From NCBI GenBank assembly GCA_963676835.2, contig CAXXFF010000002.1, forward strand, positions 416,001 to 480,000: a stretch of DNA of 64,000 bases, in the 5' to 3' direction. Shown here piece after piece: positions 1-64,000 of the stretch. This DNA is from Marispirochaeta sp. (GTDB lineage: Bacteria; Spirochaetota; Spirochaetia; JC444; Marispirochaetaceae). Both the position numbers and the translations under genes were made by a program. Under the pieces are notes generated by a model. The model had not been told where the DNA came from and ran no database searches. It saw only the letters and a list, made by a program, of their open reading frames with translations. Every line of letters starts with the position of its first letter. The stretch's first letter is position 1.

Positions 1-919
1 AGCCTTTGCAGCAGAACATCCACCTCTTCCGGAGACTCTTCCTTCCCCTTCGACCGCAGCCGCTCTTCCAGGGCCGCTATCGATTTGGGGTCATGCAGCC
101 GGCTGCGGATTTTGCCTGCCTCCACCGCGTAGAGGCAGAGACAGGTGATAATATCCACCATATCCGACATGCCGGAACGCAGCAGAACCATGCTCTTCCC
201 GGGCAGCATCTCCCAGATATCCCGCCGCCGGGCCGCCGACTCCACCGAAGCAAAGAGGCTCTCCGGCTCGACGAACTCAGTAGGCAGGTCATCGGTGAGA
301 AGATAGGTATGGTTCCGGGAAACATTCTCCGGAAGCCGCCGTACCGCGTACAACAGGGCTCCGAAATCTATTTCATAGGAGTTCAGCTGGGGATGCAGTG
401 CCGGACGAAGGGCTCTGTAATGGGGCAGCAGTCCACGGATATCCAGAAAGCCGCGGTTTACCGCCCTGGTTATTTCCGCGGAAAAGCTGGTGAACTCGGC
501 AAAAATACCCTGCCTGTCCTGAAGAATACTCCCCAGGGACTGGGCAAAGGCCCGGGATGAGTGAAGGAGCCGCAGGAAGCTGTCTGCAGAAACAACGTAG
601 CAGATGGTCTCTTCTTCGGCGACGAAATCAAAAAGATAGGCTTCATTGAGAGCACCCCCCGCTCACCGAAATAGGAGCCCGCCGGAATAAGGTTTGTTCT
701 CAGCTCCGATCCTTCTGGATCATAAACACCTACACTGCCACGCCCGACAAAAAAGAATTCGGGATGCCGGGAGGGCCCGTGGGAGAGGACCGTTTCTCCC
801 TGAACATAAACCCGGCGGCTCATCTGTGCAGCCAGAGAACTCCGCTCCCCGGCGCTGAGAAACCGGAATGGGATGGTATGCTCAAAAAGGGGCGTCAGAT
901 CCGCCAGAACCCCACCCAT
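1..919 (-). pseudogene. Cyclic-nucleotide-binding domain protein, frameshifted near 648-660, runs off the window edge
   Basis: ORF 470..919 has a cNMP-domain N-terminus (..GSVGV..GSYFGERGVL). The domain continues in another frame from 647 (NEAYLFDFVAEEETICYVVSADSFLRLL...), which stays open to position 1. Could be a sequencing error rather than a true pseudogene. Confidence 0.7.
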
Positions 920-920
920 A

Positions 921-1439
921 CTACTCTTCTTTATAGTATTCCCGGAGCTCTTCCGCGGTGGCGGATACCGGGTGACTGATCAGCAGGGAATCAGCCTTGA
1001 TTTCTGTGGCATTCATCATGGCAGCTATGCGCTGGATAGAAGAGAGGAGCAGGGTCTGTTCCCATATTTCGAGACCGTTGAATGATTCAATAAAAGTATC
1101 ATGAAGCATTGAGGGCTTGTTGATAAGCTGTGCATGACCCGCTTCGGTGAGCTGGACATACATTTTCCGCTTGTCCTCTACCCCCCTGATTCTGGTTACC
1201 AGTCCTCTGGCCACCAGTCTGTCTACAATACTGGTAACCGTCGCATGGCTGAGTGAAATATTTTTGGCGAGATCACCGGTGGTCAGTACATCCCGGTCGG
1301 CAATTTCCTGCATTACAATAAGCTGAGGCCCCGTAAGGCCATAGGTTTTAGCGAGCTTTTTGGAATGAATGTCTATAGCCCTGACGATCTGCCTGATCGT
1401 TACAAGAACCTCCTCGCTTACATCTTTCTCTCTTGCCAT
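921..1439 (-). CDS. MarR-family transcriptional regulator (EctR/CosR-like)
   Basis: MarR wHTH (LSHATVTSIVDRLVARGLVTR..DKR..LTEAG). The flanks IRQIVRAIDIHSKKL..GLTGPQL and WEQTLLLSSIQRIAAMM resemble the EctR/CosR subgroup. Confidence 0.85.
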   Translation of the reverse strand: MAREKDVSEEVLVTIRQIVRAIDIHSKKLAKTYGLTGPQLIVMQEIADRDVLTTGDLAKNISLSHATVTSIVDRLVARGLVTRIRGVEDKRKMYVQLTEAGHAQLINKPSMLHDTFIESFNGLEIWEQTLLLSSIQRIAAMMNATEIKADSLLISHPVSATAEELREYYKEE

Positions 1440-1485
1440 GTTCCTTTCCAGTAATGCATTGCTGCATTATACACATTTTAATACT

Positions 1486-1974
1486 TCAGTATTTGTATTT
1501 AAAGGTCCTCAACAGATCCCGGCGGGCCTGTTTGTCTTCATCTCCCTCAATGCCTTTGGGAGAGAAACCGTCGATAACACCGATAATTCCCCGGCCCTGA
1601 TCTGTGCCGGCGCTTATTATCTGCAGGGGGTTGGCAGTGGCGGCAAAAACCCGGGCCACCTCCTGACACTGCTTTATCTGATTGAGCACATTAATAGGGA
1701 AGGCATTACGGATAATAAGATAAAAGGTATGCCCGGCGGCCACCTTTTCGGCACAGGCTGCCGCCTGGGAAACAAGGACGTTATCGTTACCTTCGGTTCG
1801 GATGAGGCAGGGCCCGGAGGCTTCGCAGAAGGCAAGCCCGAATTCAATTCCCGGTACCGAGCTGATCATGATTTCACTCAGATCCTCAACGGTTTTAATA
1901 AAATGGGACTGGCCGACAATAATATTACAGCCCTCTTCCCACTCAAGCTGGTGAACATTCAGTACCGGGATCAT
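1486..1974 (-). CDS. Adenosine-specific kinase family protein (DUF355-type)
   Basis: Motifs NIIVGQSHFIKTVEDL, FGLAFCEASGPCLIR, AGHTF, ATANP, GRGIIGVIDG. RBS GGAGG upstream. Confidence 0.85.
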   Translation of the reverse strand: MIPVLNVHQLEWEEGCNIIVGQSHFIKTVEDLSEIMISSVPGIEFGLAFCEASGPCLIRTEGNDNVLVSQAAACAEKVAAGHTFYLIIRNAFPINVLNQIKQCQEVARVFAATANPLQIISAGTDQGRGIIGVIDGFSPKGIEGDEDKQARRDLLRTFKYKY

Positions 1975-2056
1975 CAGAAACCTCCCTCCGGACGACGGTT
2001 TTGGTTATTGTGCCGTCGCCGGAGGAATATGTCAATCTCGGTCGACCGGTCTCTTT

Positions 2057-3730
2057 TTAATCGGCCAGCCTGAGAGCCTGGCTTATATTAAGGCTGTAGT
2101 CGCCGATGCGCTCCAGATGACGGACAATATCTCGGAAGATAAGTTCTCCCTTCAGTTCCGACCGTTTTTTCTTGGCCATCTTGCGGCGGGAAATTTTATT
2201 CAGCTCATCCCGCATGGCATTAATGGTTTTTTCAAAACGCAGGGCATCTTCTAACCGGTAGGCACCGCCCGAGCGGGCCAGATTGTCAGCATTGAACTTA
2301 AGAAACTCCAGAACCCGGCCGGCATAATCCGCCAGCTCTTCCGGACCTTTTTTATGCATCTCCATATCGCCGTCTTTCAGCTTCTTCAGCAGCATGGTGA
2401 TACTGTAGGCACTGTCGGAAATACTCTCCAGCTCATAGATAATCCGCTGAACCGACTGTACCCTGCGGGCCTGAATCTCCGAAAGAGTATCCCGGGTACA
2501 GCCTACAAGAAAATCAGTCAGCTCTTCCTGCATGTCATCCAGGTAGTCCTCAACTCTGGCTACATGGTCCCGGGTATCATCAATACGGGCAAAATCCGCT
2601 ACTGCTCCCTGGATCATCTCCATGGTGGCGTAGTTTTCCCTGGCCATACGGGCTGCTTCTGCATGTACATTAATCAGGTTGGACTCAACCGCATCGGGGA
2701 TATTGGAAGGCACCGGAGTAAAGCGGTACTCCCCGTACTCCTTCCCCTCTTCATCATCCTTTACGGTTTTTCGTACCATATTTGCAATGGTGGGAACAAA
2801 CCAGATAAGCAGGGCAGTGTTGGTAATATTAAAGGTTGTGTGGAACATGGAGAGATGCAGTGGAATATGGGTTGGATCGCTCACCGCTCCCGGAACCAGA
2901 ATGTCCACCAGCTTGAGGAAGGGGAAAAAGACTATGAGCATCCAGACAACACCCATAAGGTTAAAGAACATATGAGCCCGGGCCGCCCGCTTGGCTTCGG
3001 ATTTCATCGGAAGAGACGCAAGAAAAGCGGTTATGGTGGTTCCGATATTTTCACCCAATACAATGGCGGCAGCTATGGGAAAATCTATCCACCCCTTGTA
3101 TGCCATTGTCAGGGTAATTGCCATGGCCGCCGAGGAGGACTGTACCACTACAGTCAGCAGCGTTCCTATCAATACAAAAATCAGGATACTCAGATATCCC
3201 ATGGAGGTAAAATGCTGCAGGAACTGCAGAACCTCCGGATTATTCTTGATATCCGGAACCGATTCCTTCATCAGATGCAGTCCGAGAAAGAGCAGGCCAA
3301 AGCCGATAATCGCTTCGGCAATATCCCGCTTTTTATCACTCTTGCTGAAATAGAAGGGAATAGCCAGGGCAATGGCCGGAAGGGCAAAACTGGTAATTTT
3401 TACCTTGAAGCCGAAAATAGAGACCAGCCAGGCCGTAAGGGTGGTACCGATGTTGGCACCCATAATTACCCCGATGGACTGCTGCAGATTGACCAGCCCG
3501 GCGTTTACCAGACTTACCAGGATTACCGTGGTTGCCGAGGAGGACTGAACAATAGAGGTGGCCGTCAAGCCGGTTATGACTCCCATGAAACGGTTGGTAG
3601 TCAAGGCTCCCAGCAGGGTTTTCAGACGGTCTCCGGAACGCTTGTGTATTCCGTCACTCATGGACTTCATCCCGATGAGGAATATTCCGAGACCTCCAAG
3701 CAGATTCAAAATCTGTAATACAGCACTCAT
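2057..3730 (-). CDS. Na/Pi cotransporter family protein with C-terminal PhoU-like domain
   Basis: Two QSSS repeats, GANIGTT and GENIGTT motifs, many TM helices, helical C-terminus ending HLERIGDY. Confidence 0.92.
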   Translation of the reverse strand: MSAVLQILNLLGGLGIFLIGMKSMSDGIHKRSGDRLKTLLGALTTNRFMGVITGLTATSIVQSSSATTVILVSLVNAGLVNLQQSIGVIMGANIGTTLTAWLVSIFGFKVKITSFALPAIALAIPFYFSKSDKKRDIAEAIIGFGLLFLGLHLMKESVPDIKNNPEVLQFLQHFTSMGYLSILIFVLIGTLLTVVVQSSSAAMAITLTMAYKGWIDFPIAAAIVLGENIGTTITAFLASLPMKSEAKRAARAHMFFNLMGVVWMLIVFFPFLKLVDILVPGAVSDPTHIPLHLSMFHTTFNITNTALLIWFVPTIANMVRKTVKDDEEGKEYGEYRFTPVPSNIPDAVESNLINVHAEAARMARENYATMEMIQGAVADFARIDDTRDHVARVEDYLDDMQEELTDFLVGCTRDTLSEIQARRVQSVQRIIYELESISDSAYSITMLLKKLKDGDMEMHKKGPEELADYAGRVLEFLKFNADNLARSGGAYRLEDALRFEKTINAMRDELNKISRRKMAKKKRSELKGELIFRDIVRHLERIGDYSLNISQALRLAD

Positions 3731-3895
3731 TATTACTCCAGTATTCTGGTTTTGACCTTCACGGCCATAATGCGTTTCATTAATTCTTAGCTCATTCTAT
3801 TCTAATACTTTTCTAACATAAATGCCCGGTTCCTGTGGAGAGCAAAATAGAGCCAAACAGTCATTTTCCCGGCAGTTGTGCTATAATCTGCTCTC

Positions 3896-4768
3896 GTGAA
3901 GTATCTTTTTTCATCTATACGACCTGCACCCGCTTTCACGAGAAGGGCGATTCTTCTCCTGTTAACCATTCTTTCTGTTTTTCTCTCTGCAGAAGGGGCA
4001 AGGGAAGAGAACCCAACACCGGCCATGCCCATGTGGAGCCCCGAAAAGCCGATTGCGCTGATAGTTCCCGCCGGAGAGGCTTTTGCATCCGCTGCCGTTG
4101 CGGAGGCCCTTGTTCCGGTTATGCAGAAGAGGCTGAAACAGACTATAGTGCTGCGTTTTGAACAGACAGCCGGTACCGGATCTCTGGCCGATTTCCCCGC
4201 CGACGGATACAGCTGGCTTGCCGGGATATCCACAGATATTCCGGACCGTTCCTGGACGGCCTACTACGCTGTCTCCATTCCGCTTCTGCTGCTGGAAAAC
4301 AGCAGCCCCAGTGAAGAGTATATACTTGCATGTCCGGCATCGGAAAAAGAGTCCGGCGAAAAAGTGCTGGCCCTGATGGAATCGGGGACACTGAAAATCC
4401 TGCCTGATACTCCTTCTGCAGTGGCTTCTCTGATAAAGAAAGAGAGCAGTGCTGCCCTTGTACGAAGCACCGATGCGGTATCCTTCCTGCGCAGCGGACG
4501 AATTGAGACCGCCCGGGTACTTGATGCCCAGCCCCTGAAACTGACGAATGCTGAAACCATCTATCCCCTGCAGCTGATCAACTCAGTGGTTATCCACAGG
4601 AGCCCATCCCTGGGCTTCTATCTTCCACCGGGAACTCCCGAGGATGTACTCAACACCCTGGATTCGATATGGGATCATGAAATTAAAAATTCAGAAGAGA
4701 TTGCCCGGTGGGCTGCCGACCGGGGATTTGCCTTCAGCCCCGAAAGAAGCAGGAGAAACAATGAATAG
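3896..4768 (+). CDS. Divergent TctC/Bug-like substrate-binding protein
   Basis: Signal peptide. IALIVP..ALVPVMQKRLKQTIV and GFYLPPGTPEDVLNTL resemble the TctC termini; the middle is shortened. Confidence 0.55.
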   Translation: MKYLFSSIRPAPAFTRRAILLLLTILSVFLSAEGAREENPTPAMPMWSPEKPIALIVPAGEAFASAAVAEALVPVMQKRLKQTIVLRFEQTAGTGSLADFPADGYSWLAGISTDIPDRSWTAYYAVSIPLLLLENSSPSEEYILACPASEKESGEKVLALMESGTLKILPDTPSAVASLIKKESSAALVRSTDAVSFLRSGRIETARVLDAQPLKLTNAETIYPLQLINSVVIHRSPSLGFYLPPGTPEDVLNTLDSIWDHEIKNSEEIARWAADRGFAFSPERSRRNNE

Positions 4769-5063
4769 CGACCGCCACAGATTCGATGACTTCAGCCGTT
4801 TCTTCAAGGCCCTGGGTGACCCCAGCAGGCTCGAACTGGTTCAGCTCCTCTGTGCAGCCCCGGAGGGGCTGACGGTAAAAGCTTTAATAGAAGAGGTTCC
4901 CATAAGCCAGTCCACCGTCAGTCAGCATCTCCGGGTATTGAAGGATGCCGGCATTATCCGTGGTCAGCGTCAGGGAACCTCAACCTGTTATATTGTAGAC
5001 CAGCCCCGCATAGAGGAGCTGATCTACCGCATTAAAAACGAGATAGGACCTATTCTGTCTTGA
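4761..5063 (+). CDS. ArsR/SmtB-family transcriptional regulator
   Basis: FKALGDPSRLELV..SQSTVSQHLRVLKDAGII. ATG at 4761 with AGGAG RBS; overlaps the upstream stop. Confidence 0.9.
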   Translation: MNSDRHRFDDFSRFFKALGDPSRLELVQLLCAAPEGLTVKALIEEVPISQSTVSQHLRVLKDAGIIRGQRQGTSTCYIVDQPRIEELIYRIKNEIGPILS

Positions 5064-7479
5064 GAGGATAGCCTGCCTTTTCCATAATCTTGATCAACTG
5101 GTTCTGAGCCTGCTCCAGGAACTCTCCCGAAAGGGTTTTTTCCGGATCAAAGAAGACCGCCCTCAGGGTTATTGCCCTTCTGCCGTCGGCCATGGGGAAA
5201 ACATCCGCCACGGAAACACCGGTCAGTTCTTTCATTTTCAGCTTTCCCGCCGCCCGCAGCATCAGTGCCGCCTGAGCATCCTTCTCCGCAATTACGGTAA
5301 AGTCGAATACGGAGTGAGGAAACCTCGGCAGGGGCGTATAGCTGGTCCGGTCAGGCCGGTCATCATTCTCAAAACTGGAGAGATCAAGTACCAGAAGCGT
5401 ACAGTATCCCTTGGCTTTAAAGCTCCGCATGGTTAGAGGATGAACAGTGGTCAGAAGACCGACTGCAGCGCCCTTAACCTGTATATCCAGGGTTTCGTAG
5501 GGATGCAGCCCGGACCAGTCCCGGGGGACCGCACTGTTGGGCCGTTTGCTGTTGGGCTCTTCAAGGCGGAAGGGAAGCCTGAGAAATCTGAGCAGCCGGT
5601 CTGCCGTATTGGCGGCATCCATAAAGCGGGAAGCCTGCCGGTCGTAGAAGGCCGCAACCAGAAAGTTCTTTTCCACCGCAAAGTCGCTCTCCCCGGGAGC
5701 GTAGCTCCGTCCCAGTTCAAACATTGAGAAATTGCTGTAGTGCCTGGTGTTTGCGGCGGCAGCCTCCAGAAAGCCCGGAACCAGACTTGGACGCATCAGA
5801 CCCATATCCTTGGTAAGGGAGTTCACCAGCTGGAGCTTTTCGCTCTGCCCCGGCCAGCCAACCTTTGCAAGCAGATCCGAACCGATCAGGGGATAGGTGA
5901 ACACCTCGTGGGCACCGGCATTAAGGACCATAAAATCCTGAACTGCCCGTTCCACCTTCTTGGGATTGGGAATCTCCACGGATTCAACCTTCCATTGCGG
6001 CGGCTGGGAAGGGATCTGGTTGTAGCCGTACATCCGGCCGATCTCTTCGATCAGGTCTGCATCACACTCAACATCCTTGGTGGCACGGAAACTGGGAACC
6101 TTGACCGAGTAGCCCCCGTCCATCTCAGTTACCTCGAAATCGAGGGAGGTAAGTATGGATTTAACCTTATCCGCAGTCATGCTGCAGCCCAGAAGCTTTT
6201 CAATATCAGCATGTTTCAGCTCAATTACCGGCTGCTTCCAGGCATCCAGGTCGAGACCGTCATACTCGAGATTTCCTTCAACCTCCGCACCGGGGTTAAG
6301 CTCCAGGAGCAGTTCGAGAATTCTCAAAGCAGTAGGCTTCAGAGCCATGGGATCCAGGCTCTTCTCATAGCGCAGGGAGGAGTCGGTCCGAAGTCCTATC
6401 CGGGTGGAACTTTTGCGCACATCCACATCGACAAAGTTGGCAACCTCGACAAAAACCTCAGTGGTATTTTCCGTAACTCCCGAGTTGAGTCCGCCCATAA
6501 TACCCGCAATTACCAGAGGCTTCTCGGTATCGGCAATTACCGTATCTTCCGCTATAAGCTTGCGGGGTTGTTCATCGAGGGTAACAAACTCCTCTTCCCG
6601 GCCTACCTGGCGGACAATAATCCTGCCGCCTTCGATGGTGCTGCGGTCAAAGATGTGGTTGGGCTGCCCCATTTCCAGCATTACAAAGTTGGAAATATCG
6701 ACAATGCTGTTGATGGGCCGCATACCGCAGTCAAGCAGCCGTTTCTGCATCCATTTGGGGCTTTCTCCAACGGTAATACCCTTTACGGTATAGCCGTAAT
6801 AGGCCCGGCAGTAGGAGGCAGGTTCAACGGTTATGGTAACGGGAGATTTTCCTGTGCCGAATTGCTTCAGCATCTTACCCTGCCACTCCTTCGAGAAGGG
6901 CTTTTTCCGGGGCGCATCAAAAGCGGCGGAAAATTCTCTGGCCATGCCGTAATGACCCCATAGATCCGGCCGGTGAGTAATGGATTTGTTATCAATATCA
7001 AGCACAACCGAAGGGCTGGTTTCCAGGTACTCCGCCATGGGAGTTCCCTTTGCTGCATCGGCATCAAGTACCATCAGCCCTTCATGGTCTTCAGAGAGGC
7101 CAAGCTCATCCTCGGCACAGAGCATACCTTCAGAGAGGATTCCCCGGATCTTTTTCGGCTCCAGGGTAAAGCCTATGGGAAGGGTGGTGCCGATAGGCGC
7201 GTAGGGAACCTTCATGCCGATTTCGCAGTTCGGCGCTCCGCAGACAACCCGGCCCTTTCCGGCACTGCCCGCATCGTAGGATACCAGCCTGAGTTTATCC
7301 GCATCGGGATGTGGTTCTATGGCGGTAATTTCCGCTACAAAGGTCTCTTCAAGCACCTTTCCTGTTTCTACAACTTCCTCAACCTCGCAGGTTGAGAGGG
7401 TAAAACGCTCGCCCAGTTCGTGGGAACTCAAGCGGGGAAGGTCTACAAATTCCTTAATCCATTCCATGGAAATTTTCAT
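5050..7479 (-). CDS. pheT: Phenylalanine--tRNA ligase beta subunit
   Basis: HPDADKL, VVCGAPN, SEGMLC, HRPDL, DLIEEIGRMYGY motifs; 809 aa; follows pheS. Confidence 0.97.
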   Translation of the reverse strand: MKISMEWIKEFVDLPRLSSHELGERFTLSTCEVEEVVETGKVLEETFVAEITAIEPHPDADKLRLVSYDAGSAGKGRVVCGAPNCEIGMKVPYAPIGTTLPIGFTLEPKKIRGILSEGMLCAEDELGLSEDHEGLMVLDADAAKGTPMAEYLETSPSVVLDIDNKSITHRPDLWGHYGMAREFSAAFDAPRKKPFSKEWQGKMLKQFGTGKSPVTITVEPASYCRAYYGYTVKGITVGESPKWMQKRLLDCGMRPINSIVDISNFVMLEMGQPNHIFDRSTIEGGRIIVRQVGREEEFVTLDEQPRKLIAEDTVIADTEKPLVIAGIMGGLNSGVTENTTEVFVEVANFVDVDVRKSSTRIGLRTDSSLRYEKSLDPMALKPTALRILELLLELNPGAEVEGNLEYDGLDLDAWKQPVIELKHADIEKLLGCSMTADKVKSILTSLDFEVTEMDGGYSVKVPSFRATKDVECDADLIEEIGRMYGYNQIPSQPPQWKVESVEIPNPKKVERAVQDFMVLNAGAHEVFTYPLIGSDLLAKVGWPGQSEKLQLVNSLTKDMGLMRPSLVPGFLEAAAANTRHYSNFSMFELGRSYAPGESDFAVEKNFLVAAFYDRQASRFMDAANTADRLLRFLRLPFRLEEPNSKRPNSAVPRDWSGLHPYETLDIQVKGAAVGLLTTVHPLTMRSFKAKGYCTLLVLDLSSFENDDRPDRTSYTPLPRFPHSVFDFTVIAEKDAQAALMLRAAGKLKMKELTGVSVADVFPMADGRRAITLRAVFFDPEKTLSGEFLEQAQNQLIKIMEKAGYPLKTE

Positions 7480-7504
7480 ACGTCTCTACTCCTTCCTCTG
7501 CTAC

Positions 7505-8548
7505 CTAATACGCCTTGAACTGTGAAGCAAACCGGAGATCTCCGGAACGCAGGTGCCGGATATTGTCTATTCCGTAGCGCATCATCACCAGCCGGTCCCA
7601 TCCCATGCCGAAGGCAAAGCCCGAGTATTTTTCAGGATCGATATTGCCGTATTCAAGCACCCGGGGATGCACCATTCCGCAGCCAAGGGCTTCCACCCAG
7701 CCTACCTGCTTGCAGACGGAACAACCCTCGCCGCCGCAGAGAAGACACTTGTAATCGAGCTCAAAGCCCGGCTCAACAAAGGGGAAATACCCAGGCCGCA
7801 GTCGGACATCAACTTCCTTGTGAAAAATCTGGGAGAGCAGGGTTTTGAGAAAATGGACAAGGTTGGCTACAGAAACCCCTTCTCCAACCATCATTCCCTC
7901 AATCTGCCGGAAGGCAGCCTCATGGGATGCATCGATGGCCTCATTTCGGAATACTTCCCCGGGCCCTACAAACTTGAAGGGAGGCTTGTGCTTCTCCATT
8001 CCCCGCACCTGAATCGGCGAGGTATGGGTTCTGAGTAGATGATGCATGTCAGAGAACCAGAAGGTATCCTGCATATCCCGGGCCGGATGATTGGATGGGA
8101 TATTCAAGGCTTCGAAGTTGTAGTAGTCGCTTTCTATATGGGGACCGTCCAGGATATCAAAGCCCATGGAGAGAAAGATATCCTCCACCTCCCGGCCGAT
8201 AATAGTCAGGGGATGATAACCGGCAGATCCCAGGCCTTTATCTTTAAGTGAATCAAGAAGAGAGATGTCCTGCCATTCTGCGGCAAGCTTGCGGTCGATC
8301 TCCTCTCTTTCCATCCGTGCTGCGGTTGCATCAATCTCTTCCAGGATCTTCTGCTTCAGCTCGTTGGAACGGGATCCGATACTCTTCCGTTCTTCGGGAG
8401 TTGCGTCCTTCAGAGATTTGAGAATGTCATTCAGTTTTCCCTTTTTACCAAGGTAATCCGCTTTTATACCTGCGATATCAGCCTGAGTCGCAGCCGCGGC
8501 AATCTGGTCGGAAAATTCGGCATACAGCCCGTCCAGACGTTCCTCCAT
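7505..8548 (-). CDS. pheS: Phenylalanine--tRNA ligase alpha subunit
   Basis: NFEALNIPSNHPARDMQDTF, LRTHTSPIQ, YFPFVEP, GFAFGMG motifs. Confidence 0.98.
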   Translation of the reverse strand: MEERLDGLYAEFSDQIAAAATQADIAGIKADYLGKKGKLNDILKSLKDATPEERKSIGSRSNELKQKILEEIDATAARMEREEIDRKLAAEWQDISLLDSLKDKGLGSAGYHPLTIIGREVEDIFLSMGFDILDGPHIESDYYNFEALNIPSNHPARDMQDTFWFSDMHHLLRTHTSPIQVRGMEKHKPPFKFVGPGEVFRNEAIDASHEAAFRQIEGMMVGEGVSVANLVHFLKTLLSQIFHKEVDVRLRPGYFPFVEPGFELDYKCLLCGGEGCSVCKQVGWVEALGCGMVHPRVLEYGNIDPEKYSGFAFGMGWDRLVMMRYGIDNIRHLRSGDLRFASQFKAY

Positions 8549-8559
8549 GTGTCTCCTCC

Positions 8560-8602
8560 AAAAAAAAACGGCGGTCTCTCCGTATCCCGGAGAACCCCGC
8601 CG
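8560..8602 (-). terminator. Intrinsic terminator (attenuator) directly upstream of the pheS RBS
   Basis: Minus strand reads CGGCGGGGTTCTCCG-GGATA-CGGAGAGACCGCCG followed by T9, then GGAGGAG and the pheS ATG. Confidence 0.85.
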
Positions 8603-8626
8603 CGTTAGTCTCTGCTTACACCACGA

Positions 8627-8698
8627 TCAGGCCCGTCCGGGAATCCCCCTGCCCATAAAAAAGAAAAAAAAGCTGTAAAAAAAGAACTGCCTGTTCAT
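8627..8698 (-). CDS. Phe-rich leader peptide MNRQFFFYSFFFFFMGRGIPGRA (PheM-like attenuator peptide)
   Basis: Hand-translated: ATG at 8698, TGA at 8629-8627, 8 Phe codons in a 10-codon stretch. Lies between the promoter and the terminator upstream of pheS. Confidence 0.85.
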   Translation of the reverse strand: MNRQFFFYSFFFFFMGRGIPGRA

Positions 8699-8707
8699 GG
8701 TCCGTTC

Positions 8708-8735
8708 ATTATATCCGCAGGACCCGTACTGTCAA
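8708..8735 (-). promoter_or_regulatory. Sigma70-type promoter of the leader-pheST operon
   Basis: Consensus TTGACA (8735-8730), 16-nt spacer, TATAAT (8713-8708). Confidence 0.8.
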
Positions 8736-8882
8736 GAATGCAGCTCACACCGCGGGAGAATCCCCCGAAACCTCATCTCTGGACTTCCCCCCTTTATCTT
8801 CTCTGGAGCCCCTCCTCCATAGACCTTCCTCCATAGACCTCCTGTATAGACAAAGGCGTACGCTGTTGAGCATAGTGACTAT

Positions 8883-10268
8883 ATGATTGAAAAATTGAAA
8901 AACTCTTACTGCCTGGTCCTTGGCGGCGGCGGCGCCCGGGGTGCCTATGAAATCGGCGTATGGAAGGCCCTTCGTGAAATGGATATAGAGATTCATGCGG
9001 TGGCAGGAACCTCCGTGGGAGCCCTTAATGCGGCCTTCGTTGCCCAGAATGATTTTGAAGCCGCGGAAGAGATGTACCTCAATATTGACATCCACAAGGT
9101 GGTCAACATCCCCGATGAGTTTCTCCATCAGGGAAAAATCAGCCGTGACCTTTCCACAATGAGCCGCCTCAGCGGCTACCTGCTGGAACACCGCGGACTG
9201 GACACCTCTCCCTTAAAAGCCCTTATCGACTCTCACCTGAATGAAGAAGCTATCCGGAGTTCCGGAGTGGATTTCGCCCTGGTAACCTATAATCTCTCCA
9301 CCATGAAACCCCTGCACTGTTTCCTCGAAGATATTCCAGCCGGCCGGCTGAGCGATTTCCTCTTTGCCAGTGCTGCCCACCCCCTGTTCGGGGCAGCAAA
9401 GATAGATGAAGCAAAGCTCACTGACGGGGGAGTTACGGACAATATCCCCTACAACCTCATGAAGGAACGGGGTTACCGCCGCATTATCGCCGTTGATCTT
9501 TCCGGTATGGGATGGACCAGAAAACCGAGAACAGCAAACAGTCAGACCGTATATATAAAGAACTCCCTCAAACTGGAAGGAGTTATGGACTTTACCCCCG
9601 AGTGTTCTGCCACCGCGCTCAAACTCGGGTATCTGGACACCCTGCGCAGCTTTGAAAAAATCGAAGGTGTCCGTTACTTCATCAAAGCGGATACGTCACC
9701 CCTGAAACAGCTGAGCCGGCAGCTCGAAATGCCGGCCAACAGGGCATTGATAGAAGAAATCGCCGGAAAAATCAGAGGCGGCAAAAACCGCGAAAAGAGA
9801 AATAACGGAAAAAAAGCTGACCGCAGCCTGATTACCCCTCCCCCGCTCAAGCAGATACTCCCCGCAGAGACGGCACACCACCGTTTTCCCGGCCTGGCAC
9901 TCCTCGAATGTTCCGCTGACTGTTTAAACATACCCAGAGACCCCCTCTACTCAGTGGAAGAACTTCTGGATCTGGTGAAGGAAGGATTCAACCGGCTCCA
10001 GGCGGAGCCCTTCAATGAAAAACGGGGATTCCGGGGAATTATCCGCCGCCTGCGGCGGGAACTGAAGAAACTGAACCGGAAAGATCTGTTTCAGCTCTCC
10101 TCTGCCCGCTACGCCTCAGCTCTTAGCACGGTACTGGGAGGAAAAGACCCTTATCTCGCGGTAAAGCTCCTCAGCCCCTTCTTTCCGGAACTTCCGGCAG
10201 CCCGGCTTATGTATACTCTGTTAAATTCACCCCGCAGCAGTTTTTCTATTGACCAGTCGGATCGCTGA
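8883..10268 (+). CDS. Patatin-like phospholipase
   Basis: GGGGARG, GTSVG nucleophile elbow, DGG motif. Confidence 0.9.
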   Translation: MIEKLKNSYCLVLGGGGARGAYEIGVWKALREMDIEIHAVAGTSVGALNAAFVAQNDFEAAEEMYLNIDIHKVVNIPDEFLHQGKISRDLSTMSRLSGYLLEHRGLDTSPLKALIDSHLNEEAIRSSGVDFALVTYNLSTMKPLHCFLEDIPAGRLSDFLFASAAHPLFGAAKIDEAKLTDGGVTDNIPYNLMKERGYRRIIAVDLSGMGWTRKPRTANSQTVYIKNSLKLEGVMDFTPECSATALKLGYLDTLRSFEKIEGVRYFIKADTSPLKQLSRQLEMPANRALIEEIAGKIRGGKNREKRNNGKKADRSLITPPPLKQILPAETAHHRFPGLALLECSADCLNIPRDPLYSVEELLDLVKEGFNRLQAEPFNEKRGFRGIIRRLRRELKKLNRKDLFQLSSARYASALSTVLGGKDPYLAVKLLSPFFPELPAARLMYTLLNSPRSSFSIDQSDR

Positions 10269-10317
10269 TTCTACAATTGAAAGGGTAAATAAAAACATTT
10301 TTTTCGAGGAGTTACGA

Positions 10318-11433
10318 ATGAAAAAAGCACTGGTGCTTATGCTCTCTCTCGTCCTTCTGTTCTCTCTTGCCGCAGGACTTACTTCCTGTTCAAAGAAAAC
10401 CGAAACCGCAGGAGAACCTGCCAAGGCTGCAGAGTCTGCAAAAGCAGACCTCAAAGTCGGAATGGTTACCGATGCCGGAACCATCGATGACAAATCCTTC
10501 AACCAGGGAACCTGGGAAGGAATCCTGAAAGCCAAAGATGATATGGGTATTGAAGTGAAATACCTGAAACCCTCCGGAACAACCGAAGCGGACTACCTGA
10601 AAGAGATCGGCAACCTCTATGACGCCGGCTACAAGTTCATTGTAACCCCGGGATTCAAGTTTGAGACCAGTATCTATCAGGCTCAGACCAAATACCCCGA
10701 TGCAAAATTTGTCATTCTCGATGGTGTTCCCCATCCCGGAGACTATTCTGTAGACGTAAAATCAAATACGGTATCAATCTTCTTCGCAGAACATGAATCA
10801 GGCTTTATGGCCGGTGTAGCCGCTGCCCTGCAGCTTCGCGAAGGCGAATTCGGTTTTATCGGAGGAATGGAGATTCCTGCAGTACAGAAGTTCAACTGGG
10901 GCTTCCAGCAGGGTGTTGCCTATGCCAACGACCACTACAGCACCAAGGTAAACATTTCTCCCGAGAATGTTGTCTACCAGGGAACCTTCAATGATGTAGC
11001 CGCAGGACAGCAGCTTGCCGCACAGATGTACGACAAGGGAGTAAAGGCGATCTTTACCGCAGCCGGCGGAGTCGGTGTGGGAGCAATCAACGAAGCAAAA
11101 ACCCGTGCCAAAGCCGGAGAGGAAGTCTGGATTATCGGTGTTGACGTAGACCAGTATGCCGAAGGTATCTATGAAGGTGAAAAATCCATCATCCTCACTT
11201 CTGCAATGAAGAGAATCGATCAGGCTGCCTACGACATGATCAAGGCGGAACTTGATGGTACCTTCCCCGGTGGAGATGTGCTTACCTTTGACGCAACCAA
11301 TGACGGTATCGGTATTCCAGAAACCAACCCGAACCTGCCCATGCAGCTGGAAGCCAAGGTTGCAGAGATTTTCGGCGACCTGAAGGCCGGAAAGATCACG
11401 GTATCATCCGAACAGGGATCTTTAATCAAATAG
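10318..11433 (+). CDS. BMP-family nucleoside ABC transporter substrate-binding lipoprotein
   Basis: Lipobox LTSC, DDKSFNQ, AAGGVG, IIGVDVDQ. ATG at 10318 after GAGGAG. Confidence 0.92.
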   Translation: MKKALVLMLSLVLLFSLAAGLTSCSKKTETAGEPAKAAESAKADLKVGMVTDAGTIDDKSFNQGTWEGILKAKDDMGIEVKYLKPSGTTEADYLKEIGNLYDAGYKFIVTPGFKFETSIYQAQTKYPDAKFVILDGVPHPGDYSVDVKSNTVSIFFAEHESGFMAGVAAALQLREGEFGFIGGMEIPAVQKFNWGFQQGVAYANDHYSTKVNISPENVVYQGTFNDVAAGQQLAAQMYDKGVKAIFTAAGGVGVGAINEAKTRAKAGEEVWIIGVDVDQYAEGIYEGEKSIILTSAMKRIDQAAYDMIKAELDGTFPGGDVLTFDATNDGIGIPETNPNLPMQLEAKVAEIFGDLKAGKITVSSEQGSLIK

Positions 11434-11447
11434 TTGAGTTTATTATC

Positions 11448-11483
11448 AGGGGCATACCGGAATCCCGGAGTGCCCCTTTTTTT
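11448..11483 (+). terminator. Intergenic hairpin plus T-run after the BMP gene
   Basis: AGGGGCA..CCGG-AATC-CCGG..TGCCCCT followed by a T-run. Confidence 0.65.
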
Positions 11484-11577
11484 AAATTTTGCAAATTGTA
11501 ACTATGTACCTTTTAACCCGCAGAACTGTCTGTTTGCCTGTTCTTCAGAAAAATCCACTGCCGGAGGCCTGTAGCTT

Positions 11578-13110
11578 ATGGAAAATGTTGTAGAAATGAT
11601 CAACATCCGCAAAGAGTTTCCCGGAATTGTCGCCAACGACAATATTTCGATTAATCTGAAAAAAGGCGAGATTCTTGCCCTTCTGGGAGAAAACGGAGCG
11701 GGAAAATCCACCCTTATGAGTATTCTCTTCGGGCTCTACCGTCCGGATAACGGAAGCATCCGTATTCGGGGTAAAGAGGAACATATAAGCAACCCCACCT
11801 ATGCCAATGATCTGGGTATCGGTATGGTCCACCAGCACTTCAAGCTGGTCCACAACTTTACCATCACCGAAAATATTGTTCTTGGAATGGAACCGAAAAA
11901 GGGCTTAAGCCTGAACCTGGGCGAAGCATCCAAACGTATCCGGGAGCTCTCGGAACATTACGGCCTGAATGTTGACCCCGACGCTATTACCGAGGATGTT
12001 TCCGTTGGTATGCAGCAGCGGGTGGAGATTCTGAAGATGCTCTACCGGGATGCGGAGGTTCTGATTTTTGACGAGCCGACCTCGGTGCTCACTCCCCAGG
12101 AGATTCAGGATCTGATGCAGATAATGCGCAACCTGATACAGGAAGGCAAATCCATAATCCTGATTACCCACAAACTCAAGGAAATCAAGGCAATAGCAGA
12201 CCGCTGTACCGTAATCCGCCGGGGAAAAGTTATTGGAACTGTGGATGTCAAGGGCACAAGCGAAGCTGAAATGGCCAGGATGATGGTCGGCCGGGAAGTC
12301 TCCTTTTCGGTGGATAAAGAAGCGAAGGAAGCGGGAAGAACCATTCTTCAGGTCGAGAACCTTTCGGTTATCAACAGCCGGAAGATTCAGGGGCTGAAGG
12401 ATTTCTCTCTGGAAGTTAAGGCCGGAGAGATTGTCGGCCTTGCAGGAGTAGACGGAAACGGCCAGTCCGAGCTGGTGGAAGCAATTACCGGCCTGGTACC
12501 GTCCTCGGGGGGACGTATCCTCCTGAACGGAGAAGATATTACCGGCAACTCCATTTCTGAACGGATCAGCGCTGGGATTGCCCATATTCCCGAAGACCGG
12601 CAGAAACGGGGTCTGGTACTGGATTACACCGTGGAAGACAACATGATCCTTGAAACCCACGGATCAGAGCCTTATTCCCGGCATGGATTTCTCCAGCGGG
12701 AACCAATTCGTAAACATGCGGAAAAGCTTATTGAGGACTTTGACGTACGGGCCGGACAGGGAGGTGCAACCGCAGCCAGGGCACTTTCCGGCGGAAACCA
12801 GCAGAAGGCAATTGTAGGCCGGGAGATCGATCTTAATCCTGATCTGCTTATCGCGGTTCAGCCTACCCGGGGCCTGGATGTCGGGTCCATCGAATACATT
12901 CACAAACGGCTGGTGGAACAGAGGGACAAGGGCAAAGGTGTACTTCTGGTATCCCTGGAACTAGATGAAATTCTTGATCTTTCCGACCGGATCGCCATTA
13001 TCAGCCATGGACAGCTTGTAGGCACCGTAAAGGCGGAAGATACCAACGAAAATGAAGTCGGCCTTATGATGGCCGGAGTAGAACAGGGAGAAAGCAGAAA
13101 TGAAGCTTGA
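11578..13110 (+). CDS. Nucleoside/sugar ABC transporter ATP-binding protein (two NBDs)
   Basis: GENGAGKST, DEPT, LSGGNQQK, PTRGLDVG. Confidence 0.95.
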   Translation: MENVVEMINIRKEFPGIVANDNISINLKKGEILALLGENGAGKSTLMSILFGLYRPDNGSIRIRGKEEHISNPTYANDLGIGMVHQHFKLVHNFTITENIVLGMEPKKGLSLNLGEASKRIRELSEHYGLNVDPDAITEDVSVGMQQRVEILKMLYRDAEVLIFDEPTSVLTPQEIQDLMQIMRNLIQEGKSIILITHKLKEIKAIADRCTVIRRGKVIGTVDVKGTSEAEMARMMVGREVSFSVDKEAKEAGRTILQVENLSVINSRKIQGLKDFSLEVKAGEIVGLAGVDGNGQSELVEAITGLVPSSGGRILLNGEDITGNSISERISAGIAHIPEDRQKRGLVLDYTVEDNMILETHGSEPYSRHGFLQREPIRKHAEKLIEDFDVRAGQGGATAARALSGGNQQKAIVGREIDLNPDLLIAVQPTRGLDVGSIEYIHKRLVEQRDKGKGVLLVSLELDEILDLSDRIAIISHGQLVGTVKAEDTNENEVGLMMAGVEQGESRNEA

Positions 13111-14176
13111 ACTAAAGTTACCCCGGCAGCTTATCGTCGCATTGACGTCCGTCCTTCTCGGCCTGCTGGCCGGAGCAATATTCATGGCAACTACCGGCAG
13201 CAATCCCTTCGCAGGCTACTCCTTTCTTTTCCGCGGAGGACTGATGAATATCGAGCGGGTCGGCAATTCCATTGCCACCGCAACTCCCCTTATTCTTACC
13301 GGCCTTTCGGTGGCTTTCGCTTTTAAAACCGGACTCTTCAACATCGGTGCTTCCGGCCAGATGCTTATAGGCGGGCTCTGTGCCACCGCCGTAGGGCTTA
13401 CCATGGTGCTGCCGAAACCGCTGCTGCTGCTGATAATGCTTATTGCAGCCATCGCCGGCGGGGCACTCTGGGGGCTGGTTCCGGGATTTCTCAAGGCCCG
13501 CTTCAACGTCCATGAAGTAGTTGCCACAATCATGATGAACTGGATTGCCTACTGGACCGTCTACTACGCTGTTCCGGCCTACTTCAAGGGACCCTATCTG
13601 GAAACTGAATCTAAAAAAATTCCCGATATTGCATCCCTGAAAGTTCCCTGGATGACAGAGCTTTTTGACGGCAGTTATATAAATCTGGGACTGATCATTG
13701 CCCTTGCTGCCATTATTGTAATCGGGGTGATCCTCAACAGTACCGTCCTCGGCTACCAGCTGAAAGCAGCAGGTTTCAACCGCTTTGCCTCTGAATATGC
13801 CGGCATGAATGTTCACCGCAACATTATTCTCTCCATGGTTATCGCCGGAGCCCTTGCCGGGGCAGGAGGAATGACCCTCTACACAGGCTATGCCTCCAAC
13901 ATCCAGATAGGAGTTATGCCCTCCCAGGGATTTGACGGCATTGCTGTTGCCCTATTGGGATCCAATTCACCCATTGGGGTTTTGGGTGCGGCCCTCTTTT
14001 TCGGCGTACTCCATTCCGGCAAGGGTTTTATGAATGCCATGACAGAGATACCGCCCCAGATAGGCGATACTATAATTGCCACCATAATCTACTTCGCAGC
14101 CACCAGCGTGCTGATCGAAAACGGCCTGGATGCCCTGACCCGGCGTCTCAATAAAGCCAGAACCAGGGAGGCCTGA
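13100..14176 (+). CDS. Nucleoside ABC transporter permease 1
   Basis: GLFNIGASGQ, EVVATIMMN, GFDGIAVALLG; operon context. Confidence 0.92.
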   Translation: MKLELKLPRQLIVALTSVLLGLLAGAIFMATTGSNPFAGYSFLFRGGLMNIERVGNSIATATPLILTGLSVAFAFKTGLFNIGASGQMLIGGLCATAVGLTMVLPKPLLLLIMLIAAIAGGALWGLVPGFLKARFNVHEVVATIMMNWIAYWTVYYAVPAYFKGPYLETESKKIPDIASLKVPWMTELFDGSYINLGLIIALAAIIVIGVILNSTVLGYQLKAAGFNRFASEYAGMNVHRNIILSMVIAGALAGAGGMTLYTGYASNIQIGVMPSQGFDGIAVALLGSNSPIGVLGAALFFGVLHSGKGFMNAMTEIPPQIGDTIIATIIYFAATSVLIENGLDALTRRLNKARTREA

Positions 14177-14177
14177 T

Positions 14178-15125
14178 ATGTGGACCATACTTACCCAGAT
14201 TTTCCCCTATGCTGTTGCCTTCACCATTCCCCTGCTTATAACAGCCCTGGGAGGACTTTTCAGTGAACGTTCCGGAGTGGTAAATATCGGCCTTGAAGGG
14301 CTTATGGTGGTAGGCTCGTTTACGGGAGCCCTGGTTATCAGTACTGCCTATCCGGTTTTCGGTGACGCCGCCGTCTGGATCGGCCTGTTTGCTGCAGTTG
14401 CCGCGGGGGCGGCCTTTTCCCTGCTCCACGCTTTTGCCAGCATCAACCTCAATGCCAATCAGGTTATCAGCGGAACCGCAATTAATATGATCGCAGGCTC
14501 CCTGACCGTCTTTTTTGCCCGCCACATTACCGGTTCAGGAAACATACAGATTGTCTCAGGACTTCCCCGGCGAAGTATCCCTCTGCTGAAAAGCATTCCC
14601 TTTATCGGAAAGCTCTTTTTCACCCAGACCTATGCCAGCACCTGGCTTGTGCTGCTGATACTGCTGGGAAGCTGGTATCTGATCTACCGCACTCCCTTCG
14701 GCCTGCGCCTGCGCTCCTGCGGGGAGCATCCCCAGGCGGCGGATGCTGCAGGGATCAATGTCTACCTTGTCCGTTATGTCGGCGTTATCTTTTCCGGTGC
14801 CTTTGCCGGACTGGGAGGCGCGATTATTCTGGTAACCTACTCCGGTGAGTTCAACGGCTCTGTTGCAGGACTCGGCTTCCTCTCCCTGGCCTCACTGATC
14901 TTCGGTCAGTGGAGACCTCTGGGAATCCTTGGAGCAACCTTCTTTTTCGGCTTTGCCAGCACCATAGCCAACGTATCCCAGGTTGTTCCCGCCCTGGCAG
15001 TTATACCCGGTCTTATTCTGAAGGCCTTTCCCTATGTAGTGACCCTCTTCGCCCTGGTGCTTTTTTCCAAGAGCTCCCAGGCGCCCAAAGCTGCGGGGGA
15101 ACCATTTGATCACGGTAAAAGATAG
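14178..15125 (+). CDS. Nucleoside ABC transporter permease 2
   Basis: SERSGVVNIGLEG, GLRLRSCGEHP, FGQWRP; operon context. Confidence 0.92.
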   Translation: MWTILTQIFPYAVAFTIPLLITALGGLFSERSGVVNIGLEGLMVVGSFTGALVISTAYPVFGDAAVWIGLFAAVAAGAAFSLLHAFASINLNANQVISGTAINMIAGSLTVFFARHITGSGNIQIVSGLPRRSIPLLKSIPFIGKLFFTQTYASTWLVLLILLGSWYLIYRTPFGLRLRSCGEHPQAADAAGINVYLVRYVGVIFSGAFAGLGGAIILVTYSGEFNGSVAGLGFLSLASLIFGQWRPLGILGATFFFGFASTIANVSQVVPALAVIPGLILKAFPYVVTLFALVLFSKSSQAPKAAGEPFDHGKR

Positions 15126-15150
15126 GAATGTACATTAAAGGAGTTTACCA

Positions 15151-15540
15151 ATGCCCTATAAAAATCTGATACAGGCTGCAACCGAAGCAAGGGAGAATGC
15201 TCATGCACCCTACTCGAAATTCAAGGTTGGCGCGGCCCTTATGCTCGACTCCTGCGAAATTGTTTCAGGCTGTAATATTGAAAATGCCAGCTATGGAGCC
15301 ACCGTTTGTGCTGAAAGGGTGGCTATTTTCAAAGCCGTGAGCGAAGCCCCTGGAGCGCGGATAACCGCCCTGGCGGTTGTCACCGACAGCACCCCTCCGG
15401 CGCCGCCCTGCGCCCTCTGTCTGCAGGTACTGTCCGAGTTCTGTCCTGCAGATATGCCCATAATTCTTGAAAGTCTGGATGGAACCAGAAAGGAATATAC
15501 CTTCAAAGACCTGCTTCCCCACCCTTTTACTGATTTCTGA
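15151..15540 (+). CDS. cdd: Cytidine deaminase (homotetrameric type)
   Basis: APYSKFKVGAA, NIENASYG, CAE, PCALC zinc ligands. Confidence 0.93.
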   Translation: MPYKNLIQAATEARENAHAPYSKFKVGAALMLDSCEIVSGCNIENASYGATVCAERVAIFKAVSEAPGARITALAVVTDSTPPAPPCALCLQVLSEFCPADMPIILESLDGTRKEYTFKDLLPHPFTDF

Positions 15541-15694
15541 TTACTGATTCTCGATTCCTGATTATTCATATCGAGAATCATAATCAAAACCTCATCATAA
15601 TCTTACCATCACCGAACAGCAGGGTAACTGTCCCCTAATAGAAGCGTTGAATACTGATCTCATCTTATTACTCATTCAATAAGAGGAGATGAAA

Positions 15695-17152
15695 ATGAAA
15701 AAGATGAAATCAGTAGTTCTCGCAGCCCTGCTGCTGCTCCTGGTTCCTGCCCTGGTAATCGCAGAGGGTGCAAAGGAATCAGATTCACAGATGGATGCTC
15801 CCAATGCAAAGTATGTGTTCCTTTTTATCGGTGATGGTATGTCCATGACCCAGATCAATGCAGCTGAAGCATACCTCAAATCTGAAGAAGCTTCCGACAT
15901 CGGTGTTGAAAAGCTTACTTTCACCCAGTTTCCCGCTCAGGGACTTACCACAACCTACGATGCCGGTTCATTTATTACCGACTCAGCATCCGCTGGTACT
16001 GCAATCGCAACGGGTAACAAGACTCTCTCCGGTGTGATCAACATGGACACAACCAAAACCAAAGAGTTCACCACCATTGCCGAAATGGCAAAAGCCGCAG
16101 GCATGAAGGTTGGTATTCTTTCCAGCGTAAACCTCGACCATGCAACTCCCGCCTGTTTCTATGCAAAACAGGACAGCCGCAGCAAGTATTACGATATCAA
16201 CATGCAGCTTGCAAACAGTAACTTCGATTACTTTGCCGGCGGAATGGTGCGTATCGACAAAACCCCGGAAGGCCAGAAAAACGCCCACGAGGTAATGGCC
16301 GAAAAGGGCTGGCAGATTGCCTCCAACCGCGCTGAACTTGAGGCTCTGAAACCCGGAACCCAGGCCTATGCCTACTACAGCACCAGCTTTACCCGCAACT
16401 CTCTGGACTACGCCATGGATCAGGAAGCAGATGACGTCAGTATTGCCGAGTACACTGCTAAAGGTATCGAGCTGCTGGATAATGAGAAGGGATTTTTCAT
16501 GATGGTTGAAGGTGGAAAAATCGACTGGGCATGTCACGCCAACGATGCTGCAGCCTCCATCCACAACACCATTGCCTTCAACGAAGCAATTCAGGAAGCT
16601 GTTGATTTCTACCGGCAGCACCCCTCTGAGACCCTGATCGTAGTTACCGGAGACCACGAAACCGGTGGGCTCTCCCTCGGTTTTGCCGGTACAAAATACG
16701 ATTCAGCCTTCGGTGAGATTGCAAAGCAGAATATGAGCTTCGAAGCCTTCGACAACTTCGTATTCAAGAAGTTCAAGGAAGAGAATCCCAACGGTACTCT
16801 TGCACAGATAATGCCCGAAATTAAAAAGGCTTTCGGCATCGAAACCCTGACCGAATACGAAACAAAAATGGTAGATAAAGCTTTTACCGCCGCCATGCAG
16901 GGCGCCGGCAAGGATGAAGAATCCTATCTACTCTACGGTGGATACAATCCCCTGTCTGTAACCCTTACTCACATCCTTAATAACCGCGCCGGTCTGGCAT
17001 GGGCATCCTACTCCCACACCGGAGTACCCGTACCAACCTTCGCCATGGGCGTCGGATCCGAACTCTACAACGGGTACTACGACAACACAGATATTTTCAA
17101 AAAAACCACAGCTGTCCTCGGTGTAAACCAGGCAACTGCAATGGCTGAATAA
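15695..17152 (+). CDS. Alkaline phosphatase (PhoA family), secreted
   Basis: IGDGM, TDSA (catalytic Ser), HATPA, EGGKIDWACHAND, GDHETGG; signal peptide. Start is 15689 or 15695. Confidence 0.95.
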   Translation: MKKMKSVVLAALLLLLVPALVIAEGAKESDSQMDAPNAKYVFLFIGDGMSMTQINAAEAYLKSEEASDIGVEKLTFTQFPAQGLTTTYDAGSFITDSASAGTAIATGNKTLSGVINMDTTKTKEFTTIAEMAKAAGMKVGILSSVNLDHATPACFYAKQDSRSKYYDINMQLANSNFDYFAGGMVRIDKTPEGQKNAHEVMAEKGWQIASNRAELEALKPGTQAYAYYSTSFTRNSLDYAMDQEADDVSIAEYTAKGIELLDNEKGFFMMVEGGKIDWACHANDAAASIHNTIAFNEAIQEAVDFYRQHPSETLIVVTGDHETGGLSLGFAGTKYDSAFGEIAKQNMSFEAFDNFVFKKFKEENPNGTLAQIMPEIKKAFGIETLTEYETKMVDKAFTAAMQGAGKDEESYLLYGGYNPLSVTLTHILNNRAGLAWASYSHTGVPVPTFAMGVGSELYNGYYDNTDIFKKTTAVLGVNQATAMAE

Positions 17153-17181
17153 AAGAAAATATCCATAACAAACAGTTTATT

Positions 17182-17212
17182 AACCAGGTCCCCTCCGGGG
17201 GGCTTGGTTTTT
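17182..17212 (+). terminator. Hairpin plus T-run after alkaline phosphatase
   Basis: AACCAGGTCCCC-TCC-GGGGGGCTTGGTT-TTT. Confidence 0.6.
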
Positions 17213-17233
17213 CATTTTATATCGGGGGAACTG

Positions 17234-18400
17234 ATGATAATAAAAGAAAAGATGGAGAACAAAGACAGGATCCTGACTCTGGTGCTGGCGCTGCTTACTG
17301 CGGCAATCCTGCTTATTCCGGTAAACTTCGGCCAGTCTGCTGCGGGTAATACCAGCCGCGTACGGGCCGAGGTGCTGTCCACCGACGACAGCACCATAGA
17401 GCAGTTCGGCATTGTAAAAACCGGAGATCAGGGGCTTACCATGAAAATCCTCAACGGCCGGTTTAAGAACAAAGAAATTGAAGGAGTCAATCTGCTCATG
17501 GGGAAGATGGATCTGGACAAAATCTTTACCCCCGGAGACACGGCCCTGGTTACCCTCAACCTGAATGATGCCGGAGATACCATCCTTTCAAATCAGGTGG
17601 TTGATCACTACCGTCTCAATGTTGAACTGATCCTCTTCGGGCTGTTTATTGCCCTGCTGATCGTGTATGCCGGATGGACCGGATTCAAAGCCCTTATCTC
17701 TTTCGTTTTCACAGCGGCTTTGATCTGGAAGGTAATGATCCCCGGATTTCTGATAGGCCTGCCGCCGGTTACCCTGTCTCTAACAGTTGTCACCGCCATG
17801 ACAGGGGTAATCATTTTTCTTATCGGCGGCATTTCCCGCATGGGCGCCGTAGCCTTTCTCGGAGCAATTTCCGGAGTCGGGGTAACCGCCCTGCTGGCCC
17901 TGCTTTTCGGCGCCGCCTTCAAGGTACACGGAGCGGTAAAACCCTTTGCGGAAACCCTTCTTTACGCGGGATACGCCCACCTGAATATAACCTCAATATT
18001 TCTTGCAGGAATTTTTCTCTCCTCCTCGGGAGCCGTCATGGATATAGCCATGGATATTGCCGCCTCCATGCGGGAAGTTCAGGAAAAACATCCTGAAATC
18101 GGCAGAAAAGAGCTGATCCTTTCCGGTCTCCGGGTAGGCCGTGCCGTGGTGGGAACCATGACAACAACCCTTCTCCTGGCATACTCCGGAGGATTTACCT
18201 TTATACTTATGGTTTTCATTGCCCAGGGAACTCCGCTGGTGAACGTTTTCAACCTTATCTATGTCAGTTCAGAAATTTTGCATACCCTGGTTGGCAGTTT
18301 CGGCCTTATCCTGGTTGCCCCCCTTACCGCCCTTTACGGAGGCTTCCTCTACACCACAAAAAAGGGTGTGCCTGCCGCCACAGCAGAGGAAATCCTTTAA
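17234..18400 (+). CDS. YibE/F family membrane protein
   Basis: GAVMDIAMDIA, GLRVGRAVVGTMTTTLLLAYSGG, GSFGLILVAPLTA motifs. Start codon uncertain. Confidence 0.88.
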   Translation: MIIKEKMENKDRILTLVLALLTAAILLIPVNFGQSAAGNTSRVRAEVLSTDDSTIEQFGIVKTGDQGLTMKILNGRFKNKEIEGVNLLMGKMDLDKIFTPGDTALVTLNLNDAGDTILSNQVVDHYRLNVELILFGLFIALLIVYAGWTGFKALISFVFTAALIWKVMIPGFLIGLPPVTLSLTVVTAMTGVIIFLIGGISRMGAVAFLGAISGVGVTALLALLFGAAFKVHGAVKPFAETLLYAGYAHLNITSIFLAGIFLSSSGAVMDIAMDIAASMREVQEKHPEIGRKELILSGLRVGRAVVGTMTTTLLLAYSGGFTFILMVFIAQGTPLVNVFNLIYVSSEILHTLVGSFGLILVAPLTALYGGFLYTTKKGVPAATAEEIL

Positions 18401-18408
18401 ACCCCTTT

Positions 18409-18436
18409 TTGACAGTGGATTAACACATTTCTGACA
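18409..18436 (+). promoter_or_regulatory. Three direct repeats at 11-bp period (OmpR/PhoB-type box candidate)
   Basis: TTGACA (18409), TTAACA (18420), CTGACA (18431), each separated by 5 nt; TAGTAT at 18449. Confidence 0.5.
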
Positions 18437-18476
18437 TAAAAACACGCCTAGTATGGGTAACAGGAAGGAGGCAGAT

Positions 18477-20873
18477 ATGGCCCGAATTGACCTGCATGTA
18501 CACTCAAAATACTCCGACCACCCCTCCGAGTGGTTTCTCCAGCGTCTGGGGACCTCGGAATCCTATACCGAACCGGAGTACATTTATACCACCGCCAAAC
18601 AGCGGGGGATGCAGCTTGTTACCATCACCGACCATAACAGTATTCAGGGAGCAGTCGAGCTGCACAAGAATCATCCTGAAGATACCTTTATCAGCGTAGA
18701 GTCCACAGCCTACTTTCCCGAAGACGGCTGCAAGATCCATATTCTTCTCTTTGATATCAGCGAAGCACAGTTTGAGAAAATTGAAGAGATTCGAAAGAAT
18801 ATCTATGATCTTCGGGATTATATTGTCAGGGAAAACATCGCCTACTCTGTCGCCCATGCAACCTACTCGGTAAACGGCGCGGTTACCTCTGCTCATCTGG
18901 AAAAACTGATACTTCTCTTCGATATCTTTGAATCCATTAATGGCGGCCGTAACCGCCGCAACAATGATGAGTGGACTGAATTCCTCAAGTCCCTTACCCG
19001 GGAAGATATCGATGCAATGAAGCTACGCCATGGAATAAAACCCATTTCCGATACCCCCTGGATCAAAGGCTTTACCGCAGGTTCCGACGATCATGCCGGA
19101 ATCTTTATCGCCAAAACCTATACCCAGTGCGACGGCACCGGTACTGCGGATCTGTTGGAATCAATCCGCCAGGGAACCTGCCAGGCACAAGGCCGGCACC
19201 ACAGCTTCCACTCCATGACCTTTATGATCTACAAGGTAGCCTTCGACTTTATCCGCTACCAGCAGCGGAGTACTCTTCCAGGACCGGTAGCAATAATCCT
19301 TGAGAGCCTGTTTAACGAAGAAGGCTTTGACTTTAAGAAAGCCTTTGCCCTTAAACGGATAAAACGGCGCAAGAAAAAAAGTAACAACCAGAGAATTCTG
19401 CTGGAACTCATTGACGGCGTGCGCCAGGTAGATTTCCACGAGATCGATGCCCGGCTGGATATCGTATACGAAAAAGCAGCCGATCTGCTGGATGGAATGA
19501 TCAGCGACTTTGCCGACTCTGTGGGCAAAAACCTGAAAAAAGGCAATTTTGACAAGCTGATGCGTAATTTCTCCGCCCTCCTGCCGGCGCTTTTTCTTTC
19601 AGTCCCTTTTGTCAGCACCTTTACCCACATGTTCAATAACCGCCGTCTTGTAGGAGAACTTTACAGCAGCCTGAAAAAAGAGCCGCCGAAGCGGGAGAAA
19701 AAAATTCTCTGGTTTACCGATACCCTTACGGAGCTCAACGGAGTCGCCATAACGGTTCAGGAGATAGGCTGGATTGCCCACAGCATGAAAAAGAATATTC
19801 GCATTGCAGCTGCGGTGGACGACGACCAGATGTCGGCAAAACTTCCTCCCAATCTGATGCGTATACCAACAGTGGCAGGCTTCCCCCTTCCCCATTACGA
19901 ACGCCTCAGCCTGAAGGTGCCCAGCCTGCTGAAAACCCTGAAAATGATCAATGACTATGATCCCGATGAAATCTATATTTCAACGCCCATGACAATAGGG
20001 CTTACCGGACTGGCAGCCGCCAGGCTGCTGGATATTCCGGCAACCGCAATTCACCATACCGACGGCACCATGCAGGTAAAAGAGATTGTGGATGACATAA
20101 CCATAACCAACTACGTGGAAAGTTATATGAAGTGGTTCCATTCAGCCTGCGGCACTACCCTGGTGAATACCCGTGAATATGGAGAAATACTGCAGAAACG
20201 GGGCTACCGCATGAAAAACCTCGGACTTTTCCGGCGCGGCATCGACACCGCCCGGTTCATCCCGGATAAGGATGCCCGCAGCAAGGTCAGGGAAGAGTAT
20301 GGCATACAGGATGGCATAAACCTTATCTTTGCCGGACGCATATCAAAAGACAAGAGTGTTGATACCGTAGTCGATGCCTACCTTGCTCTCAAGGAAAAAT
20401 ACAGCAGTCTTAATCTGATTATGGCCGGGGAAGGCCCTTATATGGATGATCTTGTCCGCCGGCTGAAAAATGAAGAGAGAGTTTACTTCCTGGGCCGGGT
20501 AGACCACGACCTGATGCCGGTGGTTTACTCTTCCGCCGATCTTTTTCTCTTTCCCAGCATTACCGATACCTTCGGCAGGGTGGTTGCAGAAGCCCAGGCC
20601 TGCGGCGTTCCCACTATTGTAAGCAATCAGGGAGGCCCCCAGGAGGTTATTGCCGACGGGATGACCGGCCGTATTATGAAGGATCAGGCCTCCGGGGCCT
20701 GGACAGAAGCAGCAGATATATACCTGCAGAAACTTATCAGCGACCCTGAAGGCTACGCCGCCCTGCGCACTAAATCCAGAGAGCATATACTTAAAGAGTA
20801 CAGCATGCAGCACTTTATTGATGGACTCTTTAAAGAGGACGGGATTCCTGTGGAAAAACGCATAAGCGCCTGA
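18477..20873 (+). CDS. PHP-domain / glycosyltransferase family 4 fusion protein
   Basis: N-terminal DLHVHS, ITDHN, AH, GSDDH (PHP). C-terminal NGVA, RGID, FAGRISKDK, FPSITDTFGRVVAEAQACG (GT4). ATG at 18477 after AAGGAGG. Confidence 0.9.
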   Translation: MARIDLHVHSKYSDHPSEWFLQRLGTSESYTEPEYIYTTAKQRGMQLVTITDHNSIQGAVELHKNHPEDTFISVESTAYFPEDGCKIHILLFDISEAQFEKIEEIRKNIYDLRDYIVRENIAYSVAHATYSVNGAVTSAHLEKLILLFDIFESINGGRNRRNNDEWTEFLKSLTREDIDAMKLRHGIKPISDTPWIKGFTAGSDDHAGIFIAKTYTQCDGTGTADLLESIRQGTCQAQGRHHSFHSMTFMIYKVAFDFIRYQQRSTLPGPVAIILESLFNEEGFDFKKAFALKRIKRRKKKSNNQRILLELIDGVRQVDFHEIDARLDIVYEKAADLLDGMISDFADSVGKNLKKGNFDKLMRNFSALLPALFLSVPFVSTFTHMFNNRRLVGELYSSLKKEPPKREKKILWFTDTLTELNGVAITVQEIGWIAHSMKKNIRIAAAVDDDQMSAKLPPNLMRIPTVAGFPLPHYERLSLKVPSLLKTLKMINDYDPDEIYISTPMTIGLTGLAAARLLDIPATAIHHTDGTMQVKEIVDDITITNYVESYMKWFHSACGTTLVNTREYGEILQKRGYRMKNLGLFRRGIDTARFIPDKDARSKVREEYGIQDGINLIFAGRISKDKSVDTVVDAYLALKEKYSSLNLIMAGEGPYMDDLVRRLKNEERVYFLGRVDHDLMPVVYSSADLFLFPSITDTFGRVVAEAQACGVPTIVSNQGGPQEVIADGMTGRIMKDQASGAWTEAADIYLQKLISDPEGYAALRTKSREHILKEYSMQHFIDGLFKEDGIPVEKRISA

Positions 20874-20989
20874 AAAAAGTCTATTTTTCTTTACTTTTCC
20901 CTTCCTTTTCCTTCCTTTTTTCTGCAAAACTACTTTTTTACCTCGCCGGGGTATATACTAGTAGTATAAAAAAGGAAGGAGGAAGAGAT

Positions 20990-21526
20990 ATGAAGAAACT
21001 GATTCTAATCTCTATTATTCTCTGTATAGGAGCATCACTTGCTTTCGCCCAGTCCGGGTCGGATAATATCGGAAGCCAATGGGATATCTATCTTCATGTT
21101 CCTTACTATATTGGTATTCATACCGACAATGACGACTTGGGTTCAGGCCTGGATTATGCCTTTCTGGTACCTGAGGTTAACTGGCATTACTACTTCGGCT
21201 CGGATCTTCTACACCTTGGCGTCGGGGCAGACCTGTTTACCCTGATTCTTGAAAGCATGGCAATGCCGAGTGTAGCTGTTGAATCCTTCATGGGTCCTCT
21301 TGTGCTGAATGCACGGGTCAGCGGCGGGGCTTTTTTCTTTTTCGGACTTATCAATGATTTTGGCACTGCAAGTCTGTTCTTCCCTGAAGCATCTGTAGCA
21401 TACCGCTTTGGCGAGAAAAAGACCTTCGGTGTCGGCACATCGATTAAACTGATGGTTGCTCCGGATGTAGCCGATGTGGATAATTTTGCCTATATCGGTA
21501 CGGTTTACGCCCGCTGGACCCTGTAG
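20990..21526 (+). CDS. Hypothetical exported protein, possible small outer-membrane beta-barrel
   Basis: Signal peptide (SLAFA), amphipathic strands, aromatic C-terminus YARWTL; strong RBS. Confidence 0.55.
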   Translation: MKKLILISIILCIGASLAFAQSGSDNIGSQWDIYLHVPYYIGIHTDNDDLGSGLDYAFLVPEVNWHYYFGSDLLHLGVGADLFTLILESMAMPSVAVESFMGPLVLNARVSGGAFFFFGLINDFGTASLFFPEASVAYRFGEKKTFGVGTSIKLMVAPDVADVDNFAYIGTVYARWTL

Positions 21527-21536
21527 GATTTCCTGA

Positions 21537-23348
21537 TTAATACACCCGGCGGTCAACCAGGTAGCCGCTGTTTCCGGTCTTCATATTGGAAGACTTGACC
21601 TGTTTCTTTATCAGGGCGGCTACCTGCCCCAGCTTTCCCGGGTGTACTTCATCTGAAAAATTTTCACTGGTTACCACCGCTATACTCAACGACAGGAGGG
21701 GGATCTTTGAGCGCCCTCCCCTTCGTCCGGTAACCTCGTACCAGCCTCTGCGTACAATCTCGGGGGGAAACAATTCCTCCCGGCGGCGGTCAAACTCTTC
21801 ACAAAGTCCCGCAAGATCAGGCTCGTTTATCAGCCCTTCACAGACAACAATATAATCATCACCGCCGATATGCCCAAGTCTGGAGTTTCGGGAGAGACTT
21901 GAAACAAATGTGTTGAGGATTGATCCGGTCATCTGCAGGACCTCATCCCCCCGGGTAAAGCCGAAGGTATCATTGAAGGCTTTAAAATTGTCCAGATCGC
22001 AGTAAACAATACTGTAGGATTGGCTCTGGATAGCCTCTTCGAGCCAGTATCCGATTATCATATTTCCCGGCAGCTGGGTAAGGGGATTGGCGCAGGTGGC
22101 AACCTTTATCTCCAGATCAAAGGCCTTGTGGATAATCTGCTTCATGGTTACCGTCCCCACAAGATCCGCATCTTCATTCGTGATAATAACCGGATCATAA
22201 AGATTCTCCTGCGAGCGTTCCATTGCAAGACGGCCTACGGTCCGCAAATCCGTATGTTCATCCAGGCATAGCATCTCGGTCTTTGCCACAGTCTCAACAA
22301 ATTTTTTCTGAAAGAGACTGTAGCCGAACTGGCCTCCGATAACAGAGTAAAAATGGCTCCTGGGAAGAATCCCCCAGGGACGTCGCCCTTTCATAAGTAC
22401 CACATGGTCCAGACTGTTGGATTTACGGAATATCCGGTCCATGTCCCGGCAGGTGATGCTTTCCAACTGATATGTTGCAGGCTTTATGACCATCCCGGAA
22501 ATTGATACATCCACGGTAAACCGGGTTCTTTTCCGCGATTCAACCAGCAAATCAAGACTTGCCTGCGCTTCCTGGTCCAGCTCCCGTGGGATTTCTGCAG
22601 GGCGGCCGAGATAAAATCCCTGGGCGTAGCGGACTCCAAGCCGAAAAAGGGTCATAAGGTCCGCCTGATTTTCTATACCCTCTGCAATACAGGCACTGCC
22701 GACTTCGGCGGCAAAGGAAGTTATTGCCCGCACAAGATTCTGCTTGTAGCCGCTTTCGGCTATTCCCTGAACCAGAGCCATATCCAGCTTCAGAAAATGG
22801 GGAGTCATGGCAACCAGGGTCACCATTCCCGAATGGCCGGCGCCGAAATCATCCAGGGCAACCTGAAAGCCCTGGGAAACATAATAGCGGATGAGCTCTT
22901 CGAACCTGTCATAATCCTCAACTGTGGCAATCTCGGTAATTTCAAAGACGATATTCTTTGAATCGAGCCCCAGACGATTAATGGAATCAACGGTAGTTCC
23001 TTCAACAAATCTTGGATCGCTGAAAATATGGGGACTGACATTGAAAAAATAGCGGATATCCCTGAGATCTGCAGGATAGGTCGCAATGGTCTCAAGAGCC
23101 TTGGCGCGGCAGGCCCGTTCAAGTTCCCAGTTAAGATTCCATTCATTAGCCAGGGCAAACATGCGGGCCGGATTCTCAAAGGGAGGCTCGCACCTGGTCA
23201 GGACTTCATAGGCATATATTTCGCCTGAAAACGTATCTATAATCGGTTGGAAATGGGGTGTAATGCGTTTACTTTCAATAATGTCCAGCAGATGCAGCCG
23301 GTCCTCACCTTCCTCGGCGGTGATTCCCTGTTTAAGAAGAGTTAGCAT
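21537..23348 (-). CDS. EAL + CBS-like + GGDEF c-di-GMP signalling protein
   Basis: HFQPI..YEVLTR, LDDFGAG, AEGIE, QGFY; NPLTQLPGN, DLDNFKAFND, GGDDY. Start uncertain (23348, 23375 or 23423). Confidence 0.9.
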   Translation of the reverse strand: MLTLLKQGITAEEGEDRLHLLDIIESKRITPHFQPIIDTFSGEIYAYEVLTRCEPPFENPARMFALANEWNLNWELERACRAKALETIATYPADLRDIRYFFNVSPHIFSDPRFVEGTTVDSINRLGLDSKNIVFEITEIATVEDYDRFEELIRYYVSQGFQVALDDFGAGHSGMVTLVAMTPHFLKLDMALVQGIAESGYKQNLVRAITSFAAEVGSACIAEGIENQADLMTLFRLGVRYAQGFYLGRPAEIPRELDQEAQASLDLLVESRKRTRFTVDVSISGMVIKPATYQLESITCRDMDRIFRKSNSLDHVVLMKGRRPWGILPRSHFYSVIGGQFGYSLFQKKFVETVAKTEMLCLDEHTDLRTVGRLAMERSQENLYDPVIITNEDADLVGTVTMKQIIHKAFDLEIKVATCANPLTQLPGNMIIGYWLEEAIQSQSYSIVYCDLDNFKAFNDTFGFTRGDEVLQMTGSILNTFVSSLSRNSRLGHIGGDDYIVVCEGLINEPDLAGLCEEFDRRREELFPPEIVRRGWYEVTGRRGGRSKIPLLSLSIAVVTSENFSDEVHPGKLGQVAALIKKQVKSSNMKTGNSGYLVDRRVY

Positions 23349-23497
23349 TATGTTCGATCCTTCCCCGGTGTACATGTGGTCACCCGATTTTTTGTATACC
23401 CCGTTTTTTAAAATGTGGTGCAACTTTTATGTCTTTTCTGTTAACAAAGTTTTCCATGCCTCGCGGGCTGTGATAAAATGGAAATTCAGGAGTATCT

Positions 23498-24025
23498 ATG
23501 GGTGATTTTTTTGTTCTCACTGCCATTGGCAGAGACCGTGTCGGTATTGTAGATGAAATTGCATCAATTCTCGGCCGTCAGGGCTGTAATATAGAAGAGA
23601 GCCGCATGGCTGTGCTGGGAAGAGAATTCGCGGTAATACTGCTTGCGTCCGGTCCGGACGGAATCATCCAGACCCTGAAAAGCTCTGAAAACCTTGAAGA
23701 GGAACTCGGTCTGCATGTGGAAATACGCTCTACAGAAGCCCCAGGCGCAGAAGCCGCCGGAAGACCCTATGTAATAGAAGCAGTCTCCCTTGATGCTCCT
23801 GGAATCATGCATGCCGTTACGGCAGTGCTTAAAGAAGCCAGAGTCAATATTGAAGAAATTTCCACCGAAACCGCATCTGCTCCATGGACGGGAGCAACCA
23901 TGTTTCAGATGAAGGGAACCGTTATCCTTCCTGCCGACCTGAATGCCGCAGCCCTCAGGGAGAAACTCGAAAAACTGGAGCATGAGCGGGACATTGATAT
24001 TGTACTGAAGCCGGTTAACCGGTAG
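23498..24025 (+). CDS. Tandem ACT-domain protein (GcvR-like)
   Basis: TAIGRDRVGIV..CNIEESRM; second ACT domain SLDAPGIMHAVT..VNIEE. Confidence 0.85.
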   Translation: MGDFFVLTAIGRDRVGIVDEIASILGRQGCNIEESRMAVLGREFAVILLASGPDGIIQTLKSSENLEEELGLHVEIRSTEAPGAEAAGRPYVIEAVSLDAPGIMHAVTAVLKEARVNIEEISTETASAPWTGATMFQMKGTVILPADLNAAALREKLEKLEHERDIDIVLKPVNR

Positions 24026-24142
24026 AGAGCACCCCTCGCCCCTGCAACCTTTCAAACATTACAAATCTGTAATAATTCAGAAAGGTTTCTGAAAAGTTTA
24101 CGGAGTATCCTCTAAACATATCTTAGGAGGAGGATACTGACC

Positions 24143-25606
24143 ATGAAAAGAAAAACTTTACTGCAGCTTGCCTCTGTTTCCCTGCTGATCCTGATGGCCG
24201 TATCTGCCTTTGGACAGGTCAGCGGGTACTCACAGGCACTTTACACTGCATCTTCACGATCCGGAGGGGGGCTGAAAGCCCTGCAGGATGATTTCAGAAG
24301 GGTTGCCAATACCGCACTGCCCGTTGTGGTAAGCCTTGATGTAGTGGATGTTGTAGAACAAACCGTTTCAAGCAGGCAGTCTCCCTTTGAATTCTTTTTC
24401 GGGCGGCCCGATCCCCGTAACAATAATGAAGAAGAACCCCAGACAAGGGAATACCGCCAGGAAGGCCTGGGTTCCGGGGTTATCGTACAAAAGACCGGCA
24501 GAACCGTTTATGTACTCACCAACCATCACGTTGCCGGCAGCGCCGACGAAATTACCGTCAACCTCTATGACGGCCGCTCCTTTTCGGCGGAGCTCGTCGG
24601 TTCCGACGCCCGGAAAGACCTTGCCCTGGTTAAATTTGAAACCGCCGAGAACATACCCGTTGCCGAACTGGGCGACTCCGATGCAACTCAGGTGGGAGAT
24701 ATTGTATTTGCCGTAGGCAACCCGCTTGGGTTTGAATCCACCTTTACCTCGGGCATTGTAAGTGCTGTCGGCCGCGACGGCGGCCCCGACCTGAATTCCA
24801 GCCTGACAGACTATATCCAGACCGATGCAGCCATCAACCGCGGAAACTCAGGCGGTGCTCTGGTAAATATTGACGGACAGGTAATCGGTATAAACACCTG
24901 GATTGCCTCCCAGAGCGGAGGGAGTATAGGCCTTGGTTTTGCCATTCCCATTAATAATGCAAAGAAAACCATTCAGGATCTGATCCGTTCCGGTAAGGTC
25001 GAATACGGCTGGCTGGGAATCTCCATGGGTGATCCTTCTGACAATATCGTAGAAGATATGGATCTTGAAGGAAAAAAAGGCTCCTTTGTGTTCAACGTTT
25101 ACAAAGACTCGCCTGCCATGAACGGCGGAATCCGCCCGGGAGATCTTATAACCTCTATAGACAGCCGCAATGTTGATTCCAGTGACAAGCTGCTGCAGGA
25201 AGTTGCAGCCCTGGAGCCCGGCCGGACCTACCGGTTCGGATTGATTCGGGATGGCAGAGAGATGACCACAAGGGTCCGGATAGCTACCCGCGAAGCTGAG
25301 GATGCAATCCGCTCCAATGTAGCCAAGCTGTGGCCGGGTATGACTGTGGTCAAAATAACCGATGAGATCCGCACCCGGCTGGATCTTCCCCGCAGCAATG
25401 GAGAGATTATGGTCGGTGCCGTAGAGGAGGATTCTCCCGCCTACTCCGCCGGTTTCCGTTCCGGAGACATAATTAAAGAGGTAAACCGGCAGAAAGTCGG
25501 TTCTACCAGAGATTTTTACCGTGTTTTCAATTCTGAGGATGATGACGAGCTGATCTTCAAGATTAATCGTCAAGGAAACGACATTATTCTCGGACTTGTA
25601 AGGTGA
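24143..25606 (+). CDS. HtrA/DegP/DegQ-family serine protease with two PDZ domains
   Basis: GLGSGV, LTNHHV, DLAL, QTDAAINRGNSGG; two SPA..G..GD PDZ motifs. Confidence 0.95.
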   Translation: MKRKTLLQLASVSLLILMAVSAFGQVSGYSQALYTASSRSGGGLKALQDDFRRVANTALPVVVSLDVVDVVEQTVSSRQSPFEFFFGRPDPRNNNEEEPQTREYRQEGLGSGVIVQKTGRTVYVLTNHHVAGSADEITVNLYDGRSFSAELVGSDARKDLALVKFETAENIPVAELGDSDATQVGDIVFAVGNPLGFESTFTSGIVSAVGRDGGPDLNSSLTDYIQTDAAINRGNSGGALVNIDGQVIGINTWIASQSGGSIGLGFAIPINNAKKTIQDLIRSGKVEYGWLGISMGDPSDNIVEDMDLEGKKGSFVFNVYKDSPAMNGGIRPGDLITSIDSRNVDSSDKLLQEVAALEPGRTYRFGLIRDGREMTTRVRIATREAEDAIRSNVAKLWPGMTVVKITDEIRTRLDLPRSNGEIMVGAVEEDSPAYSAGFRSGDIIKEVNRQKVGSTRDFYRVFNSEDDDELIFKINRQGNDIILGLVR

Positions 25607-25642
25607 CGCGTTGCGTCATGTATAATTCCCTTCCTTCGTTTA

Positions 25643-25672
25643 CCCCGGCTTAACCGCCGGGGTTCTTTTTTT
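25643..25672 (+). terminator. Intrinsic terminator after the htrA-like gene
   Basis: CCCCGGC-TTAACC-GCCGGGG then TTCTTTTTT. Confidence 0.75.
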
Positions 25673-25767
25673 GCCCGGAAATAACTCCATATGGACTTTT
25701 TTGCTGAGCTGATCATGCCCGCAGGGGATAGTATTGGCAGAAATTGAAATCCATATGGGAGAAAATA

Positions 25768-26883
25768 ATGAAAAACCTATTACTGTTACTCTTCTGCGTA
25801 ACTGCCGCACTGGCTTTTACCTCCTGTGAGGGAGCCGGCAGCTCCGGCGGCAGCTCTGCATCGGAACCGGCCATCGGTGATATAGAATCCGTATCAGTGG
25901 GGTCCAATGTCAACTTTAATATGATCTACGCAAGCATAGCCGGTTCGGAAACCTTCCCAACCGGGACTGACGACCTCGGCACAGCAACCCTGACAGAGCC
26001 ATTCCTGGTTGCCGAAACAGAGCTTACCTGTGATGTTGTAGCTGAGGTCTATCAATGGGCCTACGACAACGGCAGAATAACTACAGATGAGGATGACAGG
26101 ATCTACATCGGGTTTGATGAATCCGATGCAGAAGCGATTGTATACAAGCGAACAGATGATTCGTTCGAGTGGCTCTCCTGCCTGTACAAAAATCCAACCA
26201 GTGCCACCACGGAATGTCACGTCAACTTTAATATTTCGAGCGACACCTTTGAAGTTTCCCCCTCGGGTTACGAAAAGTTCCCTTTTGTTATGGTTTCCTG
26301 GTACGGTGCCGTACAGATATGTAACTGGCTCACGGAAATGAGGGACGGGAACACAGATAACCTGGTTTATTCCGGCATTGATTACGCAGACTGGCAATTT
26401 TCGGAAACCATAGCCGACACCGCAAATACCGGCTTCCGTCTGCCCTCGGAAGATGAGTGGGAGTACGCCGCCCGCTACCGCGGCAGCGATTCCGTAAACA
26501 CGGTTGCCGAATTCTCCAACCCCTGTTTTACAACAGGAAACTCCGCAAGCGGTGCAACAGCAGCTGTCGATCCGGCTTCCACTGTACCAACGGACCTTGT
26601 AGCAGTCTGGGACATTGGACCGAACCCGGATGGACCTAAATTTTCTCAGACAAAACAGCCCAACGCTCTGGGGCTCTATGATATGAGCGGAAATGTATCC
26701 GAAATGACCTTTTCCCAAACATGGAAGGTTTTCCGAGGGGGTGATTACACAAGCCGCTATGTGGCAGACCCTTGGAATAACTCCTATATTATTCTTCAAA
26801 ACGGCTACGCTCCGTCTTCTGAACCAAACTTCAGAGGCAGCTCTGCGTCAAACGGCCTTCGCCTATGTAGGACAATGGAGTAG
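25768..26883 (+). CDS. FGE-sulfatase (SUMF1, CLec fold) domain lipoprotein, paralog 1
   Basis: Lipobox FTSC; ETELT, VSWYGA..CNWL, RLPSEDEWEYAAR, NALGLYDMSGNVSE, RGG, GLRL. Confidence 0.9.
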   Translation: MKNLLLLLFCVTAALAFTSCEGAGSSGGSSASEPAIGDIESVSVGSNVNFNMIYASIAGSETFPTGTDDLGTATLTEPFLVAETELTCDVVAEVYQWAYDNGRITTDEDDRIYIGFDESDAEAIVYKRTDDSFEWLSCLYKNPTSATTECHVNFNISSDTFEVSPSGYEKFPFVMVSWYGAVQICNWLTEMRDGNTDNLVYSGIDYADWQFSETIADTANTGFRLPSEDEWEYAARYRGSDSVNTVAEFSNPCFTTGNSASGATAAVDPASTVPTDLVAVWDIGPNPDGPKFSQTKQPNALGLYDMSGNVSEMTFSQTWKVFRGGDYTSRYVADPWNNSYIILQNGYAPSSEPNFRGSSASNGLRLCRTME

Positions 26884-26885
26884 TA

Positions 26886-27941
26886 GTGAACAGATTCTAC
26901 AGAACAACTCTTTCTGCCTTGCTGTTCCTGACAGTTTTCACCAGCTGCCAGGATGCAGGCGAATCCTGGACAGACAGCTCATCCATCCGAGGCGTCGGAA
27001 CTGTTGAAGAGATCACCCTGCCGGGCTCCGATATTGCCTTTTCCATGGTACTGGCAAACACGGCCGACAGCATAACCTTACCGACCAGAACAGATGACAG
27101 CGTAACTGCAACCCTGGACAGCCATTTCTGGATTGCAGAGACCGAACTGACCAATGAAACCGCGGCCGCAATACTGCAATGGGCTTTTAACCGGGGAAAA
27201 TTCAGCACTACCTTCAGCGACCATAACGGGATTAACACAGAAGATCTTAAATACGGAGGACAGGTTCTTCTAAGATTTGACACAACTTCTACACAAATCG
27301 CTTATGACGGAAGTATCGATATTTACTGCACTCCCGGTTATGAACAATACCCCTTAGCGGGTATCCACTGGTATGGAGCCATACTGCTCTGTAACTGGCT
27401 GACCGAGATGCGGGACGGAAATACCGACAACCTGGTCTACACCGGAATTGACACAGACTGGCTCCATGATGAGACCATCGATGACCCTTCGAAAACAGGG
27501 TTCAGACTGCCCTATTCAATTGAATGGGAGTACGCCGCCCGCTACAGGGGGAGTGATCCCACAAACTCCGTTCCGGATTTTGCAGACCCCTATTTTACCA
27601 GGGGAGACTCGGCCAGTGGAGCCCCTGCGGCCCATACAACTACGGCTACACTCCTGTATGCCGTTTACTGTACTGATGGAAATCCATATGACGGAGAAGA
27701 AGCAAAGCAGGCAGGCAGTCTCGGTCCGGACAGCACGAATGCCCTGGGCTTGTTTGACATGAGCGGCAATGTATCCGAATGGTGTTTTAACCAGCATGCA
27801 ACGACAACTTCCTACCGGGTATTTAAAAGCGGATCATGGGATAATGACTCTACACACCTGCAGGTTGGAATAGGCTATCTTGCCCGCCATGATTCATCCC
27901 GCATTTCTATGGGCCTCCGCCTCTGCCGCACCGACGGATAG
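26886..27941 (+). CDS. FGE-sulfatase (SUMF1, CLec fold) domain lipoprotein, paralog 2
   Basis: GTG start, lipobox FTSC; RLP..EWEYAAR, NALGLFDMSGNVSEW, GSW, GLRL. Confidence 0.9.
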   Translation: MNRFYRTTLSALLFLTVFTSCQDAGESWTDSSSIRGVGTVEEITLPGSDIAFSMVLANTADSITLPTRTDDSVTATLDSHFWIAETELTNETAAAILQWAFNRGKFSTTFSDHNGINTEDLKYGGQVLLRFDTTSTQIAYDGSIDIYCTPGYEQYPLAGIHWYGAILLCNWLTEMRDGNTDNLVYTGIDTDWLHDETIDDPSKTGFRLPYSIEWEYAARYRGSDPTNSVPDFADPYFTRGDSASGAPAAHTTTATLLYAVYCTDGNPYDGEEAKQAGSLGPDSTNALGLFDMSGNVSEWCFNQHATTTSYRVFKSGSWDNDSTHLQVGIGYLARHDSSRISMGLRLCRTDG

Positions 27942-28008
27942 ACTGCTGGCAAATTTTACACACTGTTTGATCAAACTAGCCCCGCTGTGGTACCATGGCG
28001 GGGTGTCC

Positions 28009-28932
28009 ATGTATTATAAAAAGTCATTGCTCCCTTTTATGGCGCTCTTTTTTTCTCTCTCAGTTATTCTATCGACATCTGCTCTGATGACTGCCGGGAA
28101 AACGGGTCATATTCTTTCCACCGGTATACTGCTGCTCTGCATGGATTACCTCTTCTATATGATTATACTCCATTGCCGGGCCGAAGATTTCTCATGGATA
28201 CTGCTTACATTCGGACTGCTGATTATCGGCATTACCATCGCGGCTGCAGTGGTTCTGGATCTGGATCTGTTACGCTCTGCGTTTCATCAGGCCGGTCAAC
28301 TCTACATGATTTCCCTCTACCGCAAAAAAGAACTCTATACCGACAACTCATCCAAATCCGGCTCAAGAACAATGATCCTTGTCGCTTTTCTCATTATCCT
28401 GGCTTCTGTTTTCTGGATGTTTATTCTCGGCTATCAGATTATTTTCAACCACATTCCGGGAGCTTCCGCCTGGATGCTTTTTAATCTCTACTCAATCCTC
28501 AACATACTCATCGCCATAGACGCCTTTATGTATCTACAGAACAGCCTGTATACACATGTAGATTTAAAGACTGACAGGCTCAGAATAGACAGTAAGGATT
28601 TATCCCCCCTGCTTGCAGCAAACGATATTCAGCTGCTTTACCTGTTTGCAGAACAGAAAAACCACACCCTGACCTGCAGCCTGGCACTGCAGAAACTAAA
28701 TAACAGCAACAATACAATTGTCGATTCCTGCCGGCACTGTCTTGATGAACACCGGAAAGCTACCCTGTGCTCAGATTACAAACGGATCTACAACCAGATA
28801 CTGAAGCTGAAACGTTTCCTGGAGACCATGAAAATTGCAACCATACTGCCCCCGGATAACAAGATGCAGATTACCCGACTCGGATGGACCCTGCATCTCT
28901 TTGAGGACGTACATCTCCATCTGAATAAATGA
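28009..28932 (+). CDS. Hypothetical membrane protein with Cys-containing soluble C-terminal domain
   Basis: About 5-6 hydrophobic helices, then a domain with CRHC..C and YKRIYNQILKLKRFLE. Confidence 0.6.
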   Translation: MYYKKSLLPFMALFFSLSVILSTSALMTAGKTGHILSTGILLLCMDYLFYMIILHCRAEDFSWILLTFGLLIIGITIAAAVVLDLDLLRSAFHQAGQLYMISLYRKKELYTDNSSKSGSRTMILVAFLIILASVFWMFILGYQIIFNHIPGASAWMLFNLYSILNILIAIDAFMYLQNSLYTHVDLKTDRLRIDSKDLSPLLAANDIQLLYLFAEQKNHTLTCSLALQKLNNSNNTIVDSCRHCLDEHRKATLCSDYKRIYNQILKLKRFLETMKIATILPPDNKMQITRLGWTLHLFEDVHLHLNK

Positions 28933-28987
28933 CTTTCAAACAGTGCATGGCTTTGCGGGAAGTTCAAAAAGGTCTACACTGAACACA

Positions 28988-29584
28988 ATGGCAGAGAACA
29001 GTTCCCCCTGGCTTGAAGGCCAGTTTCTTATCTCCGAAACAGAACTGATGGATCCCAACTTTATGCAGACCGTGGTTTATATGGTTGAACATAATGAAAA
29101 CGGCGCCCTTGGTTTTGTGGTTAACAGAAAAAGCGAAACAAATCTCAACGAACTTCTGCCGGATTTTGTCGATCACCCTGCCGGAGAAATAGAGGTTTAT
29201 ATCGGTGGACCGGTGGAGCAGATGTACCTGTTTACCCTCCACTCGGGATTGCCCAAGAACCGCACCAGCGATGCCGCAAGTTCTGCTCTTGATGGAGTAA
29301 TACTGGAGCCGGACTTCTCGGTGGTAAAAGATTTTCTCCTGAATGAATGGACTGAAATGCCCGCAGAAAACCGTCCCGACATCCGTTTCTACGCAGGCTA
29401 TGCCGGATGGGCTCCGGGTCAGCTGGAGAATGAGCTGCAGCACAAGGCCTGGGTGGTTATTCCTGCATCTCCCGGAATCGTGTTTGCACCAAACCCCGAG
29501 GAATCCTGGCGTAATGCCCTGCGCAAAAAGGGCGGGATCTACTGGGTTGTTGCAGAAACCGGTTCCAAGCCATCACTCAATTAG
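28988..29584 (+). CDS. YqgE/AlgH (DUF179) family protein
   Basis: DPNF..TVVY..H..GALGFVVNR, GGPV, GYAGWAPGQLENEL..W. Confidence 0.92.
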   Translation: MAENSSPWLEGQFLISETELMDPNFMQTVVYMVEHNENGALGFVVNRKSETNLNELLPDFVDHPAGEIEVYIGGPVEQMYLFTLHSGLPKNRTSDAASSALDGVILEPDFSVVKDFLLNEWTEMPAENRPDIRFYAGYAGWAPGQLENELQHKAWVVIPASPGIVFAPNPEESWRNALRKKGGIYWVVAETGSKPSLN

Positions 29585-29599
29585 CGGCTCCCTCCCCCT

Positions 29600-29631
29600 A
29601 AAAAAAACGGCCCCGGATTTCCGGGACCGTT
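29600..29631 (-). terminator. Terminator between the convergent yqgE-like and hsp20 genes
   Basis: AACGG-CCCCGGA-TT-TCCGGGA-CCGTT hairpin, with an A-run on + (T-run on -). Confidence 0.7.
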
Positions 29632-29655
29632 CAATGCTGTCTTGTGTGAAAAGCT

Positions 29656-30090
29656 CTACTTGATGCCTTTGATCTTTATTTCCCTGGGTTTTGCTTCCGG
29701 CTTTTTTTCAAGGATCAGAGACAAAACACCGTCTGCGAAAGTACCGTTGATCTTGTCTGCATCAACATCCTTGGGCAGGACAAAGCTGCGGCTGAAGGAT
29801 GAAGATCGGCGTTCACGAATAAGGAAACGTCCTTTCTCTTCAGATTTTTCTTCCTTGCTGGCAGAAGAGATGGTCAGAAGGTTGTCTTCAACCTTTACAT
29901 CCACATCCTTCTCGGTAATGCCCGGAAGTTCAGCCTCAAGAACATAACGGTTCTCTTCTTCCCTGACATCTACCCTGGGACCAGCAACTCCCTGAGAGGG
30001 AAGATCCTCAAAAAATGTATTGAAGATCCTGTCCATGTCGTCCCAAACATTCAGATGACGGGGGGTATTGTTGCGAACTAAAGCTTTCAT
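29656..30090 (-). CDS. Hsp20/alpha-crystallin small heat-shock protein
   Basis: PRVDV.E, AELPG, FSRSFVLP, A..DGVL motifs; GGAGG RBS before the ATG at 30090. Confidence 0.95.
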   Translation of the reverse strand: MKALVRNNTPRHLNVWDDMDRIFNTFFEDLPSQGVAGPRVDVREEENRYVLEAELPGITEKDVDVKVEDNLLTISSASKEEKSEEKGRFLIRERRSSSFSRSFVLPKDVDADKINGTFADGVLSLILEKKPEAKPREIKIKGIK

Positions 30091-30184
30091 ATAAGCCTCC
30101 AAAAAAATTGGTATCTATCTGCCGGCCCCTTGAAGGTCCCGGCTGCATCCCCGTACCGGGGTTAATTGCCTTCATATAGTATAT

Positions 30185-30200
30185 TGCAAACAGTGTGCCA
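30185..30200 (-). promoter_or_regulatory. Sigma54 (-24/-12) promoter of hsp20
   Basis: Minus strand TGGCAC-ACTGT-TTGCA, an exact consensus with correct spacing. Confidence 0.8.
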
Positions 30201-30312
30201 ATTTTCTTAAATACTTATATAGCAGTAAATTACATTTTTATTTACTCGAGTTTCATGAAAATAGAGAGCTGTTAGCGAGTGTCAATGTGCCAAAAAGAAA
30301 CATGGTAATATT

Positions 30313-30335
30313 TTTTGACACACAATGTGTCAAAA
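30313..30335. promoter_or_regulatory. Palindromic putative enhancer (bEBP upstream activating sequence)
   Basis: TTTTGACACA-CAA-TGTGTCAAAA, a perfect 10-bp inverted repeat about 115-135 bp upstream of the -24 element. Confidence 0.6.
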
Positions 30336-30370
30336 TGATACTTTTCTGAAAAATCAGGGATAAAAACTGT

Positions 30371-30940
30371 CTACTTGATACACTCTGTATGCCTGAAACA
30401 GCCTACTATATGATCATTCACCACCCCTGAGGACTGGAGAAAAGCATACACAATTGTTGGTCCGATATAATTGAAACCCCGTTTTTTCATATCTCTGCTT
30501 ATTGTCTCTGCAAGGGGAGTAACCGCAGGAATCTCGCTGCTTTTCTGCCAACGGTTAACAATCGGCGCCCCGTCAACAAAGTCCCAGATATATGCATCAA
30601 AGCTGCCAGCTTCCTCACAGACTTTTAGAAAACAGCCTGCATTACGGATACTTGATTCAATCTTGCGTCTGTTTCGAATTATCCCCGGATTTGAAAGCAA
30701 TTCACCGATGTCATTTTCGCCGAAGAGAACAACTCTCTGCGGATCAAAATTCCTGTATGCTTTCCGGTATGCTTCCCGTTTGCGGAGCACCGTCAGCCAG
30801 GATAATCCGGCCTGGGCTCCTTCCAGGCAGAGCAGTTCAAAAAAGCGGATATCATCATGGAGGGGCATTCCCCATTCCTTATCATGATATGTTACATATT
30901 CAGGAATATTTTCCGGAACCCAGTCACAGCGGATCTTCAT
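30371..30940 (-). CDS. tag: DNA-3-methyladenine glycosylase I
   Basis: RCDW, YHDKEWG, LEGAQAGLSW, IIRNRRKI, GPT, NDH..C. Confidence 0.95.
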   Translation of the reverse strand: MKIRCDWVPENIPEYVTYHDKEWGMPLHDDIRFFELLCLEGAQAGLSWLTVLRKREAYRKAYRNFDPQRVVLFGENDIGELLSNPGIIRNRRKIESSIRNAGCFLKVCEEAGSFDAYIWDFVDGAPIVNRWQKSSEIPAVTPLAETISRDMKKRGFNYIGPTIVYAFLQSSGVVNDHIVGCFRHTECIK

Positions 30941-31009
30941 ACTGTCATTATACAGCAGAAAGGCCCTGAATGCTTGCAAGACAAACCGCCAGAAGGTAGA
31001 CTCAGCGCC

Positions 31010-31909
31010 ATGATACTTGGAATTATTCTGGGCTTCGGCGCAGCTCTCTTTCAGAGCTTTGCCTACCTCGGGTCCCGCTTCTACTCAGAAAAGAAAGGTG
31101 GAACCCCGGTACAGCTCCTGCTGACAGCCCATTTACTCATGGGAATAATCGCCCTCATTATTCTGGTAGTGTATCCGAAAGATAATTTCCCCCCTATGCA
31201 GCAGTACCTCATCCCTGCGGCCGGTACGACAATTGCCTTTATGCTGGCACAGTTCTGCCTTATGACCGCATTAAGTATGGCAGTGGCATCGAGGATCAGC
31301 CCTCTTCTGGGCCTCAAGCTTCTTTTTGTTGTAATCATTACATCCGTCTTTTTCTCCGAACACTACACAGTAATCCAGGTTCTTGCAGTTCTGCTTGCAT
31401 TGGCTGCCGCAATAGTACTGAATTACTCCGGCGGCGCCATGCCTCTGCGGGTTCTTTTTCTTGGTCTGGGTGCCAGTTTTCTTCTGGCAGTATCCGATAT
31501 TTTCATTCAGCAGACCGTTGTACCTTTCCGCGGATTTGGTCCGTTAATGGGCGGGCTTCTGCCCCTTTCTGTAAGCTATGTTATGGCCGGAGCTGCCTCA
31601 CTGGTGCTGTACCCGTTTATCTGCTCTTTTACACTCCGCCCCATAAAGCTCGCCCTGCCCTATACCATTGCCTGGTCCATCGGTATCTTTCTCTTCTTCG
31701 CCGCCGTAGGCGAAATAAAGGTAATGTATACTGTGATCCTCCAGTCAACCAGGGGTATTCTGAACGTTGTCCTGGGAGCTGCTATCGGCCTGATGGGCTA
31801 TCATATGCTTGAAGAACGGCATTCCTGGAATGTAATTTTCCGGCGCATTCTGGCCGCAGGCATGATGACCGGTGCCGTAGCCCTGTTCGGGTTTGGAGGA
31901 AGTCTGTGA
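31010..31909 (+). CDS. DMT/EamA-like membrane transporter
   Basis: About 10 TM helices in two repeats, ~299 aa from ATG 31010. Confidence 0.7.
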   Translation: MILGIILGFGAALFQSFAYLGSRFYSEKKGGTPVQLLLTAHLLMGIIALIILVVYPKDNFPPMQQYLIPAAGTTIAFMLAQFCLMTALSMAVASRISPLLGLKLLFVVIITSVFFSEHYTVIQVLAVLLALAAAIVLNYSGGAMPLRVLFLGLGASFLLAVSDIFIQQTVVPFRGFGPLMGGLLPLSVSYVMAGAASLVLYPFICSFTLRPIKLALPYTIAWSIGIFLFFAAVGEIKVMYTVILQSTRGILNVVLGAAIGLMGYHMLEERHSWNVIFRRILAAGMMTGAVALFGFGGSL

Positions 31910-32415
31910 TAAAACTGATCTGCGCCCTGGGTAATCCCGGCAGAGAATACACTCTGACCCGGCATAATGCAGGCTGGATTTTTCTCGACTCATGGCAGCC
32001 CGGCCTGGACTGGCAGAAGAAATTCAAAGGGGAATATGCAGTCAGCCATTCTCCGCGGAAATTAACTTACCTCAAGCCCCTGACCTTCATGAACAAAAGC
32101 GGCGAAAGCCTCCGGGCCTGCTGCGATTTTTTCTCCATCGAGGCGGATGAAATTCTGGTCATCCACGACGACCTGGAACTGGCTTTCGGCGAAACCCTTC
32201 TTAAGCAGGGCGGCGGCCTGGGAGGCCATAACGGACTCAAATCAATAAAACAGCACCTGAGTACAGGAGATTTCCACCGCCTGAGGCTGGGGATAGGCAG
32301 GCCGGACCGGGGCAGCGTTTCCAACCATGTGCTGTCCCGTTTCTCCCCCCAGGAAGAGGCCGAGCTGTCCCTGATGTTCAGCAAAGCTGTGGGGCTTATG
32401 GAATCTGCCCTGTAA
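31906..32415 (+). CDS. pth: Peptidyl-tRNA hydrolase
   Basis: LGNPG..Y..TRHNAG, KPLTFMNKSG, HDDLEL, GGHNGLKSI, RLRLGIGRP. Confidence 0.96.
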   Translation: MIKLICALGNPGREYTLTRHNAGWIFLDSWQPGLDWQKKFKGEYAVSHSPRKLTYLKPLTFMNKSGESLRACCDFFSIEADEILVIHDDLELAFGETLLKQGGGLGGHNGLKSIKQHLSTGDFHRLRLGIGRPDRGSVSNHVLSRFSPQEEAELSLMFSKAVGLMESAL

Positions 32416-32465
32416 AAGAAGAAGAGAAAAGACAAAAACGAGAAAAGGGAATTAATACAGCAAAG

Positions 32466-33311
32466 ATGGCATATCAGATTATCCGTAACGACAAAGACCT
32501 TGACTCATACCACCAGTCTCTACACAGCCGGGGCTGTACCATTATCGGCCTCGATTTTGAAGGGGAATTCAACCTTCATGCCTATGGTGAAACCCTCTGC
32601 CTTGTGCAGATTTACGATGGGGAAAAGGAGATTATCATCGATCCTTTTTCTGTTTCGCCTAAAGCCATGAAAAAGCTGCTGGAAGATGAGAAGATTATGA
32701 AGATAATGTGGGATGCCTCCAGCGACCTCTCCCTGGTTATCAATGGTTATGATATGTCCATCAAATCCATCCTGGACCTGCGGCCAGCGGCGGATATTCT
32801 CGAGTTTCCCAAAAAAGATTACTCCAGCGTTCTTAATGCTGTACTGAATATCGAGACCATGAATAAAGCCCGCTTTCAGCGTTACAACTGGATGACACGC
32901 CCCGTAAGCGACGATGCCATCCGCTATGCCCTGGATGATGTAGTTCACCTTTTTAAACTGAAAGATGCGCTGCTTAAACAGATAAATGAAAAATCCGCAT
33001 TGGATGAGTACCTGCGGCAGAACTTTATAGCCCAGAACCGCAATTACCTCCGGGAACCGGGAAAACGGCACACCAAAATGAAGGGATTTCGGTTTTTAAG
33101 AAAAGATGAACAGGAACGGCTTAAAAGGATATTCGAAGTCCGGGACAACCATGCACGGGAGCTCAACTGGCCGCCCCACCGGGTTATCCCCAATCCTCAA
33201 TTAATTGATATTGCCCGGAAAAATATTCAGCCCGAGAACATACACTTTGACCGCAGTATAAAACCAGGCAGAAGACAGACAATATTAGAACAGATTAATA
33301 AGGTGATCTAA
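32466..33311 (+). CDS. RNase D-like 3'-5' exonuclease with HRDC domain
   Basis: LDFE..LCLVQI, W..RP..YALDDV (DEDDy family); C-terminal RD..ARELNWPPHRV (HRDC). Confidence 0.85.
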   Translation: MAYQIIRNDKDLDSYHQSLHSRGCTIIGLDFEGEFNLHAYGETLCLVQIYDGEKEIIIDPFSVSPKAMKKLLEDEKIMKIMWDASSDLSLVINGYDMSIKSILDLRPAADILEFPKKDYSSVLNAVLNIETMNKARFQRYNWMTRPVSDDAIRYALDDVVHLFKLKDALLKQINEKSALDEYLRQNFIAQNRNYLREPGKRHTKMKGFRFLRKDEQERLKRIFEVRDNHARELNWPPHRVIPNPQLIDIARKNIQPENIHFDRSIKPGRRQTILEQINKVI

Positions 33312-34186
33312 GGCCGCATCAGGGCCGTGTTTCCATCGAAGATAGGTTCCATCTCATGCTTCTTCGCAAGAGCCCGCATTGTATCTTCGGCGGGACGTTC
33401 GCCTGTCTCAGAAGCAGCTTTCAGTACTTTGGGAAGCAGGTTTACATCGCCTGTGGTATTCAGAAATACCCGGGAGTCTCCCAACACCCAGTTTACCGCA
33501 TACTGAATTTCACCCTGCTCTTCCAGGGGCTCATACCAGCAGCTGTAGCGCCGCTCCCCGGGCCAGGGCCTGCAGGCAAGAGACTTGATGGTCTGGACTG
33601 CAATTCCCTTCTCGACGCAGAGTTCCAGCAGGTTCTCTATATCGATGGCGTACTGGGTGTTCTGACATAAAAACCAGTTATAGGGAAAAAGTACCGAATC
33701 AAAGGGAAACCAGGTGAGGCTCTGAAGGTGACGGGCGGGTGCGCCGAAACCGTGGCCGGTGATGCCGATAAAACGCACCATTCCCTGGCTGCGGGCATCT
33801 ACCAAAGCCTCAAGGGCTCCTCCGGGGCTGAAGGCCTGCTCCCACTCTTCAAGCTCAACACAGTTATGCAGTTGAATAAGATCAAGACTATCCGTGCCAA
33901 GGCGCTCCAGGGATTTTTTTATCCCCTCCATGGCACCCTGATAACTCCGTTCCGCAGTCTTGGTGGCCAGAAAAAAATCTTTCCGATGAGATTTCATCCA
34001 GGGAGCGATGCGGAGCTCAGCATCACCGTAACGGGCGGCAACATCAATATGATTAACCCCGTATTCAAGCAGCAAATCCAGAACTGAATCCGCAGTTTTC
34101 TGATCAACCTTTCCCAGGGCTGCTGCCCCAAAGAGAGTTCGCGTACTGCTGTGCCCGGTTTGACCGAAAGGAACTTTCGCTATCAT
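33308..34186 (-). CDS. Aldo/keto reductase
   Basis: NHIDVAARYG, ATK, SLERLGTDSLDLIQLH, RFIGITGH. Confidence 0.9.
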   Translation of the reverse strand: MIAKVPFGQTGHSSTRTLFGAAALGKVDQKTADSVLDLLLEYGVNHIDVAARYGDAELRIAPWMKSHRKDFFLATKTAERSYQGAMEGIKKSLERLGTDSLDLIQLHNCVELEEWEQAFSPGGALEALVDARSQGMVRFIGITGHGFGAPARHLQSLTWFPFDSVLFPYNWFLCQNTQYAIDIENLLELCVEKGIAVQTIKSLACRPWPGERRYSCWYEPLEEQGEIQYAVNWVLGDSRVFLNTTGDVNLLPKVLKAASETGERPAEDTMRALAKKHEMEPIFDGNTALMRP

Positions 34187-34236
34187 CAGCCTGCCTCCGT
34201 AATTACAGTTTAACCATTAGTATATCATGGAAAAAA

Positions 34237-35121
34237 TCAGAGAGCTTTCCACAGCATGCGATTCTCTTCAAAGGAGTATTCTGCAAGTCCACGGTCTGTA
34301 AAACTTGCCAGGAGGGAACGCAGAGTGGCGGAAATCAGAATATACTGACCATGGTTCAGCTCAACTCCGAACTGATCACACACGATCTTCAAGATGTCAT
34401 CAAAGCATCTTTTCTCCCTGATACCATCCAGAACAGTGGTTTCAAGCTGATCTGCCTTTTCAAGATTTTTCAAAGCGGTGGATTCGATACCATCGGTCAG
34501 CTCTCCATGGGAGGGCAGATAATAATCTGCATTAAGCTCGCGGATTAAACCGATGCTGGACCGGAAGGATTCTATATCGTAAATAAAAGGTATGCCGTAT
34601 TTTTCAAGCACCGGCTCACCGAACAGGGCATCCCCCAGATACAGGACTCCATCTGGGCTGAGAATCCCGATCTGATCGAAAAAATGGCCGGGGAGAGCTA
34701 CGATCCTGCCAAAGGGATATTCAGCATCGGCTTCTGCAATATCGGTAACCTTTGACGGCTGGGCCCGGAAAAACTTTCCGGTTATCTCCCGAAAAGGGCG
34801 TCCGCCCCAGAGAAAAGATGGCTCCAGCAGGGGTTCTTCTGTAAAGGGGACCTCCCCGGCAGAAGTAAAAATCCTGCAGGAACTTTTCTTCTGCAGAAAG
34901 CCATTACCCCCGATATGATCAGCATTGGAGTGGGTACAGACAATCCCGGCCAGGCGGCGCCCGGTATCCTCAATAAGACGGTTCAGCTTACGCCCCGCAT
35001 CCTTGTCATTGCCGCTGTCAATGAGCCAGCACCCCTCCTCACTATCTACCAGACCGATATTTGCCGGTGCCGGAATATACCAGGAATTCCCGGCAATCTG
35101 TACCAACTCAAATCCTGCCAC
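34237..35121 (-). CDS. MBL-fold metallo-hydrolase
   Basis: IDSG, THSNADHIGG, PGH, GDA, PSHG. Confidence 0.9.
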   Translation of the reverse strand: MAGFELVQIAGNSWYIPAPANIGLVDSEEGCWLIDSGNDKDAGRKLNRLIEDTGRRLAGIVCTHSNADHIGGNGFLQKKSSCRIFTSAGEVPFTEEPLLEPSFLWGGRPFREITGKFFRAQPSKVTDIAEADAEYPFGRIVALPGHFFDQIGILSPDGVLYLGDALFGEPVLEKYGIPFIYDIESFRSSIGLIRELNADYYLPSHGELTDGIESTALKNLEKADQLETTVLDGIREKRCFDDILKIVCDQFGVELNHGQYILISATLRSLLASFTDRGLAEYSFEENRMLWKAL

Positions 35122-35198
35122 AAGGCCCCCCTGCGTCTATTGTCTATCAGAATTATTTCAGTACACTACAGGCACTTCAATTAATCAAGGAATTGTAA

Positions 35199-36395
35199 AT
35201 GTTTCAGGCTGTACTCTCAATTTGTATCAACATTATTGCCACCACCATTATACTCGCCGTAAATCATGATCTTGGAACCGGTTATCTTCTGTTTGTCGGG
35301 GGAATCGCCGGAGCGGCTAACCTCCTGTCTATTGCCGGGCTGCTGATATATTCTCAAAGCAGAAGCAAAGCCGCCGCCATAAGCGCCATTGTCGGATTCG
35401 CCCTCTTATCGCCCCTGGGACTTATCGGAGCCTTCGGAGTTAAGGGAATGCTGAACAGCGGTGAACAACCGGAGAAGGCCTCCACTCCGGAGCCAAAGAA
35501 ACGTCTGCAGATTTTCCTTCTCACCGGCTTTATACTGCTTTTTCTCATTATAATCTCAGGATCCGCGACCGGCTATTTTCTGCGGATTCGAAATATTATC
35601 AATCTGCTTAAAACCCTTCCCATATATATCCTCCTCAGCTTTGGTGTATTAATCACCCTGAGGCAGAATTACCTGGACCTTTCCATGCCTGCTCTTGCCA
35701 CCCTGAGTGCTCTCCTCATCAGCAAAGCCCTCAGCTATCACCCTGCCGGCGCAGTTATATTTATTATGCTATCCCTGTTGGTACTGCTGATTATCAGCCT
35801 GGTGCATACCCTGCTGATACGCTACACAGGGATCTCATCAGTATTGATTACCTTCATAAGTTCCTACATGACTCTGGGAGTTCTGCGCTTAATTGCAAAT
35901 GGAGAAGCAGAACCTGCAGACTCTCTGCAAATACTGTATGCGCCGGTTTTTTCTTTAGCTATACCGCTTACAGGGGCCGCACTTGTTTACCTGCAGAAGC
36001 TTGCAGAAAACAGGCTTACTCTTTCGGCATCAACAAAGCCGTTCAAACATCTCCTGGCGGGATGGACCGTTTTTCTGGGCAGTGCAGTTCTTGCTATGAC
36101 AGCCGGACTCTATACTGCAGGAAGAGTCGGCAGCACCGTGCCCTTTATGAATGTTTTCAATGTTATCGTTCTCGGGTATTTTTTCTTTTCCTTGAGGATT
36201 CTGCCGGAAAAAGCCATGAACAAACTCGGGGTACTCCTGGCACTGCTTCCTGCCACTGCAGCCGGGGCACTGTTTAACCGTGTCAGCCTCGCGGGGCTTA
36301 ATTCGGACATACAAATGCTCATTCTGACGGGGATAACCCTGATAACAGGATTAATTTCCTACACCCTCGTCCCGGGCCGAAAGATGGATATATAG
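35199..36395 (+). CDS. Orphan membrane protein with divergent sugar-ABC-permease-like C-terminal part
   Basis: Many TM helices; NIINLL, LDLS, ISSVLITF resemble RbsC-type permeases. No cognate ATPase or binding protein adjacent. Confidence 0.5.
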   Translation: MFQAVLSICINIIATTIILAVNHDLGTGYLLFVGGIAGAANLLSIAGLLIYSQSRSKAAAISAIVGFALLSPLGLIGAFGVKGMLNSGEQPEKASTPEPKKRLQIFLLTGFILLFLIIISGSATGYFLRIRNIINLLKTLPIYILLSFGVLITLRQNYLDLSMPALATLSALLISKALSYHPAGAVIFIMLSLLVLLIISLVHTLLIRYTGISSVLITFISSYMTLGVLRLIANGEAEPADSLQILYAPVFSLAIPLTGAALVYLQKLAENRLTLSASTKPFKHLLAGWTVFLGSAVLAMTAGLYTAGRVGSTVPFMNVFNVIVLGYFFFSLRILPEKAMNKLGVLLALLPATAAGALFNRVSLAGLNSDIQMLILTGITLITGLISYTLVPGRKMDI

Positions 36396-36441
36396 AATAT
36401 CAACGTGTTTTTCCCGAACCATGAGATACACTGGTAGAAAT

Positions 36442-37986
36442 ATGAAAAAGAGATTATTTCCAACAGTCTATCTCGCGGCAACTATCCTCATCTCCGCATG
36501 CGGTCCCATGGAAAGTCAGAGCTCTCCGGAACCGGATCTGGCATTTCTTACCAGCACGTTCACCTTTAGCGAGCCTGTAAGCAAAGGAACCGTCTTCTAT
36601 ATTGATCCTGACTCAGGGTCATCTGCTGCTGACGGCGGCAACGGCAGCAGTGAAACCCCCTGGAAGAGTCTCCAGCAGGTAATTGAAGAAGGTCTGGTGG
36701 AACATTATGCCTACAGCGAATCCTACAATACAGATTCCGCTCTAATTGTTCAGAATGAAGGGGCTCCGGTAAAAGGGGGCGATACCCTGCTGTTAAAGGA
36801 GGGCTACCACGGACATATTGATCTCAACCGGTTTATTTTCAGGGACTGGCTCACCATAAAAGGTGCCTCCGGAGAGACAGCAATCCTTTCACGTATCAAC
36901 CTGAATGGAGCCATACGCAAAATATACCTAACGGATTTCTCCATTATCAAGGAGAGCTATACCCTTAATGAAAGCCCGGGAGAAAACTACTGGGAGGTAA
37001 GCGGAATTAATGGCAGCGGACTGTATCTCGGCACCAGCAGCTTCTGGGGTGACTGCCGGGAAATCAAGGTCAGAAACCTGACTATAAAAACCGCCGAAGA
37101 CAGTTCAGGCTGGTCGGCGACCGACTGGGCCAGCCGGGCAGGCGGCGGGATCGGGCTGCGCAGTACCCGCAATGTGGAAATCGCCGACTGCACCATAGAG
37201 AATGTGGGCATGGGAATTTCCATTGAATATCACTCGGACTACACCTGGTGCGTAAATAACAGTATAAATAACTACAGTGTCGACGGAGCCAGGATAATCA
37301 GTGACCACGTCTATTTCGCGGATAATATAATAACCAACTGCTATGACGTGGACGATAATCACGACGACGGCATTCAAAGCTACTCCCGGGGCAGTGACAA
37401 TTCAGTCGGCACCGGCTACATAGAACATGTGCTGATCCGTGGCAATACGATTATCGATTCCACCGACCCCTCAAATACACTGGCCGGAAGTCCTCAGGGC
37501 ATCGGCTGCTTTGACGGATTCTTCCGCTTCTGGAGGGTGGAAAACAACATGATTGTCTCAAACACCTATCATGGGATCTCTCTCTACGGCGCTGTCGGCT
37601 GCGAGATACTGAATAATACCGTGGTGGACAGTAATCCTTCAGACACGGTCAGCCCCTGGATAATGATTCACGATCATAAAAATGGTACCGCCAGTGCCGG
37701 ATGCCGGGTAGCAAACAACATTGCTGCCAGCAGCATCAGCGCTGATGCCAACCAGACAGTTCATAATAATTTTGTTATTAATAGTTCAGATATATCCATG
37801 GAAGATCTGTTTATCGATCCCTCCCCCCAGAACCTGGACTATAACTTCCATTTGATAGACACCCAGCAGGTGCAGGATAATCTGGTCGATAAAGGCTATG
37901 CAGTTCCCAACTGCTATTCCGCCGTAAGGGATCTTGATGGAAACCTGCGAACAGGATCCCCGGATATCGGCGCTTACGAGCTGTAG
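36442..37986 (+). CDS. Right-handed beta-helix (pectin-lyase-like) lipoprotein
   Basis: Lipobox ISAC; GNGSSETPWKSLQ, GGDTLLLKEG, HDDGIQ, Asn ladders, C-terminal DLDGNLR..PDIGAYE. Confidence 0.8.
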   Translation: MKKRLFPTVYLAATILISACGPMESQSSPEPDLAFLTSTFTFSEPVSKGTVFYIDPDSGSSAADGGNGSSETPWKSLQQVIEEGLVEHYAYSESYNTDSALIVQNEGAPVKGGDTLLLKEGYHGHIDLNRFIFRDWLTIKGASGETAILSRINLNGAIRKIYLTDFSIIKESYTLNESPGENYWEVSGINGSGLYLGTSSFWGDCREIKVRNLTIKTAEDSSGWSATDWASRAGGGIGLRSTRNVEIADCTIENVGMGISIEYHSDYTWCVNNSINNYSVDGARIISDHVYFADNIITNCYDVDDNHDDGIQSYSRGSDNSVGTGYIEHVLIRGNTIIDSTDPSNTLAGSPQGIGCFDGFFRFWRVENNMIVSNTYHGISLYGAVGCEILNNTVVDSNPSDTVSPWIMIHDHKNGTASAGCRVANNIAASSISADANQTVHNNFVINSSDISMEDLFIDPSPQNLDYNFHLIDTQQVQDNLVDKGYAVPNCYSAVRDLDGNLRTGSPDIGAYEL

Positions 37987-37992
37987 GCCCGG

Positions 37993-38967
37993 CTATTCGA
38001 AGTACTCAAAGGCATCAATAATATCCAGGTACACACCGTCAAAACCGGCAGCGAGGATTTTATCCAGATACCCGCTGCTTGAGCCGAATATCACACCCTG
38101 CCAGTCAGAATCCCAGTATTTGACCTTATAGTTTCCCGGCCAGTCGGGATTCTCCCCGGCAAGCCAGTCCGGAGGAGTGCTGTTCCAGCTGCTCTGCCAG
38201 TAGTAGCGGTAGTCCTCGGCCTCTCCAATACTCATGTAGGCGATAACCAGCCTGCTTCCGCCGCTGCCTTTTGTTCCAAGGGCATTAACCTGACTGCTGG
38301 TCAGAATCGTACCGTCATAAAACGCATCTATAATAAGTACATCATAGTCGGTTGCCCCGAGGGCTGAAATATAGTCATCAACCGAGCTATATCCTTCAAG
38401 GTTCAGCAGGTAGAGAAAATTCTTTGCCTGAGTCAAGTCAGAAATATTATCGGTATGGATTCCGTAGGGAACAGCTCCCGGGATGGTGTTCAACTCACGG
38501 TCGAGTGCTGCAAAACTGATGTATCCCCGGCTGTTATTCTGTAAATAAGAATCACTGACCTTTGCAGAAGTCCAGCAGTAATCAGTGGTCAGAACAGCAA
38601 GTCCTTCGCTTTCGGCCCGGTCGGTAAATCCGAGCATATAATCCCGTTCACCAGCAGGGGTAGCCTCATCATCGTTGTCATACCCGTAGAAAAGATCCTC
38701 CCTGCCGATGCCGTCGATTGATGCAATATATTCAGAGGCTGCCGGACCATCAGACTCGCCATTCTCGGTCAGGATCTCCTGACCATTCTGGGGAATCACG
38801 ATAAATCCTGACGATACTGCTTCTGCATAAGCACTGATGCTCTGTACAAACTCCCGCATCTCCTGCCGGTAATACGGGTCATAGTCCGAATCAGGACTTG
38901 AGGTGCACGAAATAATTAAAGCAGCCAGTAGAATACTGAAAACAGGAGATAATTTTCTCATACGCAT
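37993..38967 (-). CDS. GH114 / endo-alpha-1,4-polygalactosaminidase-like lipoprotein
   Basis: Lipobox IISC; VIPQNG, DGIGREDLFY, AYMSIGEAEDYRYYW, GFDGVYLD. Confidence 0.85.
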   Translation of the reverse strand: MRMRKLSPVFSILLAALIISCTSSPDSDYDPYYRQEMREFVQSISAYAEAVSSGFIVIPQNGQEILTENGESDGPAASEYIASIDGIGREDLFYGYDNDDEATPAGERDYMLGFTDRAESEGLAVLTTDYCWTSAKVSDSYLQNNSRGYISFAALDRELNTIPGAVPYGIHTDNISDLTQAKNFLYLLNLEGYSSVDDYISALGATDYDVLIIDAFYDGTILTSSQVNALGTKGSGGSRLVIAYMSIGEAEDYRYYWQSSWNSTPPDWLAGENPDWPGNYKVKYWDSDWQGVIFGSSSGYLDKILAAGFDGVYLDIIDAFEYFE

Positions 38968-39091
38968 AAAATATCCCCCGTGCCCGCCATATTCCAGAAA
39001 AACCGGGAGCGGCTCATTTTGAACACCACTATCTGTTACATTTTATTACATTATAATTGACATTATGTAATATTAATTCAATAGTATCTTT

Positions 39092-39556
39092 ATGAGTTCA
39101 AGAATGAATCAGTTTCTTACCGTAGAGGCCGCTGCAGAATTACTGCAGGTACATACCCGGACCGTTCGCCGCTACATAAAGGAAGGCCGGCTGAAGGCAG
39201 CTAAATCCGGCGGCCAGTGGCGCATCATACTGCAGGACCTGATGGATTTTATGGGGATACACGATCCCGCCGAGCTTGCCAACCGTACTGTAAGCAATCC
39301 GGAAGAGACAACATATGACCACATTGAGAATACAAAAATCAGGGTATCCGCCGTTGTAGAGGTAGACGTTTCTTCCAGAGAAGAAGCCCTGCGTCTATCC
39401 AGTACTGTTACTGCAGCCATGATAAGCAGGGAGAGAGACTCCGAAGCCCGCTGTGACTACCAGTTTATGGAAGAGACCGGCATGGCGCGGTTCCTGATCT
39501 GGGGCAGCCCTCGCTTTGTTTCCGCAATGGTGTACGCCTTTGATGCCCTTTTTTAA
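39092..39556 (+). CDS. Excisionase-like HTH (HTH_17) DNA-binding protein
   Basis: LTVEAAAELLQVHTRTVRRYIKEGRLKAAKSGGQWRI plus a ~90-aa C-terminal domain. Confidence 0.85.
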   Translation: MSSRMNQFLTVEAAAELLQVHTRTVRRYIKEGRLKAAKSGGQWRIILQDLMDFMGIHDPAELANRTVSNPEETTYDHIENTKIRVSAVVEVDVSSREEALRLSSTVTAAMISRERDSEARCDYQFMEETGMARFLIWGSPRFVSAMVYAFDALF

Positions 39557-39630
39557 CTGCACAAAATACCTCTCTTGAGGAACCTGAAAGATTCGGGGAA
39601 AACTTCCTCACAATCAAAAAGGAGAAACAA

Positions 39631-40488
39631 ATGCAGGGGACAAGTTACTTTAAAAACAGTAAATACAGGGAACTTATCCAGAGCCAGGAACGGGAGCTTA
39701 TTTCACGGTGGCCGGTACCGGTAAAGGAACACTGTATCGATACATGTCTGGGAACAACAGTTGTGTTCGAATGCGGGCACAATAGTCTGCCTCCTGTTCT
39801 GCTGCTTCACGGTTCAGGGTCAAACTCCTCCGCCTGGACCGGCGAAATCTCCCTCTATCGAAATCGATTTCATCTGTTTGCAGCCGACATCCCCGGCGAT
39901 CCGGGCCTAAGCAGTGAACATCGGGGAGATCTTTCAGGAGCCGATTATATTGAGTGGGTAACCGAGATTCTCGACAATCTGAAGCTGTCACGGGTATCCC
40001 TTGCGGGGGTAAGTCTCGGAGGCTGGCTTTCTGCAAAATGGGCCGCAGCCAACCCGGAAAGAACCGATTCTCTCATGCTTGTTTCTGCCAGCGGATTTGC
40101 TCAGCCCAGATATTCTTTCCTTTTCAAACTTATTGCCTATGCATTCATGGGAGACTTCGGCCTGAGACGGCTGCAGCAGAAGCTGTTTAACAGCAGAGAG
40201 ATTGATCCGGAAGTAGAAAACTGGTTCAGAATTATGGCAAAGGGCTACACACCCCGGAGGGAAGTTCCCCCATTATTAACAGACAGTGAGTTATCCGCCC
40301 TTAGCATGACGGTAACCTGTATTGGCGGCGGTGCGGATGTAATGCTCAATATCCCGGCTTCGATGGACAGGCTGAAATCCCTGATTCCCCATGTACGGTG
40401 CATAACAGTTAAGGATCAGGGCCATGCGCTGCTGAATCCAGTGAAGTATATTTTCTCTCCGGCGGAAGTCGAAGTGGACGCTTCATGA
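39631..40488 (+). CDS. Alpha/beta hydrolase
   Basis: LLLHGSG, D.PG.PG.S, GVSLGG nucleophile elbow, C-terminal GH. Confidence 0.9.
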   Translation: MQGTSYFKNSKYRELIQSQERELISRWPVPVKEHCIDTCLGTTVVFECGHNSLPPVLLLHGSGSNSSAWTGEISLYRNRFHLFAADIPGDPGLSSEHRGDLSGADYIEWVTEILDNLKLSRVSLAGVSLGGWLSAKWAAANPERTDSLMLVSASGFAQPRYSFLFKLIAYAFMGDFGLRRLQQKLFNSREIDPEVENWFRIMAKGYTPRREVPPLLTDSELSALSMTVTCIGGGADVMLNIPASMDRLKSLIPHVRCITVKDQGHALLNPVKYIFSPAEVEVDAS

Positions 40489-40524
40489 TATACTGACAGA
40501 GTAAACCAGAACCAAGGATCTTCC

Positions 40525-41679
40525 GTGTCAGCAAACGATCTTGAATCCCGCACTGTCCATTTTATGAAAAGCCTCGGCTTTCCCCGGCTGCAGGTACACC
40601 ATGCCAATAACCATTTCGATTTTACCCAGGGGGGACGGAGGATTCTGGTAATCGGCCCCATGGGTTCCGGGAAAACCGAGTACTCATCCAGAGTATGGCG
40701 GGATGCTGCAGTAGCACGGCAGAAATCTGAAAAAATTGCGGCCCGGACAACCTGCGGCCGGGCAGACCGCAGAAATGTGTTCTTCATCCGCTCATCACTG
40801 GATAAACTGCGCTTCCCCGACTATCCCGAGGATGCCCTTGCTCATCGTGGCGGATTTGAGCGCTGCGGCGAGAACATCTGCTATATCTCCAACTCCTTCG
40901 AGCTTGAACAGACCATAGCAGACCATCCCGAAGCCGGTACCTGGATAATCGACGAAGCAAGCTTCTATGATGAACGCATCGCTTATGTAGTAAAGGAAGC
41001 CAGCCAGCGGAATGATCTTATATTCATTTTTCCAACCCTTGTGCTTAACTTCCGCCGGGATATTTTTAATCAAACCACCCGCTTTCTGCTGGATAACTGT
41101 ACCGATATCTTTCCCCTTACAGCCTACTGCGAGCATGCAGACTGCATTGAAGACTCTTTCTACACCTACCGCTATTACCGGGTAGACGGAGAAGAATGCC
41201 CGGCCCTTTACTTTGACCCATTGATCGTTATCGGGGGCGACACAACAAAAGATGACCCCAAGCAGCCCAACTACTGTACACGCTGCGATGAACATCACTA
41301 TCTGCCGGGAAAGGAGTATACCTACCTGGTGCTTAAACCCCTGGGAGAAGAAGCATCCCGGGGAGAGGTGTCTGCCCTGAGGAAGGAGCTGAGACACCTG
41401 AAAGACTCCATCGAAGAATCCCTCCTGTACAACAACCTGAAAGAACTTTTTCTGGAAAGCGACGATCCCCAACCGGTCAACATGAACTCCCTGAAAGTAC
41501 CCTGCATAGCCGAGAAAGCCCTGATGTTCCTCTTCGCCGAGCAGAATCTTATCTCCGAGGACCAGATGCGGCAGCTTACCGAGGAGCTGGAACTGGACCG
41601 GGACTATATGCGCAGTACCCTGACGGATAACGGACGCCCCCTGGATCTGGGCCAATACACTCTGGAGTTCCAGCAGTAG
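40525..41679 (+). CDS. tdk: Thymidine kinase (long, spirochaete type)
   Basis: GPMGSGKTE P-loop, IDEA, LNFRR..F, LTAYC..C, IGG..Y..RC..H. Confidence 0.85.
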   Translation: MSANDLESRTVHFMKSLGFPRLQVHHANNHFDFTQGGRRILVIGPMGSGKTEYSSRVWRDAAVARQKSEKIAARTTCGRADRRNVFFIRSSLDKLRFPDYPEDALAHRGGFERCGENICYISNSFELEQTIADHPEAGTWIIDEASFYDERIAYVVKEASQRNDLIFIFPTLVLNFRRDIFNQTTRFLLDNCTDIFPLTAYCEHADCIEDSFYTYRYYRVDGEECPALYFDPLIVIGGDTTKDDPKQPNYCTRCDEHHYLPGKEYTYLVLKPLGEEASRGEVSALRKELRHLKDSIEESLLYNNLKELFLESDDPQPVNMNSLKVPCIAEKALMFLFAEQNLISEDQMRQLTEELELDRDYMRSTLTDNGRPLDLGQYTLEFQQ

Positions 41680-42081
41680 TATCCGGACCAATCCCCTATT
41701 TTTTACCTAATCTGACAGCAACATAAAATCAACAAGGCATTTTCCTCGTACCTCGAATATGAGGAAGCACAAAAAATGACATTGTATAAAGACAAATACC
41801 GCATAGAAACCGCCCGGAAACCATGCTGGGACTATTCATCCCCCGGCGGCTACTTCATTACCATCTGTACAAAAAACCGAATTAAATATTTTGGAAAAAT
41901 CAAAAACAGAAAAATGATCTTATCAACAGCCGGAGAAATTGCCGAAAGAGCATGGCAGGAAATTCCAGATCATTTCCAGAATATTTTAATCGATCAATTC
42001 ATCATCATGCCCGATCACATCCATGGAATCTTAATAATATCCCCCCAAATCTTTAAATCCACAGCACCCCTCAATCCCCCG

Positions 42082-42110
42082 GTACAGACGCCCAAGTTGG
42101 GCGTCTCCAC
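42082..42110. repeat. REP-like palindrome inside the transposase gene
   Basis: GTAC-AGACGCCCAA-G-TTGGGCGTCT-CCAC: 10-bp perfect inverted repeat with a GTAG-like 5' tetranucleotide. Confidence 0.7.
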
Positions 42111-42126
42111 TGATGGGATTTTATTT

Positions 42127-42324
42127 TCTGAGAGGAATCTTTCCACTGAGAGGAATCTTTCCACTGAGAGGAATCCTTCCACTGAGGGAAATCTTTCCAC
42201 TGAGGGAAATCTTTCCACTAAGGGAAATCTTTCCACTAAGGGAAATCTTTCCACTAAGGGAAATCTTTCCAATAAGGGAAATCTTTCCACTGAGAGAAAT
42301 CTATCCACTGAGAGGAATCCTTCC
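42127..42324 (+). repeat. In-frame 18-bp tandem repeat, 11 copies (T[EK][RG]N[LP]S)
   Basis: Unit approximately ACTGAGAGGAATCTTTCC; counted by hand. Confidence 0.95.
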
Positions 42325-42758
42325 ACAAAGAAAAATTCTCCCAAAAACTGGAATCCCGGATCAATTGGAATAGCAATTAATCAATTCAAGAGGATCTGCA
42401 CAATCAATATCAGAAAAACCATCCCCGATTTTGGATGGCAAACCCGATTTCATGATCACATTATCCGGGATATGGATGCATTCAATCGAATTCGCAACTA
42501 CATTTACTACAATCCTCAAAACTGGAATAAAAAGCGGTACAGGAAAAAATCATAGTAGCCACACAGTTAACCATTACCAGAAATTCCGCTTCTCACCTGC
42601 AGCTTTATCCCGCGTAATAATTCCAGAGAGAATCTTCTGAAAATTTTCTGCTCATCAACAGAACAGTATTTTTGCCAAGCAGTTAAGAGCATCTTAAATA
42701 CAGGTTGAGACTGCACGGCAAATATGGCATGCTGAGCCTGCTAAATCCGGAGGATTAT

Positions 42759-43508
42759 ATGAAGTATGAATTGAAAAAGCTGAGTTTCGGAGAAATTCTC
42801 GGCCAGTCATTTAACCTGTACCTGGAAAATTTCCCCCTGTTGTTTGTCATTGCACTCATTTCTGCCGCAGCTTCATACCTGCCAGCAATAGTTGTTCTGT
42901 TCACATTCGGTGGTCCAACAGAATTTTCACCTGTTTTTTCTGTTCTTCTGACACTTTTATTCACTATTCCAGCTACTGCAGTCATCTACGCACTATATAT
43001 TGAAATTTTATCACGACTTTACCTTGAGAAGCCAATTGTATGGAATAAAATCAGAGGAAGACTAACAAAACTAATTATTCCTATTATTCTCCTTACAATT
43101 GTTGTTTCCATACTGGCTGGACTTGCTGCCCTGCTGCTGGTAATCCCTGGCATAATTGTATGGATGAATTATTCACTGGCAACTACAGTAATGGTTATTG
43201 AAGATGCCTCAATTTCCGACTCCATGAAACGAAGTAAATACCTGATAAAAGGGAGCCGGTGGAAAATGTTTGGTTTAATTATTATCGTTTCCATCGTGGG
43301 ACAACTACTAAGTGGACTCGCATCTTACATACCGACTTTCAGCTCAATAATAGTCAGCTCCATAATTACCATCATTTTCAACGCCATAGCCACACCCTTC
43401 AGCCTGTTTATCTATGTGCTGATGTATTTCAATTGCAGGATCGAGAAAGAGGGCTTTGCCCTGGAGCACCTGGCAGAGGCATTTGCTCTGGAATCAGATA
43501 ATCCGTGA
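42759..43508 (+). CDS. Hypothetical membrane protein, first gene of the MoxR operon
   Basis: LSFGEILGQSFNLY..IPGII..SMKRSKYL.KG..WK..Y...RIEKEG; GGAGG RBS. Confidence 0.7.
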   Translation: MKYELKKLSFGEILGQSFNLYLENFPLLFVIALISAAASYLPAIVVLFTFGGPTEFSPVFSVLLTLLFTIPATAVIYALYIEILSRLYLEKPIVWNKIRGRLTKLIIPIILLTIVVSILAGLAALLLVIPGIIVWMNYSLATTVMVIEDASISDSMKRSKYLIKGSRWKMFGLIIIVSIVGQLLSGLASYIPTFSSIIVSSIITIIFNAIATPFSLFIYVLMYFNCRIEKEGFALEHLAEAFALESDNP

Positions 43509-44269
43509 CAATTACCATCGAGAGCCCGGAAAAGATCTCCTTTACCTACGAAACAGCCCCGATAGGCACCCGCATTGGGGGATTTATCATAGATCTTATT
43601 GTTCAGGCTCTTGTTATTATTCTTGCTGCATTGCTCATCGGCTCTTTTCTTATTGCCGATTTCAGCAGTTCCAATGGCTTCTACGGATTGTTATCATTCT
43701 TTTTCATCTTAAGCTTTTCCGTTCAATGGGGGTATTTCGTCTTTTTTGAATCCCTGATGAACGGACAGTCACCGGGGAAAAAACTTACAGGAATAACCGT
43801 AATCAGTGAAAATGGAGAGTTCCTCTCTTTTTCAAGCATCGCTTTAAGAAATCTCATCAGAGTGGTTGATTCCTTTCCGGTACCGGGTTTCCTCGGCGGT
43901 TTAATTGCCATGAAGGATAAAAAATCAAGACGCTTCGGCGACATCACCGCCGGAACCCTGGTAGTAAAGGTCTCAGATACCGTGATTACCGAACCGGATT
44001 TTACAACCTCTCTACGCCCGGAGAGTAATTCTGCTGATATAAATGCTCTTCTTAATAATAGTGGAAAAAAACTGAGCGAAAAAGATCTCTGGCTGATCCG
44101 CACCTTTCTAAATCAGAAATGGAGTCTGCCCGAGGGAAAGCGCCGTGAGGTGATCCAGAAATTCGCCGACGGTCTTCAGCGGAAAATCGGCCACGAAGGC
44201 ACCATAGGCGACCCGCTCACCTTTATAGAGACCGTTTACAGGAACAGCACTAATGAAAACCAAAAGTGA
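43505..44269 (+). CDS. RDD family protein
   Basis: A.IGTRIGGFIID, GQSPGKK, RNLIR.VD, RRFGDITAGTLVV. Confidence 0.9.
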   Translation: MTITIESPEKISFTYETAPIGTRIGGFIIDLIVQALVIILAALLIGSFLIADFSSSNGFYGLLSFFFILSFSVQWGYFVFFESLMNGQSPGKKLTGITVISENGEFLSFSSIALRNLIRVVDSFPVPGFLGGLIAMKDKKSRRFGDITAGTLVVKVSDTVITEPDFTTSLRPESNSADINALLNNSGKKLSEKDLWLIRTFLNQKWSLPEGKRREVIQKFADGLQRKIGHEGTIGDPLTFIETVYRNSTNENQK

Positions 44270-45230
44270 ACTGTTTGTTGAGACACGGATAGACCGGTGG
44301 AGAAGACTCCACAGCGTAATTAAACGTATCCCTTCCAGAAAACTGAGCAGGGACGAGATTCTGGAGTTTCCATCCCTCTATCGCCAATCCTGTGCAGACC
44401 TTGCTGAGTCACAAATGTATCAACTCTCTCCGGATGTTCTCGATTATCTTAACAGCCTGGTTGGCACAGCCCACCGGTACCTCTATACATTTCCACCTCT
44501 GAAGAAATCTGCATTTCACACCTTCTTTTCCGAGTATCTCCCGGGAATCGTCGGAAAGCACTATAAATTTGCAATAATCTCTGCACTCTTTTTTCTGATG
44601 CCCTTTTTTGCCGCCCTCATTGGCGTCCAGGCAACACCATCGATTGCAGGGAGCATCGTTTCCCCGGATGTACTGGAAGCCATGGAAGCAAACTATGCCG
44701 AAGGATTAAGCAGCGGACACACTGTCGGGGAAAGCTCCTTCGCCACCTCATTCTACATTCAGCATAATATTTCCATAGCCTTCTACAGCGTGGCTGCCGG
44801 AGTATTTATCGGCCTGGGAACTATCTATTTTCTTGTGTATAACGGACTCACCCTGGGCGCCATTATGGGATATGTCAGCGCCAGAGGATATTCTGCAAAC
44901 CTGATTGAGTTTATATGCGCCCATTCTGTCTTTGAAATAAGCGGCCTTATTATTGCCGGAGCTGCAGGACTGTTTCTCGGCTATACCATACTCAACGGCG
45001 GAAGAAAAAGCAGACAGGAAAGCCTCAAATCCCGCCAGGCGGATTTTCTCACACTGGTCTGCGCTGCTGCACTCCTTATTTTCACTGCGGCTTTCATTGA
45101 AGGGGGAGTCTCGCCCAGGCCGGATATTATCCCGCTTAAAATAGCCATTATTCTGACTTCCCTTTCGGTTATTATTGGCTATTTCATTATCTGGCCCGGA
45201 ATGAAGAAACAGAGGAAAAAGCCGGCATGA
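44253..45230 (+). CDS. SpoIIM (DUF95) family membrane protein
   Basis: LYR...DL, YLNSLV..AH, HNISIAF, NG..LG, H.VFE, AAFIEG. Confidence 0.88.
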   Translation: MKTKSELFVETRIDRWRRLHSVIKRIPSRKLSRDEILEFPSLYRQSCADLAESQMYQLSPDVLDYLNSLVGTAHRYLYTFPPLKKSAFHTFFSEYLPGIVGKHYKFAIISALFFLMPFFAALIGVQATPSIAGSIVSPDVLEAMEANYAEGLSSGHTVGESSFATSFYIQHNISIAFYSVAAGVFIGLGTIYFLVYNGLTLGAIMGYVSARGYSANLIEFICAHSVFEISGLIIAGAAGLFLGYTILNGGRKSRQESLKSRQADFLTLVCAAALLIFTAAFIEGGVSPRPDIIPLKIAIILTSLSVIIGYFIIWPGMKKQRKKPA

Positions 45231-45844
45231 GATTTCGCCGGATACTCGTTTTAACGCTCCTCATCCTGACAGGGCAATTCCACCTCTTCAGTACCCCTGA
45301 CAACAGTGATGTTGAAAGAGTACATTCCGAAATCCTCGACAATATGAATTCCGGGTTCAGTATTTCACTGCCGCGAATTGCACTGCCTGAAGCCATGGGT
45401 AAAGTTCTGTTTTACCTTATCATTGCAGCTGCAGGAATTTCACTGATACTACTGCTGAAAGGAGTGGTAAGCGGAGTTAATGTTGCCACGGAGTATGTTG
45501 ATTCGGGTGAACCGGGAAGCCGTATCGATATGGCCATTGATACATCCCTCCCCAGCAGTCACCTGCTGCGTCAATCAGCTGCCTTATCCGCCACAGACAG
45601 CAGCAAGGCAATTCTTTTACTCCACAAAGCGTCCATTGTGAGACTGGTTGAAGATGGAATTATTTTCAGAAAAGAAGAACTTACCAATTACGAGATAGCA
45701 GCAAGGCTTTCATCCAACCCGGGAAGAAAGTCCGCCTTCTCAAGCATTGCCCTGATGGCAGAACTGATTGTCTTCAAGCATGAAAGATTTGAACCCTCAG
45801 TCTATCATCAGCTCGCCGGGGATTACCGGAGGGAGTTCCCATGA
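45227..45844 (+). CDS. DUF4129-like protein
   Basis: Signal/TM segments, then AI..LH...L..TNYE..F; position in the conserved operon. Confidence 0.6.
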   Translation: MRFRRILVLTLLILTGQFHLFSTPDNSDVERVHSEILDNMNSGFSISLPRIALPEAMGKVLFYLIIAAAGISLILLLKGVVSGVNVATEYVDSGEPGSRIDMAIDTSLPSSHLLRQSAALSATDSSKAILLLHKASIVRLVEDGIIFRKEELTNYEIAARLSSNPGRKSAFSSIALMAELIVFKHERFEPSVYHQLAGDYRREFP

Positions 45845-46983
45845 AAACATCCTCCGGCATAAGCAGAATCATCCTGTTTGCCCTCGGTATAACCCTGGTG
45901 CTCTTTGTGGTGATAGTCGAGATCTTCGGGAATCCCGAAACATGGGTAAAAAAGCAATCCATCCGTACCGGAAAACAGGACTCCCGGTATATATTCCTCA
46001 AACTCCTTGAAAAACTCGACTACGACCTTAAACTGTGGACATCAACCCTGCCGCCTCCGGAAGGGAGCCTTGTCATAGTTGCAGATCAGCATGAGCTGGA
46101 CCTGCGCACGGCATATCTTAAAGAGTGGGCAGAGAACAATCGTACTATCATGATTTTCGGCTACAAAGAGACAAGCGGCCTGGCAGAAGGTGTCACCGTA
46201 TATGAATGTGATTTCACCAACGAATTGAAAACCTTCACATCTGATGAAACCAGTGCTTTTAAAGAAGATCTCATTCTTTTCAGGTCACAGTACCTTATGG
46301 ATCTTCGCAACTCGGACTTTTCTCCCCTTTACAGTCACAAGCAGGGAGACCTGTTCGCCTGGAGCTCCGGAAAAAATCTTCTGATCTGTTCTGACAGTGC
46401 ATTTATCCGCAACACCAATCTCGAACAGCTGGATACTGCGATTTTTCTCAATAAGCTGTTATCCCCCTGGTATGGTGAGGAGATATACCTTGCAGCATCT
46501 ACTTTCACCCCTCCAGCCACCGGCCTTGGGCTGGGGTTTCTCTTTAAGGGATATCCCCTCTTTTTTACCTTCCATTTTCTGCTGGCAGCGCTGGTATTCA
46601 TACTCTGGAAAGGCCCCCGTATTGCAGCCCCGAACAGCCCCGCCACCCACAGCCTCCGCCAGATTTCACAGCACCTGAAGGGGGTCGGCTATTTTTATAT
46701 GAGGCAGGATGCCGCGGATATTGTGGAATCAATAAACAGAGACTACTTCGGCAAGAGGCTGCATGAACTGATCGGCCTGCAAAGAAGTATCTCTCCCGGG
46801 GAACTGGCTGAACGTATAAGCACTACCCTGCCGGAAAAAAAAGAAATTATTTACGATCTGCTTATTTCCAGTGAAGCAGTTAATGCCGCAATGCTCCTGG
46901 ATCGGATGAACCAGCGGAGAGAGATACTGGACGATTTTCAGAAAACAGTTTTCAGAAAAAACAGAAAGGAGTTCCCCAAATGA
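45841..46983 (+). CDS. DUF4350-like membrane-anchored protein
   Basis: N-terminal TM, soluble domain, second TM then W..GPR; immediately precedes MoxR. Confidence 0.6.
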   Translation: MKTSSGISRIILFALGITLVLFVVIVEIFGNPETWVKKQSIRTGKQDSRYIFLKLLEKLDYDLKLWTSTLPPPEGSLVIVADQHELDLRTAYLKEWAENNRTIMIFGYKETSGLAEGVTVYECDFTNELKTFTSDETSAFKEDLILFRSQYLMDLRNSDFSPLYSHKQGDLFAWSSGKNLLICSDSAFIRNTNLEQLDTAIFLNKLLSPWYGEEIYLAASTFTPPATGLGLGFLFKGYPLFFTFHFLLAALVFILWKGPRIAAPNSPATHSLRQISQHLKGVGYFYMRQDAADIVESINRDYFGKRLHELIGLQRSISPGELAERISTTLPEKKEIIYDLLISSEAVNAAMLLDRMNQRREILDDFQKTVFRKNRKEFPK

Positions 46984-47936
46984 ACACAGCCCAGGTGAAG
47001 GAACTGTACGATAAAGTACGGGAAGAACTGAAGAAGATTATCATCGGCCAGGAGCAGATTATTGAGCATCTGTTGATCAGCCTTTTTGCCGGCGGCCATG
47101 TACTCATAGAAGGTGTCCCCGGACTGGCAAAAACCCTGCTGGCAAAAGGAGTCAGCCGGAGTGTATCCGGCAATTTCGGACGGATTCAGTTTACTCCGGA
47201 CCTTATGCCCTCCGACATAATCGGAACCACCATTTACGACGGCACATCCGGCAGCTTTTCGGTAAAAAAAGGACCGGTATTCTGCAATATACTTTTGGCG
47301 GATGAAATAAACCGCAGCCCGGCAAAGACCCAGTCCGCCCTGCTGCAGGCCATGCAGGAGAAATGTGTAACCATCGACGGGACCGACTATGAAGTCGACT
47401 CTTTTTTCATGTGTATCGCAACCCAGAACCCGATTGAGATGGAAGGAACCTATCCCCTGCCGGAGGCCCAGGTTGACCGCTTTCTTATGAAGCTGAGCAT
47501 TGATTACCCCAGCCTGACAGAGGAGCAGGAGATGCTCATGCGCTACCGGGATGGATTTGATGCGGAACAGATTGAGGCTGCCGGAATAGCCCCTGCAGTC
47601 AGCCGGGATGAAATACTTTCTCTGCAGTCAGCAATGAAGAATGTAGTGGTGGACGACAAGATCATCACCTATATATCTGAGATTGTAGCAAAAACCAGGG
47701 ACTATCCCGGTCTTATCTTCGGCGCATCTCCCCGGGGATGTGTTGCCCTGCTGAAGACCGCCAGAGTGCGTGCAGCATTCCATGGAAGGGACTATGTTGT
47801 TCCCGATGATATCAAGCATCTTGCATATCCGGTGCTCTGCCACCGCATAATTCTCGACGCGGAAGCAGAGATTGAAGGGCTTACTCCCCAGGACTATATC
47901 GACCGGATACTGAAGGAAGTTCAAGTTCCCCGATGA
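46980..47936 (+). CDS. MoxR-family AAA+ ATPase
   Basis: GHVLIEGVPGLAKT, RIQFTPDLMPSD, DEINR, ATQNP, LPEAQVDRF, GASPR. Confidence 0.96.
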   Translation: MNTAQVKELYDKVREELKKIIIGQEQIIEHLLISLFAGGHVLIEGVPGLAKTLLAKGVSRSVSGNFGRIQFTPDLMPSDIIGTTIYDGTSGSFSVKKGPVFCNILLADEINRSPAKTQSALLQAMQEKCVTIDGTDYEVDSFFMCIATQNPIEMEGTYPLPEAQVDRFLMKLSIDYPSLTEEQEMLMRYRDGFDAEQIEAAGIAPAVSRDEILSLQSAMKNVVVDDKIITYISEIVAKTRDYPGLIFGASPRGCVALLKTARVRAAFHGRDYVVPDDIKHLAYPVLCHRIILDAEAEIEGLTPQDYIDRILKEVQVPR

Positions 47937-49249
47937 GAATCCAGGCAACCCCGAGGCTGTTTACCCTACTCCTGTTTCCCCTTGCCCTGATGACAGCAGG
48001 GCTCTTGAATGTACACCTGATGGTCGCAGGACTGCTGGCGGATCTCGCCCTGATACTCATTGCCCTGACCGACGGAATAAACACCCCTTCTTCCGGCAGA
48101 ATGAAGACAGATGTGCATATACCGGCTATATGCTCCATCGGAAGAAAGAATTCTTTCCGGATAACCGTATCAAATCCTTTTAAAGCATCCGTCAAGGTTC
48201 TGCCTCTATTTGATGTTCCCGCCGACTGGAACGATTATTCAGAAACAAAAACAGTAGAGATACCTTCCGGAACAAGCCACACCTTCAACTGCCCCCTGCA
48301 GCCCATGCGCCGGGGAAAATACATAATAGCAAACCTTAATGTAGCGGTTACTTCTCCTCTGGGGCTGTTCCGAATAGTTAAAACTCTGCCCCAGAACAGG
48401 ACGGCAGAAGTTTTTCCCGATGTAATGAACCTGAACCAGTATCTAACCCTGGCCCGGAACAATCCCCTGGCCCATGCGGGCTTCCACCGTTCCGCCCGGG
48501 CTGGAAGCGGAACAGAACTCGATTATCTCCGTGATTACACCCGGGATGACGAGTTCCGAAGAATTGACTGGAATGCCAGTACAAGGCTTAACCGTCCAAT
48601 AACCAAGGTGTTTCAGCATGATACCTCGGGGTCCGTGCTTTTTGTCCTCGACCGCGGCAGGCTCATGACCACCGAGATAGACGGGCTTTCCATGTTGGAT
48701 GCTGCAGTAAACTCGGTTCTCCTCCTGGCCAACATTGCCATAAGAACCGGGGACAGCATCGGGATAGTAACCTTTTCAGACACCGTGAAGGATGTGCTGC
48801 CCTTTACCAAGGGAAAAAGCGGACTGCGCACAGCAAGCCGCTTTCTTACCGGCATTCAGGCGGAGAGTGTTGAATCCAACTACGACCTGCTTTTCCGCTA
48901 CCTGCGCTCCTCGATAAAAAAACGCTGCCTTATGGTTTTTATCTCCGATATTGTGGACGCCATCAATTATTCCCTGTTCAAGAGTCACCTTGCGTTTTTG
49001 AATAAACGCCACCTTACCCTGTTATTGCTCCTGAGAGACAAGGTACTGGAGCAGACAGCAGAACAGGATACGGAAGACCTTGAAAATCTGTATGAATCCG
49101 CCGCCGCCAAGGAGATGCTCCTGCAGCGCAGAAACCTGATACGAAAGTTCAAAAGCAGCGGGATCCCCTGCCTGGACCTGCTGCCAGCGGAGGTTTCCCC
49201 GCGGCTTATGGAAAAGTACATGGAGATTAAGGCGCGGAATCTGCTGTAG
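47933..49249 (+). CDS. DUF58 / vWA-like domain protein
   Basis: RRG.Y, G.GTE...LRDY..D..R.IDW.AS, D.GR.M, ISD. Confidence 0.9.
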   Translation: MRIQATPRLFTLLLFPLALMTAGLLNVHLMVAGLLADLALILIALTDGINTPSSGRMKTDVHIPAICSIGRKNSFRITVSNPFKASVKVLPLFDVPADWNDYSETKTVEIPSGTSHTFNCPLQPMRRGKYIIANLNVAVTSPLGLFRIVKTLPQNRTAEVFPDVMNLNQYLTLARNNPLAHAGFHRSARAGSGTELDYLRDYTRDDEFRRIDWNASTRLNRPITKVFQHDTSGSVLFVLDRGRLMTTEIDGLSMLDAAVNSVLLLANIAIRTGDSIGIVTFSDTVKDVLPFTKGKSGLRTASRFLTGIQAESVESNYDLLFRYLRSSIKKRCLMVFISDIVDAINYSLFKSHLAFLNKRHLTLLLLLRDKVLEQTAEQDTEDLENLYESAAAKEMLLQRRNLIRKFKSSGIPCLDLLPAEVSPRLMEKYMEIKARNLL

Positions 49250-49395
49250 GTCCATATTATTTCTTCTGCCCGGCCTCCAGATTTCATTATAGAGACTCTG
49301 TATTCTTCATTGATAATGCAATATTTAATTTTTCCCGAACAGATATATTGAATTCTCATTCCTTTTCAATAAGCTTGAGTGTAGGAGATGGAGAA

Positions 49396-50295
49396 ATGAG
49401 AACCACTTTCACTTTGTTGTCACTTATATTAATCATTAGTTTAAGCTTTTTTACCGCATGTGACAGCGGCGGCGCAGGAAGTTCAGATAGCAGTACAACT
49501 ATTTCAATTGCATCGATATCCGGTGTCACCGCACCGGTAATCGGGGAAACACCTGTATCAGCAATTACCGAAACAGCCCAGTATACCGGTACCGTTACCT
49601 GGGATGGAGGCTGGGGCTGGTCATCATATTTTGGCGGCAATAAAGCCTATACTGCCACTATTACCCTTACAGCAAAGTCCGGTTTTACCCTCTCGGGCGT
49701 ATCTACAGATTATTTTTCAGTCACTGGTGCAACATCTGTAAATAACAGCGCCAATTCCGGTGTAATTACAGCTGTCTTCCCGGCGACAGCTACTGTGGCT
49801 ATAGGAGATTCAGCCTGCGGAGGAATAGTTACCTATATTCTCGAATCCGGTGATACCGGTTATGTTACAGGAGAACAACGCGGATTGGTAGCTGCAGCTG
49901 CCGATCAGAGCTCGGGTATAATCTGGGCAATTTCAGCATATCAGTCGACATCGGTTCCTGCAGGAACCGATACCGCCCAGGGTACTGGGTCAGACAATAC
50001 TACCAATATCATAGATCAAAATGGTGCTGGGACCACATATGCTGCAGGCATTGCCCTGGCATGCACTGACGGCAGCTATGATGACTGGTTTTTGCCGTCC
50101 TGGGATGAACTGACTACATTTTTTGATTATGATGCTGTATCGCCACTTTCTAGCCTGAATCTGTCCGGCAGCCCGTATTGGAGTTCATCAGAATTTTCAG
50201 CAACTGCAGCTAAAGCCCTTAATCCCGGAAACGGGAACGCGCATAATGATGGCAAAACAACAACATGGCTGGTTCGTTCCGTCAGGTATTTTTAA
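49396..50295 (+). CDS. Lipoprotein with C-terminal DUF1566/Lcl (CLec-fold) domain
   Basis: Lipobox FTAC; Ig-like segment; IGD..GG.V.Y, DWFLPS.DEL, YWSSSE, VRSVRYF. Confidence 0.8.
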   Translation: MRTTFTLLSLILIISLSFFTACDSGGAGSSDSSTTISIASISGVTAPVIGETPVSAITETAQYTGTVTWDGGWGWSSYFGGNKAYTATITLTAKSGFTLSGVSTDYFSVTGATSVNNSANSGVITAVFPATATVAIGDSACGGIVTYILESGDTGYVTGEQRGLVAAAADQSSGIIWAISAYQSTSVPAGTDTAQGTGSDNTTNIIDQNGAGTTYAAGIALACTDGSYDDWFLPSWDELTTFFDYDAVSPLSSLNLSGSPYWSSSEFSATAAKALNPGNGNAHNDGKTTTWLVRSVRYF

Positions 50296-50307
50296 CTAGG
50301 ATCAATT

Positions 50308-50332
50308 ATCCCGGGTATCTAATACCCGGGAT
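50308..50332. terminator. Perfect hairpin between convergent genes
   Basis: ATCCCGGGTAT-CTA-ATACCCGGGAT, 11-bp stem. Confidence 0.65.
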
Positions 50333-50351
50333 TTCAACTGAATAATCAACC

Positions 50352-52535
50352 TTAAAACTTCTTCAACAGCGTCCGCAGCTCACGCCATCCCCGGATATGA
50401 TACCCCGCCCGGGAAAGGGCCATGCCGACTTTAACTGAATAGGCATCTTCGGGAAGAACATCAAAAAGGTCTTCATCGGTATGATCATCCCCTACACCGA
50501 AAACGAAATCGTACTCTTCTCCCCGGAGCCATTCCGTAGCAGCAATGCCCTTGTTTACAAATGAATCCTTCACCTCAAGAACCTTGTTTCCATCCAGAAT
50601 CCCCAGGTTCATGTTTTCTGTAACACTGTGGAGAGAGTCTTTCAATTCTCCAAGGCGCAATGCCGCCAGGTCGGGCTCACAGCGGCGGTAGTGCCAGGCC
50701 AGGGAGAACTCCTTTTCTTCGATAAAAGACCCGGGAGTACGGTCAGTGTAGTTTTCCAGAATAGTACGGATTGTCTCCTTCCATTCGGTGGAAAAGAGTT
50801 CTGCCTTTTCCCAGTCGGCCCCTTTCATTTTTATAAAGCTTCCATGCCCGGCGGCCATCTCAACATCCTGCCCGGCAAAGAAATCATCCAGGTCCTGCGG
50901 CTGACGTCCACTGATTACCACTACCCGGTTCTCTTTTCTGGAGCTTAGTTTTTTAATTATCTCAATAAGCTCGTCATCGGGACGAGCCTTTTCCGGACTG
51001 TCCTGAAAACCGACCAGAGTACCGTCGTAGTCAAGAAACAGAATCGCCTTCTTTGATTCATGGTATCGTTTGAGCATATCCTCTTCGACGGTATGAATCA
51101 TGTTGCGTCCCGACTGCAGCTGCTGATAATCCTGGACTTCCTTCATCTTGACCAGAAAATCCCTGGCCCAGAACTGCACATTGTAACGGGCAATCCGTTT
51201 TTTCATCACCACATTGCGGCGCTTCTGTTCCTTCCTGTCCAGATTCAGCCCTGTTTCTATTGCATCGGATATGCCCTGAATGTCATTCGGATTGATCACC
51301 AGAGATTCCCCCAGCTCGTGGGCGGCCCCGGCGGTTTCACTGAGAATCAGCACTCCCGTGTCATCCGAGCGGGCAGCCAGGTACTCCTTGGCGATAAGGT
51401 TCATACCATCCCGGAGAGCTGTCACCAGAAGAAGATCTGCTTCCATATACAGGGCAGTCAGATCTTCAAAAGAAAATGACCGGTAGAAGAAATGAACCGG
51501 TGTCCAGCCAAGACTGCCGTGTTTACCGTTAACAATACTTACCAGCTCCCGGATCTCCCGCAGAAGTTCCTGATATCCTTCCACCTCAGTTCTTGACGGT
51601 GCAACAATAAGATAAAGCTCAACTTTTTCACGATAATCCGGATGCTGATCCAGAAACATCATAAATCCCTTGATTCTCTCGGGGATTCCCTTGGTGTAGT
51701 CCAGACGATCCACAGAGAGAATAGTGGCACGGTTGGCCAGCTGCCGCCGGGTTTCCGTAAGGGCTTTAATCACATTTTTGTCCTTCCCGGCATGGCTGTA
51801 TTTCTCATAGTCGATTCCCATGGGAAAAACATCGGCCCGGACAAGACGCTGACCTGCGGTCAGATAACCCATGCTGTACTCATATCCCAGAAGCCTGCGG
51901 GCACTGGAGATAAAGTGACGAACATAGTCATAGGTATGAAAGCCTAAGAGGTCTGCCCCCATAAGGCCTTCCATAATCTCCTCCCGCCAGGGCATTAAAC
52001 GCATAATCTCATAAGAGGGAAAAGGTATATGCAGGAAGAAGCCGACCAGGGCATCGGGGAACTCGCGGCGGATCATTTCCGGCAGAAGCATAAGCTGGTA
52101 ATCGTGAACCCAGATGGTATCCCCGGGCTCGATGTAAGGCTTAAGTTCATCAAAAAAGCGCTGGTTTACCCGCCGGTAGGCCTCCCACTGATGAGCCTCA
52201 TAATGGGAACGGTTGGCAAAATAGTGAAAAAGGGGCCAGATGGCTTCGTTACAGAAGCCCAGGTAGTACTCCTCAAAATCATGCTTTGATATCTGAAAGG
52301 GAACACAGTGCTCCTCTCTCAGCATGGCCTCCTTCAGCGTCTTCTCCTCCTGGGGAGAAACATCTTCCTCATGAAGGCCGCTCCAGCCTACCCAGAGGGA
52401 GTCACCCTGGTCGTGCACGGAACTCAGGCCCGTGGCAAGTCCGCCGATGCTGCGTATAAAGCCGTATTCTCCTGTCTTGTCATCCCGGGCAATGGTTACC
52501 GGAAGTCTGTTTGATACAAATATTATTTTTCCCAT
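50352..52535 (-). CDS. Bifunctional trehalose-6-phosphate synthase/phosphatase (OtsA-OtsB fusion)
   Basis: VSNRLP, GGLATG, WVHDYQL, HIPFP, DRLDYTKG, DGMNLIAKE; HAD motifs LDYDGTL, SGR, GDD.TDED. Confidence 0.95.
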   Translation of the reverse strand: MGKIIFVSNRLPVTIARDDKTGEYGFIRSIGGLATGLSSVHDQGDSLWVGWSGLHEEDVSPQEEKTLKEAMLREEHCVPFQISKHDFEEYYLGFCNEAIWPLFHYFANRSHYEAHQWEAYRRVNQRFFDELKPYIEPGDTIWVHDYQLMLLPEMIRREFPDALVGFFLHIPFPSYEIMRLMPWREEIMEGLMGADLLGFHTYDYVRHFISSARRLLGYEYSMGYLTAGQRLVRADVFPMGIDYEKYSHAGKDKNVIKALTETRRQLANRATILSVDRLDYTKGIPERIKGFMMFLDQHPDYREKVELYLIVAPSRTEVEGYQELLREIRELVSIVNGKHGSLGWTPVHFFYRSFSFEDLTALYMEADLLLVTALRDGMNLIAKEYLAARSDDTGVLILSETAGAAHELGESLVINPNDIQGISDAIETGLNLDRKEQKRRNVVMKKRIARYNVQFWARDFLVKMKEVQDYQQLQSGRNMIHTVEEDMLKRYHESKKAILFLDYDGTLVGFQDSPEKARPDDELIEIIKKLSSRKENRVVVISGRQPQDLDDFFAGQDVEMAAGHGSFIKMKGADWEKAELFSTEWKETIRTILENYTDRTPGSFIEEKEFSLAWHYRRCEPDLAALRLGELKDSLHSVTENMNLGILDGNKVLEVKDSFVNKGIAATEWLRGEEYDFVFGVGDDHTDEDLFDVLPEDAYSVKVGMALSRAGYHIRGWRELRTLLKKF

Positions 52536-52572
52536 ACTTACCTCAAATTAACAATGTGCGCTGTATTGCTGA

Positions 52573-53457
52573 TTAACGACTCAAGAGAAAATCCCGCATA
52601 AGAACTGCCGCCCGGGAAGGAAGGGATTCACCAAGACTGGCAATTCCAAGTTCCCGCTCCGGCAGCGGGGGGTCAGTTTTCACAATAAATAATTCCCCTG
52701 AAGAGATTGCTTCTTCAGCACTTTTTTCTTCAACATGAGCAATGCCGAAACCGATTTTGGCAAACTCTTCCAGAAGATCAATACTCTCAAGCTCTATAGA
52801 AGGTACTGCTTTAACCCCGTTGGCGTCGAGAAAACTGTCCAAAAGCCTGCGGGTAGTGCTCTCGCTGTTCAGCAGAAGCAGCGGATACTCAAGCAGCTCT
52901 CCCAAAGAGATGGTTTTCCCTTCAAGTTCCGCATATCTGCCGGAAGCGGCAAATATGTCCCGGACCTTTTTAAAGGGCCGTACCGTAAAAGGTGCCGCTC
53001 CGGGTGGAATAGTTATAATTCCGAAATCGATACTGCCGCTCTGAAGCAGCGAGAGAATCCCGGTACTGGTGCGGTTTTTTACCTGAATTCGGATTCCCGG
53101 ATAGGCCTCGGCAAAATCCTTAAAGAGAGGAATAAGATGATAGCGGCAGATAGTGTCACTCACTCCGATACGGACTTCTCCGGATTCAAAACCGGCCATC
53201 TCTTTTAAGAGCCGTTCTCCAGCATCGAAATTACCGACTCCCCGGGCTACATGGTGAAAGAGCATCTCACCCTCCCGGCTTAAGCGGACTTTACGGCCGT
53301 CCCTTAAAAAAAGAGCCGTTCCAAGACGGGACTCCAGATTCTTTATGGCCTGGCTGACGGCGGACTGGGTAATATTCAGTTCCTCCGCTCCCCGGGTAAA
53401 GCTTCCGGCACGGGCTACACAGTGGAATATTCTGTAGAGTTCGTAATCAACATACAT
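52573..53457 (-). CDS. LysR-family transcriptional regulator
   Basis: GSFTRGAEELNITQSAVSQAIKNLE..LF.R; 294 aa; divergent from purL. Confidence 0.93.
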   Translation of the reverse strand: MYVDYELYRIFHCVARAGSFTRGAEELNITQSAVSQAIKNLESRLGTALFLRDGRKVRLSREGEMLFHHVARGVGNFDAGERLLKEMAGFESGEVRIGVSDTICRYHLIPLFKDFAEAYPGIRIQVKNRTSTGILSLLQSGSIDFGIITIPPGAAPFTVRPFKKVRDIFAASGRYAELEGKTISLGELLEYPLLLLNSESTTRRLLDSFLDANGVKAVPSIELESIDLLEEFAKIGFGIAHVEEKSAEEAISSGELFIVKTDPPLPERELGIASLGESLPSRAAVLMRDFLLSR

Positions 53458-53551
53458 TAGCAGTGCTTATAGATATAATAAATAACATTAATTTTACTAA
53501 CTTTCAAGTTTCCTGTATGGTTAGGTCATAGCACCCGCCAAAGGAGCCGTT

Positions 53552-56500
53552 ATGGTACGCCGCGTTTATGTAGAGAAACTCTCCCAGTATGCCCATGAGG
53601 CACATCATGTCCTCCACGACCTGAGAGAACGAATGGGTATTTCCGCCCTGAAATCAGTCCGCCTGCTTCACCGCTACGATGTTGAAGGTATTGAAGAAAA
53701 GGACTTTATCCGCGCCTGCGAGACCATCCTGGCAGAAGCTCCGGTAGACAGGCTCAGCTTTGATCCTCCTCCAGCCGGTTCCGGCATTGCAATTATTGCT
53801 ATTGAAGCCCTCCCCGGACAGTACGACCAGCGGGCGGATTCGGCTGCCCAGGCCATCCAGCTTATGACCCACGGCGCACCACCGGCGGTTGCCGCAGCGG
53901 GAGTATGGCTCTTTGAAGGCAGCCTGACTGCTGAGGATATGCAGACCATCAAATCATTCCTTATTAACCCTGTTGAAGCACGGGAAGCCTCCCTGGAAAT
54001 CCCCGCAAGCCTTGACCTTGATGCACCGGAACCGGGAGTAATTCCCTCTATAGAAGGCTTCATATCCGGAGACAGTTCATTTCTTTCAACTCTCCGCAGC
54101 GAATACGGCCTGGCAATGTCCGAGGCAGACCTTGCACTCTGTCAGGAGTATTACCGTGATACGGAAAAGCGGAATCCAACGGAAACAGAAATCAGGGTAC
54201 TGGATACCTACTGGTCCGATCACTGCCGGCATACAACCTTCCTTACCCGCATAGAAAAGGTCGATTTCGGAACAGACCGGATCTCTAAAAAGATTGAAGA
54301 GAGCTACAAGCAGTACCTAACGGTAAAAGAGACGTATGCCGCCCATAAATCAATCTGCCTTATGGACCTTGCCACCATAGTAATGAAGCAGTTCCGCAAA
54401 GAGGGCAAGCTTGACAACCTGGAGGTTTCCGAGGAGATCAACGCCTGCAGTATAAGAGTCGAGGCGGAGATTGACGGCAAGAAAGAACCCTGGCTGATAA
54501 TGTTCAAAAACGAGACCCATAACCACCCCACGGAAATTGAACCCTTCGGCGGTGCTGCAACCTGTCTGGGCGGAGCCATCCGTGACCCCCTTTCCGGCCG
54601 CTCCTATGTCTATCAGGCTATGCGTGTTACCGGTTCCGGTGACCCCAGGGTTCCTGTCAGCAAAACCATTGCCGGTAAACTTCCCCAGCGGACCATTTCC
54701 ACCGTAGCGGCACGGGGATACAGTTCCTACGGCAACCAGATAGGACTTGCAACCGGTAAAGTGCATGAAATTTACCATCCCGGCTATGTGGCAAAAAGAA
54801 TGGAGATCGGTGCCGTTGTCGGTGCTGCTCCAGAAGACAGTGTAAGCCGTCTGGAACCCGCAGCAGGAGATCTGATCGTTCTTATTGGCGGCCGCACCGG
54901 ACGGGACGGCATCGGCGGTGCCACCGGCTCCTCCAAGGAACACAACCTGGACTCTTTGGCCGAATGTGGCGCAGAGGTACAGAAAGGTAACCCCCCTACA
55001 GAAAGAAAGCTGCAGCGCCTCTTTCGGGACCGGGAATTTGCGAAAAAGATCAAGCGCTGTAACGACTTCGGCGCCGGCGGTGTTTCCGTTGCCGTTGGAG
55101 AACTTGCACCGGGGCTCAGGATTAATCTCGATGCGGTTCCCCGCAAATACCATGGTCTCAACGGTACGGAACTTGCCATTTCTGAATCTCAGGAACGCAT
55201 GGCCATTGTGGTTGAAAAAGAAGACCTGGACTATTTTATCTGCCGCTCGGCAGAAGAGAATCTTGAAGCAACCCTTATTGCCGAGGTAACTGATGACAAC
55301 CGGCTGGTAATGGAGTGGAAGGGAACAAAAATTGTCGACCTTTCCCGGGAATTCCTGGATACCAACGGTGCAGAACAGACTACCAGCGCGGAGATTACCG
55401 GCACTCTTTCAGACAAAGAACCTTTCACCGCCGGGAAAGGTTCAGCAGACATAAAGAACGAATTCCTGACCAGACTTTCCAGTCTGGACTCCTGCGGACA
55501 GGAAGGGCTGGGCCAGCTCTTTGACTCCACCATTGGGGCAGGTTCAGTATTAATGCCCTTTGGAGGAAAAACCCAGACCAGCCCCGCCGATGGAATGGCA
55601 GCCCTTATTCCCGTGGAAAAAGGCAGCACCACAACTGCCACCCTGATGAGCTTCGGTTTTGATCCCCGGATTTCATCCTGGAGTCCTTACCATGGAGCAG
55701 TCTATGCAGTACTTCAGAGTGCCGCCCGGATAGCCGCCATGGGCGGTAATTTCCGTGATATCCGCCTTACCTTTCAGGAGTACTTTGAGCGGCTGGGCAG
55801 CGATCCTGCAAAATGGGGAAAACCCTTGGCGGCATTGTTAGGTGCCTTCCACGCTCAGGAGAAGATGGGTATCGCCGCCATCGGGGGAAAAGACTCCATG
55901 TCCGGAACCTTCGAGGATCTGCATGTGCCCCCCACTCTGGTATCCTTCGCGGTTGCCCCGGTAAAGGCATCTCAGGTTGTATCACAGGAGCTGAAAAAGG
56001 CCGGATCGAGCCTGGTGCTTCTTACGGTACCCCGGGATGCCGACGGCCTCCCCGATCTGAATACGGCTATGGATATCTACGACGCTGTACATAAAGCAGC
56101 ATTCGCAGGCTTAATACTGAGCGCAAAAACCATTGGTCCCGGCGGCCTCGGCGTAAGTCTTGCAGAGATGGCATTCGGCAACAGCCTGGGTATCAGCCTG
56201 GATGGATCATGGACAAGTGAAGAGCTTTTCAGCCTCAGTTACGGAAGCCTGATTCTGGAGCTTGAAAATGATCAGATCAGCGAACTGAAAGGACTTAATG
56301 CAGAGACCATCGGAACAGTTACAGAAACGGCTGAAATAATCGGCAGCGGCTGGTCAGTTTCTCTTAAAGACGCCCTGGAGGCATGGCGCCAACCCCTTGG
56401 GGAGATATACCCCATATCCGCCCCGGCGAACACAGAAATAGTGTCAGTTAAAGCTGAAAAAGCCGGCACTCCAGCAGCCAGAACTGCCAAGATTGCATCC

Positions 56501-57292
56501 CCCCGGGTGCTGATTCCTGTTTTCCCCGGAACCAACTGCGAGTATGATTCCGCCGAAGCTTTCCGCCGCGCAGGAGGTACCCCGGATATCAAGGTTCTGC
56601 GCAACCTTACCCCGGCAATGGTGGAGGATTCCATCCACCAGATGGCGGAAGGCCTCAAAAACAGCCAGATACTGATGATCCCCGGCGGCTTCAGCGCCGG
56701 AGACGAACCGGAAGGCTCCGGCAAGTTTATCGCCGCCTTCTTCAGCAACCCGGAACTCTCCGATGCCGTTGAGGAGTTCCTATCCCGGGACGGGCTCATA
56801 CTTGGAATCTGTAATGGATTTCAGGCGCTCATCAAACTGGGACTTCTGCCATGGGGGCACATTGCTCCCTTGAAGCCGGAAAGTCCGACATTGACCTTCA
56901 ATACCCTGAGCGCCCACGTAAGCCGCTTTGTTACAACCCGCATCGAGACCACCGCATCCCCCTGGCTACAGCATACCAGTGTCGGCGATACCCACTGGAT
57001 ACCCGTATCCCACGGAGAAGGACGCTTTGTTGCTGAGCCGGCCGTATTGAAGCAGCTTGAAGAAGCCGGACAGATTGCCGCCCGATATGTCGACGCTTCA
57101 GGCACCCCAACCATGGCAGGACCGGCAAACCCCAATGGCTCCATGAATGCAGTAGAAGCCCTGATAAGCCCCGACGGAAGAATCCTCGGCAAGATGGGGC
57201 ACTCCGAGAGATACCGGCCGGGACTGTTCAGGAACATCCCGGGAGACAAGGATCAGGGACTGTTCAGGTCGGGAGTGGAGTATTTCGGGTAA
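53552..57292 (+). CDS. purL: Phosphoribosylformylglycinamidine synthase (large fused form)
   Basis: WSDHCRH, ETHNHPT, GGAIRD, DFGAGG, GGKDSMS; GATase FPGTNC, GGFS.GD, GICNGFQ, MGHSER. Confidence 0.96.
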   Translation: MVRRVYVEKLSQYAHEAHHVLHDLRERMGISALKSVRLLHRYDVEGIEEKDFIRACETILAEAPVDRLSFDPPPAGSGIAIIAIEALPGQYDQRADSAAQAIQLMTHGAPPAVAAAGVWLFEGSLTAEDMQTIKSFLINPVEAREASLEIPASLDLDAPEPGVIPSIEGFISGDSSFLSTLRSEYGLAMSEADLALCQEYYRDTEKRNPTETEIRVLDTYWSDHCRHTTFLTRIEKVDFGTDRISKKIEESYKQYLTVKETYAAHKSICLMDLATIVMKQFRKEGKLDNLEVSEEINACSIRVEAEIDGKKEPWLIMFKNETHNHPTEIEPFGGAATCLGGAIRDPLSGRSYVYQAMRVTGSGDPRVPVSKTIAGKLPQRTISTVAARGYSSYGNQIGLATGKVHEIYHPGYVAKRMEIGAVVGAAPEDSVSRLEPAAGDLIVLIGGRTGRDGIGGATGSSKEHNLDSLAECGAEVQKGNPPTERKLQRLFRDREFAKKIKRCNDFGAGGVSVAVGELAPGLRINLDAVPRKYHGLNGTELAISESQERMAIVVEKEDLDYFICRSAEENLEATLIAEVTDDNRLVMEWKGTKIVDLSREFLDTNGAEQTTSAEITGTLSDKEPFTAGKGSADIKNEFLTRLSSLDSCGQEGLGQLFDSTIGAGSVLMPFGGKTQTSPADGMAALIPVEKGSTTTATLMSFGFDPRISSWSPYHGAVYAVLQSAARIAAMGGNFRDIRLTFQEYFERLGSDPAKWGKPLAALLGAFHAQEKMGIAAIGGKDSMSGTFEDLHVPPTLVSFAVAPVKASQVVSQELKKAGSSLVLLTVPRDADGLPDLNTAMDIYDAVHKAAFAGLILSAKTIGPGGLGVSLAEMAFGNSLGISLDGSWTSEELFSLSYGSLILELENDQISELKGLNAETIGTVTETAEIIGSGWSVSLKDALEAWRQPLGEIYPISAPANTEIVSVKAEKAGTPAARTAKIASPRVLIPVFPGTNCEYDSAEAFRRAGGTPDIKVLRNLTPAMVEDSIHQMAEGLKNSQILMIPGGFSAGDEPEGSGKFIAAFFSNPELSDAVEEFLSRDGLILGICNGFQALIKLGLLPWGHIAPLKPESPTLTFNTLSAHVSRFVTTRIETTASPWLQHTSVGDTHWIPVSHGEGRFVAEPAVLKQLEEAGQIAARYVDASGTPTMAGPANPNGSMNAVEALISPDGRILGKMGHSERYRPGLFRNIPGDKDQGLFRSGVEYFG

Positions 57293-57306
57293 AGAATAAG
57301 AGATGA

Positions 57307-57345
57307 AAAGACCCTGCATCAGGAGTCCTGTTGCAGGGTTTTTTT
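57307..57345 (+). terminator. Probable bidirectional terminator between purL and vapC
   Basis: AAAAG-ACCCTGCA-TCAGGAGTCCTGT-TGCAGGGT-TTTTTT. Confidence 0.75.
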
Positions 57346-57376
57346 ATATGTGTACCTGTCAAACATTTACAGATTG

Positions 57377-57775
57377 TCAGCAAGTCCAGTCTTCCAACAA
57401 TAAATCTTCAACGCGGCAGAATTCTCTTGTGTTATTTGTAACCAGTATCAGATTATTTGATAGTGCCTGGCCTGCCAGGAGCAAATCTATAGGTCCGATT
57501 TGCCTGCCGGCTTTTTTCAGAATAGCTTTCCATTTTCCATAAGCAATTGCATCCTTGTCAGTAAAGTTTAAAACAGTAAAAACAGATAGAAACTCAATAA
57601 GAGCCTGCCTGTTTTTGTTCGGATACAAACTTCCCTCGATCCCCGCTTCCATTTCGGCGATGGTCAGAGAAGAAACATACATCCCGTTATTAATATTTTT
57701 CTTAATCTTGTTTATTACTTTATCTGACCTTTTTCTAATCGCATAGATGCAAATATTTGTATCAAGTAAATACAT
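57377..57775 (-). CDS. vapC: VapC PIN-domain toxin
   Basis: MYLLDTNICIY, TIAE, IGPIDLLLAGQAL, LVTNNTREF. Start at 57775 overlaps the antitoxin end. Confidence 0.93.
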   Translation of the reverse strand: MYLLDTNICIYAIRKRSDKVINKIKKNINNGMYVSSLTIAEMEAGIEGSLYPNKNRQALIEFLSVFTVLNFTDKDAIAYGKWKAILKKAGRQIGPIDLLLAGQALSNNLILVTNNTREFCRVEDLLLEDWTC

Positions 57776-58004
57776 CAGAAAAATCCCGGTCCTGGGCAAT
57801 CCCCTGATCTCGTCCATCCTGCATAAAATCTTCGCTGAACGAACTGATGCCATGTAGAAATGTTTCCCAGATTTTATCTGCCGGGACAAGAATAACTATA
57901 TCGCCATGTTTCTGTACAATTACTTCTTTCCCGGAAAACTGGCACTCTTTCGGAAGCCTGACAGCCTGACTTCTCCCGTTCATAAACAGTTTTGCTCTGG
58001 TCAT
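57762..58004 (-). CDS. vapB: VapB antitoxin (AbrB/MazE fold)
   Basis: AKLFMNGRSQAVRLPKECQF; GGGGAGGA RBS. Confidence 0.93.
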   Translation of the reverse strand: MTRAKLFMNGRSQAVRLPKECQFSGKEVIVQKHGDIVILVPADKIWETFLHGISSFSEDFMQDGRDQGIAQDRDFSDVFT

Positions 58005-58097
58005 AAGATGTCCTCCCCTGAATAATATACCATGATACATCACAGATATCCAGCGGATTAGCATTCGAGCATAATTCCGTAATCATGCATTATGAGT

Positions 58098-58152
58098 ACT
58101 CCGAGGGTTACCGCCCGGGACTGTTTAAATCGGGTGTGGAGTATTTCGGGTA
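58098..58152 (+). repeat. Diverged duplicate of the purL 3' end
   Basis: 58117-58152 matches 57256-57291 at 32/36 nt; 58098-58125 matches 57201-57228. Confidence 0.85.
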
Positions 58153-58249
58153 TATTTTAGTGCAGTAAATCAGGGATATACCATCACTGAACGTCAGCCA
58201 AAGAGCCTGATTAATAATTCAAACGGGGTTTTCCATTTTTGGGACTTGC

Positions 58250-58314
58250 AAAAAATAAGCCCCCTGGGCTTTCACGTAACAGGAGGCTGAGCTGCCGGGG
58301 GCTATGCCCCTGAC
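58250..58314 (-). ncRNA. Candidate small RNA or structured leader (~65 nt)
   Basis: Upstream TTGACA-N18-TAAATT; stem AGCCCCC/GGGGGCT followed by a T-run; loop contains CCTCCT. Confidence 0.45.
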
Positions 58315-58621
58315 AAGTTAAATTTACGAAAGAAGTCGTAAACTTGTCAACGGTTGATCAGGAAGCTTTAATAACTGCTCAAATCCTTAGAAATGAATCC
58401 CCAATATTACTGAATTCTCTTATGTTTATTATAGTAACACCCATTACCGTAAAACAGGTTACGATAATTCATTCAAACAAAACTGGAGGGCTGCATTATT
58501 TACATAGCACCGGCGTTGTTCTGCACATTTCGCGCACATTCTGCGCGCAGGAGTGTTTATAATTCATTACAATATAATACTTTATTGATATTTCTTGCTG
58601 TTTTCATGTATAAAGTACTCC

Positions 58622-59719
58622 ATGAAAAAGACACTTCTTATCCTTTTTACAGCCCTTTGTTTTTCCGTGTCTATCTCTGCAGCACCGGATTCTGTATACG
58701 AATCCAACTATTACTATCTGTTTGAATATGCCCTGCTGCAGGGGCTTAGCCCCTTTGCCATCTCTGGGCAGAAACAGGCGGAATCGCGCATTACGGATCC
58801 TTCGTTTTCCATATTGATGTCCCAGTCATATGCCATGGGTTTTCTGCCGTCCTATATAGGCTTAAATATCCGGCTTATGGACAGTGATTCATACTCAATA
58901 TACGCCAATGGCTCAGGCTCTGTTCAGTTCCATGAGGACTATTTGGGTATGACAGGCGCCCTGGGAGGAGCAGTCGATTTCAAGGACTATGGAAAAATCA
59001 GCCTTGATTTTTCTACAATCACCCAATGGTTCGGCCCATATGGACCCGGGTATGAGGACTACGATGGGAAGCACTTCTTTACCTCTGCCCTGGAACTGTA
59101 CACCGGCAAATTCTTTGATTCACCCCTGGTCCCTTCGTCCATCGAAATCAAGGCAATTCATGGAGACCAGCTTATTGACGGATTTGTTTCATCCTTCATC
59201 TACAATACAGAGAATGTAGAGACTCCCTTTCTCTACTCCATAGGTCATTCCGGACGGCTGAATATGTTCTTCGGAGAGGTCTATTGCGTTAATCCCTTTG
59301 ATGAAAGATTTTCATTCAACCTCGGATATCTTTCTGATTCGCCTTTCATCAACAGCATCGGGGTTAACTACGACTTTATTACCGGCTACAACAGGAAGCA
59401 TGGAATAAAGCGGACTACTGAACAGGATAAAAAGGCAATTGTACGGCTGGAACTGGGGGTGGAATATAAAGCCTACACAGACTGGCAGCAGGATTATTAC
59501 GATGCCTCGGAGCACAGTTTTGCTGTAAACATTACCTTCCGCATGCTCGCTAACCTGGACGACAAGAGTTCAGGAACAAAAAATACCATGGGTACGGAAA
59601 TAAACGGTGGTTGGTTTACCAAACTCCTCTACGATACAATAACCGGATCCGATAATCCTGATATATCGAGAACTATCTCGATGTTCGCCATGTCGGGACA
59701 GGGTGAAGCAGAGGAGTAA
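58622..59719 (+). CDS. Hypothetical exported protein
   Basis: Signal peptide MKKTLL..SISA; aromatic/Gly-rich strands; no family recognised. Confidence 0.65.
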   Translation: MKKTLLILFTALCFSVSISAAPDSVYESNYYYLFEYALLQGLSPFAISGQKQAESRITDPSFSILMSQSYAMGFLPSYIGLNIRLMDSDSYSIYANGSGSVQFHEDYLGMTGALGGAVDFKDYGKISLDFSTITQWFGPYGPGYEDYDGKHFFTSALELYTGKFFDSPLVPSSIEIKAIHGDQLIDGFVSSFIYNTENVETPFLYSIGHSGRLNMFFGEVYCVNPFDERFSFNLGYLSDSPFINSIGVNYDFITGYNRKHGIKRTTEQDKKAIVRLELGVEYKAYTDWQQDYYDASEHSFAVNITFRMLANLDDKSSGTKNTMGTEINGGWFTKLLYDTITGSDNPDISRTISMFAMSGQGEAEE

Positions 59720-59791
59720 AACCTCTGCAGAAGGATATCCCGGGGCCGCAGCAGTGCGGCCCTTTTACAGCTTATTAACATTAGAACCTTT

Positions 59792-59845
59792 CAATTGGAC
59801 GACACCTAACTTGCAATTGGACGTTTACTTGTTTACAATTAGACG
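59792..59845 (+). repeat. Three direct repeats CAATT(G/A)GACG at 22-bp period
   Basis: Copies start at 59792, 59814 and 59836. Confidence 0.85.
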
Positions 59846-59901
59846 TAATAGAATGTATAAAACTCTCTCCGCGCTATATTCTTCCCCGTCTAATCGAGGC
59901 A

Positions 59902-61086
59902 ATGGAGGATTCTCCTGTAATCCTGATCCATGGCCCCCGTCAGTGCGGAAAAACAACTCTGGCGCGTCTTATTGGAGATTCTAAAGGCTACGACTATATT
60001 ACTTTTGATGATGATTTGCAGAAAGCCGCTGCCCAGGCTGATCCGATTGGATATATCGCCGATTTGCCTGACCGGGTAATCCTGGATGAAATACAGCGAG
60101 TTCCCGAACTATTTACATCTATAAAAGCCGCAGTTGATAAAGAAAAAAAAACCGGCCATTTCATATTAACCGGGTCCGCAAATGTGCTTCTATTTCCTAA
60201 ACTGGCCGATTCGCTCGCCGGGCGCATGGAAATACTCAGGCTCCACCCCCTTGCCCAAGTAGAGATCGCCAGGACAAATATCTTCTTTCTAAAGGAAATT
60301 TTCACCGGAACCTTCACGCCCACCACCGGAAGGCGCTTGGGGAAAGAACTTGCCGCAAAAATAACAACTGGTGGTTACCCTCCGGCAGTAACCAGGACTA
60401 CTTCCAAAAGACAGGCGACCTGGTACAGAAATTATATTGAAACCATAATTCAGAGGGATATACGGGATCTTGCACGAATAAGCTCTCTGGAGGTTTTACC
60501 CCGGCTGTTATCTCTGGCTGCAGGACAGACTTCCTGCCTGATAAATATATCCGAACTTGCAACGCCCTTTCAGTTGTCCCGCCCGACTATTAAAGAATAT
60601 ATTACTCTGCTCTCAGGTATATTTCTTTTAGAAGAACTACCTCCCTGGCACAACAACAGGATGAAGCGCCTGGTAAAAACACCAAAGCTGCATCTGGGCG
60701 ATACAGGACTGTCATGCGCTCTTCTTGGTCTCAACGCAAGCACACTTTGGAATGACCGCCCCTTGTTAGGCAGGATGCTTGAAACCTTTATCTTTCAGGA
60801 ATTACGGCGGCAGGCCTCTTGGGAGGAAGGATTATTCCGTTTCTTCCACTTCCGGGATAAAGATCAGGTGGAAGTTGATATTGTCATAGAATCAGAAGGA
60901 AAGATTGCCGGAGTAGAAATCAAATCCTCGTCAACAGTTCGCACAGAGGATTTTAAAGGACTTCGCAAACTGAAAGATAGTGTAAAGACACAATTTTCTG
61001 CAGGGGTTGTACTATACGATGGAGATGCAGTTGTCCGCTTTGGCGACAGACTGTATGCAGTTCCCCTTTCCCTTCTACTCGAATAA
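59902..61086 (+). CDS. AAA_14 ATPase with C-terminal DUF4143 (PD-(D/E)xK-like) domain
   Basis: GPRQCGKT, LDEIQ, LTGS, SLAGR, GGYP, KTPKLH..DTG, EVDIV..EIK. True start may be 59853 via a frameshift. Confidence 0.9.
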   Translation: MEDSPVILIHGPRQCGKTTLARLIGDSKGYDYITFDDDLQKAAAQADPIGYIADLPDRVILDEIQRVPELFTSIKAAVDKEKKTGHFILTGSANVLLFPKLADSLAGRMEILRLHPLAQVEIARTNIFFLKEIFTGTFTPTTGRRLGKELAAKITTGGYPPAVTRTTSKRQATWYRNYIETIIQRDIRDLARISSLEVLPRLLSLAAGQTSCLINISELATPFQLSRPTIKEYITLLSGIFLLEELPPWHNNRMKRLVKTPKLHLGDTGLSCALLGLNASTLWNDRPLLGRMLETFIFQELRRQASWEEGLFRFFHFRDKDQVEVDIVIESEGKIAGVEIKSSSTVRTEDFKGLRKLKDSVKTQFSAGVVLYDGDAVVRFGDRLYAVPLSLLLE

Positions 61087-61205
61087 CCTTGACTGATAGC
61101 CATACAGGCAATGAAATCAGGTAGATTTGCACAGGTGTAAATTTTTTATAATTACGCTAATTCTTTTAACAACAGAATATTTCTTTTTTATGCTAACTTA
61201 AATAC

Positions 61206-61790
61206 ATGGATGTACAAATCTACGGTCAGACAGAGCTGGAAGATCATATAAAAGCAGGAAACTCCGTCTGCTCCCACCTTATTTCCATAGGAAATCCGGG
61301 AAGGTTTGGGAAACACCAGCCGGATACCAGGTTGCCGGAAATTTTTAAAAAGACTTTTTCCGGGATTCTCAGACTTGAGTTCTTCGACGTCCTGAAAAAG
61401 GAACATCTCGGGAGCATGCGACCGAAAAGAGTCCCTCTCCGGAAAGATGTAAAGAAGGTTATAAGGTTCTACAACAGGACAAAAGAAACATCCACCGGCT
61501 ATGCTGTACATTGCTGGCGGGGAGTATCCCGATCCACCGCAATTGCCCTCGGCATACTTTACCTTATCCACGGCGATGAACAGAAGGCCATAGATGAACT
61601 GAAAAGGATTCGCCCCGAAGCGGGTCCTCATCCAGGACTGGTCAAATACTTTGATACACTGCTTGGCTGCGATCTCTCATCCAAAAACGATCAGCTGAGG
61701 GAAATCCGCAACCGGGAGATGAAAGAGTGGTTTATGAACGAAATCGAGGAAGGCGATGCCACCCTTGAAGAACTGGAACCGGTCGACTGA
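61206..61790 (+). CDS. Protein-tyrosine/dual-specificity phosphatase-like protein
   Basis: VHCWRGVSRS (CX5R motif), upstream F.D, downstream IRP.A.P. Confidence 0.85.
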   Translation: MDVQIYGQTELEDHIKAGNSVCSHLISIGNPGRFGKHQPDTRLPEIFKKTFSGILRLEFFDVLKKEHLGSMRPKRVPLRKDVKKVIRFYNRTKETSTGYAVHCWRGVSRSTAIALGILYLIHGDEQKAIDELKRIRPEAGPHPGLVKYFDTLLGCDLSSKNDQLREIRNREMKEWFMNEIEEGDATLEELEPVD

Positions 61791-61805
61791 AGAACAGCGG
61801 ACTGC

Positions 61806-61834
61806 AAAAAAATACCCGCCTTTCGCAGGCGGGA
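61806..61834 (-). terminator. Terminator between the convergent phosphatase and URO-D-family genes
   Basis: CCCGCCT-TTCGC-AGGCGGG, with A7 on + (T7 on -). Confidence 0.7.
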
Positions 61835-61864
61835 TCTCCACACTTTCCTTACTTCTTTAAATAC

Positions 61865-62644
61865 TCAGTTATATCCGCCCAACTCTTTACCGAACTGATA
61901 GAAGGCTTCAATATTTTCAACACTGGTATCCGCCTGAATATAGTGGGCCGGTGCCAGAATATAGCCGCCATCCTTGCCGCAGCCATCCACAAGCCGCTTT
62001 GTTTCATTGTAGATCTCATCTTTTGAGCCGAAAGGCAGCAGCTGCTGAATATCCATACCCCCGAAAAGAGTCAGATTCTTCCCGTGCCGCTTTTTTATCT
62101 CCACAGGATCCATTGCCAGAGGCTGAACAGAGTGGAGAATATCCAGACCGATTTCGGCCATGTCATCCAGAATCGTCTCGCAGTTGCCGCAGCAGTGGTA
62201 GGCTACCACAATATCTTTGCGGGTATTTTTAAACTCTTCTATCAGCCGGGCATAACGGGGCTTGAAAAAGCGCCGCCACATATCCAGAGACATCATCATG
62301 CCCCGCTGGGTGGAGACATCATCCCCCAGCCATATCATATCCACCCCGAGTTCGGTCATCTTCTTTCCCGCCTGCAGGGGAAACTGCATCACTTTATCCA
62401 GCAGGGCATCCACGAAATCTTCGTTAAGGGCCATGTCCATCATCAGAGTCTCGAGTCCCCGGAGGGCCCAGGATGATTCGAACATACTCATCTGGCAGGA
62501 GCCGGCAATCCACTTGTCTTTACCATACTGCTCAATAATCTTGCGGGCGTGATCGTACTGGCTCTCTGCAAGAGGATCGGGAATCCGGTAGGAATCCAGC
62601 TTGCTCTCATCCCCCGCCAGCGGATGGGTTACAATCTCCATATA
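61865..62644 (-). pseudogene. 3' part of a uroporphyrinogen-decarboxylase-family (URO-D/MtaA-like) gene interrupted by IS21
   Basis: HPL..Y..PDP, LRGLE, GDD, HCCG, GGMD.Q, GGYILAPAH. The N-terminus is replaced by IS end sequence at 62645. Confidence 0.85.
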
Positions 62645-64000
62645 TGTGTACACCGGCCGAAAACGGACACCCATTCCGGAGGAAAGCGGACAGTGATTCC
62701 GGGCAAAAACGGACACCTGTTCCGGCCGAAAACGGACAGTTTTTCCGGAGCGCCGGAATTGCTTTAACCTGAAATAAGAAATCCTCGATTAACACGAGCA
62801 CTCTCGTCACAATAGCAAAACTACTATTTGACGGAGTACAGAATGTCGAGAGCGAGGATTCATGTGAAACACATGCGTAAACTGCTTGCGCTCACGTACG
62901 AGAGCAAGCTGGGACTTCGGGATGTATCCCAACTGACCGGAGTATCTAAAACCACAGTCAGCGAATATCTGGTGCGATTCCGCCGCACCGGGATCAGCTA
63001 TGCAGCAAGCCAAAAGCTTACCGATGAGCAGCTGCTTGGCCTGTTCGAAGAGAAAAAGCAGGAAGAAAGTGAGCAGTATACACAACTAACGACACTGTTC
63101 CCCGAGTACGCCAAACGGCTGAAACAGCGGGGGATGACGAAGCAGTTCCTATGGAAGGAATACCGTAGAAAGTATCCAAACGGATATAGATACAGTCAGT
63201 TCTGTCACCACTTTACGGTGTTTCTGGACTCCGGTGAGGTGACGATGCGTCAGCCCCACGAGCCTGGAGATATGGCATATCTCGACTATGCCGGAGAAAC
63301 GTTCCCTTACTATCCTGATGGAGATGAGCAGCGGGCACAAATATTCGTTGCGGTACTCGGAGCAAGTCAGCTGGCCTATGTTGAAGCAAGTGAGAGCCAG
63401 AAACAAGAGGCCTTTGTCCGCTCCACAGAACGGGCTTTGAGGTACTTCGGCGGGGTTCCGCGAGCTCTCGTCCCGGATAACCTGAAGGCGGCCGTGCTCA
63501 GTGCGAGTAAATATGAGCCGGAGCTTAATCCGTTGTTCGATGATTTTGCCGATTACTACCGGACGACGATAATCCCCGCCAGGGCCTATAAACCGAAAGA
63601 CAAATCCCTGGCGGAGAATGCCGTCAAGTTAACCTATCAGCGGATATTCGCCCCGCTGTACGGCAAGAGGTTCCATTCGTTGGCTGAGCTCAACCAGGCC
63701 ATCGCAGAACTTCTTGAAGAACACAATACCCGGAAACTGACAAAGCTGCAAATCTCACGGCGTCAGTTGTTTGAAGAGATCGAACGGTCTGCGCTGAAGA
63801 CGCTGCCGGGCGAACCGTATCCAATGAAATACTTCGAAACTCACAAGGTTGCACCGGACTATCACTTTATTCTGTCAAAAGATAAGCACTACTACTCTGT
63901 TCCCTGGCAGCTGAAGGGAGAACAGGTCAAAGTGATCTTTGATGAGCGAATTATAGCGGTATATCACAAGAATGTACGCGTAGCCCAGCACCGCCGGAGC
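62645..64000 (+). mobile_element. IS21-family insertion sequence (left end plus istA; truncated by the window edge)
   Basis: Starts TGTGTACACCGG (end position +/-2 nt); four 23-bp-period repeats with CGGACA cores at 62664, 62687, 62710 and 62733; istA follows. Confidence 0.92.
62843..64000 (+). CDS. istA: IS21-family transposase IstA (partial; absent from the supplied ORF track)
   Basis: Hand-translated MSRARIHVKHMRKLL.. with HTH, LWKEY..GYRYSQFC, H.PGD...DYAG, FGGVP...VPDNLK, PAR..KPKDK..E. Confidence 0.93.
   Translation, partial: MSRARIHVKHMRKLLALTYESKLGLRDVSQLTGVSKTTVSEYLVRFRRTGISYAASQKLTDEQLLGLFEEKKQEESEQYTQLTTLFPEYAKRLKQRGMTKQFLWKEYRRKYPNGYRYSQFCHHFTVFLDSGEVTMRQPHEPGDMAYLDYAGETFPYYPDGDEQRAQIFVAVLGASQLAYVEASESQKQEAFVRSTERALRYFGGVPRALVPDNLKAAVLSASKYEPELNPLFDDFADYYRTTIIPARAYKPKDKSLAENAVKLTYQRIFAPLYGKRFHSLAELNQAIAELLEEHNTRKLTKLQISRRQLFEEIERSALKTLPGEPYPMKYFETHKVAPDYHFILSKDKHYYSVPWQLKGEQVKVIFDERIIAVYHKNVRVAQHRRS

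Follow-up and report, generated by a model that had tools for sequence, protein, structure and literature searches.

A Phe-codon leader-peptide attenuator predicted upstream of pheST in Marispirochaeta and its relatives among the Spirochaetia

Introduction

According to PMC1262725, classical attenuators precede pheST in gamma-proteobacteria and T-boxes are used in Firmicutes, which agrees with the background given in an earlier note on the DNA studied here. In E. coli the pheST-ihfA leader peptide pheM (b1715) comprises 14 aa and is encoded after rplT; its ATG lies about 45 nt from the -35-plus-17 position and has a weak Shine-Dalgarno (SD) sequence (-3.9). A Phe-run leader with the logic of pause, antiterminator and terminator is also described for the pheL-pheA attenuators (Rfam RF01859 Phe_leader, PMC3082878), where pheL has an SD and controls biosynthesis (pheA). 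T-boxes (RF00230) sense tRNA charging before aminoacyl-tRNA synthetase genes.

Leaderless sensors have been described as well. For Deinococcus deserti, PMC4007540 reports 14 predicted leaderless attenuator peptides, one of them before pheS; this leader comprises 19 aa, its start site is the A of the ATG, and 1450 reads were assigned to it compared to 69 on pheS in one library. Polycysteine leaderless short ORFs of mycobacteria were tested experimentally and control translation via sequestration of the ribosome binding site (RBS), as reported in bioRxiv 10.1101/834739. The Streptomyces ilvB and leuA leaders call for caution, since they looked classical and mutation showed otherwise, according to PMC1262725.

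No report of a spirochaete leader-peptide attenuator was found in full-text searches of the literature, while subscription papers and the supplements or tables of screens (PMC2965389, PMC4833913) could list some; the main text of PMC2965389 contains neither 'spiroch' nor 'pheS'. The earlier note did not know of a spirochaete system either. The abstract of the 2010 survey by Lopatovskaya et al. reportedly lists no spirochaetes.

Results and Discussion

The window, i.e. the whole analysed stretch of 64,000 nt of Marispirochaeta sp. DNA, carries pheS and pheT on the minus strand. Upstream of them, the earlier note had described a consensus promoter, a 23-aa ORF with eight Phe codons and a GC hairpin with nine U residues ending at the pheS RBS, read together as a complete Phe-sensing attenuator. 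These elements are present in the window, and the features are as follows.

8708..8735, minus strand: predicted sigma70-type promoter TTGACA-N16-TATAAT, 12/12 consensus (-35 box 8735-8730, -10 box 8713-8708)
8699..8707, minus strand: spacer of 9 nt from the -10 box to the leader ATG, from the sequence; transcription would start near 8701, leaving a 5' UTR of about 1-4 nt
8627..8698, minus strand: leader ORF MNRQFFFYSFFFFFMGRGIPGRA, 23 aa with 8 Phe codons, ATG at 8698, from the sequence
8657..8686, minus strand: control codons, 8 Phe within 10 codons (5-7 and 10-14), from the sequence and a frame test in relatives
8684..8701, minus strand: 5' strand of helix P1, over the leader start codon and codons 1-5, from the minimum free energy (MFE) structure and duplex shuffles
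8620..8638, minus strand: 3' strand of P1, from the last codons over the stop to 7 nt downstream of it, overlapping the antiterminator 5' strand, from folding
8629..8648, minus strand: antiterminator 5' strand within the leader ORF; 8648-8638 in the register conserved among relatives, 8642-8636 plus 8634-8629 in the stronger one specific to this species
8585..8603, minus strand: terminator 5' arm (8603-8588) and part of the loop, which form the antiterminator 3' strand, from folding and covariation
8560..8603, minus strand: predicted intrinsic terminator, hairpin 8603-8568 (loop 8587-8583) and U9 8568-8560, -25.2 kcal/mol
8553..8559, minus strand: pheS SD, -9.3 kcal/mol against the anti-SD, GGAGG at 8559
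7505..8548, minus strand: pheS, bacterial-type PheRS alpha subunit, 347 aa, ATG at 8548, TIGR00468 with 295.5 bits, above the cut-off
5050..7479, minus strand: pheT, 809 aa, PheRS beta subunit, at the end of the unit, TIGR00472 with 627.8 bits, above the curated cut-off

Between 7500 and 10500 the site in front of the leader is the only one with a 12/12 match to the promoter consensus. Since pheT is faced by a convergent ArsR-family gene and the leader has a divergent patatin gene on its upstream side, the transcription unit is taken to consist of leader, pheS and pheT. The divergent patatin-family gene lies at 8883-10268 on the plus strand; its upstream region (8812-8838) carries GGAGGTCTATGGAGG as a short direct repeat (two copies, minus strand) that is absent from the closest relative. 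The leader ATG, as the earlier note had stated, follows the -10 box after 9 nt and is devoid of an SD, with -1.1 kcal/mol against the anti-SD. Throughout the genome, 766 promoter-like sites (at least 10/12) were found, and a short ORF with a residue run of at least four and a terminator follows one of them only, that of the pheS leader. A simple terminator scan missed the hairpin of this leader owing to its internal loop.

Database models gave no match for the leader. The leader peptide could be assigned to no Pfam or NCBIfam family in a profile scan, and Rfam scans in gathering and E-value modes yielded no match at the leader, where a T-box specifier stem and a T-box antiterminator were absent as well. 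For RF01859 (cut-off 55 bits), the window scan and a genome search at E<=10, with 150 of 564 candidates scored, showed no match at the locus.

The distribution of the leader was investigated across Spirochaetia. At E<=1e-60, 80 of 401 genomes carry the same PheS type; the remaining 321, with no match at this threshold, presumably possess archaeal-type PheS. Upstream DNA was taken from 79 pheS loci, one gene being cut at its 5' end, and 78 could be scored, as one locus offered only 52 nt. A promoter-linked Phe leader precedes pheS in 40 of these 78 genomes, comprising 7 families and 13 genera, and its presence is all-or-none inside each of 30 genera. A terminator was called in 39 of the 40 leaders. 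Homologous leaders encode 20-29 aa with 5-11 Phe. The region ahead of the leader was inspected in 31 homologues, and 30 have a promoter of at least 10/12 there. No Phe leader occurred in 42 loci grouped by name as Bdellovibrionota-like or, in a phylum-wide search, in 25 scored loci of other Spirochaetota classes. On a quick PheS tree the leader label needs 4 changes compared to 32 in shuffles, which shows clustering only, because kin share labels.

Apart from the Phe run, the peptide sequence is not conserved among the homologues; the distance from the end of the run to the stop codon is always 2-13 codons. Two layouts can be distinguished. In the long-tail layout, to which the Marispirochaeta leader belongs, 8-13 codons follow the Phe run and the antiterminator strand lies in the ORF, and in the short-tail layout 2-4 codons follow and the strand is located just beyond the stop. 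A third layout with alternating Ser and Phe codons and a stop 2-3 codons past the run was noticed in L032, L033, L131, L134 and L138; the duplex test gave little support for its antiterminator (p=0.11 and 0.21). Two properties of the window, a leader in frame with pheS and a terminator abutting the pheS SD, are not conserved and were dropped as features.

In order to examine the reading frame without reference to ORFs, all loci in which a T-rich 15-mer comes after a promoter were collected (n=37). In all 37 an ATG occurs 8-12 nt past the -10 box, the Phe count is highest in the frame of this ATG and the frame is open for 15 codons, compared to 12 and 10 loci for the other two frames. Alignment gaps are multiples of three in 104 of 104 cases inside the leader ORF and in 10 of 63 outside, a difference partly due to ORF selection. 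This bears on the explanation that the U-rich tract itself acts on RNA polymerase, whether through pausing, slippage or the sensing of UTP, or serves as a binding site for a protein (PheRS, for instance), with the Phe ORF as a by-product. TTT makes up 183 of 249 Phe codons, runs of 7-8 T are present in the leaders and P1 hides the leader AUG, all of which would fit. The U runs are punctuated, however, the Phe count peaks in the ATG frame in 37 of 37 loci, indels in the leader ORF preserve the frame, and the sister leader before leuA uses Leu codons (3-5 CTA in each leader) instead of U runs. We consider this explanation very improbable.

Three helices recur in the leaders, i.e. terminator, antiterminator and P1. 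For the structural comparison 31 leaders were picked and 30 used; that of Desulfopila, with no promoter-linked ATG, was left out. Terminator energies range from -10 to -35 kcal/mol in the 30 leaders. The antiterminator pairs a purine-rich stretch past the Phe run with the terminator 5' arm. In a sequence-only alignment of 24 long-tail leaders, 79.3% of the cells of a 12-pair register are paired, compared to 42-63% for slid registers. Two-sided changes amount to 28 versus 7.9 +/- 3.7 in shuffles, none of 500 shuffles reaching this value, with a register chosen after inspection of the sequences and non-independent kin in the alignment. RNAalifold returned no consensus structure on the 24-leader alignment, and pairs were counted on a named structure instead. 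In shuffles of the individual leaders, the antiterminator reached p<=0.05 in 20 of 30.

The earlier note had named a 7-bp antiterminator formed by UCCCGGA (8642-8636) and UCCGGGA (8591-8585). The two segments are complementary as described, and in the window this register reaches 13 bp and, with -30.2 kcal/mol, gives the most stable fold, compared to -21.0 kcal/mol for the conserved register, which lies just 5' of it. Of the conserved register, 8648-8638 with 8599-8589, the window retains 9 of 10 pairs, and at least 8 of 10 are found in 16 of 24 homologues. The shifted register is lineage-specific, with 7/7 pairs in 2 of 24 homologues and at least 6/7 in 4 of 24. As it is rare among relatives but more stable here, the shifted register is, on these modelled energies, likely the form acting in this species and not a signature of the family.

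P1, which the earlier note had missed, is formed by 8701-8684 around the leader start and 8638-8620 around its stop. Its duplex energy in the window is -22.8 kcal/mol compared to -10.2 +/- 2.3 kcal/mol in shuffles (p=0.007), and p<=0.05 was reached in 22 of 30 leaders. Covariation of P1 was left uncounted on the alignment because its register shifts between groups.

The position of the hairpin is of relevance for the question at which level the leader acts. In the Marispirochaeta window the U tract does run directly into the pheS SD, as the earlier note had described, but this proximity is not conserved, since 20-189 nt separate the U tract from pheS in 30 homologues. A leader that senses Phe and acts mainly on translation or mRNA stability of pheS, with the terminator as a secondary element, would find a precedent in the mycobacterial leaderless Cys ORFs, attenuating ORFs that act on a downstream RBS (bioRxiv 10.1101/834739), and the adjacent SD in this genome would suit it. 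The variable distance, the retention of hairpin and U tract in 39 of 40 leaders and a covarying helix that targets the terminator arm and not the SD argue against such an output, which we regard as improbable in comparison with transcription attenuation.

The proposed switch can be outlined as follows. Transcription would start at about 8701, and a ribosome would load at the 5' AUG without SD. With uncharged tRNA-Phe it would wait at codons 5-14 and mask the first codons, so that P1 could not form. In the model, the stalled ribosome would leave 8648-8629 exposed; this strand could engage the 5' arm of the terminator ahead of synthesis of the 3' arm, resulting in readthrough. With no ribosome, or after its release, P1 would join the start and stop regions and prevent re-initiation as well as formation of the antiterminator. 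Charged tRNA-Phe would be the signal, and PheRS would therefore control its own synthesis. The amino acid of the leader matches its target, as Phe codons precede pheST and both genes score above the curated cut-offs.

The earlier note had suggested folding with ribosome-masked segments and an alignment of pheS upstream regions as checks. Transcripts were folded up to the terminator loop under a 30-nt ribosome mask. The probability that the terminator arm is sequestered was 0.93 with the ribosome at any of the eight Phe codons; between codon 17 and the stop it was 0.21-0.47, with 0.22 at the stop itself. A dependence on ribosome position was obtained in 28 of 30 leaders, and E. coli pheM as a control gave 0.94-0.97 at its Phe codons and 0.34 at the stop. 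With the full hairpin at equilibrium, however, a ribosome on the Phe codons does not keep the terminator from winning in 24 of 30 leaders, among them that of Marispirochaeta; pheM is much alike with terminator probabilities of 0.58-1.00 at its Phe codons. The switch must hence be kinetic, with a head start for the antiterminator. Without ribosome, the antiterminator is favoured at loop length (119 nt) here (0.93), unlike in E. coli (0.34). P1 is the MFE structure at 80-112 nt and loses to the antiterminator at 119 nt, so it would protect only if a kinetic trap persists, and its role as protector is putative.

The preference for termination at full length in most masked states would also be expected from a constitutive damper, where the terminator lowers pheST according to general translation speed with no specific response to Phe. 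Alternatively, the peptide or the released RNA might be the main function; attenuator RNAs can act in trans, as reported in PMC6614838. The lack of conservation outside the Phe run does not fit such functions, and the run always precedes the stop at a distance that places a stalled ribosome so as to free the antiterminator strand. Among the explanations considered we find this one the least probable.

With in-frame Phe runs in all 37 ORF-blind loci, a terminator in 39 of 40 leaders and a covarying antiterminator, the alignment of upstream regions supports the attenuator reading of the earlier note; the refuting outcome that the note had named, T-runs out of frame in relatives, did not occur. 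Its word 'complete' holds for the anatomy, and the switching stands as modelled. We therefore read the pheST leader as a ribosome-mediated transcription attenuator of the PheM type that would respond to ribosome stalling, and give this a probability of about 0.88.

The -10 box lies 8-12 nt before the leader ATG in 40 of 40 leaders, the transcription start being predicted, and the leader 5' UTR is predicted to be only about 1-5 nt long. The earlier note had likewise expected almost leaderless translation; such a start is not peculiar to this leader. In this genome, ATGs of long ORFs cluster 6-10 nt past strong -10 boxes, with 72 at 5 positions compared to 126 at 26 farther positions (p=4e-12, the 6-10 nt range having been picked after the counts were seen), and PMC4007540 annotates such a start for the D. 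deserti pheS leader. An SD was found in 5 of 83 near-promoter long ORFs compared to 66 of 113 others, whereby the near SD window overlaps the -10 box itself. Because near-promoter ATGs without SD are frequent in this genome, the leader appears to use a native initiation mode. Among the long ORFs assigned to a strong promoter, 83 of 196 have their start codon 5-12 nt past the -10 box, most often at 6-8 and 10 nt. Near-leaderless starts without SD thus look common here, far above the published spirochaete estimates; a 2011 survey gives 1.8-6.9% leaderless genes in 6 of 18 spirochaete genomes (PMC3160421).

In comparison to the described systems, the leader is closest in design to pheM, with which it shares the short ORF with a Phe run, the antiterminator strand near the stop, the terminator, the pheST target and the behaviour in masked folding. 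It differs in the ATG 9 nt past the -10 box, in pheST being its own unit, and in an ORF that continues for 9 codons beyond the Phe run and spans the antiterminator strand. The putative protector helix uses the start-codon region, whereas that of pheM uses the Phe codons. Similarity to pheM beyond the Phe run was found in 1 of 30 leaders at p<0.05 and no NCBIfam or Pfam match was obtained; homology was rejected, and both leaders likely arose by convergence. With the D. deserti leader of PMC4007540 it shares a leader peptide before pheS and predicted attenuation, a likeness by description only; that leader is truly leaderless and from another phylum, whereas 1-5 nt are predicted here. Unlike pheL (PMC3082878), the spirochaete leader precedes pheST and has no SD, and unlike the mycobacterial Cys ORFs (10.1101/834739), with which it would share the reading of a leaderless sensor ORF by a stalled ribosome, it has an intrinsic terminator.

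Further candidates were sought in the same genome. Among 46 promoter-proximal short ORFs before long ORFs, 4 have a terminator and 2 a residue run, and both occur together in the Phe leader before pheS and in a Leu leader before leuA. The latter (L220, G000:C2:831546-831650 (+), where G000 is the Marispirochaeta sp. genome) encodes 34 aa with 5 CTA codons and starts 10 nt past a -10-like box. A 12-bp helix joins its start to its stop, and its terminator is strong; folding revealed no antiterminator. Leu leaders occur in 6 of 6 genomes of the genus ahead of two leuA types (homologues L232 and L234-L237), and none was called in the seventh member of the family. The only T-box-like element of the genome precedes thrS (L129, G000:C3:417661-417985 (-)), with 75 bits for RF00230 below the cut-off of 93; the 6 spirochaete genomes covered by a 2008 survey yielded no T-box element (PMC2494555). 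Another short ORF rich in Phe (5 codons; L219, G000:C2:148274 (-)) was rejected, as it lacks a U tract and its ATG and the -10-like box overlap; it is probably due to chance. The 250-aa gene after it is a putative SAM-dependent methyltransferase.

The closest named relatives of the window PheS are from Marispirochaeta (94% and 87% identity). The same type was observed at 62-69% identity in Bacteriovoracaceae, Fibrobacterota and one Aminicenantia genome, pointing to a widely transferred PheRS clade. Desulfopila sp. IMCC35008 (L065:1041-1170) and Desulfogranum marinum (L039:195-335) each have a single pheS, of spirochaete type, which groups with the genomes carrying short-tail spirochaete leaders (SH-aLRT 100, quick trees). 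In a sample of their order, the centre genome alone among 121 carries spirochaete-type pheS (64% identity), the other 120 being at 39-47%. At the native pheS loci of the order, an ORF which we take from its sequence to be rplT-like lies upstream in 27 of 29 inspected, and the Phe leader was found in none of the 29. Desulfopila retains a short-tail leader with antiterminator and terminator, and Desulfogranum retains promoter and terminator with neither an ATG-led Phe ORF nor an antiterminator strand. These data suggest that pheST and its leader were likely transferred into Desulfopila and Desulfogranum by xenologous displacement, the direction being putative; the claim is held at likely because the AU test for Desulfobulbales as one clade is borderline (p=0.045).

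Conclusion

The pheST leader is genuine and well conserved; its kind is already known and the predicted mechanism is not new. Tentatively, and at slightly less than even odds, the findings may be combined into one picture: a spirochaete family of near-leaderless attenuators (pheST, leuA), independent of pheM, in which the start-stop helix would result in a single-use sensor, and a pheST module that would have moved into Desulfobulbales, displaced the native rplT-linked gene, works in Desulfopila and decays in Desulfogranum.

Leader-peptide attenuation, known mainly from Proteobacteria and Actinobacteria, would thereby be extended to free-living spirochaetes. One genome may combine three gauges of tRNA charging, two kinds of leader peptide (pheST, leuA) and a T-box-like element (thrS). 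The 40 natural variants offer material for studying the coupling of transcription and translation where ribosomes would load at a 5'-terminal AUG, and the Desulfobulbales loci would exemplify the movement of a regulator from one phylum to another together with an essential gene.
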